Source: Guillardia theta CCMP2712
Lineage: Eukaryota; Protista; Cryptophyta
Reading direction: 5' to 3'
Assembly (NCBI RefSeq): GCF_000315625.1
Contig: NW_005434667.1
Coordinates: 1,107,061 to 1,171,060, forward strand
DNA length: 64,000 nt
The translations under genes and the position numbers were made by a program. A model generated the notes under the pieces. That model did no database searches and had not been told where the DNA came from. It saw only the letters and a list, made by a program, of their open reading frames with translations. Positions 1 through 64,000 of the stretch are shown here, one piece after another (position 1 is the stretch's first letter; every line of letters starts with the position of its first letter).

Positions 1-53
1 GCTGTTAACCGATATGAGAGAGAATCTCCTTTGAACGATCTCTTTCAGCACTT

Positions 54-1118
54 ATGGAATCTCTCAATCAATTCTTCCTAGTCATGCTGGTGGGCTTCCC
101 GTCTTGCTTTGTGTGCCTGATTGGCGAACCACCGTCAGCGTCTTCATTTTGCAAACCCTCAACGGCTTTCATGGTGAAAAAAATTTATGCAAGGACGCAA
201 GTTTTGCATGGCTTCAAAGGAGGAAATGATGTGGACATGCTGGATGACGACCATGATCATGGCTCCTGCTTCAATCAATCAGCGTTACGTGGTCCGATGC
301 CTCCAAGCTGGCCAGGACCGTATATTGATGATTGGGGACAAGACAATCCCTTGATGCCAAATCGATATTCTGATTTCAAAGAAGATGAGATGATGTTCCG
401 TATATACTTGAGCCTGAATGACACGGATGCTTGTGTGAAAATGATTCAAAGTGGTGTCGACATCAATCACCTCGATACATATCTGTGGAAAATGCGTCCA
501 CTGCACTTCGCTGCTGCGTACGAAGATCCTATCCTCTGTGAAATGTTGCTTAGTGCGGGTGCCAATCAGGACGGGAGGGATTGGTATGGAAACACTCCGC
601 TCATGCATGCTGCCTTGCATGGTAGGCTTGTCAACATGTTTCGACTGATTGCTAGTGGATCGCTTGTGAATGCCAAGAATAAGTATGGAAACACCGCTCT
701 TCACCTTGCCGCCATGAATGACAAGTATAAATCGATTCAGATCTTGCTGGAGAAAGGTGCATGGATCAACCCCAGGAACGCCAAGAACGAAACCCCCCTG
801 CACTATGCTGCCATGTCAGGGAGCGACCTCAGTTGCAGGATGCTGCTCCGACATGGCGCGAACGTGTACGCTCGCAATGCGCGTGGTGAATCTGCCATCG
901 CCATGGCTGTGAGGGAAAACAATTTCGAAGTGGTTGAATGCTTGCGGAACAAGACCAATGACACATCGTGGAAACTGGTGGAGCCTCGGTATCCCATCTT
1001 GACCAGAGCTGAGAGTGAGAATCTATGGAACGCATTGAACAGCGCCAATCCTGGTGTGCAGTATATAGAAAAGCTTGGAGAAAGAAATATGAACCGGTCC
1101 AGACAACTCAAGAGGTGA
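54..1118 (+). CDS. Ankyrin-repeat protein
   Basis: About 5 ankyrin repeats (RPLHFAA, GNTPLMHAALHG, GNTALHLAA, NETPLHYAA, GESAIAMA); hydrophobic N-terminus; true start uncertain. Confidence 0.85.
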   Translation: MESLNQFFLVMLVGFPSCFVCLIGEPPSASSFCKPSTAFMVKKIYARTQVLHGFKGGNDVDMLDDDHDHGSCFNQSALRGPMPPSWPGPYIDDWGQDNPLMPNRYSDFKEDEMMFRIYLSLNDTDACVKMIQSGVDINHLDTYLWKMRPLHFAAAYEDPILCEMLLSAGANQDGRDWYGNTPLMHAALHGRLVNMFRLIASGSLVNAKNKYGNTALHLAAMNDKYKSIQILLEKGAWINPRNAKNETPLHYAAMSGSDLSCRMLLRHGANVYARNARGESAIAMAVRENNFEVVECLRNKTNDTSWKLVEPRYPILTRAESENLWNALNSANPGVQYIEKLGERNMNRSRQLKR

Positions 1119-1211
1119 GCATTGAATTTTTATTGAGCTCAGAAATCAATAAAACATGGAGACCATCCTCAAACTGCCATTATCCAGTTACAAACAAATT
1201 CACTTCCGAAT

Positions 1212-1397
1212 TTAGTGGCGGTTGTAGAAATAGTCCCACTGGTGGCGGGCGCGGCGCCAGTCATCGTAGGACGCGGCATCGTTGGCGCGGTAGTAGGTGT
1301 CCTCAGACTCCTGGTAGAGGGCGCGAGCCTGGGTGTTCTGAACGAAAGCCTGGGTGTAAAGGTTGGCGGCCTTCTTTCCGTAGAGGATGGTGCGCAT
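1212..1397 (-). CDS. Small (61 aa) hypothetical protein
   Basis: Clean ORF MRTILYGKKAAN...WDYFYNRH preceded by a branch point/acceptor (ctgac...tttgcag) 5 nt upstream of the ATG, suggesting a 5'UTR intron. Confidence 0.5.
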   Translation of the reverse strand: MRTILYGKKAANLYTQAFVQNTQARALYQESEDTYYRANDAASYDDWRRARHQWDYFYNRH

Positions 1398-1749
1398 GAC
1401 TACTGCAAACAGAATGTCAGATTCCTTGTGTACAAGCCAATAACATAGCGAAAGTCAACGGATATGACATCAAGGTTTTTGAAAATTCTCAATCATCCGT
1501 ACAAGAGCGAGCATTCATCCTTTAAATATCCTACAAGGATCCAGCAAAGACTTGTGAGAAGGATACGACTGGAACATGGAAGGGTGGATGTCAGAATTAC
1601 GCTTGGATCCATCACACAGATCGCAAAGATAACACACAAGGAGTGAGAAAGTACACCGCGCAGCGACAGGTCATAATGCTGCATCGCCATCACATCAAAA
1701 TTTTGACTGCGTGTACATCTTGCCTGTTCGCTGCTTTTCTCCCCCTTCG

Positions 1750-2890
1750 GATCGCTTATAAACTGAAAGGTTGTGAGTACCCCTACCTCCTTGGTTTTCA
1801 GACCTACCCGTGCCTTTGTGTATTCATGACCGCCCACCCCCTTCATCAATCAACCACCCACTTCATGTCACTTGAAGTGTACACATACCCGGTATTCAAT
1901 AGTTAATTCTTCAGGTAAAGAACCCGTCCTGAAGAATCTCACCCCTTGTCTGAGCATCACTACCCTTGTATTTGATTCCGATTCACATATGGGCTACCTC
2001 CCACCCACTCCTTGTCCAGGGACCCTCGCTAACACTACCACTACCCTTGCTCTAATATTCAAAATCACCGGTACATATGAAGAGCCAGCTCCAAAGGCCG
2101 CGCCCTTACCATCGCCAACCCCTGACCTGAAACCAACCATTATAATCCACTACCCCCTTCTTTTACTATCCGTCGTCACGCAACAGGAGGGTACAATTAG
2201 GACCCCACCCCTGATATCCCTACACCTCCTGGGCTCTGGTGATTATTATTAATACAACCTACCCTAGTAGTAGTAGTAGTAGAGTCTTGTGGTTCCGATG
2301 GAGCCCCACCGGCTCTTCGACCTACCCACCTCGTAGTTTCAGATACACCCCTACCTACCTTGCTGAATCCACTTGTCCATTGTAAACATTTACACCGGTA
2401 CTGTTCTGTGTACACAAAGTAGGCAATTGAAAGTGACATGGGGGTAGGTCAACTACCGTACCCTCAGCGATTGGGCATGACACCCCTGCTAACCCTGCTG
2501 GTCTTGATCATCTCCCTCATTCTCAAATCATTCCTTCATCCAGTACCTCATCTCCCCTCTGACCACAGTTGTACCCCTACCCTGTTGTACCCCCAGATCA
2601 GAATCAAAGTACCCCTCCAATAGGTGTCATGTGCTCTCGACAGTACCCCCTTCATTATTGCCACCCTAATACATCTTACCCCTACCCCTCTTCCAGCTGT
2701 TATCACCCCAGGCTTTGTCTATTTGAGTACCCTTATTCTCCCTGTATACCCCTGCACCCACTCCCCGATGAACTACTATTGGCCCAACATGCACTTCTAG
2801 GGTCCAGTCTGCACCCCCCACCAGCAGTTTGACCACATTTTCTATGGTAGATATAGGTCAGGGTCATCACCCCCACCTACATAGATAGCG
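1750..2890. repeat. Degenerate TACCC/ACCC-rich low-complexity intergenic tract
   Basis: Many taccc/caccc words, C-rich on the + strand, no credible ORF. Confidence 0.45.
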
Positions 2891-3004
2891 ATCATTGTGG
2901 AGATGCAGGTTGATGCGACCTGAGGAGGAAGGTGAGGAGGAGGAGGAGCAGGAGAGGGTGAGAGAGCTCAGAGACGTTGTCGATGAAATGCTGGTCTGTA
3001 ACAC

Positions 3005-3070
3005 TCAGAGAAAGAAAGCATGAGAAAAGAAAGAAAGCATGAGAAGAAAGCATGAGAGAAAGAAAGCATG
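3005..3070. repeat. Short imperfect tandem repeat (agaaagcatgag) x4
   Basis: Repeated gaaagcatg unit seen directly. Confidence 0.7.
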
Positions 3071-3691
3071 GTTGATGGAGGAGGAGAGGAAAGAAACCTG
3101 ACTTGGCATCTTCGCAAAGTCAGGAGAGCATTAGTTGATTGTATGGAGCTGATTTTGTGGGTGGAAGGAAATGTTCGAGATTGTATTCAAAGTGAAAGAG
3201 AAGTACAGATTTGGTCTTGAAGAATTTTTTCTACAGAAAGGAGCTCAGAAGAAGATCCATAGGTGGGAGAGGTGAAGAGGTTTGTAGTAAGAAGGGTGAG
3301 AAGAAAGGGAGTGAATTGTGAGGTAGGTGTAGATCGAAAGGCATTCGGGTGGATGAACTTCTTTCTCGTGGCCATGAAAGATACGGAGAAGGTTCATGAG
3401 CAAACAAACGAGTCGTATGGCATATTTGATTTCTTTATTAGATTGGTTTAGGATATGGTGCTGGTCGGTTTTTTTGAGGATTTTGATGGAATTGCATGTA
3501 AAGATACATTAGTTTAACGGAAAGACTCGGGGATATAAGCGCATCATGTTCGTACTGATTGCAGCGCATATCTTTTACTAATATCTTTTACTGCCACTTT
3601 GGATGAATCATAATGCTTTCCTTTGATAGTCTGCAGAATCGTCAACATCGTACCAAGAAAAATTATAGGTTCAGGCACATAATAGTTCGAA

Positions 3692-5660
3692 ATGGCTGCC
3701 GAGCGCATCCGAATGCGAATAAATGAATTGTTATCATCTGAAACCAAGGTTTGTGAATCGCTGAATCAACTTATGCAAAAGCTACAGGAAATCGAACAGG
3801 TATGTGTCTTTCACATGTCGGGAAGGGTTTATCTTGTCTGGCAGTGAGTTTTGTCCAGGACAAAGCCTGGAAATTGGGCCCTGAACATGTCAAGTTGATC
3901 ACAAGAACATCTGGATGCTGTGAGCTTTTGATCCAACTGCACGAGACCATTGCAGAAAAAGTTGCGATGTTCGTGGGTCCCTCTCATCTAGCAGGTTTCC
4001 ATGTGATTGGAAATTCCTCTCCCACCTTGACTTGTGAACAAAAGGCGTGTTTGAAGCGAGTGAAAACGAACTCATCACTCATCATTCTGAATTTCAAACT
4101 TTGTCTTCCTGTGTCATGGTCGTCTTGCAGGTGCTCACAATCATTTGCTATGTTTGTCAACCTCACTGCTCATATCTCCCCAGAAAAAGGCTGGAGGTCA
4201 AGTCATAGGTGACAGAGCAGTCGGGACGTCACCTAAGGTATTGAAGTATTTCATATCCATGGAAATGAATTCCCTTCAGATGCAAGATAATCTAGCTTCT
4301 GCTCTCCATTCCCTTCAAGATTTGCTTGTCCGTCCTTCTCAACTTGTGATGAAATATCATGTATTGCATCGTTTGTCTTCAACCATATGCTGAAGTCGAA
4401 CAGTTGTTCCTCGACGAAATGGTCAAAGATGCGGCAGGAAGTCCAGATGAAGAAAACGTCCGTAAATGTCTGAATATTGCCAAACGCCTTACCTCAGAGG
4501 TGACTTGCCAAGGTGTCGCAACTGGCCCCTTATGTCTTGCAGATTAATGAGAGAATCCGTGGCATTCAAAGAAGAGAACGAGTAGTACTGATAGCATCTC
4601 GAGTCAGAGCGGTTCCATATCACTTTTGCCGAATAGCAACGATATGACTGTGTGCATTAAGGTTCCCCCAGAAATCGAAATCGTCAAAGAAGGAAGAGAA
4701 TTTCTTCTGGATGATGGGTATTTCCGAGAGCATGGCAGAGCCGGATATCGCCATCTGTATCTTTTCAACGATGCTGTTCTTGTCTGCAAACCAGGAGAGA
4801 CTGTGATTGGCAAGTTTTTCACAAAGAATGATAGGGTAAAGAGATTTTATCATGTGCGGTGCAAGGCTTACTTGCTTCATGTAGGATCTTAAATTCAAGA
4901 GGTTTATCCCTCTTGCTGCGATCAAACCTTCCGAGCTCCCAGTGGTGAGATCTTAACTGCCACGAGAGACTTGTTCACTTGTCTCCAGGTGCGAGATCCT
5001 GCCGTCTCGGAAGAAGACTCACCCGGCGGGTAAGGGGAGCGTGGCGATGAGCTGATATCTAACAGCATCTTGGCAGTTTGAGCCAGCTTCCCTTTTTCGA
5101 GTTGCGAGACAAGGCGGGGAAGTGTGTGAGTGAAGCTCTGTTCCCTCTGCTGGTCTTGATCGCTTGCCAGGCTTTCCATCATCAAGATCGAGAGAAGCTT
5201 CAGGAGTGGGTGACAGCCATTCGGAATGCGGTTTCGAATTATTGCGTTGATAGCCGACGTATTGATCTTCATCTGCAGATCGATGAGATCACAGTGCGAG
5301 GCTCTCAGAACCCTGTCCCTGCATACAGGTCACAGTGAATATTCTTTCTCCCCATCTTCCCAAACCGCATGCCGCTTAAGGAAAACAACCAGGTTACCCA
5401 ATAGCTCTGAGGACATTCGCCAGCTTTCACAGGATTTGTCGGGATATGTGAGTTCACAAACATCTACTTCGTATGGAAATGACTTGGATCTGTCAGGTGG
5501 TTCTTGGAGACAAAGATGGAGAGTCTGAAGTTTTTGTATTCTGAGAGAGAAAATCCTTCATGTTTCAATATGAAAACACTGTTATTATGGATAGTGACAA
5601 CAAGAATATAAGAAGACAGTGACGGATCATATTTTCTGGACCTACATCCTTCAAAACGTG
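3692..5660 (+). CDS. RhoGEF (DH + PH domains), multi-exon
   Basis: DH start RINELLSSETK, DH core LQDLLVRPSQLVMKY, PH-like RHLYLFNDAVLVCK...EKLQEWVTAIRNA, possible second PH (SGGSWRQRW); both ends approximate. Confidence 0.75.
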
Positions 5661-5672
5661 ACCCTGACCTTT

Positions 5673-6968
5673 CTATCGCATCGTTTGATCAGAAGTGGCC
5701 TTGCAGAAATCCAGAAAGAGTCCAACTTCTTCCTCGTTGACTATCTGTTGTGGGGCCAGTCAGGCCATTGATCTTACAAACAAACGAATGGCATACTTCA
5801 GCGCTTCTACCATCATTCGTTTGCTTGATAGTATTGTTGCATGGTTCTTCTTGCTGTTGTTGCCGTTACATTCACCCTCACTGTCATCAGTTACAGAAGC
5901 AAGAGCTGACCTTGAAACCCTTGTCATCTAGTCCACCGCTCTTCCACTTCGTTCGGCGATATCTCTTACAATGTCTGTGCTGCAAGTTGCAACAATCTGT
6001 GACGCAGCAGCAGATTTTCCGACAGATCGGACAAATCCACTTGGAGCTGTCACAAGATGGAATATCGACATGGGGAAGATGTTTCACAAGACAGTGCTCG
6101 CAATATCTCTGACCACACGACGGTATACAACATCCCACAGTCCAGAACCGTTTGGGCTCGTGACCTGCACACCACCCATCAGTGAAACACATCGTGATAG
6201 CTTGAAGCCATGGACCGCAAAAGTGACAGTTCTTGTTCATCCCATGTGAGAACTCGTTAACCCGATGTTCGTTCACAAGCTTTTCAAACGCCCCAACAAG
6301 ATGACAACTGTCAATGTCTTTGTCGTGCGGATAGTTGGAAACATCTCGGATTTCGGCACCCTGCGGGGTTCATGTCAGTTCAGAAACATTGAGCAACAAC
6401 ACTTCTTCACTAACTTCTTCTTTCACTTCTTGTTTTAGACCCGCAGCCGCTGACAGAACAGGGTCTGCACTTAGAGAACTTGCGCTAATGCCCAACGCAG
6501 ACAAACACTCTTGCTTCATACCCTTTCCAAACTGCTCGTTTATGGATTCTGCCTGTAAACCAATCCAGTATTTGTTCAGTTCACGGATTCAGAGGACAAT
6601 GGGTGACACCTCCTCCTTCAATCTCTTGATTTTCTGCGAGCACTTAATGAGTGCACGGCAAGAGGAAACATCGAACAATCATGCCTGCAGCTTGAGGAGA
6701 TATTTCTGCAAATGTGTGCGGACTTGAGTAGGTGTCCTTGTCTTGATCATCTCTGCTATAGCTCTGTAATTTCTTCCCCCATATTTCTGAACGCCGCGAA
6801 GGAACAGACTGGAACAATAATTGTATCAACAGCAGCCTTCAACTTCCAACACACCTCCACTTACAGATGCTCTTCGTCAGACCAGTATCTCACCGGTTCT
6901 TTACATACAAACTTTCCCTGACGTGCCTTCTGTTTGTCGTTGACTGAGTCTGACGTCGAGATATCCAT
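5673..6968 (-). CDS. Myb-like (SHAQKYF class) DNA-binding protein with C-terminal Cys-rich zinc finger (zf-4CXXC_R1-like), multi-exon
   Basis: Spliced reading WSDEEH|LFLRGVQKYGGRNYRAIAEMIKTRTPTQVRTHLQKYLLKL; C-terminal CHFC...CGQRYCEHCL...WICPICRKICCC. Confidence 0.8.
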
Positions 6969-7703
6969 CTCAAGGCCCAAAATTCTACGCAGTAGAAATC
7001 AACTGAAGAATCTATTGAAATGATTCCCACTTCTTCCTCAACCATCATCGTACTTCCTCACACTGCGATTTTGAAAATGCAGGAGATAAAACCTTCCTAT
7101 CGTCTAACATTATTAAACTTCATCATCTTCTTGCACTCAATCTCTTCTCTGGCAACTTTCAATCAGGATAAGAAGCTGGAGAGTTTTTCTCCACAACATT
7201 ATTGGGCATACATAAGTATTCCAGCTGTGCAAGGGGATCTCTCTGCCCTCATAAGCTCTGTCTGACATCTCTCTTCTCTCCCCTCCTTTCTACTCTTCCA
7301 CTTCGTCGCCATCTCCCGCATGATCCCCTACTGCCATGGCTCTCGTCCCGGCTCTTGTCCCCACCGAACTACCCACCCCTCTATCCCTTCATGTGTGTAC
7401 CAACCCTCACGAGACAACACCCCCCGTTCTCGTAACTCGGACTACCTACCCTCACACCCTACAAAACATGATTGGATCCTATAGTAGCAGGGGTGATGTT
7501 GTACGATCCCACCCTTGTCTGTTAGTTACTACTAGTGGCACCCCCACCCCCTGGTCATTTCGCGCAAGCAAGAAATTCAGTCAGCTCGCAAGAAACTCAA
7601 TTAGCTCACACAAGATTGATTAATTTTAAAAGTCCATTTCCTAGCAGAGTTTGTGAAGTCGCACGGCATGCTGTGAAAGGCTGCACGGCAATGATCCTTG
7701 TCC

Positions 7704-10700
7704 ATGTTGCGAGCTAAGTATCAGATTATACTCATCTTGGTGCTCACCAACCTTTGCAGCTTGCTTGCGGTGGCTGCAAACTGCTCAAATCTCCCCTCAA
7801 ATGCATTCTGGGAAGGAAACCTTTCTGTGTCATCAACGAACTGTGTGTGGTTGTGCTTACCTGGCTACAATGAGATCAACGGAACTTGTCACCCATGCAT
7901 CATTTGTGGGCCATCAAGCTACAGCAACTGTTGGTATCCGACGCAAGATGTGCAGATGGAATCTCCTGTTTCCTTCACAAGTCTGTCGTGTATCAGCACT
8001 TGCGCAAGATTTTCCCTTGTTAGCACTGGCGTCTGGGACAAGCAGGGTGGTTTTGTCTCCTGTCAATGTGCAAACAAACGAGTAGCTTACTGGAGACACA
8101 ATGTGATCTGTGAGAAATTCGGGGACATGAGCAACTCAAACTGTGATCGAGGCGCTACCATAGCTTCAATATCGTATATGACTGCTGAGCGAACGGTGTT
8201 AGATTTGTCTTTTGTCACATTTGCCTCTGCATTCGACGGAAGTATACAACAATGTCTTGACACGTGCACCTCGGACTCGTATTGTCGTTGTCTCAGCATT
8301 CTCTCAGATAAGAAAGGCAGAATGACATGTGTCTTCAGCGATGATTCCTGCCAAGCGAAGAGTGCATCTGCGAGGTTTTGGGATCAACAACCTTCAAAGA
8401 GGAACCGAACCTCAGTTCTTTACATTAAGAATGCAAGTGCTTGTGTGCATTGTGCCAATGGGATAGTTACCTATGACGATCTTGAATATTGCCAGTGCCC
8501 AGCAGGAAGTTTTCTCAGTCCTGCGATCGAAACAGATCATGATTGTTTACAGGAAAGTTTGTTAGTATTTCAGAGTGTTGTTCCTCAAGATATCAACGAG
8601 AGCTCAAGTCTTAGGCTCTGCGCCTCTACAGCAAGAATTGCTCAGCAAGAAGCTTTCTGCTATAGCCCCTCTACGAAGATGTGCTACTCACGATTGGACG
8701 TTTCGAGCGTCTGCTCAGTGGTCCCTCGAGGCAAGCAACAATCTTTCAAGAGATTCTCCATGCACCGCTCTCAGCTTTCCTGGTATGAGGCAGAAGCGTT
8801 TTGCAACAAGCACGGCGGCCATCTTTCGTCTGTCGAAGATCAGCAGGAGCTGGTGCAGCTTGAAGGATTAATGCAAGACGTTGAGAATGTTTGGATTGGA
8901 TTGAACATGGACTCAAACAAAAATGTCAGTGTTCAATCTGATATTCTTTGGTCAGATGGCTCAATTCTCAGAAACAATAGCATACTCGATGACAAAACTT
9001 TTCGATCTGGCTGTCTTGCAATGCGATCGTCGAAACCACAAGCTTTCAAGACTTTTGATTGTAATCGCAGTCTTTCATTCTCATGCTCTTTCAAAGCCAC
9101 AGATGTTGCGAAGATTGCAAGCGATCTTAAGTGTTACATTACTGAATCTGTTTGTCAAAAATGCACGAACATGGATGGGAGATTTGGACCTTATTTTGTT
9201 TATGGCTTTGGAGATCCTAAGAAGAAATCATGTGCAGTGAAATGTGAAGCGGGCTTAGAGGATTCCTACACTTTGTACGATTGTCCTGGAAGAACCTTGA
9301 CATCTGTTGCCTGCGAAAAAGCAAAAGCTTGCAGGATATTCATGGAAAGCGGCGATGGATTGTGTGACATTGAGTATCTGCAATGTGGGCAACAGAAGCT
9401 TTTTCGATTCTGGGAATTGATTGCACGATTCGGGCTGCCGTCCATGTTGACTATCATGATTTTGAGTATTTCCATGTGTTGCTTCCCTTCCTTGTGGATC
9501 TCTCGTGACCAGAGAAGGAGATGTTTATCTTGTGGCACCTCACTTTGCTTCACATGCTACAAGGAGGCAACAGCAGAGAGAAGTAGAGAAAACTCAGAGA
9601 GAACTCTGGCTAACGAGATGGAAGACGTCTCACTTAGGGATGCAATGATGCTGAAAGCTCTCTCGCCTGCGAGATCGACGCTTGCTTGCTCGAGATGTCA
9701 TCAGAAGAGGCCCCATCCTCGGGAACCTGTTTGTGGTCGATATGGAAGACGAGTACAAAACGACTTAGACGTTGATCAAAAGTTTGCCCCGCTCCTCGGA
9801 ATATCTATCAGATCCTTTTTTTTCGTCATGAGGACAATGTTTCTGTTCAGGTACAATAGAGGATTACAATGCTGCTTGATCGTACTCTTGTGTGGACTGG
9901 CAATGGGCTCGGTAGCAATTTTGGAATTTATTCGAAATTTACCGCTCTATACCGATGAAATTAGTAGTCTTGTCTTCATGGCAATTGGTTTGCCTTTTTT
10001 TTCGAGCCTTGCCTTTGGTTGCTTTCTGATGATGGTGTTGGAGTTAGAGAAATCAGTTTGTTGTTTTTGTTCCAAAGATTTTGCCTGTCAGGGCTGCTGG
10101 GCAAGACACTTTTCGAATATGCAAGCAAAGTTTGGCAAAGACAAGTTTCTTGTCAAGAATATCATTCCGCGAGGTAAAATTCCTGGGCGTTTCATCTACA
10201 AGAGAGATGGCAAGTTCTGCAACAAGGTTGTAGTGAATCTTCCAAATACAGAAAGAATCGTTCTCCGAGTGCATCATGTGGATGAACAAGTAATTCCCCC
10301 ACCGATTTACGTTCTCCCATCGGGAGTTACCTTTTCCTGGCTAGATAACAACACTTATACTGGAGATCTGACGTTCGACACCTCACGCATGAAGGGTTGG
10401 AAGAAACCGTCGACCATCACTCTGATTATTGCAGCAATAAACCCATTCGGCATTTTCACTCAAAAGGTAGAGGTGTATATCAATGTGCAACCCTGTGCTC
10501 CACTGGAACTGAAATATGAAAGCTACAATGGCTACTTGCTGATGCATGAACCTCTTCATCTCAAACAATGTGATATGACTGGCAACTGGCGATGCTCATG
10601 GTGCCTAGAGCTGGCGTCAGAGCAGATGGTCTGCACGACTTGCATCCGCAAAGGTGGATATTCCCCTCTTGTGTGTCTGCAATGCTATCACGAGTACGAG

Positions 10701-13700
10701 TTTGGGAAGATCATACATCACCCTGTCAGACATCAATTTGTGAAACGAGTGCCAGCACAGCAGGGTTCTTACGTGTGGTATAAGAACTATCCTAGTTGGC
10801 AGGACCCTATAAGGCGAACACTTGCGAGACTTGGGCGCTACACCAATGAAGCAGGGGATGAAATTATGAAGATCAACGAGATCTTAACAATCATAATTAG
10901 TCACGAGGGTAAAACAATCACTGGTTTCTTTAAAAAAGGTATTTGCTATGTAGTCCTTCCCTTCTTAGTTGCAATATTGGCTCTCAATTGCTACATCACT
11001 TTTCAGCTAACTCAAGGAATCATTATCATGGCATCCTTGTTCTCCTGCCTCTTCTGCCTTTTTCATCTCTCTTTACTCAGACGCAGGATGACAATCACGA
11101 GGTTTAGCTACAAGACCTCAAAAGTCCTTCATACTCATTTTTTTCAAACGGAGTTTCAGGTGCTGTACGAGTTACCGGACATTGACTTTCTAGTCCTCGG
11201 AAAAGATTTCATTACCACTCATACGCATGTGGAGGCTCCGGCAAGACTAGCAACTCAGGGTCATCCACCACCTCTGTTCCGAGCTGAAAGGACCCTACCA
11301 AAAGGCCTCTTCCTTGACGCGAACAACGGCACTTTGTATGGTTATGCGCTCGAAGATGGCGATTTTGTGATACGAATCCAAGCATATAATGATGTAGGCT
11401 CCTGTTCATGCACTTTCAAGTTGAGAATTGTGAAGTCCAATCCTCCTCCCAGGAAGATTAAGAATTTTTCTGGTCTTGAATCAGAACCACCAAGTTTGAT
11501 GCTCCGTGAAGCATTTGAGCAGCCTGAGAGGATAGAAGTGAAGAAAATATGGAGGAATAGAGGTCTGTTTAGCTATAAGCAATTCGACCTATCTGCCCAT
11601 GCTGGCGAGAATGTAATCATCAAGCACAAAACGTTTTATGCAACGTTGCAAGAAGCCATCGGATCTGTAAAATCACCAGGATCGTTTCAGCTGCTCCATA
11701 CGTCCCCGCAACTAGTCGAGGTCGATGAAGACACAGGACATGTTCATGGGTCGTTGACAGCCCACAAGATTTTGACCTGTTTTCCTGCAAGGTGTGAAGC
11801 GATCTTTCTCTCCAGACGAGGAAGGAACTATATACACAAACATGTTGTCCTTTCTATCTCGGAAGTCACGCTGGATCAGTCTCCACCAATCGGCTGCATC
11901 AGGTATGCTCGAATCGGCAACGCAAACTACAGAAAGACTTTGAGGTTGCCAGACTTTCCAGAAGTGCTGGAGGTCGAACCTCAGACATTCTCAGCCACGT
12001 TCGAGGATGAAGTATGTATCGCCCCATGCCTAGTGTCCTTGCCGACAGTGTTGGAACCTCTGACAACAATCGTTGAAAGGAATCCCGGCTAACTCTTGTT
12101 GTCGTGCAAGTTTCAGAAACTGGTGCAAGGACAGGACGCTTGCGTGTTGCCGACGAGCAACAAAGAAGATCAGATGAAGCCATGCTGGAGCTTGAGGTTA
12201 GCTGGGATGCAGCTGGCGAGATGTGGACGAAGACCTCGACAATCAGTGACTTGTACTTGTACTTGACAAGCGTCTTGCCTGGATGGCGACTGAAGCCAAT
12301 CCAAACTCTCTGCTCCGGGACAATGGTGCAACATGCAAACCCTCTTCCCCTTGGAACGAAGCTCAGTACCAACGGAGTCATCCACGGGAGAGCGCGGCTT
12401 CCTCATCCTCCGGTCTTGTATGAGATTGTACACAAGGCAGATCAGTCCGAAGAGAGCAAGGTCGTCTCTATCCAAGTGTCTTCGTCTGCAGCCTTGAAGC
12501 GCCGAGCATTCATGACATGCGTCAGGTATTCTCATTCTATCTTGAAAGCATTGACCGAACGCCTGTACGTCTGGAGGAGACTAGAGCTGCTATGGATTCA
12601 AAGGTCAGCTACAAGCTACACAGATCTTGACTTGGATGATGTAATCCGATACTGTTCATTGCCCAAAGCTCTGAATAAAGCTGACCGAAGACTGGACGGG
12701 TCTCACGCAATAGGAATTGCGATCCCTGGTTACCGAGTACAAGGAGTGATCGGAAAAGGAGGACAAGGAACAGTGTATCTTTGTCAAGAAGTTGAGTCAC
12801 AATCAGTCTGTGCTATCAAAGTTTGCAATAGACCAGATGAGCGGGAATATCAGAATTTGAAGTCTCTACAGCAGCTTCAGCATCCCAACATTGTGAGATT
12901 GTTTGATTGCATTCTTGAGCCTTTCGCTATTGTCATGGAGTACGTGCATGGACAATCTTTGAAGGAGGTTATGCAGACCTCAGAAGATGGTGAGGGCAGA
13001 AAACTGGATCTGGAGTTGATCAAACTCATCGGCTCTCAGATGCTCGATGCCTTGTCTGCATTACACAGAATGGCAATCACTCATCGAGACCTCAAACCTT
13101 CCAACATCTTATGCACGTTCTCGCATAATCAAACAATCGAGAAGGTCACGTTGATCGACTTCGGCGCTTCCAGACATGACAATTTCGATGTGACGATGAC
13201 CAATACAGGCCAGTTCGTTGGGACATGGCAGTACTTCAGTCCTGAGCAGTGCAGGGGTGATGCTCAACTTGATGCGAGAGTGGATGTCTGGTCAGCTGGG
13301 GTCGTTATCTATGAAATGGCTGCTGGGAAAAATCCATTTTTCTCTCTGAATGTGCTTGAGCTGTTCAACGCAGTACGAAGAAAGCGGTTTGTTGTGATTG
13401 TCACCTGTGATGTGGCGATGAATCTGTTCCTAAAGACAGCTCTGAAGAAAGATCCTCAAGATCGATTCGTGGACGCGGATGAGATGCTCCAGGCGTTCAA
13501 ATCCGTCTTTAATGATCCCAAGGCAGCGATCAGGCAATTGTCTGCCAGGACTAGCACTTTTGATGCCAGCAAAGGAATGCAACTCGCTGAGTCTGCCAGA
13601 AATCTCTCGTCAGGGAACTGGGGAGTGCTCGCGTTTTTTGTGAAGAAGCCTGTCGATGTCGAAGTTCTTGCGGTCAAGATCGAGGACCAATTGAACAAGA

Positions 13701-14368
13701 AAGAAGAAGAGGACAAGAAAAGTATTCTATCTTCAGTGTTGATGGATGAAATAGAAAATATCGACCCATATGAAGAAGCAAAGATCATGCAGGAAATATC
13801 CCTTGATGCTTTGTATCATATCCGCATAATCCCACAGCCGACTTTTGAAAACTTTGTTCGTTCTATGGAAATCTGCGAGAAGTTGAACATAAAGATTGTT
13901 CATCTATCAGGACATGGTGATCGCGACAAAGGATTTTGGTGGCTCAGAGAAAACAAGAACAAAGAGATTAAAGAATATGACTACAAACGACCAGAAGAAG
14001 TTGCAGATGTAATCGCTTTACAGGTTGGTTGGGGGCGATCACACTCTTTGGTTGAATGTGTCATTCTCAACGCTTGTCAGTCATACAACATGGGAAAGCT
14101 TCTCGTTGATCGAGGAATCAAAAACGTCGTTTGCTGGAGAGGGACAGTCTGCGACGAGACAGCCATCAGTTTTTCCAAATACTTCTATGAGACACTCAAC
14201 GAATTGCAAGTTGGAAGAAGAGAGATCGATTATCCCCGAGTGTTCGAGCGAGCTTGTTTAAAATTCTCAAACACTTCATCCAATATGATTTCCTCGAGAG
14301 GTAAAGCCAAGACAGTCAGGCAGGATCAGGTTGTCCTTATCAGCACAGGCAAGTGTCTCTGTCATTGA
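7704..14368 (+). CDS. ~2200-aa multi-pass receptor: signal peptide, Cys-rich/C-type lectin ectodomain, TM helices, putative Ig (He_PIG-like) repeats, ZZ-like zinc finger, Ser/Thr kinase, CHAT caspase-like protease
   Basis: ORFs 7698-12092 and 12104-14368 join in frame via intron 12012-12079 (gtatgt...ctgac...aag). CTLD SWYEAEAFC..HLSSV..VWIGL..WSDGS; kinase GKGGQG/AIK/HRDLKPSN/DFG/SPE/DVWS; CHAT HLSGHG and ILNACQS. Confidence 0.85.
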
Positions 14369-14700
14369 CGGATGCATTCAACTCCTAACTTGTTCATCAC
14401 AGACAGGGAATTAGAACGAGACCTTTGAAGCATATCATGAGTGTTCAACTCGATCTTTCTGTTCATCGAGTAGGCTAGCAAAAAGACGGACTCCCTAATC
14501 ACACTTTTATCCCCACTTCGAATTAGATTCACCTCCTCTGCACTCGAAGCATGTGGCCATGGCTGTCCTGCTGTCTGCTGTTGCATAGAGGTGACCTGAC
14601 CGTACATGTCAGTCCAATCGCGCCCACCCAGGGGCCTCGATACCGTTGGGGCAAGCGCGCCAGATTCCGCCGTGCCATGCCTCGTTGGGGGGTAGAAAGC

Positions 14701-17700
14701 TCATCCCCTCCAAGATCTCCGAGTGTGCCTGCCGTATGTCTCAGACGGTTCAACGCATCGAGCATGCAGACCCGCCCGACCTCTGGCCGGACTCCTGCCA
14801 CCGCCACCGTCAGCATACAAACACACAAGGCTGGAGCACTGACCGAGCTCTAGCTCCCTCCAAACGCGCTGAGCTGCTATCTCGACGTTGAAGTTACCGC
14901 ACGTCATGAGCGAGCCAGCTTCTTCTTTCAACAAGTCTCGGAGCTCGGCGCATGATCGCACCAGGGGCATGCAAACCGTTGACGTCAGCCGATGGGCCTC
15001 AACGCTGCGCCAGAATAGGATGAAGCAGTGGATGAGCTGGCGCCACAGGTAAAGTCCGTGACTTTCTATAGAAAACTGTTGCATGTAGCACGAGAAAGCC
15101 TCGAGCACCTCCTGCAAACTTCTGACGGTTGACTCTGTCCAGGTGACGTCATAGTCTGACAAGGTCGAGCATATAGACAAGGATTGGCATATGATCTTGT
15201 GCTGTATGCTTTCCTCAAGGTCACTATTGATTACAGTGCTGAGCAACTTCAGAAACTCGACGATCGCCAGTTCGTCCTGCTGAACTAAGTAATGGATGGC
15301 ATTGGTGGATAGCCAGAAGAAGGAGAAGTATGCTCCGAGGTCAACCAAGTCCCGCATCACATGGACTGTGCTGTTTCGAATGTTTCTGCAGTCATTCGGT
15401 TGCAGAGGAGAGGTACGAGCAAGGACGCAGGAGAGGACGAGGTCCAAGCATCTTGCTCGAGCGTATGGAAGAGGTTCCGCGAATCCTCGTGAGCGAACAT
15501 CGGTGACTGCATCTACTACCTCATCCCGATACCCCTCCAATTCACGGTGGAAAGTCAAAATGCTCGAAAGAAGCTCCTCCTCCTCATCCTCGCTATCTTC
15601 CTCCTCGCTATCCTCTTCTTCGCTAATTTCCTCCTCCTCCTCCTCCTCCTCCTCCTCCTCCTCCTCCTCCTCCTCCTCCTCCTCCTCCTCCCTATCTCCC
15701 TCCCAGCTCTCCTCTTTGTTGAAGTTCTCCTCTTCTCGGTTCCATTCCTCCGACTTGTCGTTCTCCGTGATCTCTTCAGAGAAGTAGGGTGACATCTCTT
15801 CTTTCCAGCAGTCACCCGCATAATTCAAGGAGCAGTCGTTCTTGGACCAAGGGCTGTACATCTCATCATATCTGGACCAAGGGCTGTACATCTCATGATA
15901 CATCACGTCATACATCACGTGAGATCGTCGTGCAGTTAACTCTGAGAGCTTTGCTTCACTTCTCGAGAGGACAGCGTTTGTCTGTATGAGGACCTTCTGC
16001 TGGAAAAGCACTGCATTCCTGGCGTTCACGACCCGTCCATACCGCCTCATCCTGTACCCGTCGTTCTTCCTGTCCTCACAGCCGAACGGGCAAGGCTTGT
16101 TTGCGAAGGAGTCCGTGGTGGCAATCTCCACTTCTTTCAGCCCGACGAAATTTCCCTCGGCATCCTCGGAGTAGACCTTGTGCAGCTCCATGTGCGCGTC
16201 CGCCGAGCTGATCTGCAGGACGTGCTGCTGGCAGGGGAACAAGATGAGGGGGTCCGCCTCGAGGTTCGCGTCCTTCAAGCTGGAGGAGGTGAAGAGGTCA
16301 ACCTGCAGCCTCCCGACGTCTCCAGTCTGGTCGCACAGGCGGCAGAAGCTTTGGTAGGGCTCGCAGGGCTCCCCGCACACGCTGGGGCAGGGGTGACCGC
16401 AGCCAAGGTTCTTGTCGCACCTCTTGTTGCAAGGCAGACGATCGCAGGGAGCGAAGCAGAGCAGGGAGCATCGCTTCACGTGCTTGCACGCCCAGTCACA
16501 GGGCTCCATGCACGGCTTGCACATGACCCCGCACGGCTTGCGGCACTTGGAGTGCGCGCATGCGAGAGAGCACTCCTCCTCGCACTTCGCCTCTCCGCAT
16601 CTCGAGCCGTAGAAGGCATGGCAAGGAGCACCGCACACGTGGCCGCAGAGGTTGGACAGCCTCTGCTCGCATCGCACCTCACACTTGTCTGCGTGCTTTG
16701 GGATGATATCCTCATACGTCGAGCTCAGAAAGTTCAGCCCTGCTGCTTCGCTGCCCGACTGCAGGCAGGAGCCGCATGAGGCGGGGCAGGTGTGACCGCA
16801 CTTCAAGAGACCGCTGCATGGAACTGGGCACTTCACCCGCCCCTCCTTGTAGTCCTCTGCTAGCTTGCAGGGCACCTGCACTTGATGCCCGCACACGGGC
16901 ATGCTCACTGTGACCTCCTCCTTGCAGTACTGCCGCGTCGGATTGGCCGTCTGCCAGCACCGGATGGAGTTGGAGTGACCGCAATGCAGCAACACGTCCT
17001 TTATCACCTCCGAGCACTTGCCGCAATCTTGGAAGCAGAGCTTCTTGCAGCTGTGCTGGAACTGACACCCTCGTGGCCTCCTCGAGCAAGGCTGGCGGCA
17101 CTGAAACCCTTGATGTCCGCCAGGATGGCACGACCGAGGGCACACGTGCCCACAGTCCAGCAGAGCTTCGCAGAGCCGCGAGCAGCCGCCATCTCGTGCG
17201 AGCTGGAGGAAGTCCTGGGGCTGCTTGCAGAGCCGCATGTCTTGCGGGTGTTTCTGACAGACAATAGGAATCCCGTCTCCCACGCAACCTCTGCTTGACA
17301 AGAGCTCTATCACCCTAGTCCACATGCGATCATCGTGCATGAGTGTGTGTTTGTTGCCGATCAGGTACATGCCGTGCTTGGCGCGGGACAGGAGCACGTT
17401 GACTCGATTCTCGACCTTCATGAAGCCTGAACCTCTCTTGGGGTTAGAGCGAACCAGGCTCAAGATCATGATGTCGTTCTCCTCTCCCTGATAGTTGTCA
17501 ATGGTTGCCACCCGTATGCCGCCTCCTGAGACATCCGCCCCAGTACCTTGGGGCCCTCCCTCCTCCTGCTCGGACCCTTGCATCATCAGCTCTGCCTCTT
17601 GGCTATCCTCCTCTCCGAGGAACGCCGCGAAGGAGGACTTAACAAGTTCCTTCTTGATCAGCACGCTCTGACCCAAGTATCCCGTGAGCACGGTGATGCG

Positions 17701-20700
17701 GTCTGCTGTGAATCCCTGCGCCAACAGGTAGCGGATGAGCGCAACGACGCAAGCGACTTCGTAAGAGTTGGTCTTGGAGCCCTCATGCGTCTGGTATCTC
17801 ATCGACGAGTCTTTTCTCCCGTCCTCAGGCACTCGGTGGTTCCAGAAGAACACAGGCGACGTCATGCCGCTCACAGGCGGGTAGTGCAGGACCTTGTCGG
17901 CGTCAAGGAGCTCAGGGTAGATAGTCTGCCGGATCAGGTCGGAGATTTCAGGACGCATGCGGTACTGCCGTCGGAGCACACATGTCACGGCCTCGCGATC
18001 TTCGACGAGCCGCTCGAAGAGCGATCGGTCTATGTCATATCCTTCCTCGGACTGCACCGTCAGCTTGTGGCAGTTCACTTTAGGACGCAGCTGCTTGTGG
18101 TCCCCGATGGAGATGGCATGCTGGATGGAGCTGCCGATGAGCGAGAGCGTCTGGGCCTCGAGGATCTCCGCTGCCTCCTGCCGTGGGGCAAGTCAGTCAA
18201 ACTCAAAGAAACACAAGCATCTCCTGCCTCGATGAGGACAACTTCACTCTGCAGCCCGTTGATGAGATCTTTGAACATGTTGAGCCCTGTCACTGTGCAA
18301 CCGAGGATGGTGCAGTTCTGCTGAAGGTAACTGACTTGTTGTGCTCGTTGCAACTGCTGCTTCTGTTCGTAAAAGTTGTGTAGACGAGAATACAGAGAGA
18401 GCAGCGTTTGATGCTGCGTTGCTCTGAATTTATCCTGGATGAGTCTCGCAATTAGCTGTCTCGATCGCAGTGAAAGAGCCCAGATGTCATGAATCTCCGG
18501 GATTTCATCCATGTCGCCAATTGCAATGTTCACCGGCTTCTCTGGCAGGTATAGAATCTGCTGAAGCATAGTCTCTGTCTCTTTGTCTGAATCCAATTCT
18601 TGCCTGATGGTCTTCAGCGCGTTTCCACTTGTTCCGTCCTTATCGTTTCTGTATTTCAACCGATCGAACCGATTTGAGAATTTGCTTGGTACCTGTTTGC
18701 TTCTTCGGGGGTAAGTATAAGGCTTGATCCATAACTCAAAGATGTCATTTCTATCTGTAAAGACAAATTCCGAATCGTACAAGAATATTTCTGCGTTGAC
18801 CAAGTCTTGCCAGATGGTTGGAAAATCATCTTCAAGGAAATTTTTGATTAGCTTCCAACTTGGTTTTGGATTACTCTTGATGACATTGGTATGTTTTTCA
18901 ATCTTCTTCTCCAAGTGATTAATTCCTTTCATGATGCGGCAGTACTCAGACCTAGTGGCCCATCGCGAGTGCTCCAGTATCCTTTCTCTGAGGTCGTTCA
19001 GCGAGTAGCCAGACAGTCTCGCTGATCGCGTCCGCGTCCCGAGGCGCACGAGGTCGAGGCTGGGGAGCTCATCCAGGAGGTGCTCGAGGAACTGATCTAG
19101 CGCGTGGTTGGTGTAGCAGATGCACAGCAGAGGGTGTCCGGGGCCTATCACTTGGTTGGCAATCAGCAGCTTCACCATACCGATGCCGAGGAACGTTTTC
19201 CCGGTTCCTGCCAGAGTCAGGACAGCTCAAGTCAGGACAGCTGCCTCATGCGCTGCTCGACTCACCTGGCGGCCCTTGTGTGATGGCCAAGGATCGAGTG
19301 AGGGAATGCACGAGCGCGCTCGCTTGCTCTGCATCCAAGTAGCTCACGTCCTGCAGCGTCGCGATCACCTCGTTTTTGATCTCCTCGTCCTTCAGATGCT
19401 CCGAGCTCACTGCTCCAAGCAAGGCCTCAGCTTCATCTCTACATGGGCCGTCAAGGTCAGGCTTGAACAGACACTCAAAGTTCCAGACTACCCCCTCGAG
19501 GTTCCTGGGGAACTCAGACTGGAGCGGTTGAGAGGTCAAGGCAAGCTGAGCCAGCACAGGCGAGATGTTATCATATCGGATTGCTTGCAAAGTCTTGAGA
19601 ACGTTGTAAAAGCTAAAAAACCCGCACCTAGGATCGATGATGCAATATTTCTCTTCACTACGAGTGAATTCCCGGACATTGTGTTGGAGCTCTTGAAGTT
19701 TGAGCTCTATTTCCATTCGGTTGCCCTCAGCCTTCTTGTTATGCTTGGGAGTTGCGCAAGTGACAGTTCCTAGCCCTATGCATTCACTGAAGTCTTCAGT
19801 AAGCAGCTTGCTCACACGCACAAGAAGTACAACATCATCCTTCTGAAGAGCTTGTATCTTTCCAGATTTCCATTCCTTCTCCATCGCGTCTTGTGTTGCC
19901 TTCTTAAATGATGACAGCTGATCCATCTCATATCGATGAACCAATCCAGAAAATCTGTTGAAGGCAATGTCCAGGAAGCGAACATTTCTGAAAATGAAGA
20001 CAGAATGGAAAGTTGAGCTTCCTTCCACGACTATCTTGTGCTTGTCGCTTCCGATGTCTTTGTTGAGCAGCTCAGCAATTCGTGGTGTGTGCTTGGACAT
20101 GTGCCGCACTAGTTCGGTCAGGTTCGCGATGGAGTCATGCCGAAACAAGCGAAAGTGAACGTCGACCAGTCTCTGGATAGAGTCATGAGGAAGGTGATGC
20201 GGAGCCTCTGCCTTGTTCTGCGGCAGGCATGGCAGCTGGTCTGCCAGCAGCTCCTGGGGAGTTGGGACGATGCTAATGTTGGCAATGTCCTCAAAGTCGT
20301 TGTCATGCCTCCTTCCTGTCTCATTGAGCTCTCCTGGCAACCGGAATGGAAGCAGACGAGAAGAGCGCGTGCTTGATGGTTTGCTCGCTCTCACGGGCAG
20401 CGATTCAGAAAAACCATGCCTCTGCATCACTGCTCTCAACGCGTTCAACATTATCGACACTTCATGCTGCCTTGAATTAACGGTCAGTTGCATAAGTCTG
20501 TGCTCGAGTTTCTCTACAAGATGGAGATACTTTTTGTGTCTTGGTTGTCCGGGAAGGATCACAAGCAGCTTCCCTGCAAAGAAACCAACTGCTTGCAGTT
20601 CCTCCATGTCCAGTCGCGACCAGATACACTGGCTTTCATCTGAGATCAGGTCCAGCAAGCTATCGATGAACTGAGCGTTGACATTGAGGATGGTTGTGAG

Positions 20701-21126
20701 CACATGCGCCTCACCACTGAGATGAGGAAAGGTTGTGATGAGGCACTGACAGCACTTCATCAGGGGCAACAACACTTCTTTCATGGAGCACATTTCTCTT
20801 AGCAGTGACATGGGATGCGCGGACCATACCACCTTCTTCGAATAAAAGATTTCTTCCAGGCGCTGCCTCCCATCTCCACCTGTCAGCCATTTGAGACACC
20901 AGGTCTTTTCCTTCAACAGGAGCAGCGCCTCAACGAAGGTACTAGCATTTTGAATGGTTGCAAGGGGGCTCTTCAACGAGTTAGGATGGGGGGTTGTTGG
21001 GGCCAAGATGTTCTCAGTATGTGCTATGCTGCTCTGATGTTCATGGTTTCCTCGTCCTCTGTTCTCGCAGCTCACAAACTCTGCCGCCATAGGGTTCATC
21101 CCGCCCCCATCGCTGCCCTCGCGCAT
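14701..21126 (-). CDS. ZNFX1: ZNFX1-like UPF1-family SF1 RNA helicase with NF-X1 zinc fingers
   Basis: RHDNDFEDI motif; QGPPG|TGKT (intron 19208-19265); CYTNHALDQFLE; IE|EAAE (intron 18178-18227); IGDHKQLRPK, SLFERL, QYRMRPEI, TIDNYQGEE, RVNVLLSRAKHG; many CGHxC..CH NF-X1 repeats. A further intron may extend the 3' end to ~14529. Confidence 0.92.
15629..15691. repeat. (CTC)n trinucleotide repeat encoding poly-Glu in the ZNFX1-like gene
   Basis: Direct observation; in frame as E-run on the - strand. Confidence 0.9.
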
Positions 21127-21339
21127 CTCCAGTCAAGCTTTGCTGGGAACAGGGACCGGGGTTGTTTGCCCGGGGAATCGACTGAAAGTTGGGGGTAGAG
21201 GAGGTGAGACGAGATGAGTAAAAGTCTCTGTAGTCGGTCAACTCCATGGCCCGGGGCCCGCAGCCTTCCAAGTTCCGATCCCCACTCACTGAGCTGCTAC
21301 CCTAATTTTCCGTTACTGGAAGACTTGAAGTCCGTTACA

Positions 21340-23268
21340 ATGATTCGATAGGACGAGGGCTGAGCAAGATGCAAGGGAGCGAAGATACAACCAAGAAGCG
21401 AAAGCGACAGGTGAGGAGAAGATGCACAAGAGCGGAGGAATAGCACTGATGCAGTTGTCAGGTTTATCAGGGATACTTGCATAAGCATGGAAGCACGGGA
21501 GAAAATCCGAGGTATTCGTCATGATCAATCGCGAGAAAGCAAGGCTGAGCGATGATAGTTCGAGGAAGCGTTGGTTCGTGCTCCGAAGGGCACTCTTCCT
21601 CTGTTACAAGGGGAGCGCTGCGACGGTGATGATTTCGGTTCCAGCAGCTTGCCATCTGACTTGTCCGACCAGAAACCTCGTCTTATTCTTGACGTTGGCG
21701 GTGGAAAAGCAGATTTCGAAGAAGATGACAAAGGGTCAAAGTAAGGTCCTGTTAAGGAGTCTTCTTGCTATGACGAAACTCCTGCAGGTCTAGACTGAGG
21801 CTAGTATCATCGAATGGACGATCCCTCCTCCTCAGTGCTGCCTGTGAAGCTGTACCACCTTCTTGGGACTTTCTTGTCTGGTCCTCAAGCTCGTCACAGG
21901 ATGCAAAGTTATGGTTCGACGCGTTTCAATCTGCTTTCGCCCTCAGGCAAGTAGCACTCTTGATGGGCAGTGACGTGCATGACATGTTCTCTGTTGATCG
22001 CAGAAGTACCATGGCGGAAGGAGTCGCCGACCAAGGTGACATCTTGACTGCCCTCGCCCTAGCTGACTCGTGTGCAGCTCCGTCCAACAGCGTCCACAAC
22101 CCTCGGGGACTCCCTGTCCTGCTCGTGTTGGAGATGATTGGTGAGACTCGGCATCAGCAGCTGCTTGCTTACAGGGAAGCAGAGGGACCTTGCAAGGGAG
22201 AACGCTTCGAGATCCCCACAGAGGGAGTGACGGTCATCAGAAAGCCCTCGGGCATTTCTGTAAGGAGGAGGAGGAGGAGGAGGAGGAGGAGGAGGCTGAA
22301 CGGGAGCAGAGGAGGGAACAGGGAAGGGCAGCAGGAGGAAGGGGTTTCATGTAGGCTGACTGTTTCGAAGGCACTTCATCACAAGGTTTTGAAAGAGTTG
22401 CAGCTTCCTGACCAGGTTTTTGTGTCTAACGCCTCGTGGGCGGTTGATGGGCCTTCAGGATGTGTCTCGCAAGCATGCAGAGATTCGGTGTGAAGGAGGA
22501 GTCTACTCCATCAAAGACCTTGGAAGGTCTGCTCCTTCTCTCCTCTTGTGCTTCGATGGTAAGTGAGGAGTTTCTCAGCTTGAACGGAACTGTGTTGAAC
22601 GGCACTCGGTTGAGCCCAGAAAAGGTAGAGAGAGTGAGGAGCAAGTGAAGGTCTGATTGACCATATCCCAGGTGGCGAGCGATTGGAAAGTATTGTCAGG
22701 AGGAGACAAGCTTATCATGTGAGAACCAAGCATCAGCTGCTCTCCTTTGACTTTGTTTATCAAGTGGAAAGTGCGAAATTTCTGTGTTCTTCCGTGTCAA
22801 AGTACCCGACGACCCGTTGAGGTGTGCAGAGAGAGTCCGGACAGGCCCTTTGTCTGACCCTCATGCAGTTTTGAAGAGATCGAGAAGAGGAGGAGGAGGG
22901 CAGAACGCAGGGTGAGGAGGGAGAAACGAAGAGCAGCCAGGAAGGAAACAGGCAACCTTGTCTTGCTCCGAAGCTTCCATGTTGACTTCCTGTACCTCAT
23001 CAGGCAGCAGCCAAGGCATCGAGAATCACTCCGCAAACGCGTCCTCTTCCTCCAAGGTCTCAAGCAAGGTGATGAAGGGCTCTTTCATCTCCTCGCCTCT
23101 CACCCTCTCCTCTTGCTTCCCAGCTCACGGCTTCAGCTGAAGTATTCCTGGCGGATGTGCTGGGGGTGAACTCGGAGAGGACCAACTTGAAGCCCAACAC
23201 AGCAGCGCTCAATATCATTGTTGAGTCTGTGATGGACCACAACCAGCGCCTGAGGTCCCTACCCCCTC

Positions 23269-23352
<84 letters not shown>

Positions 23353-23397
23353 TCTGCTTCTGCTTCTGCTTCTGCTCCTGCTCCTCTGCTTCTGCTT

Positions 23398-23437
<40 letters not shown>

Positions 23438-23899
23438 GCCTGCGCCTGCTCCTGCTCCTGCTCCTGCTCCTACTCCTTGCTCGTCCCTTGCCTTGACATC
23501 GTTTCACCCTGCCCTTCTCAATCGCCTGCTCTCATGCGCCACTCATCCGCACACGGCAGGGAGGAGGAAAAGGATGCAGCTCAGCGGAGGCTGCGGGAGT
23601 TCAATGTCTCGCGCAACCTTCCTCCGAAGCGTCAACTGCCTCCTACCTATGACGGCTCGAACCCTCCTGTCCCCCCCCCTCGCAGCTTCTACGGCCAACC
23701 ACCTCCAGACTACAACAGCAGCGCGCGCATGCCCCCTCCGCCGTATCCTCCTTCTCATCCTCCCCCGTTCCCCCCTTCTCATCCTCCTCCGTATCCCCCT
23801 CCCTCCATGATGCCGCCGCCAGGGAATGGCGAGCAGAAGGAGGTAGCTCCTCGGCAGCTAACGGAGGCAGATTTTCCTCATCGGTTTGGGAGCAGATAA
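21340..23899 (+). CDS. PH + FHA domain protein with Pro-rich C-terminus, multi-exon (could be two genes)
   Basis: PH: GYLHKHG...RKRWFVLRRALFLCYK; FHA: DVSRKHAEI...IKDLGS|LNGTVLNG; later KPNTAALNIIVESVMDHN and a PPP-rich tail ending at 23899; start uncertain. Confidence 0.7.
23270..23475. repeat. Intronic (CTCCTG)n/(CTTCTG)n microsatellite
   Basis: Direct observation; lies between a GT donor (~23255) and a cag acceptor (~23559). Confidence 0.9.
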
Positions 23900-24111
23900 G
23901 GATGGGATAGCAAGGAGGACAAGAGAGGACACGCGCAGTGATTAGAAGCTTTAATGATGAATCCTTTCTCCTGTCGTAATTTCTCCTTCCTGCTCCTCCA
24001 TGCCTCCCTCCTTTGACTGTACAAGTTCCTTCTGCCCGCCGTCTTGATGGGGTATGAAAGGTCAATATACGAAAGTTTCTCCTCTCCTCTCCTCTTTGCT
24101 TCTCTCTGCCT

Positions 24112-27100
24112 TCACTTGGAGTCGAGCACTCGGTATCCCTTCCACCTCTCAGCTGTCGGGTTGATCATCTCACCCTCGATGAAGCTCATCAAGTTCCTCG
24201 TCGGACCATCGTCCGGCTTCATCTCAAGGCACATTGACAGCGCCGTCAGCGCGCTCTTCCAGTTCCGCTGGCTCCCATCCTCCCCTCCCAGGTACAGCCG
24301 CAGAGCCCGTGCAAACTCTTGACGGAAGCTGAGGGAGGTGGAAGGAGCGACAACGCTGAAGAACGCCTCTTCGGTCTCGAGCGCCGCCAGGTCGATGTCG
24401 TCAGGCAGCTCGCCGTTCTCGCTGCGGAAGAAGGGTCTGTCGAAGGTGTAGAGGGAGATGGGCGAGTTGCTTCCCTTCACCGTCACCCGGTCGACCATCC
24501 TGCACAGCCTCTGCACGCGAGGCGAGAGGAGCTCGAAGACGTCGCCCGACAGGAGGATGCTCACCCCGTACTGCTTCGACGCTGCTTCCAGCCGCGAGGC
24601 GATGTTCACGTGCGGGCTCAGGTATGAGACGTCCACCTTGTGCTGAGACCCGATGGCGCACTCGATCGCCCAGCTGCATCGTAGCAGTCAAGACGAGCAA
24701 GGAGGTGACACGTCACTCACCCGTAGTGCAGGCCGAACCCGAGGCGGAGCTGATAGCCCGGGATCCGTCGCTGCACCGCCTCCTTGCTCGTCTGCGCGAT
24801 GATCTTCTTGTCCCGTGCGATCTCGCAGATGGCTTCGATGTACGACCGCAGAGCTCCGTCAGCCACCTCCTGAATGTCGAGCTCTCCCTTGGGCTTCCAA
24901 ACAAGCTGCTCGTAAATGATCAGAAGACGAGAGTGGCAAGGGAGCAGCGAGAGAGGAGGAGAAACAGCAGGAGAGAGGAAGGAGTGCTGGGGGTTGAGGA
25001 GCATGTGGAAACAGGCATGCGTGAGCTGCAAGACGAGCACGAGAGATGAGGAGGCTAGAAAGCTGCGAGAAAGAGGGAGGACCAGGAAAGCATCTCCGAT
25101 GTTCTTGTTTGGGGCCCCGTGGCACTTGTTGACGCTATCATGCACGATCTTTCCCACCCCGTTAACGACTTGAACCACATCTGCCTGCAGCACTTCTGTG
25201 AGGTCCGTGAAGTTCCGGATGTCGCAGAAGCCGAAGAAGGCATGCACAATCACGCCAGGGCTGTGCGTGTCAAGAGCGACGATGCCGTTCCTCAGGCAAC
25301 GGGAGATCACGCGCGCTCCTGCCTCCCCGAAGCCCAGCTGCAGAAGCTTGGCAAGGCACAGCAGCCCCTGCTCGACCTTGCGAAGGTGCGGGTGGTCGCG
25401 GAACTCGAACCTGAGCGTCTTCATTGGCTCCTCGGCGATGGCAGCGACCTCGTTGGCGATCATGTCCAGGGGGTAGACGACCTGCAGAAGGACGTAGGAG
25501 GAGATCGACCAGGAGGACCAGAAGAGAACGAAGGCGAGGAAGAGGGAGGAAAAGATACGAAAGTGAATGTGAAGCTTAGATTGCTGCTCCTCGTCGAACG
25601 CGATGATGAAATCTTCCCCGACACTCAGTTCGCGGAAGCCCGGACGGAGCTTGCACGCCTCGCTTGCTCCTCCTTCATTGACAAGCGTCACTCCCGCAAC
25701 CTCCAGGAACACCACAGGCGTCCCCATCTCCTTGTACTTCCCCAGGAACGAGTGCAGCACCGGCTCAAACCCCACGGCTCTCGCATTCTTCCCCGCCAAG
25801 TGCACAAACGCGTTGGAGAGGATCGCAGCGTCCGAGTTGACGTTGGACATCATGTTAGGAAAGAGATACATCTCCAGCCATATGAGGGAGATGAAGGAGG
25901 CTACAACCAGGAAACACCTCCTCACGATCCCTCCGTCCAGGGTCTGGTCGAGCGCGAGCCTGGAGGAGCACGAGAAGCAGAGGAGCGCCTCACTCCACCA
26001 GTAACATTCCTTCAACGAAGTCGCTGCATGCATCCTCCTTGCCAGCTGGGCCCCAGCTTGGGCAATGCGCCACATCCTGGCGATGACGAGCAACCTGATA
26101 TACTGGTTGCCGTCCTCTCGGATATCGTATACTCTCATCGAGAGAATCTTGGGGACGAGGAAGAGGAAGGAGAGAAAGTCCACAAGGAAGAAGAACGAAT
26201 TTCGATACCAGCTCTGAAGGAACCATCGATAGACACTCTCAAGACCGAAGCAGATCAAACATGCTGTCGCCGTGCCTTTCGCGTCGGAGAGGCTGGGCAA
26301 CTTCCCTTGAGAGTTGACATGTAGCTCAAGAAAGAAGACAAGGTAGAACATCGCGAGTGAAGACAGAAAGCAGACAAGGAGGAAAAGCACATTCCGAAAT
26401 GTCATCTCGCTCATACCCACCGATTCGTTCTCTCCGTTGAAGTTGATCGAGTTGCCCGTCAGAGTTCCGTTCTGAGTCCCTTGAGCGGCATCATCTGCAT
26501 TCCCCGTGCTTGCGATCGATCTTCGTTTCTTCGCTTCCTGTATGCTATACCAGATCGCTTTCCTCCACCGGGCGCGGGAGCTCGTCTTGCTGGGCAGGTA
26601 AGCGGGAGACTTGTGAACAGGAGACTGATGGACGGAGGGAAAAAGGCTGGAGGGGGAGATGATGACTTCTACCCCCCACTCGATCCGAGCATGTCCGGGT
26701 GAGAGTCGCTTCTGAGATCGAGAGAAGGAGGACTCCCAAGGCTTCATGCGAATACTCGGGCGATTCTTATCGAGCCGATGAGCGTAAGCCGAGGAAGGCT
26801 TAGTGTTGTCTTTGTCAAGCTTTGACTTCTCTTCCCTGATCTGCTCGAGCTCCGAATGACCGAGATGCGTTGGCAGATGTTTGTTTCTCACTACGTTCAC
26901 AGGAAACGAGGACGGTCGAGCGAGTGAGGTGGTACGGGGGATGAACAGGGAGACAGGACGAGGAGGAACGATGTCCGTGTCTTCGGAGCTAACAACTCCT
27001 GTAGACATCCTCGTAGTTGGGCTGGCCTTGTTCTGGCTCATCTTGCTCTCGTCAAAGCACATGAGGACGCAATCCCGTCTGCTGACATGCCCACCCTCGT

Positions 27101-27368
27101 GCTGCTCCGGGCTGAAGACCTCCTGCAACGTGATTGACGGACATGAGCTGGAGTAGCTTGTCAGCGAGAGCATGCCCTTGCGGCGCTTGTCTCGTTCTGA
27201 TGACATGCTTGATCGTGTTGAGGTTCCTATCAGTTCATCCGACAACCACGAAGACTCCGACACCTCAACCTCAAACAGCGCTGGACCTGTCCATCCTGGT
27301 GAAAGCCATCAGAGACAGCTGACGTATGATGGAATGTCGCTTCTAAAGTTCTCAATGCTGTTGAACAT
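24112..27368 (-). CDS. Class III adenylyl cyclase with N-terminal ion-channel-like TM domain (ACalpha type)
   Basis: FGFCDIRNFTDLTEVLQ, NKNIGDAFL, GFGLHYG|WAIECAIGS, SYLSPHVNIASRLEAASKQYG; TM helices; LLQLGFGEAG motif; start approximate. Confidence 0.9.
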
Positions 27369-27848
27369 CTAACTGAATCGATCCTCAGTGAAGACAACCA
27401 GCTTTCGACCCTTCACAACGATTTCATACTTTTCCCGCTGCACCGCAGCCCTTCACTCCTTCACTCCTTGTTGTCAACACGATGCTCGCTATCGACTTCA
27501 TCATCGATCTAATGTCTCTCTCATAATCTATCCTCTATCTACATTGTTTCTGCCTCCTCCTCTCCCCCTCCCGCTTTCTCCCCCATGAACTCCCTGCAGT
27601 ACCTGTGCGAGCATATCCTGGTTGTAAAGGTACTTTGATTTCAACTACATGCAATTGAAGTTTCATTTTTTGATTACATATTTGAAATATTTCAATCAGC
27701 GTTAGCACCTCTTCTTTGAGATATGTTACCCTCGAAACTTTCATTCATTTATTCAAATGAAAAGGTACATTTTCAAAAACTCTCCAGCAGCAAAGAGGTA
27801 CCTGCCCGGGCCCGGCCAGGGGCGGTCAGGGACCCGGCATGGAAGTCC

Positions 27849-27876
27849 CTGATTTTTAGCTTAACTTTGAGTAAAG
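27849..27876 (+). repeat. Solo copy of the 59341 inverted-repeat sequence
   Basis: ctgatttttagcttaactttgagtaaag matches 26/28 nt of the IR at 59344-59371. Confidence 0.75.
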
Positions 27877-28111
27877 TTTTGGAAAGGGTCTACCATCTTC
27901 TGCGGTTCCTTACACCCTAACACGCGCACCCATGTATTAAAGAGACTGCAGGTCAGAGGAGAGAGGAGCGGAGAGGAGGAAACAATGGAGGGTACACAAG
28001 AGGAGAAGAGAGGAGATCTGAAGGAAAGAAGAGAGCAGAGCGAGTAGTTTGTTTGCTTGTTGGTTGTTTTTTTAGAATTGGTTGGTTGGTTGGTTGGTTG
28101 GGTTTCTAGTG

Positions 28112-28177
28112 ATAAGGAAGAACAGTGGGACGAAGGAAGAAACGTAATAAGGAAGAACAGTGGGACGAAGGAAGAAA
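28112..28177. repeat. Tandem duplication, 35-bp period
   Basis: ataaggaagaacagtgggacgaaggaagaaa occurs twice. Confidence 0.85.
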
Positions 28178-28384
28178 GCGAAACATAGAGGAACGACAGT
28201 ACGGACCATACAAGAGAAGCAGATAATTCTCGAAATAGCCCATATTCGCAAGAGAGAATAAAGTAATAATCGAGATCGCAGGTACAAGGATAGAGGCGAT
28301 GCTATGAAACACCGAGAATTACAGTGAACCCCAGCTCGAAAGGCGAGGAAGAAGCACCGGGATAGATCACGAATCAAGTGCAAT

Positions 28385-30441
28385 ATGACGATCTTTAAGC
28401 TCGGAGCTCGAGGTCTGGCGATGGTGGGTCAATGGACGAGCAAAGGGGTTGTGCCTGCAAGGAGTTTCAGCTCCATGGCGAGTGAGCTGAGGGTGCTGAC
28501 GGACTTGCGATCTCCTCACCTGTGGTATCCCCTTGCGAGGAAGATGAAGCGAAGGTATGAGACCGGGACAATCCGAGTCGTTGATGTCCTCCACTAGGTG
28601 GGTCCTGCACATAGGGCCAACTAATAGCGGGAAAACGTTCGAAGCTCTGCAGAGGCTGGCGGTAAGAGACTCTACGGGGAGAGCTGCGGGAGAGCAGTGA
28701 GTGACTTGTCGTGGCAGTCCGTAGAGTCGGGGAGATATTGCGGGCCCCTGAGGCTGCTGGCATGGGAGGTGTATGACAAGCTGAAAACAGGAGCAGTGAA
28801 CGGGTCCATGCCCAGCCGGCCTTACCTGCAAGGCTGACGCTTCCTGCAGGAAGCCGGTGCGATGTAGCTTGATGACAGGGCAGGAGAAAGTGTTCGACCC
28901 CAAGGCAAACCATACCTCGTCGACTGTTGAGATGGCGGACCTTGACAAGGTGATCGACGTGGCGGTCATCGACGAAGTTCAGATGCTCGAGAGCAACGAT
29001 CGAGGATGGGCGTGGACGCGAGCATTGCTGGGACTTCCTGCTGCTGAGATCCACCTGTGCGGCGAGCCACGGGCACAAGAGCTGATCACGAAGCTGTGTG
29101 ACCTCTGTGAGGATGAGCTGGAAGTGAAGGAGTACGAGAGACTGTCGTCGCTATCGGTCGCCAACCATTCTTTGGAGGGCAGCCTTCGCAACATTCAACG
29201 AGGGGATTGTATTGTAGCGTTTGGGAGGTCAAAGATTCATCAGCTGAAGCGCGACATTGAGGCGAAGACTCCATTCCGCTGCTGCGTCGTGTACGGCTCG
29301 CTGCCTCCTCTGACTCGGCAGGAACAAGCGAAGCTGTTCAACGAGAGGGGTTCGTTTCCTAACGGTCAAAGCTTCGACGTGCTTGTGGCCTCGGATGCCA
29401 TCGGGATGGGGCTGAATCTGGAGATCTCGCGGGTTGTTTTCAGCTCCCTGCGCAAGTTTGACGGGCAAGAGGAAAGGCTCTTGACAGCTTCAGAGATCCG
29501 GCAGATCGGAGGACGAGCAGGAAGGTTCGGGACCAACACAGTGGAAGGGATTGTGACGAGCTTGCACAACAAAGACCTCCCGCTGCTGAAGCGAAGTTTC
29601 AAGACGGAGCTCCCTCAGATCGCGAAGGCTTGCCTCCGCCCGGAGATCGTCATGCTCGAGGATTTCGTTCACTCCATCCGGCACGTGTGGCCGCGGGAGG
29701 AGGGAGAAGACTCGCTATCGCTCGACACGGCCCTGCAGCTCTTCAAGGACTTTCACCAGACAGAAAGCAGCTTCTTTCTCGGGACGACCATCGACGAGTT
29801 GCGGGTGAGTAGGCAAGAGACGGAGGAGTTGGTTGACTTTGGCTGCAGGACCTCGCAAAGACGATTGAGTCTGTCAAGATGCCCCTCACGGATCGGTTCT
29901 CCTTCTGTTTGGCTCCGATCGATCTCAGCAAGGAGGATCGACGGAGAGCAGCATTCTACGAGATGGCGCGCATGTACTCTGAGAAGAGACTCGTGAGGAT
30001 CTCGCAGGTCGCCACGTTCAACAACAGGATCCCCGACACCATGTTCAAACTGCGAGAGGTTGACCTCCTCCTCCCTCCTCCCTCCTCCCTCCTCCCCCTC
30101 ATTCCTCGTGGCAGGCGGAAGAGACGCACGTCATCCTCGAGTTGTACGCATGGCTAGCTAATCGCTTTGAAAACGCTTTCTGTGACTTAGAGATCGTTAA
30201 GCGACAGATCGCAAAGAACAGCATCCTCATCCAGGTACTCCTTGGACTCCCTCCCCCCCCCTTTCTCGTCTTCCTCCCCCTTCTCTCGTTTCCCCTCCTT
30301 GTCCTTCGACTCGTCAGTGATGGAGGCTTGTCATGCTGTCACCTCACCAGCTACTCCAGGAGGGTCTCAGGAGGCTGACGAGGGAGGCGAGGTCGCAACT
30401 TCGTCAGGGGAGGCCGAGGAGAGAACTAGAGGAGGAACCTG
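28385..30441 (+). CDS. SUV3: SUV3-type ATP-dependent RNA helicase (mitochondrial degradosome), multi-exon
   Basis: DLRSPHLWYPLARKMKR, HIGPTNSGKT, GPLRLLAWE, IDEVQM, RGWAWTRALLG, YGSLPP, ASDAIGMGLNL, QIGGRAGRFG. Confidence 0.93.
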
Positions 30442-30772
30442 AGTTGCAGTCGGAAGAAACCGTTTCGACGTAGCTTCCTCTACCTCCCCCTCCTTCCCGG
30501 ATGATCTTGAGCTCCACATCGATTGAGCTACAGGAGTTAGGGAGGTCAACCGAAACGCTTGCTCACCTGTAGTCGACTGCATAGTGGCCACTGAGTGGTG
30601 GAGAGGAAACAGAATTCAGTTGCCAGCGATACGCAAGGCAGAGCAAAAGTGCTCACCATGGCAAAGTGTAGACTGCATGCTTGTATATGTTTGACTGAAG
30701 AAGATCCTGTTTGTAATCAGCTTACTCCTCAGCATCTTCAATCCTCATTCTCTCCCAAGCGTTCTCCCCCTT

Positions 30773-30813
<41 letters not shown>

Positions 30814-31208
30814 CTCCCCTCCCCCTTTTCAATTACTTGTGCCATGACGCCCTCGTACTCTTGCGTCGGGTCCCAACAGTAGGAGTACCTTGTCTGCTTC
30901 AGAGTCCTCTTCCCCTCCTCCTCTCTGCACCTGTAGATCTTGACCCCTCGCGCCGACCTTCTCATGTAGCGGATGTTTTGTTTCGTGCGGACATCTGCAT
31001 ATTCCTTAGCATCTGTCACATCCAGAGTTTCTCCTCCCCCGCACACAAACTTTAACTCCCGAGCTCGCGCCTTACCTGACAGGAATAGCAGAGCTGTGGT
31101 TGCAGCAGTCGCAAGGCCCCACACTATGTGAATCTGGAGAAACAACATCAGCACGGAATACAGCCTTGGCTTCCATCTCATCCTTTGAATCGTCACTCGC
31201 GCTTCTTG

Positions 31209-31240
<32 letters not shown>

Positions 31241-31699
31241 CCCTCCCCCCTTCCCTCCCCCTCCCCCCAACCTCCTCCTTCTCCTCCTCCTCAACGTTGT
31301 TATCCACCCCCTTGTTCTCATGCACCCTCCTGGTGTTCCTCGTGGGTCATTGCTCTCTTCGCTCTCATCACCTTGGTCGCTTCCCTGCTTGCTTCCGCTT
31401 GCGCTCTTGCAACTTCTGCTGCAGCCATCGCTTGCTCTGCCCGCAGCTTCTCGGTTGCATGTGCGAGTTGAAGCTCCTGAGGCATGCATGAGACAGCGCA
31501 GGGAAGCGAAAGACGCGAACACCTGGAGACGAATCTGATTCTTCGCTTTTGTTAACACAACCACTGCAGATATTCCTTGAAAAATTCTCAGATCGACAAG
31601 AGGAGGAGGCAGAGGGTGGGGTGCGCTACCTGCTAAGACTAGGACGATCGTCCCCGTCTGCACGACAGGATGGGCAAAGAAGCCTTTCCTCTTAAACAT
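30400..31699 (-). CDS. Hypothetical membrane/coiled-coil protein, multi-exon (possibly the 3' part of the upstream kinase-RhoGEF)
   Basis: MFKRKGFF.. hydrophobic segment, Ala/Glu coiled coil, second TM LYSVLMLFLQIHIVWGL; canonical splice sites. Confidence 0.4.
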
Positions 31700-31899
31700 C
31701 TTGAAGGTCTGAGTAATGCTGTTCGGCCCTGCATCCCCTGTCACCTTCAGCAAGTTCGGTGGCAAATCGTATGTTTTGAGAAGATGGAGATAAAGAGAAT
31801 GGAAGGGTTTGCTGTACTGATAGCAAGTGGTAGAGGCTGAAGGTGGTGGTAATGATGATGATGATGATGGAAATCGAAGATGGGGAGAGCAAGTGCTGG

Positions 31900-34800
31900 G
31901 AGTTTTTTTGGTATTCGCAATGTAAACGACGACGTTGAACTGTCTTTCACCGTTTGCAATGTCAGTCGGCGGAGTTGACTCGTTGATTGCATCTACGGTA
32001 TCGTTCACCTACACCCTCATCAGATCCCTTCTCTTCCCTGTCTTCCCATGTTTGCCAGACCGCGGCAAGAGCAAGCTGTAGGTCATCGAACGCACTGATA
32101 TGCAAGTCAGGTAAAAATGCACAAGAATGAAAAGTATCTGCTCCTGTTGGTTATCTTCCTATTCTATTGTAATCAACCTCGCCCACCTCGTCCTTCTCCT
32201 TTCCATATCCTCACTTCACTTACTTCCGATCTGACGTGAACTCAAGGATGTGACCGAGCAGCAGGGGGTATCGCATCAGCCGTTGAACAGGCATGATCAG
32301 GTATGCATCCAACGCCTGCCAAGATCTCAGCTTGCCCCCTCCTATCTCCAGCTTCCAATTGCTCCTCGCTCCCTTCCTCAAAATAGTGTCCTCCCTCCCT
32401 TCCCTTCCCTTCCTCGCCCTCCTCACTTGAGAATCTGCTCCTAATCCGCTCTGGATGCAGTCACGGAATCTGAAAACAAGTCAAGAGATGCAAGGCAAAC
32501 AAGCTCTCAACGTCTTGCTGTTCCTTGCAAGGTCCTGCGCCAGTATCAACACTTGAAGTACTCGGTCTCAAAGTCCTCCCCTCCTGACCTGCAGGTTGCT
32601 GTATCCTTCGAGATACTTCGTCACATAATCCTGCTCACGATCGTCATCCTTCTCTGAAACCAATTAGATCGTCCAACTTCGTAATTTCTCAACAACGTCG
32701 AGGCAAACTTGCGCATGATTGCTCCAAGACAGCTCGGACCCTCCTTGGTGCAACCCTTCTCCAGCTGCGGAGACTGTGAGACTGGTTTGGACAAGTAGAA
32801 GGAGGAGGAGGAGTAGGAGTAGAAGCAGTAGTAGTAGGAGGAGTGGACTTTGTGGCGGTAATGGTAAATTAGGATAGGTAAGTCCACCTGCTCCAAGAAG
32901 AACTCGTTGTTCCTGAGGAGGATCGCAAGATCGAAAAGCATTCGCATCTGATCAGAATCCAAGTCTGGCTGGACGCCTTCTTTCAACTGGCAACAGGAGA
33001 GGATGAGAGAAGATATGTGGACTTCTAGTCTCACTTGTTTCCTGAGCGGAACGACCACATGCTGGCAAGCTTGCTCAGAGAACATGCGTTCACATCTCCT
33101 TTCTCACCTCCACCACTCTCGTCAAACGTAGGCAGTACTCCCTCTCAGAGTCGATGAGCTGCACATGCGCTAGTCAGCGTAACTTTGCTTTCGCCCTCCC
33201 GCCCGCTGATTCTCACCTCCGAGATCGCCATACGAAGCTGGACATGCGTCTTCGTAGTAACCTGTCAAACGTTGACTACCAGGCTCTCTTGTCTCGCTCG
33301 AGCGCACTGAGTGATCGTCGTCCTTCTCGCTCACCGTCATGGTAGCAAGCCCCGACCAGACACCCTTGGACATGATGGTCGCCATGCTGTTGTCATCTCA
33401 GAGATGTCAGAGGCCCCCTGACGTCCAAACCTCATCCTTGGAGGTGAAAGCTGCAACGCGGAGCGCAAGACAGACCGCAGGGCTGCACAGTAGAGTGAGA
33501 TGCACAGGTCAAAGCCTTCTCCTGCTTCAACCGGGGAAGCGAATCTTGTCATCCTGTACGACATCTGACTCCAGCTGAGCGATGACCTGCAATAGTTCTC
33601 AGCACAACCACGTTTGCGTCAGGAGTGCCATGACCTCCATCACGTCAGGTCTCGAGTCATCCACGAGGATGTCGGGCTGCCCGCTGACCTGCCACCTCCT
33701 CTGAGTTTGTCTTGGCAGGATCGAGCTGGGAAACCATCTCATAAAGTATCTTCCCGAACGCCCAGACATCTGAATCTTGCGAGGCCAGGACGATCTCGCT
33801 GTTTAGGATACTCTTCGCCTGATGTCGCTGCAGCATCACAACAACTAAGACCTCCTGGTCTTGCTCTCTTACCTGCTCTGGCGGACAGTAGGATGAAGTG
33901 ACTTCGAACCTCACTGCAAGCACAGCAGCAGATTCAGATATTTGTATGAGATCCCATGCAGAGTTTGAATCACCGCTGCCGTCCTCTGTGGTGCTCCCAA
34001 AGTCGCAAAGTTTCCACTGCCTTCAACGGTCTTGTCACACAAGGAGTCATCGCTCCTCCAGTCTCTCTTACCCACTGGAAGATCGGAGAAAGTTAGCAGG
34101 TTTCACATCATTGTGGATCAGCCCGAGAGAGTGTAGCTCCTGAAACAATGATGTAATTAGACATGTCAGGCTGAATACTCTGACACACGAGCGGCTCGTT
34201 CACCTGTAAAGAGGACCCAAGGGAGCTACCGACATCCAAGACCTCCAATCAGCTCGTTAGACCCTCTCTCTCTATCTCTCTACCAATCACCTCAACCCAC
34301 GTAGGCTGGAAATTCTTCTGCAAGAGCCAGCGATCCAACGACATCGTCGCATACTCCAGGATCAGGCTGCCATTTTTTTGACAACAGGTTGGATGAAAGT
34401 GATAGGATGGAGTTAGCTATCTTACCAGCCCAGCTTTGTGTCTTCATCTTGTCTTCCTGCCATGTGAGGATGGAGAAGTAAGCCGAGGATACAAGGATGA
34501 GGGAGGATACCAAGGAAGGGGAGGATTTCTTCATGGATCATGTAGTCGAGGAGCCGCACGAAATGATTGCACGAGACATCTTGGCCATGCACGTGTCAGG
34601 AGCGTTGGAATGGCGGCGATGGAAGGGTCTTCTTCATCTACCTTTCTTCTTCAACTCCAAGAGCACTGTTATGAGAATGAGTCGTATCACGAGCAAAGCA
34701 ATGTTCAGCTGACCTTGCCGTTCCCTTACTGCCGCGTTCTCTTCTGCGACCTTTAGCACCACGCTGCAGCCTCGTGAGTGCACATGAGGAAGTGAGATGA

Positions 34801-35094
34801 GTGGAGACCTGTCTCCTGCCTTGGACTCAGCCTGGTACACGTGGGCATGCGATCCTTCGTGGATTTTCTGAAAGAGCGCAAAGTCAAGAGGATTTTGACG
34901 GTGGGAGTCGAGTATTCATGGCAACCTTGACGATCTTGTAGGCGCCAAGGAAGCCATCATGCAGGAACTCGCTGGTCTTCATCCTCTGGCCGACATGCAG
35001 CGCCTACAAACAATCAACCTCAGCATTCGAAGGGTTTGCGCCACAAATTCGTCCAAAACACATTTTACGACATCAACAGAAGCTCGCTGCTCAT
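31900..35094 (-). CDS. Ser/Thr protein kinase fused to a RhoGEF DH domain, multi-exon
   Basis: KIHEGSHAHVY, VVLK, IHNDVKPANFL, KLCDFG, YCPPE, SDVWAFG; then LIDSEREY, LDAYLIMPVQRLMRYPLLL, AINE. Confidence 0.75.
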
Positions 35095-35525
35095 GATCGT
35101 TGGTTCTATCACTACCCCATTACATCTTATGATACCTGTCGCTCAGACTGACACTCGGAGCTACTCGTTTCTGCTTATCTCCCTCCATCCTCTCTCAGTT
35201 TCTGGTCATCCTTGAAATCGCTGGCACATTCCATACAACCGTCCTCCATCTTCCATCTTGAACCTGCTAGTCCAGCCGCTACCTCCTCTCCTCCCTCGCT
35301 CTAGTTTGCTTTCGCTCACTTTCCTTCCCTTCTGTGCTGTTTCTCCTCCTCGTCCTTCCCTCCCTCCCCACACCCACTTCCGCAGTCGCATCTTTGGTCG
35401 GCCATATTTGTGGTGAACCGCATCTCAGGCAGAGCCGAATTTTTTGTTGCCGTCGGGCAGCGGTCCATGCGGATCGATGCCGAGCTCGAAGGGGAACAGC
35501 GGACGACGATGAAGAGAAAGTGAGA

Positions 35526-35594
35526 GGAGCAGGAGCAGGAGCAGGAGCAGGATCAGGAGCAGGAGCGGGAGCGGGAGCGGGAGCGGGAGCAGGA
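35526..35594. repeat. (GGAGCA/GGAGCG)n microsatellite
   Basis: Direct observation. Confidence 0.85.
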
Positions 35595-35736
35595 GGATCC
35601 CTCACGGGGCTCAGGGAGCAGATGGACGAGAACTTGATAATGAAAGAGTCTTGGTGCTGAGAGCGAAAAGGGGAGGGAGGGAGAGCGAGGGAGGGAGGGA
35701 GGGAGGGAGGCTGAAGCAAGAGAGGGGCTTGAAAGA

Positions 35737-38700
35737 ATGCAAACATTAGTAGATGAATTCCTTGCAACCGCACAATCCTTCCCCGAACACAGCGCGATCG
35801 AGCTGGCCGATGGATTCAGCATCTCCTATCAGCATGTGAGCTCGCGATCAGATGTACGTCACGTGTGATCACACCTGACAGGTGAAGATGCTGGTTCTTC
35901 ATGCTGCATGGGTGTTGGCAAAGCATGGAGTGCAGCAGGAATATGCTATTGCGCTGACAGCCGACGAGGGTTTGACTATGGTGCTGAGCCAACTCGCAAT
36001 CCTTGTGGCAGGAGGCTATTTCGTTCCTCTCGACACGAAGCTGCCTCATGAGTGAGAATAAAGAACAACAACAAGATGGTTCAATGCCCACTGATTTGAT
36101 ACAGACGACTGCAATACATAATCCAAGATTGCAAGGCGAGACTGATTGTTTGTCATGATCAAAACATTGCCAAGGTTCTGCTTTCTTCAGATTGCTGTTT
36201 GTGCTGATACTTGAAACAGATCAACCAAGTCTTGGACGGATTGAAGGCTGGGGGTCAAACGAGTATGTCACCACCGACAGTCTTGTCGTGTAAAGAACTG
36301 TTTCCGGTGGACCTGGAGAGCTTAGTAGAGCTGTCGGGGTTCTTGTTGGGGATGTCAGCTGGTAGGCAACTAGCAACTTGTGATCTGCCAGTCACACAAG
36401 TAACTGCTCATCATCTCTGTTGGGTCTACTACACATCTGGCTCGACGGGTCGGCCCAAGGGAGTCTTGTGCGAGCACCGCAATGCGCTAGCCTACGTCCG
36501 GAACCACCCTTTCTACTCTGAGATGTCGGAGAGCGCAAGGAAACGAGGAGAGGAAAAGCGCAAGAGAATTCTGTGCGCCAGCGCTTTCACCTTCGACCCT
36601 TCTTCCGGGGATATCTTCGCTGCTCTGTGCCATGGCGACGTGCTCTGTCTTTCAAGCCGATCGAAGCTGATGGTAGACTTTGGTGAGACAATCCTGAGCT
36701 GTGGCGCGACCCATGTGTGTAGCACTCCCATCCTATGGCGGACCATCCAGGAGCCGGTAGACAAGTATACAGAGCTAGAGGTCGTTGCTCTTGGGGGGGA
36801 GGCGATGCCACGGGAGCTGGTGGAGAAGTGGGCAGATCGTGTTTGTCTGTTGAATGTTTACGGGACGACGGAAGCGACTGTCTACCAGACGATGAGGAAG
36901 ATGGAGGTCGGAGACAACCCGAGGATGATCGGCAGACCTCTGACTGGAGTTCTGGTGAAGGTGATCGGTGAGGATGGAGAGGAGGCTAAGGAAGGGGAGA
37001 CGGGCGAGTTGCATGTGGGAGGAGAGCAGGTATCGCGCGGTTATCTTGGACTACCTGAGTTGACTGAGAGCAAATTCTACTCGCAAGAAACAAGATTCTA
37101 CAGGACAGGAGATCTGTTCCGTGTACTTGGAAGTGACATGGAGTTCATCGGTCGTCTTGATTCACAAGTGAAGCTGATGGGAATGCGGGTAGAACTGGGA
37201 GAGGTAGAAGAATCGATCAAAGCAAGCGAGGTCGTGGTTGACACCGCTGTCTTGCTCGATGAGACCAAGACGTCTCTGTCTTGTGTATGCCAGCTGAAGG
37301 ACGAACTGAAAGATTTCAAAGACGACGATGTTGTCGAGAATGTGCTTCGTTCTCTTTGTAGTCGCATACTTCCCAAGGCTCTTTGTCCCAAGATTTACAA
37401 GTTCGTAGATCTTCTGCCGGTGTTGCCGACAGGAAAGCGCGACATTGTGACACTGAGGAAGCTTGTTAGCGAGGCCTCGCCTGTCCAGACGTCTGCGACT
37501 CATGGCTGGGTTCTGACAGAGATGGAGAGCAAAGTTGCGCATGTATGGAAGAGCGTCTTGGGGTTGAAAGAATCAGAAATATCTCCTCACGACGATTTCT
37601 TCCTTCTTGGAGGCGATTCTCTCGCAGCCCTGGCGGTCACTAAACGTCTCCTTCAATGGGAGCAGACAGGCTCTCTTGTAAGTTGCTTATTCATCCTGCC
37701 AGGTCTGAAGAATATCTCGGTGTAGGACGGAAACAAACCATTCCACTGGCCTGTTGACGGGGTCGTGCAAGGACCTTTATCTGTCAAATTCCTCCTCAAG
37801 CATTCGACTGTACGTGACTATAGTTCACACCTACAGGCATTTCAATATTTCTATTCACTCTCTTTCTGCAAAGACTGACCTCGATCTAGTCGTCAAGCGT
37901 CGTACTACCGTCGTCGGAGGCCGAAGGGAACATGTTGAAGAGAAAGTTTGAAGCTGAAAGCATCGAGTCAATGTTTTCTTGAGCATGCATTGACGTACAA
38001 CTGCTCACTGTCGTTGCAGGGACATGAGCCGAGGATATGAAAGTAGGGAAGAGAAGGAGGAGCTTTCAAGCTCAGCAAAGAAATCTATCAACTGCTTGTA
38101 TAAAGTAAGGCAGATCAACGTTACACAACCGATCTGACTGGTCGGTTGCAACAAGATTGCTCAGAAGGGCTGCTGGCTTCTAGCAGAAGTTCTGCTCCGA
38201 GACAAGCAAGTGAGACCGGATGGGTTCGTCACCAAGCATGTGAGTCGTTCAGAGCTTCGGATGGGATCTCACATTATCCCCCCGTCATCTCAGCATCCCG
38301 GGAATTCGCCGTTGCATCTTGCGGCAGCTTCTGGACACCTCGAGGTCCCTGAGAGCTCTCGCTCCCCTCGATGTGAAGGCGTTTGTAGGTTGTGAAGGCG
38401 CTGATCGAGGCAAACGCTTCTCTCAACATTGTGAACCCGGTTGGCTTCTTGCTTGCCGACGTCTAGATTTCATGGTTGACCTCACCAGGAACACGTGACC
38501 CCATTACACCTTGCTGCTGCCAACTGCGTCAAGACGCTCAAGGTGGTTCGTTCCTCTTTTGTTGACGCATCATGACGTATCGTCTCAGTACCTGCTGGAC
38601 TTGGGCGCTCCCGTAAGGTGCAAGGACGCAAACAAGCAGGTGGATCATGATGCTGTTGCCGTGTGAAGCGAGCTAAGTTGAACTCGTTGCAGACTGTGCT

Positions 38701-39052
38701 GCACTATGCTGCAAGGAGCGGCAACCTAGAGACTATCTCAGAGCTGCTGGCAAGAGGCTCCAAGGATCTTGATGCGTCCGATAAATGGAATCGACAGCCG
38801 CTACACTGGGCGATCCTCAACGAGCATGCAGATGCCGTGGAGCTCCTGCTGAGAAATGGTGCGAAGCGAGAACCTCCGCTCATCCCGGATCGCGTGCACA
38901 GGTCGTAGTGATGATTGTGAAGTGTCGAACTGACTCCAGCTGGTGCACTCAGGAGGAGGACAAGCTTGAAGGCAGAAGGACCTGTCGAACTCTCGCGACG
39001 ACTCTTCCCCCCCGATCACAGAATCAACCTTCTTCTTGAGAGCTTCAAGTAA
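35737..39052 (+). CDS. Monomodular NRPS-like protein: adenylation + carrier (PCP) + ankyrin repeats, multi-exon
   Basis: YTSGSTGRPKG, FDPS, NVYGTTE, GELHVGG..RGY, YRTGD, GRLDSQVKLMGMRVELGEVE, PTGK; PCP FFLLGGDSL (Ser 37618-37620); ankyrins SPLHLAAASGH, TPLHLAA, TVLHYAARSGN, QPLHWA. Confidence 0.88.
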
Positions 39053-39219
39053 CCTCAATAAAGTTTCTATTCTGCGCATCACTATGCAGCTAGCATGAGT
39101 TGAGTCAGTTAGTTCAGTAGGATAGAGAGGCGCTCGGGCAGACTTCCAAACCCTAGACTAGGTAGTGTATGTCTGGGTGAAAGGAATTTTTGACTTTTTT
39201 TTCCCCTCCCCGACGGATC

Positions 39220-40945
39220 ATGGCAGCGGAGAAAGCGCGATGGCTTGCTCGTCTGGGCTGTCTGATAGCAGCACAGCAAGAGGAAGAGGAAGCGAGTCAG
39301 TCAGACAGCGAGCAGAAGGTCAGCCTGTCAAGCAGCAGCGAAATCAAGTACGTGAGGGCGATGCATCGGGCACAGAAGCAATCCACTGAGTTGTTGAGGA
39401 CCTTGTTTCATGCCGTCGTGAATCAGCGTAATGCTGATGAAGGTGTTTTGCTGGAGGAATGTCTGCAGGTCCCGAGACATTGTTGTTGACGATTCTAGTT
39501 TCTGCCATTCACCTGATGTACAGGCTTATGACGAGATTGAACGAGCACGAAATCAGATCAAGGTTGAAGCAGACCAAGTTTATTTGAACCTGTTCTCTTC
39601 AATCCTCTCCGAAATCGAACGATTTGCAGTCACCAATCACTCAACATCTCAACAAGACGGCAACGAGATAGGAAAGATCGTCTTATCTCTGGTAGTACAA
39701 AACATCCAAGTTCTTTCCCGATGATTGCTGCAGAACATCATGGATACCGCCAACATATTTGATGCATGTTTGGAACAAGAAATAGCATGCGGCATAAAAC
39801 CACAAATTTCTGATGTAATCCTTCACCTTCTCCACTCTCGCTTACCCGCGTTTTACAGTCTGGAAACGTGGAAATCGAGAACAGTGTCAGACGTACCTGC
39901 TGATAAGCTCTTCTTCAGACTAACACTTGGCATATTGACAGGCCTTGGTTCACTTCTAATCGAGTCCAAGAGTCAGCATCGTCTGGTTGAAGACATGTTG
40001 TGGGAAGAACGAGTACAGCTTCATAGTTCTCATATCTTCAAAGCTAACAAAGTAGTGCAGGCCAAGTGCGAAAAATTGGAGTCCAGGCTCCGCAACTTGC
40101 AGCATCGTTGTACTTCTTTAGAGCGCAAGTTCCAAATCTCGAAAGAGAGCGGAAGGGACGATGGAAGTCTCAGTTGTTCTGAAGATAACACATTCCAAGG
40201 ATTTCAGAGCCCTGGCGAGGATTTCAGCAATATCCTACCTAGTCACGAGTCGCTGACACCAACCAAGTTTGACAACCTTGGAGCATCCAGCACTCTACAG
40301 GAGCATGTCAACCAGCATTTCAATAAGTACCCCAGCGACAAAATAGAAGACTTGCAAACGTCTGCACAAGAGCATACTGGATCGAATCTGCATCCTCTCA
40401 CACACAACAGCGTCGTCGTTGACACTGCAGAGGATAGCGCAACTGACGTTTCTCCTCAAAAATCTTTTGCTTCAATTCTGAAAGACTTCAGAAGATTATC
40501 AGGAAAGGAGCCCAAGAAAGCAGAACAAGAGCAGGATCCCTCCGAAGTGGAATTACGACAGATTTTTGGGATCAGGTTGTCACAATCATATCCCTTCACA
40601 ATAGAAGAAGCGCAGTCGGAACACGTGAAGCATACTCTGCCGGTAATGCAATCAAGGGCGAATGATTGTTTTACTATGGTACAGGCTGGTAGCATTCTTG
40701 TAGGCATCAATGGCAAACGAACTAAACAGATGGCTCGCAAAGAAGTCCTTCAACACTTTCTGCAAGGAGATGTCGTACTGCAGGTATGCTTCATTAACAA
40801 GGCTGGATTCTCATTCCTCACTCAGGTGCTGTCAAGCAACAACGACGTCGTCAGCTCTCGCATGGTTAAACCACCTTTTGCAGACAAGCCGCGTCACGTT
40901 TGGGCGTATAGCATACATTTGATGCGTGAAAACAGTTTAGAATGA
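39220..40945 (+). CDS. Coiled-coil protein with C-terminal PDZ-like domain
   Basis: Long exon 39725-40945; IFGIRL...VQAGSILVGINGKRTKQMARKEVLQ resembles PDZ. Confidence 0.6.
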
Positions 40946-41114
40946 AGTCCATCTCAAGAAACCAGCAATCAAGATAATTTCAAATACAGAACTGCTTTAT
41001 TCTTCTCAGCCTACAGGGGTACAGATTACAAGTTTACTTGTACCTGCAATGAAAGAATCTCAGAAGAAAAATCATCCAATGCAACAGCTACCAGAAGTTT
41101 TGCTTCTTGGAAAA

Positions 41115-41400
41115 TCCAGTGGTGTGGGTAGGGTTCATGTCTCCACCATTGACTCCGTCCACACGATGGTAGAAGGCATAGCCGTTGTCGTTGCCACTGG
41201 GCCACTTATGTATAGTCAAACATTTGCATCATGACAAAGAGGAAGAAACTCACGAAGTCGAGATCTTCCGTGGTTCTAACGTTAGCGAAAGTCTGCAACA
41301 CCTGAAACATCTAACAAAGCTGTCAAGCGATCGAGACAAGGAACCGCAACACTACTTGAAATCATCTCTGATCGGACTAGCATGCTCCATTGACATGTAT
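41115..41400 (-). CDS. Small hypothetical spliced protein
   Basis: Terminal exon GNDNGYAFYHRVDGVNGGDMNPTHTTGFSKKQNFW*; start unresolved. Confidence 0.3.
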
Positions 41401-41629
41401 CAACTAGGAGGTGCAAGGAGCAATGCAAACACAGAGCACTGACTAGACTCCCAGCATCATGGGGGACATTCGCAGGAGTGCGCTTCTACTTCTATCACAC
41501 GGTCTCGCTGCAGACATGGCATCGACTGTTCTATTTCCGGAGTCAAAAAAATTTCAAGAAACTAGACCGCATCCCCACTCAAGATGGATACTACTGCCAG
41601 GCACCTGACTGCCAGGCTTGAGCTCAGGG

Positions 41630-41940
41630 CAGAGCTCAGGGTGCGTGCCGCCGGGCCAATCGCCGGGAGTGCGGTGACCGACAGCCTCGGGCCCGGCTGC
41701 TCCGATCGGACTCACGACCCGCCGGGCCTCTACAAGACGGTTTCGAGGCTCTGATCGTCACGCTCAGCCTCAGCCGGGCGCTCCGATAGCGCACAGATTG
41801 GCGGCAGCATCGCGCCGATCGTCGATCATGGTCACACAGTACTACAACGGTGGGGGGCCGCTGGCCATCAGCTGGACGATAGTTCAAGGGCTTGACTCCT
41901 GGACAGCTGCGCCCGGCTCGGTACGCTGATCAGCTTGTAG
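41630..41940. repeat. GC-rich degenerate CCGG/GGCC-rich tract
   Basis: Composition similar to 59280-59720 and 27800-27840. Confidence 0.4.
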
Positions 41941-42897
41941 CCCCGACTGGCACGATGAAAAGAAAACAAGAACTATGAAGTACCAGCGCAGATTTCGCAC
42001 GGCAGAGTTGAATTGATTCACAACTTGATTCCGCTCCTTTATTCCCTTTCGTTTTCCCATCGCTATACCGACACGGCAGTGGACTTTCCTAGTTGTGTGC
42101 AGCATCTGCTTATCATACATACAACACGAATCGTTTTCACAGCATGGCAAAGCAGCAGATTAGCTGCACCTGAGAATGAGGTCAGAACCTACTTCGAGGG
42201 CACAAATGCTGTTTCACATTGAAGGAAATCCAGGTTGATAGTCGGTGTTTACTGTGACAGTTGTATCGATAGTTCCGACCTGGTGAAAGACTTACGAGAC
42301 AAACCATCGCACTCCAGGCTTACTGCTGGCTCGTTCCATAGATCAGTGTCTCCGCTGACCTGTCAATAGCAACTTGAGGGATACGGAAAAGTCGGAAGAG
42401 CAAGGTCACCTCTGATTCCGTGATTGGCTGTCTTCTATCGGCCATGGCATCGCACGCTCCTGAACCTCAAGTAAGGTCGTCCGTATAGATCAACATAGAT
42501 CTTTGAGCGAGTCAAAATCACCAAAAGCATCGACGGTCATGAGTGACTGCAACTTCCTCACGATGCCAAACTGTTGTATTGGTTTCAGCTGATTGATCGA
42601 AGAGCATGCGCCAAGATACATGCAATCGAAGCAGGTTTACATGTGCGAAGATATCAAGGTAATGACGCAAGACCAAGGACAATCAAACAAAGACATCATC
42701 GCTGTGACGAACAAACATGATAAGTTTAGTGTTCCTATCGTGAGTTCATCAAGAGGTTTCAAGGCAAACAAGTATTCTATTCTAATGGAGTTCAACATAT
42801 CAACACGGGTAAGGATCATATTTGTCATGAAAGAATATCTTTTCCCAGCAAGAATGCTCCATAAATTTCATTTGTTCGGCAGAGTATCGCTCACCAT
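41884..42897 (-). CDS. Hypothetical protein, multi-exon
   Basis: Several short exons bounded by gt/ag; no recognisable domain. Confidence 0.3.
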
Positions 42898-43103
42898 GGC
42901 TCCCGATTTGGACAGAAACGGAAATGTAACCGAGAACTCGTTGTCAACGGTAAAGTAACTGAAATCGTTGACAAAACAACGAGTCAAAGGGTGGGGTGGT
43001 TGATTATTTTAAGGGGTATGTTTCTGGTCAATGATAGGGGTGATATGGTACCTTATGGTTGGTGGGGTGGCCAGGGGAGATGGGGGTGGAGAGAGCAACG
43101 GAC

Positions 43104-44501
43104 ATGGCGGGGGTCGATGGTGGTGATCGGCCATGCTGGCGGCTGCAGATGCACCGGAGAGGAGAAGATGTGCCAGATCCGCATGGTCCTCCTTCATGGC
43201 CGAGACGACCTCCTGACATGGGAGGGTTCCTGTCATCGATTGAAGGAACTGAGCGGAGAGGGAGGAAGCATTTGTACGATCCGCCATCAGGATATGTGAG
43301 TGCTCCTTTATATCCCTTCATCTGCACACTCCCGCATAATCCTTGCTCTGCAACCCAAAACAGAAGTCTATCTACTTCCTTTTTTTTGCCTATTAACGAG
43401 TGCTTGCCGCCTCTCACGTTTCTCATCAGATGCCGCCAATCAACAGGGAACAGGTCTGGAAGTCGACGAGCAAGTTTGTGCAAGAACCGAATAGAATCAG
43501 CAACCAGAAGACAGGCAGAAAGTTTGTGGAAAATGTGAGTATCACTCAATTGGCTTTGCTTCTTCCTTGAAGTCTGATCATATCACACAGTTTGCTCAAC
43601 AGAATCGGGTTGAAGATTTGGGTTGGACTGGTAACTTCAACAACTACACGGGCCCTCGCCACTATGATCCAAAGCCGACGACTCTTCATCCTGATGACAA
43701 ATCCAAGTCTTTCTATGTAGAAAACATGATGGGAACGAAGAAGGTGGTCCTCTCGAAGGATATGGGATTGAAACTGTACTACGACGATGGGGAAAGGCGG
43801 TGCGAAAGACCAGCCACGGAGTGGTCTCTTGAATCACTGATACAGCGAAAGATTAGAGTCCCAGATCTTGAAGATAGACGAAATGGCATCGGAGTTGCAA
43901 ATCCTGGCGACAAAGGTTATGGGACAGCGGATCATGCGCCCGAGTATGCAGCCATGTTGTTGGAAGAGAACATGAGAAGGGGAAACATGTCTAGAAAGGT
44001 GATGAGTACCATAGGAAAGTCCTGGTCGCAGTCATCTTCCGATGTGAACTTGGATAAGAAGGGACGCAGAATGAGCGATTACATTCAGATCTACTGCAAA
44101 ACTCCTTACCGGAAGAACTCCATGTACATTCATCGAAATGCAACGACCAGCGAAATAGCGGATCTGGCGGGAGGTAATGCCATGCCCTTGTTTGTTTCGT
44201 TTGTGTAATGTGTATCCTTGAGAAATCTTGTACTGAAACGTTCATGACAGAGGGAGGATCTCGGAAATTTCATATTCTTTTCAAGGGCAAGATAGTCCAA
44301 CCACATCATCGTCTACTAGAGCTGGGAATTCGTGCCAAGAGCACCGTCGAGCTGATCCTCGAGCCCGAGCCGACTGAGCACAAGATGACATACGTTGAGA
44401 AAGAGAACCTGCGGAGGATTGAGGAAGATGTAGAGACAGTTAAGGAGCTGACAGCAGCAGAGTCAAGATTTCCAACGTCCCAGGAAGAGAAAGAGGACTG
44501 A
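43104..44501 (+). CDS. SPATS1/SASRP1-like protein with ubiquitin-like domain, multi-exon
   Basis: RRNGIGVANPGDKGY..HAPEY resembles the SPATS1 core; IQIYCKT...ILFKGKIV..HRLLELGIRAKSTVELIL is Ubl-like. Confidence 0.6.
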
Positions 44502-44642
44502 TAGAGTACATATAATTGATGATTTGGTTTAGTTAATCACAGCTCTTTGAATCTACATGGCAGTGTAAAATATGTCCAGTAATGTTTCACGGGATCCTAA
44601 TGTCCGTTAGAATGTGATTTAGTAACCGGGCCTGAGTGGAAG

Positions 44643-45960
44643 TCAGTTGCCTGGAAAGGATAACAGGGATTCCCTTGCCTGTGCAGGAGTCAAATTCAGA
44701 CGATCTGCAGTCTGATGCAGATTCGAAAATGACGTGCCGTCGATTTGCAACGCATCGTCAATCTGTAAATCGCTTATAAGCCACTGCAGGAAACTTTTTG
44801 TTTGTGCAGAACTCCACGAGAGAATCTGCAAGAAAGATCAAGGTGCAATCGTGGCAAACGACAAGCGTAACCTCTGGAGGTAGATACGGCCACGGAATGA
44901 CTCGCGATGATCGATACGCTCTTGATGACTCCTCCTGTATCTCCTCCTCGCCTGATGTTGAAGGTTCGGCAGCGGTGTTGAGAAGAAGTTTTAGAAACAG
45001 ATAAGTCTCGTTCGATTTGACTTGCGAGAAAGGCATCTTGTATTTTCGCTTGACAATGAGCTCAAGCTTGTCAGAGTATGATGATTTGATTGTCGATTTG
45101 ATTATGTTCATGCTTTCCTGCCACCTGAATGACACAACCATGAGTTTCTTCTCCTCCTGACCAAAAGCTCACCTCCTGTTGACCAGGCATTCAGCATTGA
45201 CCGCCACGAGCTCGTCGCGCAATCTGAATGGTACATCCTCGTCCAGCACATGGAGAATCGGTTGAACTTTCTTCACAAGAATTGCCATTCTGTGTGATGT
45301 GGAGGTGATAGGTTCAATTTTTGATGTCGGCGACGTTCTAAACCCCTCAGGTGCTACTTCACAGCAAGTAGAGATCTGATTAAGCCCAACAGTGATTCCT
45401 AGCTCGCTGATCAACTCCTTGGCCGTCTCATCATCCGAGCTGCTATGATGCTGCTCATCAAGTGAATGTCTGTACGATGGTTGAGTTTCAATGACTGTTG
45501 CTGGAGTGTCCTCCGAGTTCGCGGATTTTTCCTTGCTGTACATTCCAGGGAGTGAGAAGAACGAGATGGTTTGAATAGGAGCCATACCGGTTTTGTGCGA
45601 TAAACTCTTCCGAAGTCAATAGGATCTTCTTTTGGCGCCGGACTTTGGAAGTAGCAAGGTAATATTTTACCTGTCGAGATGCATTATTATTAGTGCAGAT
45701 TCAAGAAAACAGCAAAGGTGTAAGTTAAAAAATTCCACCCTCTCCGAGGCATCAACATCTTCTTCTGTCTAACATTGAGATATGTTTGAGAGGTGTGCAT
45801 CCTTATTGTCTTTGGATCTCAACATCAAACCTTTCTTCTTTCCTGCTCCATCGCAATCATCACAATGCTTACCACGTCCTTCATGTGGTCGCCATCTTGT
45901 GTCGTTCCCCCAGAAAGGGTGTTGAGGGTGGGGTAGCATCGACACCCGTTTGGATGACAT
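44643..45960 (-). CDS. Hypothetical protein with PDZ-like segment, multi-exon
   Basis: ILVKKVQ...LRDELVAVNAECL...MNIIKS...LELIVKR; start uncertain. Confidence 0.45.
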
Positions 45961-46287
45961 TGGTCGTTGCGGAAATGTACCGGGTACAAGAAATAAACTA
46001 CCCTACCCTCGGATTGCTTGCATCGGTGATTGAGATTCAATCGGGGGACAAGACAGTCGCAACACCTTGACTGATATCCTTGGGGTCGATTATTTCTGCC
46101 CCAAATTCTTGACTATGTCTTGCTCTGAGGTGAACTTAGCACCAGCACCCAACAGCAGCGATCTTGTCAAGGTTTTTACTGAGTCTTGAAGCGAGTCTTG
46201 AAGCGAGTCTTGACTAGTTTGACTTGTTTAATCTCCATCATGACAATAAATAAAACATCAGGTTTCGTCGCATGTCAACGTGACACA

Positions 46288-47107
46288 TCAATCATCATCA
46301 TCATCATCGGAATTGTCTGAGACCGATGTGTCTGACAACGTCACCGAAGTGACCGAAGTGACCGAAGTCGCTGATAAAGTATCTTGTGACTCCTCCTCCT
46401 CAGCCTCCACCTCCTTCTCCGCGGTTTCTTCAGATGTCAATGCGCATGATTTCGCCATTTCCTCCCTCGGTGATGGTCTGCAGGGCAGATGAGAACGAGC
46501 TTGTATCGGAGATCACTCACCTGATTGTTGGATCAGAGTTCTCAACAAACGTTTCGTTGTCCACGAAGTTGTGCAGGTATGACAAGACGTCGTAGGCCGC
46601 TGCGCTGGCATCCCTGCAGGCATGCATGAGCGCTACATCCCACACAGCCGGCGCGTACGCAGGAGAGGAGGGGTCCAAGGAGACTTGAATGTAAACTTCG
46701 ATCACCCGGGAGTTTGCGATCTCTCGGAAGGAGTTGACGGTGTAGTCCTCATAGCAGAACTCCGGAGAGCTGTTGGGGGACAACAATCAAATCATCGGAG
46801 AGAAGAGGTCGCAGGTCGCAGCGGGAAGAGGAGGAGGGGTTCAGTGAAGTGATGAGCTACCTGCAGTGCAAGCAGACGGTGGAGATGGCTCTTGCTCCCT
46901 CCTGTCTGAGCTGGTAGGGCCCCGTGAGGCAAAGGGAGATCACTGCGCTCAACCCCCCTCGCTCCAGCACGTATCGCACAGTCTGCGGCTCTCCGCCGTA
47001 GATGACCGCGGCGATGGTTCGCATGCCCTGGAAGGTGAGGATGAGGGGGGCAGGAGTAGAGAAGTAGAGAGAGAGAGAGAGAGAAAGAAGTAGAGAGAGA
47101 GAGAGAG

Positions 47108-47155
<48 letters not shown>

Positions 47156-50100
47156 AGAGAGAGAGAATGTTCGGAAAGGAGGAGAAAAAAGTGACGGAGG
47201 TGGAGGAGATGAGGGAGGAACAACCTGCCATTCGAGGTGTCGAGGCCTCTCTGAACTTCTCTCTGCCAGCTGCTCTGGTGTGAGCGTTTCTTCCGGGAGC
47301 GCACGGAGGATGTAGCTGCGCAACGACAGACGGGATATCTCCTTCTCTCCCCTGCTGATCCTCAACAAGTCTTTGAGGGCCTTTCTTGCGCAGAACTCGG
47401 ACGCAGCGTGATCTTGAGCAGCGAAGTACATCAAACTCTTGCATCCTTCATAGACGATGGTGTAGTCGTCTGTGTATCCTTGAGCGATCGTTTCCAGGAG
47501 GTAGTCAAGCACGTTGTCTTGCATGAGACTCTTCTTCACCTCCATCAGCTCCCTCCCCTCGAAGTTCTTGATGAACATCCCGATGGCAGCGCAGGCAAGA
47601 TTCTCAACCGTCTTGCCGACGTCGCTCTCTCGTATCTTGATCAGATCTCGAGCGATGTGCTCCTTCACCAGGTACTTCATCTGGTCAGCAAGGTGAGACA
47701 GCGCCGCGATGATCATCATGCTGTTGGTGATGACGAGAGCCTCTTGCCGCCTCACGAGGATCAGCAGCGCGTCCAGCAGCCCCAGGTCGCAGACTTTGAC
47801 CGCATGCTCGTCTCTCACGCACATGTAGAAGATGCAATTCAGAGCCCTGCCCACCACGTCCTCTCTCTGCGCAAAACTCGCCAGGTCAACCAGCGTGACC
47901 GGCAGGATCGGATGGTTCAAGACAACTTGTAGCAGCTTCGGCTCGTGGCAGAGGAACTTCGAAAGGACTTGCATTGCAGCTGACTGCAGCTCGTCATGCC
48001 TTGCTCCGATCATCTTGACGATGTACTCGAGTGCGTTATCCTGGATGAGCTTCTGCCTCCTCTCTGGGATCTCAGCGAGAGTCCAGAGGACTCGAGCAGC
48101 AATGCTCTGGATCCTAATGTCATCGACGAGGAGGAGCTCGAGAAAGGCTCCTGTCATGGAGGAGATGGAATCCTCTGCCAGGACGATCTCGGAGACGATG
48201 GGGTCGGACAGCATGTTGGACAGCAGCTGACACCCCGAGCTCTTGACTCGAGAGTTGGATGAGGCAACCATGTTGCCAATCACTGCCAGACCTCCGATGG
48301 AAATGAGATGCATCTGAGCCGCAGAGTCGTTCTCGCACCATCTTCCCAGCGCTTCACAGGAGGCAGCCTGAGCGAGGAAGGATGAGAATCATGTCAGACT
48401 TCAAGGCTCTTTTACCTCCACATGCACACTCTCCGAGTGCAGGACGCTGTCGAGAAGGACATGCATGAAGTTGCGATGCGTCAATGCTGCCTTGCCCTCT
48501 GCCGAGTAGAATGCAAGGTTACCCACGAGGATGAAGCTCAGCCTCTGAAGGTCCTCGTTTGGCAACCTAGAGAGGATGGGTCAGTAGGGTCTCACAAGTC
48601 TGGATGACGCCATACTGGGTGAAGGAGGAGATTCTGTCCCAGATCTCGTCGTAGGTTGCGATCTCCTCTGCCTTGACTGGGTTGCAGCTCAAGTCCCGCA
48701 GCTCGGTGAGGCTCGCCATTGCTCGTTCAGGGTGAGAGAGGTCGACGATCTACCTCGCTGTTGTCAACGGGGCAGGAAGAAGACGTGAAGTACCAGGCCT
48801 GCGACACTTGAGTGCGTGGAGAAGGAGAAGCTGTGGACGGTGCTCGACGCTCTCCTCCATTTCAACAGCCATGCGATTTCAAACTTGCCGGCAAGATATT
48901 TCCCGATCTCATCCACGTGATCTCTGCAGCATAAGTGAGGAAATCAGAAGCAATGACGAAGAAGAGCTCACTTGCTCAGTGCAGCTCGGTACGCAATCAA
49001 TTCCGCCAGGTTTCCATCAAAGAAGTGATGCCTTTTATGCTCTGAAAGGATGCCCTCTACCTCCACCACGCTCCTCCCAAGATATATCTGATCGATAGAG
49101 AGATCTATGGCCTCGTTCTCTTGGCTCCTGACAGAAGAGTTCCTTGAGGACATTCTGCTCTTCATTCTCTGCTTGATCGGGTCGTTCTTGTCGTCTACCT
49201 CTGTTACCAGAGTCCCAGGAGCGATAGCATCGCACTCGTCACCGTTGATCCACCATCTGACTCCCGTCTTTTCCTTCCTCACAGCAATGATCTGCGTCCT
49301 TTCCATGTCCACGTTGAGAGGAGACTGCCTAGCGACGTTCCCGAACAGCAGGGTGTAACATGATTGCCCTTCTTTGAGGTCAGCGCTGATTTCAATCCTG
49401 AACTTGTTGCTGGTATCGATGGCAGCCTGTCAGAAAGGTCAACTTGCAGAAGCGTGCAAGGAGAATCATTCACTAGCAGAGGCCAGGGCGCCGATCCCTC
49501 AGTGCATCGAGACAGGACGACCACGAAGATTGTGAAAGAGGAGTCTCGGATATCACCTGGTTGCGTATTACATGTGCTCCCTCTACCCCTTTCACTCCTT
49601 TGGTTACCACTCAGCATGTCAAAGAACATGCTGTTGCCAGCCAGGCATAAGAACTGGCTCTTGCCATCGAAGCTTATCACAGGATGGATTCCTGTGTGCC
49701 ATGGAATGAGTTGAGTGAAGAGAGTGGAAGAGGTTCAGCTTTGCTATGGGGTAAGATTGTCACCAGCTCGATTTCTGTGAAAGGTGGGCCTCAACTCAGC
49801 GATTTCTTGAGACGCGCGCTCAGGGCGAGCAGCAGGGATAGGTGTGACTGGCGGATGCCATCCGGTCCTCCACGGTCGTGCTGTGCAGTAACAATTCAGA
49901 GCAGTTTGACGGCTGAGATCATAACGCACCCTCGTCTTCGATCGCCTCTACTCGACCCTTCTCTTGCTGTCCCCTCCTTTCAAGCTGTAACCCCAGCGTC
50001 ACCATTCCTGCCCGCATGAACTCGGAAATTTCATTCGCGACCTGCTCGAGATTGAACCAGAGCGCCAGAGATGGCTCGTTCCTCCATGGAAGGGGCTTGG

Positions 50101-50267
50101 ATCTTACAGGCTGCGGAAGATGAGCATCCGACGATGATTGAGAGTCGAGCTACCTCCTTGTACGCTAACAATGGCCTTGAAGGGAGAAAAGTGAAGGGGC
50201 CTGGACGCCTCCTGTTTTTCGGTCACTAAATGAGTTTTCAGTGCTTGCCCGGGCCGCTTAGTGGCAT
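46288..50267 (-). CDS. Armadillo/HEAT-repeat protein, multi-exon
   Basis: ARM-like helices (LISIGGLAVI, AARVLWTLA, LIQDNALEYIV, VCDLGLLDALL, ERGGLSAVI); acidic tail; start uncertain. Confidence 0.75.
47058..47167. repeat. Intronic (GA)n microsatellite
   Basis: Direct observation. Confidence 0.9.
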
Positions 50268-50491
50268 ACCACCCTTGCTTCTCCTCTCTCTGTCTCTGCT
50301 CTCTCCCTCCTCTCTCTGTCTCGCTCGGACCTGCGTGTCGTCATCCGGCCATGGCTTCAGTATGAAAGATGTTCAACGGTTGTGAGATCCAAAAAAAAAC
50401 ATCATGGCACCGGTGTATGAGGGCGATGAAACAAAACGAGGGCGATGAGTATGTCGGGTGGGGGATGAGGGCGTGTGCGCGAAAGGGCAGC

Positions 50492-52304
50492 ATGGCGAGG
50501 GGGAGGGTGATGGTGGTGATGGCTGCCGCCGCTGCCTGCTGCATCGCCATGTCCTTGTACTTTAAGGTGACATAGAAGATGTTCTGACTGCATGTTGACT
50601 CTGACTTGTTGATGGCAGGGCGAGGGAAACGAGCTGGTGGAGTCCGACTTGCACGTTTACCCAGTGGATGCCAAGGCTGTAAGGCAATATTTGAGCCACC
50701 AGCAGGATAGTTCTCTTCATAGCAAACAGGCGAAAGTGAGAGCATCTCACGCAATGCTCAAATCACAAAGAAAATCTCGAGCAAGGAATGCAGTACCCCG
50801 CGACCGATTGCGAATCGTGCCCAGGAGGCAGTCGCAGATGTTGTCGGATGACGTGGATGCGCTTGATGGTAGTCAAGGTGTCGTCCATGCTGAGCCATTG
50901 GAAGATCCCACCACTCAACCTGAGAATGTCTACACTGTTGCCGGTACGTCATTCCCGACCAACCTCAACCTCGTTGCTCCTACTCAGTACGCAGCGTCAT
51001 CGGGGAGTGAAGAGAGCCCAGCCAACACTGAGAGTGAGGAGGCGGCTCCTGCTTCAGACGACTCCAGAGGCAGCAGTGAAAGGCCATGCACGGGTCCAGT
51101 TCGACATACCGATACAGACGATTGCGTGGCGAAGAAAGCCATGGCGCAGGCATTGCAGGCCGAGAAAGATGTCATGTCTGTAGACAGCAACATCGACACG
51201 ACATCCAAGCACATTTCATCTGTGGAGCAGTGGGAAGAAGATGAACATGATACGATCAAGAAAGATTTGACAAGGAAGTTCCATGCTTTGGATCGTCTTC
51301 TCAGGAAGCAAGACCGATTGCTGGACACAACAGATAGGCGAATCACGAACGGGGACCAGATTGCATCATCAAAGATCAAGCTGTTCAAGAACGATGAGAT
51401 TCAGCATGTAGAATCGATCATCAACAGGGCAGAAAAACTAGAAAGCGAGGTAAGCCGTGTCTTGCCGTTACTCTCCTGTGGGATCATAACTGTGGGTCAT
51501 AACTTGTGTGTGGCAGGGTAAATTGATCTCACAAATGCGAGGTCCTCCCGGCTTTCCAGGGCCTCCAGGGCCCCGTGGCGCTCAGGGCGCTCAGGGTATA
51601 CAGGGGCCGCGCGGACCTCCCGGGGATGAAGGCACTCCTGGAGAAGTGGGAAGACGAGGTTAGCCCAGCGACTGTACCTCTTTCTTTGTTCATGGGCCCT
51701 GACTCTGACGCTGACTCTGACTCTGACTCTGACTCTGACGCTGACTCTGACTCTGACTCTGACGCTGACTCTGACTCTGACTCTGACTCTGACTCTGACT
51801 CTGACTCTCACTCTGACTCTGACGCTGACTCTGACTCTGACTCTGACTCTGACTCTGACTCTGACTCTGACTCTGACGCTGACTCTGACTCTGACTCTGA
51901 CGCTGACTCTGACTCTGACTCTGACTCTCACTCTCACTCTCACTCTGACTCTGACTCTGACTCTGACTCTGACTCTGACTCTGACTCTGACTCTGACTCT
52001 GACTCTGACGCTGACGCTGACGCTGACGCTGACGCTGACTCTCGTCCTCTCCTCACTCCTGTCGTGCAGGTCGAGGTGGAAGCCCAGGGCTGGAGGGAAG
52101 AAGAGGACCGGCAGGACACTACGCGCATCTGCGGGTGATCGGCGACAATTCCAATCAGGTCCAGTGTTGATTGCGTGGTGAATGGTCGGCTGACAAGGAT
52201 GGCAGGGAGAACGTGAGCAGCAATCTTACGAGAAGTTCAAGCGAAGCCTGGACATTATGAATAGCATTATTGATAGGTTGAAATCTGCTTCACAAAACAA
52301 ATAA
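50492..52304 (+). CDS. Signal-anchored coiled-coil protein with short collagen (Gly-X-Y) domain
   Basis: N-terminal hydrophobic helix; spliced [39 protein letters not shown]|[17 protein letters not shown]. Confidence 0.75.
51700..52041. repeat. Intronic (GACTCT/GACGCT/CACTCT)n hexamer repeat
   Basis: Direct observation; lies between donor gttagc (~51659) and acceptor gtgcag (~52069). Confidence 0.9.
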
Positions 52305-52656
52305 CATCTTTATTGAACGAATCCATCTGCTCCTTGTTGGATACAGCTGTGAGACCAAACGCGCAGTCGATGAACAGAGACATAGTAGACAGAATCTCTG
52401 AACCCTTGACCACGCGCTATTCTCAGCCAGTCTTGTCGTCTTTATTTAATGCCTTGTAACTTAAGAAGCAAAAGTGCGACTATCTGACCACTCTCCTCGT
52501 TCCTCCCATCCCTGTCTTGTCTTGATCTTCTGCATCCTCTTCTTCTCCCCTCGCACTTGGCTCAACCAGAGAACTGGAGGTTGTTTGGCGGGTCCATGGT
52601 GAAACCAAAAAAAAATTCAAGATTAGTCACAGGGCTCATCAAGGGGCGAAATAGAA

Positions 52657-54256
52657 ATGCAGGAGCTGGTGGGGCGGCGGCATCAGGCCATCGAGCCCAC
52701 CCTGTCGGTAGACCACGACATGGAGCATGACGAGGACCAGCTGAGGTCGATCTCCGACCTCTCCGAGGACACCAGCGGCTTCTGCTCTCCCAGCGCGAGC
52801 AACTTGACTGCCCCTAGCCCCTCCTCCTTCAAAGTTCGCGCAGCCGAGAGTTTCTGCACCTGCCACTTCCTCCCGGTCAACGAGCTGTTGGGCAAGCACA
52901 CGGTCGAGCAAGGGGATGGAGTCGTCCTGGAGGGTGAGTGGATGAATGGCAAGATGAATGGCAAGGGTACTTTGCAGAGCGACAAACTAGGGTCATACGC
53001 AGGGGATTGGTCGGATGGTATGATCCATGGCAGGGGAACATTCTACTTCCTTGATGGGCAAATCTTCGAGGTACTTGAGATTGAATGATGCAGGTCTTGT
53101 TTCTGGGAAGATCCTGACGCTGATGTCTCCTACCTCTCTCTCAGGGACTCTTTGTTCATGGAAACCCAACCAACGGAGTGATGAAGAGGTTCGAGATACG
53201 TCAAGAGCGGAGCTAGTTTTTGACGACAGCTTGCAAGCAGAGTCGATGGTTCCAAGGATCTGGTCAAGTTCGACGGGACCAAGTCAATCTTCGATCCTCA
53301 CTTGCAGGGCCTCAGCGACACCTCAGACCCTCGGCCAGGTCCGGCAATGGAGCGGCCGCGTGAAGGAGAAGCGAAGTCTTCCCCAGCCATCATGGTCCCT
53401 CCTCTGCGATTGCCGACTGAGAAAGCAGAGACAAGGTTCCCCATGCGCTGCAGTTGCCATGGCAGGAGCGTGCAGGAGATTGTCGGGAAGCACACAGTGG
53501 AGGCCTCGGACGGTCGATTCTACCTCGGAGAATGGCAGGACGGGTTGTGGCATGGCAAGGGCAAGTGGGAGCACCCGACCATCGGGTCGTACATCGGTGA
53601 GTGGCATGCGGGAGTGTTTCATGGGAGGGGCAAGTTCTGCTGGTACGACGGGTCGAAGAGAGACAAGTCAGTCTTCACGTCGCTGACGGTGAGTCAACAG
53701 CATGACATGCCTGTTCTCATCGCTGCTCGTCGCAGGGAGAGTTTGTCATGGGCTGCCCACTGCACGGGATCTTAGAGAAGGAGGATGGCACAAAGTGTCA
53801 TGTGTACTTCGACGGGAAGACTTCGATCCTTGACAAATCGCTTGCGCCCGTGACGATGTACTCGATCAAGTCGACGACCTGCAAATGTCATGGGATGTCA
53901 TTCGAAGGCCTGGAAGGGCATCATGTTGTAGAAGAGGCAGATGGAAGGAGGTACGATGGTCATTGGAGGCATGGAATGTGGCATGGGAATGGCACCCTCA
54001 ACAACCCGGTAACAGCTTCTTACTCTTCTGACTTTGATGGTTCTGTTAGATCATCGGTTGTTATGAAGGTGGATTCTACTTGGGTTCATTCCATGGGCAA
54101 GGGAGATTGGAGCTCAAGAATGGCAAGGTGAGGAGATTCGAGAGGATTCCTGTTGATTTCCTCACTGACTGAGCCTGGCAGATTTACGAGGGGGGTTTCG
54201 ACCATGGAAGATTTACTGGTGGAGGCGATCAAGCTCTTCTCACGTCATTCACATGA
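52657..54256 (+). CDS. MORN-repeat protein, multi-exon
   Basis: LEGEWMNGKMNGKG, YAGDWSDGMIHGRG, YLGEWQDGLWHGKG, YIGEWHAGVFHGRG, YDGHWRHGMWHGNG, YEGGFDHG. Confidence 0.85.
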
Positions 54257-54385
54257 GAGCTAGTTTGCTGGGGGAGTCCTGACCCTACCCGAACCATTAC
54301 GATAAGAATCCTAGGGATTTTATATTTCTTGTGACTCCGAGAAGTCATGTCGTCAACAGGTGTTTGCCTCTACTATTGCGAGAGA

Positions 54386-54811
54386 TCAGCTCATCCGCAC
54401 TGCTGCGAGCTTCTTCTTCGGCTTCTTTGCATTCCCTGCCTCCCACCCCTCAATGTCAATGTCTTCGTCCATACTCAGACTCATCTTCAGCGCAGAGGCC
54501 TTCGGGGTGACATCGATCTTCTTAGGAGGCTGATAGTTGGGTTGTAGTCCCAGCTGACCGAAGAAGTCTGGTTCCTCCCTCGTTTCCTTTTGCTCCATGG
54601 GCGCCATCCCATCGAAGTCTTCCAACCTCTGCAATACAGGAGGCGGCCCGGTGTTGGTGGGTTTACTGTCCCAGTCGTCGAAATGATCCCAATGAGCCCC
54701 TGCTTCAAGAGACTCCAGCGACGAGTCTCTAGGCGTGCTGTCGCTCTTCTTGGCTGCGTTGATCTTCCTCGGACAAGGGAGGCATTCAAGAGCTTTCTTC
54801 AGTGCCCACAT
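54386..54811 (-). CDS. Small hypothetical protein, weakly EBAG9/RCAS1-like
   Basis: Single-exon ORF with WDHFDDWD, EPDFFGQL..P, and acidic EGWE motifs; similarity from memory only. Confidence 0.5.
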   Translation of the reverse strand: MWALKKALECLPCPRKINAAKKSDSTPRDSSLESLEAGAHWDHFDDWDSKPTNTGPPPVLQRLEDFDGMAPMEQKETREEPDFFGQLGLQPNYQPPKKIDVTPKASALKMSLSMDEDIDIEGWEAGNAKKPKKKLAAVRMS

Positions 54812-55069
54812 GCCGTTCTTCCCCTCTTCTCCTACAGTCGCTCGTCCTTCCTCTTCCTCTTCCTCTTCCTCTTCCTCTTCCTCTTCCTCCCTGCTCTTCT
54901 TGTCCACTTTCCCTCCTGTTTTCTATGTGCGCGTGTTTCCTCGCATAAAAGAATCGCCAACCCAGCTGTCGAACGTTACGGATGCGTTACACATCGAAAA
55001 CCTGGATGCGAATCCGAAATGCGTCAGTGGCTGGGGACGAGCGAAATGATGCGATAGGCGAGGGAGGGA

Positions 55070-55122
55070 GAGGAGGAGGAGGAGGAGGAGGAGGAGGAGG
55101 AGGAGGAGGAGGAGGAGGAGGA
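55070..55122. repeat. (GAG)n microsatellite
   Basis: Direct observation. Confidence 0.9.
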
Positions 55123-55251
55123 GACGGGGTGGGGGTGGGGGTGGAGGGGGAGAGAGAGAAGGTGAGGAGAAGGAGGAGAAGAGTAAAGGCGGTTGTGAAG
55201 CCAGCAAGTTGGTCGTGAGCAAGGAATAAAGGTGCAGAACAGGCGGCGAAT

Positions 55252-58246
55252 ATGATAAGTGCCAACAAGCCAGAACACAGACCCCTGTCCGAGCGGATCA
55301 TTGACGATGATCAGCTCCGCTACGACCTGATGCAAGTGAGAGAGAGGATAGAAGACCTGAAACGCACTAGGATGGAGATAAGGAGAAGGCAGGTGCTCCA
55401 GCAGAACAAGATTGCAGGTGACTACCTATTGGAATCATTTTCCTGTCCGCATGTCGATCTTCCTCCTTCACCTCATTCTTCTCTTTCATTCTTCTATCTT
55501 CCCTGTTCTCCTTGAATCGCTTCTCATCTGCCCCTCGGACATCACCTTCTTACCGCATCTCTTATGCAGATTTCACCGATTGGCTCGACGTCTCGCAGCT
55601 CAAGGATGTCCGAAGATCTGCTTCAGAACTTCTCAGCATGGCAGGTCGTCAAATACAAGTGAGCTCCGAAGAACTAGAGCAGATAGAAGCGAGCATCGCC
55701 CAGGAAGAGCGCTCGTTCGCCATGCTGGAGTCACGGGTGAAGGACACAGAGGCGCAGCTGAAGCCGTCTGAGGTCTTGCTCGTCACTTCCATCACCCCGC
55801 CACTGAGCTGGAAACTTGACAAGACTCTCGTCGAGAAAGTCGACGAGCCTTCCACAGAGCAGCTGGAGGAGGAGGAGGAGGAGGAGGAGGAGGAGATCGA
55901 GGAAAGACATGCAGGGCATGATGACGCATTATCGACGGACGTATACCGCTACATGCTCTCCTGTCCGGAGGCTGTGTGCTTGTCAGGAGAAGGAAGCATC
56001 ATAGTTCTGGATAGTGCCAAGAGCAGTGTGTTCAAAGTTTCGTCATCAGATAAGGTCGAGATCTTAGCCGGCATCGGGATGTCGGGTTACAGCGACGGGA
56101 GCACATCCCAAGGCTCAAGCAAGCATGACGCGCCCGACCACGTTCCTGCTGCATTCAGTCACCCGCGGGGAATGAGCATCGATGAGAGTGGAAACATCTT
56201 TGTGTGCGATACTGGCAACCACTGTATCCGAGGCATCTCCGTTCATGGAAGGATCACAACGATGGCCGGGACTGCGCAGTCTCCCGGGAGTGCCGACGGG
56301 CCAGCCCTGAGCTCCTCGTTCAACCAGCCATGGTGCTGTGTGAGTGGCAGGTTTCATGAAGAGGATTGTTTGTACATCTGCGATTCAGGGAACGACTCGA
56401 TCAGATGTCTGCATGCTGATGAAGGCGGGGCCATGGTCAAGACGATCGTTGGATCTACGTCACAGCAACACAACAGAAACAAGTTGAAGTTTCCCTGGAG
56501 TATTGCGTATGTTGACAACCTCTTATATGTCGGAGACAAGTACAACTATCGATTGGTTGAGCTGAGCCCGGAGAAAGGAGAGATTCTCAGGTGGAAAGCT
56601 GCCATACTGCTGGGCTTAACGTAACTCTTTGTCAGGAGCATCTCCGATCTTTGGCCGTCGAGCTTGCGATTTGCCCCGAGAGGGATAGCGATCAGTGACG
56701 ACGGCAACATGTATCTGACAGACTCTTGGAATTGTAAGGTATCCATGGCGGTCCGAGCTCCTCCCTGTTCTTGACTTCCACAAGGTGTGGAGGTGGAAGG
56801 TGGACGGGACGGAGGCCCTTCAAGAGGTGAGAACGGGTCTTGCATGTCTTGTGGAGCTGAAGTTCAAGTCTCAAGGTCGCGGGCTCTGGGATTCGCTCCC
56901 ACCGGGACGGTAGAGGAGAGTTCGCTCAGTTTCTTTATCCCTCCGGAATCGCGGTAGGAAAGTAACAAGATGCAAGTAAATCTCTCACGGGAGACAGGTC
57001 GAGTCTGCTAGCTCTGTGGTGGTTTGCGATACAGGCAATCAGTGTTTGAGAAGATGCAAGTGAGATCGCACTGATGTTGGCTACATGGGTGTTCTCATAG
57101 CTGCTCGCAGAATGTTGCGCGATGATGAAGTGAAGGAGAAGATGAAGAAACTGGTTCAGAGCATCAACACGAGGAACATCCGTCAGGTCCTTGAACTCTT
57201 TCAAAGCTCTCGTTGCTTAGTGGCATCACAAATTATTCAGGCCATCATCACATGGGCAGTAGCCAGTCAAACGGATTCGACAACGTGGCAGCCGTTCGAT
57301 GTAGTGCTTTCCCTTGCACTGGGATCTATTGGTTCGGATTCGTCGGAGTGTCCACTGAAAGTCTTTGAGGACAGGAGCCCTGATCTGCGTGCGATGGTGA
57401 CAATCAGATATGATGTGAATGGTTCTGCATGTGAAGGTCCAGTAGGTTGAAACCATTGCTCGGGTCCTGCAGTGGAGGGTTGTGAAGAGCAGATCACAGG
57501 CTGAGTTTGAGGTGCGCAGATTTTACTGCCAGTCTTGAAACGCTGATGCCCTGTATTCATATTCATAGAATTCGCTGGAAATGTCAGATGAGGAGAGAAG
57601 AGCGAAGATCGTCGAGGCGAAGCAGATCTTTGACACGTACGACCAGGACGGTGGTGGGAGCATTGATGCTCAGGAGTTGGTAGAAGCTTGCTGTTTGTCG
57701 CCATTCACTCATAGACATCATTGTAGAAAGAAGCTCTGGCGGCTGCGGACGTCGAGATGAGCGAGGAGGAAGTGGCTTCTCTTCTTGAGGAGTACGATGA
57801 GGATGGCTCGGGAACAATCTCGTTTGAAGAGTTCTGTCAGATGCAGGTCAGGATCTGTTGACCTCCCGCAGCTCCGTTGGTTGATGCTCGTGCAGGGCCT
57901 GAGTCTCACTGACACGGAGAGGGAGGAGTTTCTACCCTCGAGCAGTGACGATGCTACTGGGGTAGACTCCGATCACTCCGAGCTTCCTGACACTGCAGCA
58001 CAATCTCGCAACAGGCAGGAGGAGATAGCGCCTTCAGAGGAGAATTCGGAGAAGCAGGGAGCAGAACAGAAAGCTGCAGGCAGTAGGAAATCTTCAGAGC
58101 AGCGAGTTGATGAGAACAAGTCGAAGAAGTCTGTCCCAGCAGCGGACCAGTGAAATCAGCTGTCGCAGACTCTTCTCGTACCTCCAAACCTTCAGCAGCA
58201 TCTTCAGATAAACTAGCCAGCCAGACTCAAACTCGAAAGAAATGAT
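55252..58246 (+). CDS. NHL-repeat (beta-propeller) protein with C-terminal EF-hand pair, multi-exon
   Basis: FSHPRGMSIDESGNIFVCDTGNHCIR, FNQPW..LYICDSGNDSIR, FAPRGIAISDDGNMYLTDS; EF hands FDTYDQDGGGSIDAQEL and YDEDGSGTISFEEF. Confidence 0.75.
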
Positions 58247-58626
58247 AGGTAGTTCATGAGGATCGTAATGTTATAGTTGTTGTTGTATATCTACAGGTAG
58301 CTGATGAAATGGAAAAACTCATATGAGCTCGTTCAGACTCTCTAAGCCGATGGGATCCTTCCTTGACATGGCTCTGGCGGCCATGATATAATCTCTTGGA
58401 GAAGGAGCAAGTACCACATGCCTGTTATTGTAGTTTCAAACACAAGTGTACAAAGATATGTTCTACAAGTGCTCAAAAGATGCTCACCTGTGGATGATCC
58501 CACGAGATAGTTTGGTGTACATCCCCAGCACTATCGAGCAGCCCGGCTTGCCTCGGAGCAACTTTTGAACTTTTCCTGGGTGCATTCCATGCACATCCTT
58601 TCCATCCACCGTGACAAGGATGTCGC

Positions 58627-59247
58627 CTACCCCACAGACAGCCTGTCGCTGTAAGAAGAACGATCAGAGGCAGGCGGGTCAAAGAAAAGCACATGGCGCA
58701 CATCGCAGCATCCATACGGCTCCACCTTGGAGATTCTCAGGCAGCCACTGGAATGTTTGACCCCGTTATACTCAAAGTCTTCAACTGATCCCTCCAGCTC
58801 TATCCCACAGTCTATTTCATCCTCTCCCCGAAGAGAATCAGCAAACTTCTCGACTTGAGCTTGAGCAGCCTTCTGCTTGACATCGGAATCTTTGCCATCA
58901 GGCTGCTGATGAGTTTTCAGACCACTCTCCAAGTCTGCATTTGACCGCAGGATAGCAACTTCTTCTTCTTGTTTCGATGCTATCTCTTCATATTCGTCTG
59001 TGAAACAGCAAATATAATTGTAGATCACTTTCATGCAGACTACGAAGACAAGCGCCAAGAATAGGATACTTCCTACAATGACAGCAAGGTTCTTCCATGT
59101 GTTCCCTCCTGCTTCGTTCATGTGTTGCTGGCTTGCACGGAGAACAAGAAGGGCACTGCCAAGGAAGAGGAGAAGGAGGAGAGTAGCGACCAAGTCTTGC
59201 TTCCCTGCATTGAAGATCGGCAACCTTCCTCCCCGCGCCCCCACCAT
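58627..59247 (-). CDS. Hypothetical protein with two TM helices; probably spliced further 3'
   Basis: Two hydrophobic segments followed by an acidic/coiled region. Confidence 0.55.
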   Translation of the reverse strand: MVGARGGRLPIFNAGKQDLVATLLLLLFLGSALLVLRASQQHMNEAGGNTWKNLAVIVGSILFLALVFVVCMKVIYNYICCFTDEYEEIASKQEEEVAILRSNADLESGLKTHQQPDGKDSDVKQKAAQAQVEKFADSLRGEDEIDCGIELEGSVEDFEYNGVKHSSGCLRISKVEPYGCCDVRHVLFFDPPASDRSSYSDRLSVG

Positions 59248-59340
59248 AGCGCCGCAGGCTCCAGAAATAGAACAAGGTCACCGGTACGGCACAGCCAGCC
59301 TGGCCGCCGGGCGGCTGCCGGGCCGTCACACTGTGTCCTC

Positions 59341-59867
59341 GTACTGATCTTTAACTTAACTTTGAGTAAAGGCCGCGCCTGGGTCGACCCGGGCCGCCGC
59401 CGCTGTAGGCTGTCAACACAGTCTATCCGAGGCCCCCGCTCCCGGGAGTCCGGGCCGCCGCCGCGGCTGAGTCACTACTAGGCTACCCGGTACGGAAGGC
59501 TCCGAGTCGGTGTCAACGGTCTACAGTGTGCATAGTACAAGTCTAACAAACTTGTAGCACTGTGACTCAGTAGTGAGTCGGAGGTGCGGCTCTTTAGCGG
59601 CTAGTCACGGCGGGTCACCGGCAGGCGCACTGGCCGGGGCCCGTGGGCCGGGGCCGGCGGCACCGTGGCACTGTGACGGGCTTAACTTTGAGTAAAGAAA
59701 ACGGGGCGCTTGAAGCGGCCCGGCAGCCTTTTTATCAAGTTGAGTGAAATATCAAGTAACTTTTAGTAGTCACCAGGGTCGGACCGTCCGATGGGACCTC
59801 AGCCGCAAGCATTATGGCATGCAGGGACACAGGACTCTTTACTCAAAGTTAAGTTAAAGATCAGTAC
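59341..59867. mobile_element. MITE-like element with perfect 31-bp terminal inverted repeats
   Basis: gtactgatctttaacttaactttgagtaaag (59341-59371) and its exact reverse complement (59837-59867); no coding capacity. Confidence 0.6.
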
Positions 59868-60472
59868 TATTGACTTTTTAAAACTCATTATATCACTCTA
59901 TTAAGACCCTTGTTGAGTGAAAATAGTGTAGAGCTAGTCCAAAAAGGCCTCAGGCTCATGTCTCTTCGTGGTACGTGCTCGAACAGTTGGGTTTGAATTT
60001 TTACAAAAAGATTAGTTTTCAGATATTTTGCTGACCAACGTCACGAGGTCTCGCTTGTAAAGATGACCGTTTGGAGGTCTAACTTGACTACCCCACCTGG
60101 TAAAGCAATGACCTCTCTGTCATGACCCCTACTTTATGCTTTTTTCCACCTACCCTATGATAAATGCTGTGTACCTTTGGATCCACTTTACCACCCCACA
60201 GAAGAGTATCTGTCTTTACCAACGCCTTTGCGCGCAATGCTAACCAACAATGCCGGCCTCAAGCGGTCAGGCACGAAAGAGTTAGCCATTAACTCAAGGA
60301 CGGCAGAGCTTGACCATATGTGATTAGTGATAGAACCAAGCACAGTCATTGACTGGCAGGAACCGCAAGGCATCTGAGTCTTGTACTTGGTACAAGGTCA
60401 AAGTTATCGCGGTAACTGCTCTAAAGCTCGTATCGACCCTCGTCTTGTTTCTTGGACATTGTTATCAACGTC

Positions 60473-63400
60473 ATGTCTCCTTTGAACAATCAAGAGGAAA
60501 GAATTCAGATCAATGGCAACGGTCACACAGATATCAATGACGATGCAACGATGAAGAAGATCACCTCGTTGAATAGCCTTCGGTCTGCCAGCGTCACCTC
60601 TCCCGTCCACGGCTTGTTGGAGGACGAGAAAGACAACGATCAGAGAAGTGTCCATAGTCCTCTGTTTTCGAGAATTCTTATCGGGGATACAAATCAAAAG
60701 AACTCTCTGAATCGAACTTCCTCTAGCAAAAGCGCGAAGGCAGCAGAAAAAGTATTGAAGGGGTTTGGTATTTTTTCCCGTCCGGAGAAGAAGCGACACA
60801 CTATTCTGGTTACCCCTGAAAGAAAGCTCCAGAAATTGAAAAGCTCTCAGATCAAGAGGAAAATCCGCAAAGTTCACTTCCGTCTCCCAAAATCCAAGAA
60901 CGACAAGAGGCTCCATATCCTAGAGCCTGGGTCAGCGTTCTTAGAGAAATGGTTGAGGTTTATGATGCTTCCTTTGGCATATGAGCTGTGGGCGTTCCCG
61001 TTCAGACTTGCGTTCTGTGATCCAAGATCGTCAGAAATTCTGATCTGTGATCTTGTCTGCGATATCATCTTCTTCTTCGACGCCATGGTTCGGCTCAACA
61101 CCGCCATCCCGGCGGAAACGTATCCAGGTCAAACAGAGGCTATAACAGAATGGTCAGGAGTTGCAGAAATGTACGTCAGACACTCTCTCCTCCCCGATCT
61201 CCTCCCTATCGTCATGTACTGGGTAAGTAACGGCTGATTGTGTTGCAAATCAGTGAAATCTTAACGTTTAGGTGACAACGCTGTCGTTGCGCTCTTTCTC
61301 AGGGAGCCTGGTCTGGATCTGGTGGGCGTTCATGATCCCAAGGCTTGTCACGAGAGTCTCTCGTCTCGCGTTCTTCTTTCGGTCTATGGAAACGAACCTC
61401 GAGCTCAACGTTCGAAACCTTCAGGCGGTCAAGATCTGCCTTGTCATTCTCCTGTCCTCCCACTGGGTGGGTTGCCTATACTACTTTCTGGCAAGAGTGC
61501 AATCGTTCAAGGAGACAACATGGGTACATTGCACTCTCATCGTTTTTTCTCCATGTCGCTGAAATGCCTCGGCAGGTGCGGGACTTTGAACATCTTCTTC
61601 CGCTCTACAAGTTTGACCACAGCACGGTTGCAACGAACTACCTGCTATGCATGTAATGCTTCTTGTCTTTTCCTTTTATCTGTCTCATCTCTTGTTCAAG
61701 GTACAAAGGATTCAATGCACTCTCAAACCTTGCATACGACCTTGGCCTGCCGTCGAACATTGTGGAGATGTTGTACTCGCTGATGGTCATGACAATACAG
61801 GTTGACATGCCGCCATGTATGTTACCATGGTTAAGAGCATGTTGCAGATCTATCTCAGCGCTTTGATTCTCGGAACTCTCCTAAACTACCTCGTGCGCAA
61901 GAACCCGACGGAGGAGGCGCACAAGCAGCACATCGAGCAAGTGAAGCAGTTCATGGAGAGTAAGAGCTTGCCCGTGTCCCTGCAGGAGAGGGTGCTGGGC
62001 TACTTCGAGTTCCAGTACCAGAAGAATGTCAACAGCTCTCTTTCTACTTCCATGGATCTCCCGCGATCTCTTCGCATCAAAGTTGCCAACGCCAACTACC
62101 ACGATCTCATCGTCAAGTGCGCCAACAGGGGAAAACCCCTCAACGGCTGTAGCTCGCAGTTCTTCAACGTAAGTGCACCTTGTATTCCTTGATTGAGCTG
62201 AGCTCGTGCTGGGTCTTGCAGGCGCTCATGACGAGGCTCCAAGTGATGCACGTCATGTCAAGTGAGGAGATAGTGAAGAGAGACGAGTGAGTCTTGTTTC
62301 CTGCTACCTTCCAGCTGAGGCTTGCTCCTCCTCCAGGATCCCTCGCGAGCTCTACTTTGTGAGTGAAGGGGCCGCGCTCATCATTGATGAGAAGGAGAGG
62401 ACGATCGGAGTGATCCGAAGCGACGTGCCCGACATCGCTCCCATCATCGGAGAGGTGGAGGGCTTCTCGACTTGATGCCGCTGACTTTTCTTCAGGTTCC
62501 CTTCTTCCTCGGCATCAACTACGTGCATACCATCAAAGCAAAGGCGGACGAGGATCTTGAGTTGCTCGTCCTGTCCAAGGAGGACAGCTCGGAGCTGTTC
62601 AGTAGCTATCCGGAAGAGCATCAGATCATCTGCGAGAACCTCCTCCGAAAGTTCGACCTGGACGCCAACGGGGACTCGATCAAGGGAGCGCAGGAGGACC
62701 TCAGTGACGTGGCCAAGTTAGCAACCAAGACCAAGATCATTCAGTCCATCAAGAGCCGAGCCGAGCGGCTCTTCTTCTCCCTCTCGCACTCAGCAAACTC
62801 GGGTGATGTGGAGACTGTCCTGCAGCTAATCCGGCAGGGCGCAGACATCAACAAGTCAAACTACGACAAAAGGACCGTGCTGCACATGGCGTGTGCGGAA
62901 GGAAACTATCGGATGGTTGAGATCCTCCTCAACAATGGAGCTGAGAAAGACCTCAAGGATAGATGGGGTCAGACGCCTCTCCAGACGGCCATCAACCACA
63001 AGCAGCTCATGATCGTTGGGCTGTTGACGCAGTGGAAGGCGAGTCTCGGCTTCGAGAACGCGGCGTCAGCGCTGTGCGAGGCATCGGGAGGAGGAGACCT
63101 GGCGCAGGTGCGGAGGCTGATTGAGAACGGGGTCAACGCCAACCTAGGAGACTACGACAGGAGGACAGCTCTGCATGTGGCCAGCGCTGAGGGTCATGAC
63201 AAGGTGGTGGAGTACCTGCTGAGCAAGAAGGCGGATCCCAACGCCGCTGACCGCTGGGGAGGAACGCCGCTGCAGGACGCGCTCTTGAACGGGCACGCGC
63301 TGGTGGCAACGCTGCTCAAGGCGAAGGGAGGGTCGATGCCCAAGGACGTGGGGAGCGAGGAGGTGTGCTCAGCTGCGGGGCTCGGAGACGTGAAGAGGCT

Positions 63401-64000
63401 GCGGTTGATGCATGACTACGGTCAGCCGACGGACGTTGGGGACTACGACTTTCGCTTCCCCCGTGAGCCGTTGCTGACGTCACCGTGACCATCTGACCTC
63501 TCTTGCAGTCCATCTTGCAGCTGCTGAAGCCAAGGTCCTGGCTGTCTCCTTCCTCCTCGGCGTCAGCGCAGACCCAAACTGCACCGATCGATGGGGAGGG
63601 ACGCCAATGGACGACACGCTGCGAGGAGGAACGTTGTATCACATGTACTGCGCGAAGCTCATCCAAGGTACTGCGTCTGCTCGCTCCTTCTCTCTGCTCC
63701 AAGAGTTTCTCATGCCTCCTGTGTTGACATGCTGTGCTCAGGGTGGGGGGGAGAGCTGGGGCTCTACAAGGACACGGAGGAGGGGAGGAGGTTCATGGAG
63801 AGGCTGGACTCCATCTCGATCAAACAAGTTCGACTGCTGATCAAGTCGCTGATCGACCAAGGGCTGGACAAGACGTCTCCCAAGCACCTCACGGTTGAGG
63901 AGCTCAACCTCTACCTCAAGGCGAGCGGCGAGATGATGCCTACTGTCCTCCAGCTGTCGTCCAACATCAACAGCGTGACTGGCGACATCCAAGTCTTCCG
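60473..64000 (+). CDS. Cyclic-nucleotide-binding-domain cation channel with ankyrin repeats (AKT/EAG/HCN superfamily), 3' partial
   Basis: S1-S6 (PFRLAF, DIIFFFD, PRLVTRVSRL, HWVGCLYY), C-linker LPVSLQERVLGYFEFQY, CNBD ELYFVSEG..IGEVPF, ankyrins DYDRRTALHVA/DRWGGTPL; upstream exons possible. Confidence 0.9.

Follow-up and report, generated by a model that had tools for sequence, protein, structure and literature searches.

The gene at 7704 to 14368 of the window (the whole stretch of 64,000 nucleotides of Guillardia theta CCMP2712 DNA that was analysed) probably is a member of a three-member family of this organism, which in the window copy has lost a single base and is expressed as a low-level, unspliced transcript. 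Its members appear to be large receptor-like proteins with several membrane passes and essentially no introns in their genes. A signal peptide is predicted at the N-terminus, followed by a Cys-rich ectodomain that includes a C-type lectin-like domain (CTLD), then by five transmembrane (TM) segments with zinc-finger-like loops, He_PIG repeats, a PknB-like kinase and finally a CHAT domain.

Domains of the window locus

The ORF listing gives two plus-strand ORFs at this locus, 7698..12092 and 12104..14368. The upstream one, read in frame A, contains the signal peptide, the ectodomain, the five TM segments, the zinc-finger-like loops and the He_PIG Ig-like region. The features are as follows, all on the plus strand:

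7704..12092, plus: frame-A ORF from ATG to TAA, 1,462 aa, ending at the premature stop that results from the frame break
7704..7781, plus: signal-peptide-like N-terminus, hydrophobic core at aa 8-26 (Kyte-Doolittle scan)
7782..8771, plus: Cys-rich N-terminal ectodomain, homologous to the ectodomain of the metagenomic relative P0001
8772..9092, plus: compact C-type lectin-like domain (Pfam PF00059 Lectin_C, aa 357-463 of the first ORF, E 4.2e-10)
9426..9503, plus: TM segment 1 (about aa 575-600; hydropathy scan), kept in both paralogs
9522..9701, plus: loop 1, predicted cytosolic, with conserved CxxC...CxxC zinc-ribbon-like motifs (DZR_2, B-box and IBR matches, all sub-threshold)
9876..10040, plus: TM segments 2 and 3 (aa 725-743 and 761-779), a hairpin (hydropathy scan)
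10041..10940, plus: loop 2, predicted cytosolic, with CCxC...CxxC, an Ig-like (He_PIG-like) stretch and a ZZ-type zinc-finger-like motif at 10593-10733
10941..11081, plus: TM segments 4 and 5 (aa 1080-1098 and about 1105-1126), a hairpin (hydropathy scan)
11292..11402, plus: He_PIG putative Ig domain, under the Pfam cut-off in the window copy and over it in the paralogs
12077..12092, plus: frame break; frame B opens at 12077 after a TGA at 12074-76, frame A stops at 12090-92
12077..14368, plus: frame-B open frame, 763 codons and stop, with Ig-like linker region, kinase and CHAT domain; not in frame with the upstream ORF
12731..13492, plus: Ser/Thr protein kinase (Pfam PF00069 Pkinase, E 1e-47)
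13595..14365, plus: CHAT domain, caspase-fold, clan CD-like, with His 13913-13915 (HLSGHG) and Cys 14075-14077 (LNACQS)

Signal peptide, Cys-rich/CTLD ectodomain, TM segments, kinase and CHAT domain had all been named in a preliminary description of this DNA, and each of them was recovered in the same place. The entire ectodomain contains 42 Cys and 9 N-x-S/T sequons. In a Pfam search of the sub-regions at E <= 5, the N-terminal ectodomain and the pre-kinase linker gave no match, and loop 1 gave only the sub-threshold zinc-ribbon, B-box and IBR matches. The motifs of loop 2 were read by eye, Pfam giving nothing above threshold there. An Atlas feature search returned PAN/EGF clusters for the N-terminal ectodomain (score 0.82) and He_PIG-like features for the pre-kinase linker (score below 0.9), both weak leads only. 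An Rfam search of the window gave no match. The locus is flanked by genes for an ankyrin protein and an AAA_12 helicase.

The structural Cys/WIGL/WSDG scaffold, which is the signature of the CTLD fold, is kept in all three paralogs. The EPN/QPD...WND motifs for Ca2+ and sugar binding are found in none of the three in the alignment, and the long-loop region is short. The domain is therefore better named lectin-like, and the glycan sensor that had been proposed finds no support in these residues. By Kyte-Doolittle hydropathy, which is the only method used here, the signal-like N-terminal segment and the five hydrophobic segments are kept in the paralogs. This crude topology prediction would put the lectin-like domain outside and the kinase and CHAT domains inside the cell.

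The proposed intron and the frame break

The preliminary description had read 12012-12079 as a phase-0 intron, whose removal would fuse the two ORFs into a protein of about 2,198 aa. Read in frame A of the plus strand it gives VCIAPCLVSLP..., and in both paralogs this coding sequence is conserved. Protein and DNA alignments match it codon for codon and base for base with the coding sequence of L006 and of the closest paralog, L007, and both paralogs (C37 and C186) lack an intron at this position. Compared to L007, the window copy lacks exactly one base at about 12089/12090. The two ORFs are thus offset by a missing base and not joined by an intron.

Transcript data point in the same direction. 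A contig of run X1 spans 9995-13860 with no difference and no gap compared to the window, and a contig of run X6 spans 11785-12054, so that both cross the donor site unspliced; no spliced joint across 12012-12079 occurs in the RNA-like contigs of these two runs. As far as these data go, the spliced reads on which the preliminary description had let its fusion depend are absent. The X1 contigs reach upstream to about 7674, just in front of the ATG, and the RNA-like contigs end at 14345-14348, about 20 nt short of the stop codon. That X1 and X6 are RNA is a guess, made from coverage ending near the 3' end of the gene, uneven depth between contigs and a contig total of 44 Mb; as contigs drop rare variants, a minor spliced isoform could be missed. 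The true RNA run X16 yielded only 10 reads, of which none falls on the junction, too few to add weight. GTATGT...AG boundaries do exist at this 68-nt stretch, its removal would restore the frame, and the downstream ORF is entirely intact. Splicing might accordingly be pictured as an 'intronization' by which the frame is repaired with the loss of 23 residues, yielding a functional protein of 2,198 aa. Given the conserved coding sequence, the unspliced contigs of two runs and the intron-less paralogs, we regard this as very improbable.

Alternatively, the missing base might be an error of sequencing or assembly, in which case the organism would possess an intact gene with a single ORF of about 2,220 aa. 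The break sits in a short C/G run, and the downstream frame is perfectly kept and not accelerated, as expected under this reading. Against it, contigs of X1 (2014, word depth 29) and of the DNA run X2 (depth 74) match the window across the break with no differences and no gaps. X1 is a separate study, while X2 may be the source data of the assembly. As independent runs give an identical sequence, we take the break to be genuine in this strain. These runs probably all derive from one strain; they exclude an assembly error, and the mutation may be specific to the culture. Altogether there is little chance that an error accounts for the break.

The break might also be bypassed or exploited by the cell. 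Ribosomes could shift by -1 close to the stop of frame A and so make the full-length protein, or the kinase-CHAT part (first ATG at 12182) could be translated on its own, which would turn the receptor into a system of two proteins, a truncated receptor and its soluble partner. A single continuous transcript over both ORFs and the conservation of the downstream ORF would fit this. Programmed -1 frameshifting was rejected, since 12072-12092 contains no slippery heptamer of the type X XXY YYZ. There is no sign of an internal start, and reinitiation after an ORF of 1,462 codons is very unlikely in eukaryotic translation. Hence, we consider such a bypass highly improbable.

A one-base deletion in the strain itself remains the favoured reading. 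Because of it, the window copy cannot encode the full fusion as sequenced. Downstream of the break we counted 72 unique substitutions in the window lineage versus 100 in L007. The absence of extra divergence in the kinase-CHAT part and the 763 codons still open indicate that the break is recent. The window copy is accordingly best described as a probable, very recent pseudogene or truncated allele, predicted to encode a 1,462-aa protein without kinase and CHAT domain. A metagenome scan for orthologs that cover the break found no relative.

Since the 763-codon frame keeps all of its catalytic motifs, the downstream part could still be made somehow.

The family, its kinase and its CHAT domain

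Only three copies of the ectodomain are present in the G. theta CCMP2712 genome. In the C37 paralog, a single uninterrupted ORF of 2,255 codons, with ATG and signal peptide, covers Lectin_C, He_PIG, Pkinase and CHAT. C186 is open for 2,157 codons, counted as an open frame without a placed 5' start. The claimed fusion of lectin-like ectodomain, TM segments, kinase and CHAT domain thus holds for the gene lineage, as judged from the single ORF of C37, but not for the frame-broken window copy. As a predicted architecture we take it to be real. The preliminary description knew of no earlier account of such a receptor, and the literature that we searched contained none either.

The kinase contains all catalytic motifs that had been claimed for it, i.e. 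GKGGQG, CAIK, HRD (HRDLKPSN), DFG and SPE, and its nearest solved structures in a PDB search are bacterial PknB-type kinases. The CHAT domain of the window copy scores 25.2 bits against Pfam PF12770 (cut-off 24), those of the paralogs 27-45 bits. A profile of 55 CHAT sequences matched the SAVED-CHAT protein 8tl0 with E 4e-20, whereby the motifs LHxxGHG and VVLNAC were aligned. The AF2 model of the domain built on this 55-sequence alignment reached a pLDDT of 86.9 and a pTM of 0.87, and it supersedes an earlier model from a 4-sequence alignment (pLDDT 60). Foldseek searches with the new model returned 8tl0 first (E 2e-10), followed by caspase-3/8/9/11, C11 protease, separase and MALT1. The profile and the Foldseek search with the AF2 model supplied the CHAT or caspase-fold match by which the preliminary description had proposed to judge its reading. 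His 13913 and Cys 14075 are invariant in the 4 genome copies of the domain and at least 90% conserved across the 55 relatives. From sequence and model, the domain is predicted to be a protease with an intact His/Cys dyad.

Fusions of CHAT to kinase and to Roc/COR recur among the database relatives: 11 of 37 long relatives carry a kinase, 9 a COR-A and 3 a TIR domain. P0001 shares the Cys-rich ectodomain, He_PIG, kinase and CHAT domain with the Guillardia family. In the same genome, GUITHDRAFT_136222 (XP_005836017.1, the L008 ORF, annotated as CHAT domain-containing protein) belongs to the same CHAT subfamily and has He_PIG, too, but comprises 1,546 aa and lacks both the kinase and the lectin-like ectodomain. 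Simple ORF translations of the window, C37 and C186 copies had no exact match in the protein collection. Word-index searches with the N-terminal 1,436 aa (no match) and with the CHAT portion of the 762-aa piece (none at E <= 1e-10) say little, the collection being length-windowed.

A recent transfer of the whole gene from bacteria was considered and rejected: bacterial genomes contain distant relatives of the CHAT core only, with 28-33% identity over the catalytic core, and the ectodomain is Cys-rich and eukaryote-like. For a bacterial origin of the kinase-CHAT module there is a hint only.

Possible function and comparison with known systems

In the intact members, clustering of the ectodomain or binding of a ligand would activate the cytosolic kinase. 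This in turn may license the adjacent CHAT protease by phosphorylating it, by induced proximity or by both, in the manner of caspases and SAVED-CHAT filaments, and the licensed protease would then cleave cytosolic substrates or the receptor itself. We infer such a route from sensor to protease from the order of the domains; a role in immunity or cell death is suggested only by analogy. It is conceivable, though rather unlikely, that the intact members, with C37 as the best candidate, are single-chain TM sensors in which an extracellular PAN/CTLD module is combined with a kinase-gated caspase-fold protease, forming a death or immune receptor around a kinase-CHAT module of the kind found in bacterial conflict systems. 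The transcribed window copy, truncated in front of the kinase, could in this case be a ligand-binding decoy.

With somewhat more weight, though still tentatively, the CHAT domain may be no death or immune effector at all. It might process the receptor itself or serve in ordinary signalling, e.g. in cell-cell or mating recognition, in the sensing of prey or bacteria or in developmental switching, and the label 'immune receptor' would then be wrong. A CTLD without sugar-binding motif and a family of three copies without a large diversified repertoire are consistent with this. Furthermore, no death-fold, NACHT or gasdermin domain was found in the gene by Pfam or next to it. On the other side, relatives carry the same CHAT subfamily fused to TIR, Roc-COR, EAD10 and VMAP-M1, which are domains of bacterial conflict systems (PMC8195603, PMC10907252).

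Among solved structures, the SAVED-CHAT protein of type III CRISPR (PDB 8tl0) is the closest relative of the C-terminal domain by profile and fold. Both share the GHG His and NAC Cys motifs, and in both the protease stands at the output end of a sensor. The CRISPR protein differs in being bacterial and soluble, with a SAVED sensor binding cyclic oligonucleotides; it lacks kinase, membrane part and lectin-like domain alike, and the identity is about 17%. The features of a Craspase-type TPR-CHAT (Csx29) or of a gasdermin-linked CHAT protease are lacking: Pfam detects no TPR domain in the gene, which is a eukaryotic nuclear one, and neither of the flanking genes codes for a gasdermin. Kinase-CHAT, Roc/COR-CHAT and TIR-CHAT proteins from metagenomes and filamentous cyanobacteria carry the same CHAT subfamily, often directly after a Ser/Thr kinase or ROCO switch (PMC8195603, PMC10907252). 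C-type lectin folds are combined with CHAT, TIR or kinase domains in bacterial DGR targets, too. There, however, a hypervariable lectin fold serves as the C-terminal sensor of soluble or STAND-type proteins, whereas in Guillardia the fold is the N-terminal extracellular domain of a eukaryotic protein with five TM segments.

Plant lectin receptor kinases and animal C-type lectin receptors follow a similar logic, with an extracellular lectin-type domain and a cytosolic kinase output. They are single-pass proteins without a protease domain and use RLK/Pelle kinases (plants) or recruitment of Syk (animals). The Guillardia family differs from them by its five TM segments, the PknB-like kinase and the CHAT domain. 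MALT1, one of the Foldseek matches, has an Ig-like domain in front of its caspase-fold protease, as does the Guillardia family. Cooperation of a kinase with a caspase-fold protease in death and immune signalling is also seen for caspase-8 with RIPK1. Animals keep the kinase and the protease on different polypeptides that are joined via death-fold adaptors, whereas no death-fold domain was detected in the Guillardia gene.

In practice, the gene model for this locus of the window needs correcting: the intron does not belong in it and the copy is frame-broken, so that functional work is better done on the C37 paralog. In unicellular algae, the molecular basis of innate recognition and of regulated cell death is poorly understood. 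A recognition domain, a kinase and a caspase-fold protease in one chain would be a directly testable entry point, and such a receptor would link eukaryotic receptor signalling to the kinase-, ROCO- and TIR-CHAT proteins of multicellular bacteria.

Frame break in the receptor-like gene

The receptor-like gene of the window (7704-14368, plus strand; hereafter the window copy) falls into two pieces.

Features of the window copy (nucleotide positions in the window)
7698..12092, plus strand: long open frame 1 (frame A; ORF scan)
8772-9092, plus strand: Lectin_C, first piece (Pfam, E 4.2e-10)
first piece, plus strand: He_PIG Ig domain (Pfam, sub-threshold)
12104..14368, plus strand: long open frame 2 (ORF scan), the frame being open already from 12077
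12731-13492, plus strand: Pkinase, second piece (Pfam, E 1e-47)
second piece, plus strand: CHAT (Pfam, 25.2 bits; cut-off 24)

The Pfam matches to Lectin_C, Pkinase and CHAT agree with the domain inventory of the preliminary description, as do the kinase motifs GKGGQG, CAIK, HRDLKPSN, DFG and SPE, all found by motif reading. Both catalytic residues, His at 13913 and Cys at 14075, lie exactly where they had been placed.

The two frames had been proposed to be joined by an intron (12012-12079), giving a product of about 2,198 aa. A search of the genome of the cryptophyte alga Guillardia theta CCMP2712 (87 Mb, 669 contigs, the window being on contig C7) for the C-terminal domain yielded two close paralogs, on contigs C37 (L006) and C186 (L007), each within a very long open frame. 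Aligned to these proteins, the spliced product shows a 23-residue gap precisely at the junction. The paralog coding DNA aligns with 12012-12079 base for base, and the frame-A translation of this segment (VCIAPCLVSLP...) equals the C186 paralog across 11 residues. In the DNA alignment with the latter, the sole gap in the window copy is one base long and falls within a glycine codon at about 12089/12090. This missing base explains both why frame A stops at 12090-92 and why the downstream frame is offset. The supposed intron is coding sequence and the window copy is frame-broken. As sequenced, it can only yield a truncated receptor of 1,462 aa; reading of 12072-12092 revealed no slippery sequence that would allow a -1 shift.

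Sequencing runs and age of the break

Contigs from the DNA run X2 (word depth 74, possibly the source data of the assembly) and from X1 (2014, a separate study) cover 8700-13860 and 9995-13860, respectively, both with 0 differences and 0 gaps relative to the window. Since both are gap-free over the break, an assembly error is ruled out as the cause of the missing base. A contig of run X6 covers 11785-12054, across the proposed donor site. No joint was reported in any run, and the spliced product is therefore left without support, although contigs lose rare variants and a rare spliced isoform could go unseen in this comparison. The only certain RNA run, X16, contributed 10 raw reads, spread across both ORFs with 0 at the junction. 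This low number indicates low expression of the window copy.

That X1 and X6 are RNA is our guess. It is based on coverage ending at 14345-14348 near the gene end, whereas the DNA run X2 goes on, on differing depth of adjacent contigs, on one X1 contig beginning about 30 nt before the ATG, and on run contigs summing to 44 Mb compared to the 87-Mb genome. With this guessed identity of X1 and X6, the dominant transcript is a single unspliced RNA over both ORFs. The contigs of the two RNA-like runs reach no further than 14345 and 14348, some 20 nt short of the stop codon at 14366-68; low coverage, polyadenylation or a small intron at the 3' end may be the cause.

Within the CHAT coding region, word depth in DNA and RNA-like runs roughly doubles over the 32 bases 13831-13862 relative to the flanking sequence, and contigs break there; this stretch is probably an exact repeat common to another locus. 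The gene is AT-richer than its paralogs (45.5% GC overall vs. 49-51%) and than the neighbouring AAA_12 helicase gene (14701-18078, minus strand). Its GC3 of 0.47-0.50 is below the values for the paralogs (0.53-0.57) and for this neighbour (0.72).

In a three-way comparison including the window copy and the C186 paralog, the window copy carries fewer lineage-unique substitutions than this paralog (200 vs. 252 overall; 72 vs. 100 for the part downstream of the break), and the 763 codons downstream are open with every motif intact. This points either to a very recent break, which may be specific to the strain, or to a downstream part that somehow remains in use.

Anatomy and relatives of the family

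The genome contains only three copies of the ectodomain. In both paralogs Lectin_C, He_PIG, Pkinase and CHAT lie in one frame of a single ORF (2,255 codons on C37, 2,157 on C186). Thus, the lectin-kinase-CHAT fusion is real in the family, but broken in the window copy.

Features of the family
G000:C37:51500-61499, 1486..8253, minus strand: C37 ORF with ATG, signal peptide and the four Pfam domains
window copy, about aa 575-600, 725-743, 761-779, 1080-1098 and 1105-1126: hydrophobic segments (hydropathy scan)

Of the family, only the C37 paralog, of which X1 contains every sampled word, is complete without ambiguity; it is the copy suited to experiments. The 5' end of the C186 ORF (G000:C186:43000-52999, 2400-2560) has neither an in-frame ATG nor a signal peptide; a nearby ATG, MGKLKLVGLCCS, lies in another frame. 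Either an upstream 5' exon or an intron is needed or this copy, too, is damaged by a second frame problem.

The signal-like N-terminus and the five hydrophobic segments are conserved in position among the paralogs. The crude topology predicted from them places the 550-aa ectodomain (42 Cys, 9 sequons) outside and leaves the two long loops, together with the last 1,090 residues, on the inside. Conserved CxxC/zinc-ribbon-like motifs in loop 1 and a ZZ-finger-like motif in loop 2, both motif readings outside Pfam, fit this location. The CTLD fold signature is retained in the paralogs, but the EPN/QPD...WND site is absent from the CTLD of every paralog in the alignment. This justifies the term lectin-like, but not the glycan sensor suggested earlier.

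For the CHAT domain, a profile of the four genome copies was searched against 1.84 billion proteins. At E <= 1e-3 it matched 3,931 representatives, and 47 remained at E <= 1e-30. The GHG His and NAC Cys are retained in at least 90% of a 55-sequence alignment, whose profile finds the SAVED-CHAT protease 8tl0 through its CHAT domain (E 4e-20). The confident AF2 model from this alignment (pLDDT 86.9, pTM 0.87) matched 8tl0 best, followed by caspases, a C11 protease, separase and MALT1, which supports the CHAT and caspase-fold assignment made earlier.

Among 37 long representatives bearing the same CHAT subfamily, partners were kinase (11/37), COR-A (9/37), He_PIG (4/37) and TIR (3/37), with EAD10 or VMAP-M1 as single cases. 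Within the same genome, GUITHDRAFT_136222 (XP_005836017.1, 1,546 aa; L008, G000:C19:298000-307999, ORF 2432..7072, plus strand) combines He_PIG with this subfamily, without kinase or lectin-like ectodomain; the L008 ORF equals this protein in length and belongs to its 90%-identity cluster. A ROCO-kinase-CHAT combination also occurs: L009 (G000:C23:170000-179999, ORF 3622..9978, minus strand) encodes an LRR-Roc-COR-kinase protein of the LRRK-like ROCO type (2,118 aa), whose C-terminal tail weakly resembles CHAT (E 1e-19 to the family profile).

From ENA metagenomes, P0001 (1,809 aa, one ORF) is 33% identical to the family over 588 aa and likewise combines He_PIG, kinase and CHAT with the Cys-rich ectodomain module. 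The environmental contig L058 (4,572 bases) carries an ortholog of the C186 copy (93.7% DNA identity). Its frame shifts between kinase and CHAT domain at about 2590-2720, near a G run, which is why the gene caller split it in two; the shift may be genuine or may come from misassembly. In bacterial genomes, mainly those of filamentous cyanobacteria, the catalytic core has distant relatives only (28-33% identity). Among solved structures the kinase matches the bacterial PknB type best, with CDPKs narrowly behind. Together with the absence of introns, these matches hint that the kinase-CHAT module may have come from bacteria.

Possible function of intact members

Full-text searches of the literature (CHAT with kinase and C-type lectin; CHAT with Guillardia) returned no description of the receptor architecture. 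Among described proteins, the closest analogues belong to bacterial conflict systems and join CHAT, TIR and kinase domains to sensors, including DGR-diversified C-type-lectin folds (PMC10907252; PMC8195603). The family resembles known CHAT-effector signalling proteins and receptor kinases. The analysis supports the order of the domains, the integrity of the catalytic motifs, the fold, a crude predicted topology, transcription and the frame break. For intact members, we infer a mechanism. Ligand binding would cluster the receptor and activate the kinase, which would license the adjacent CHAT protease through phosphorylation and/or proximity. The protease would then cut cytosolic substrates or the receptor itself, and the output of the family may be cell death, immunity or ordinary signalling.
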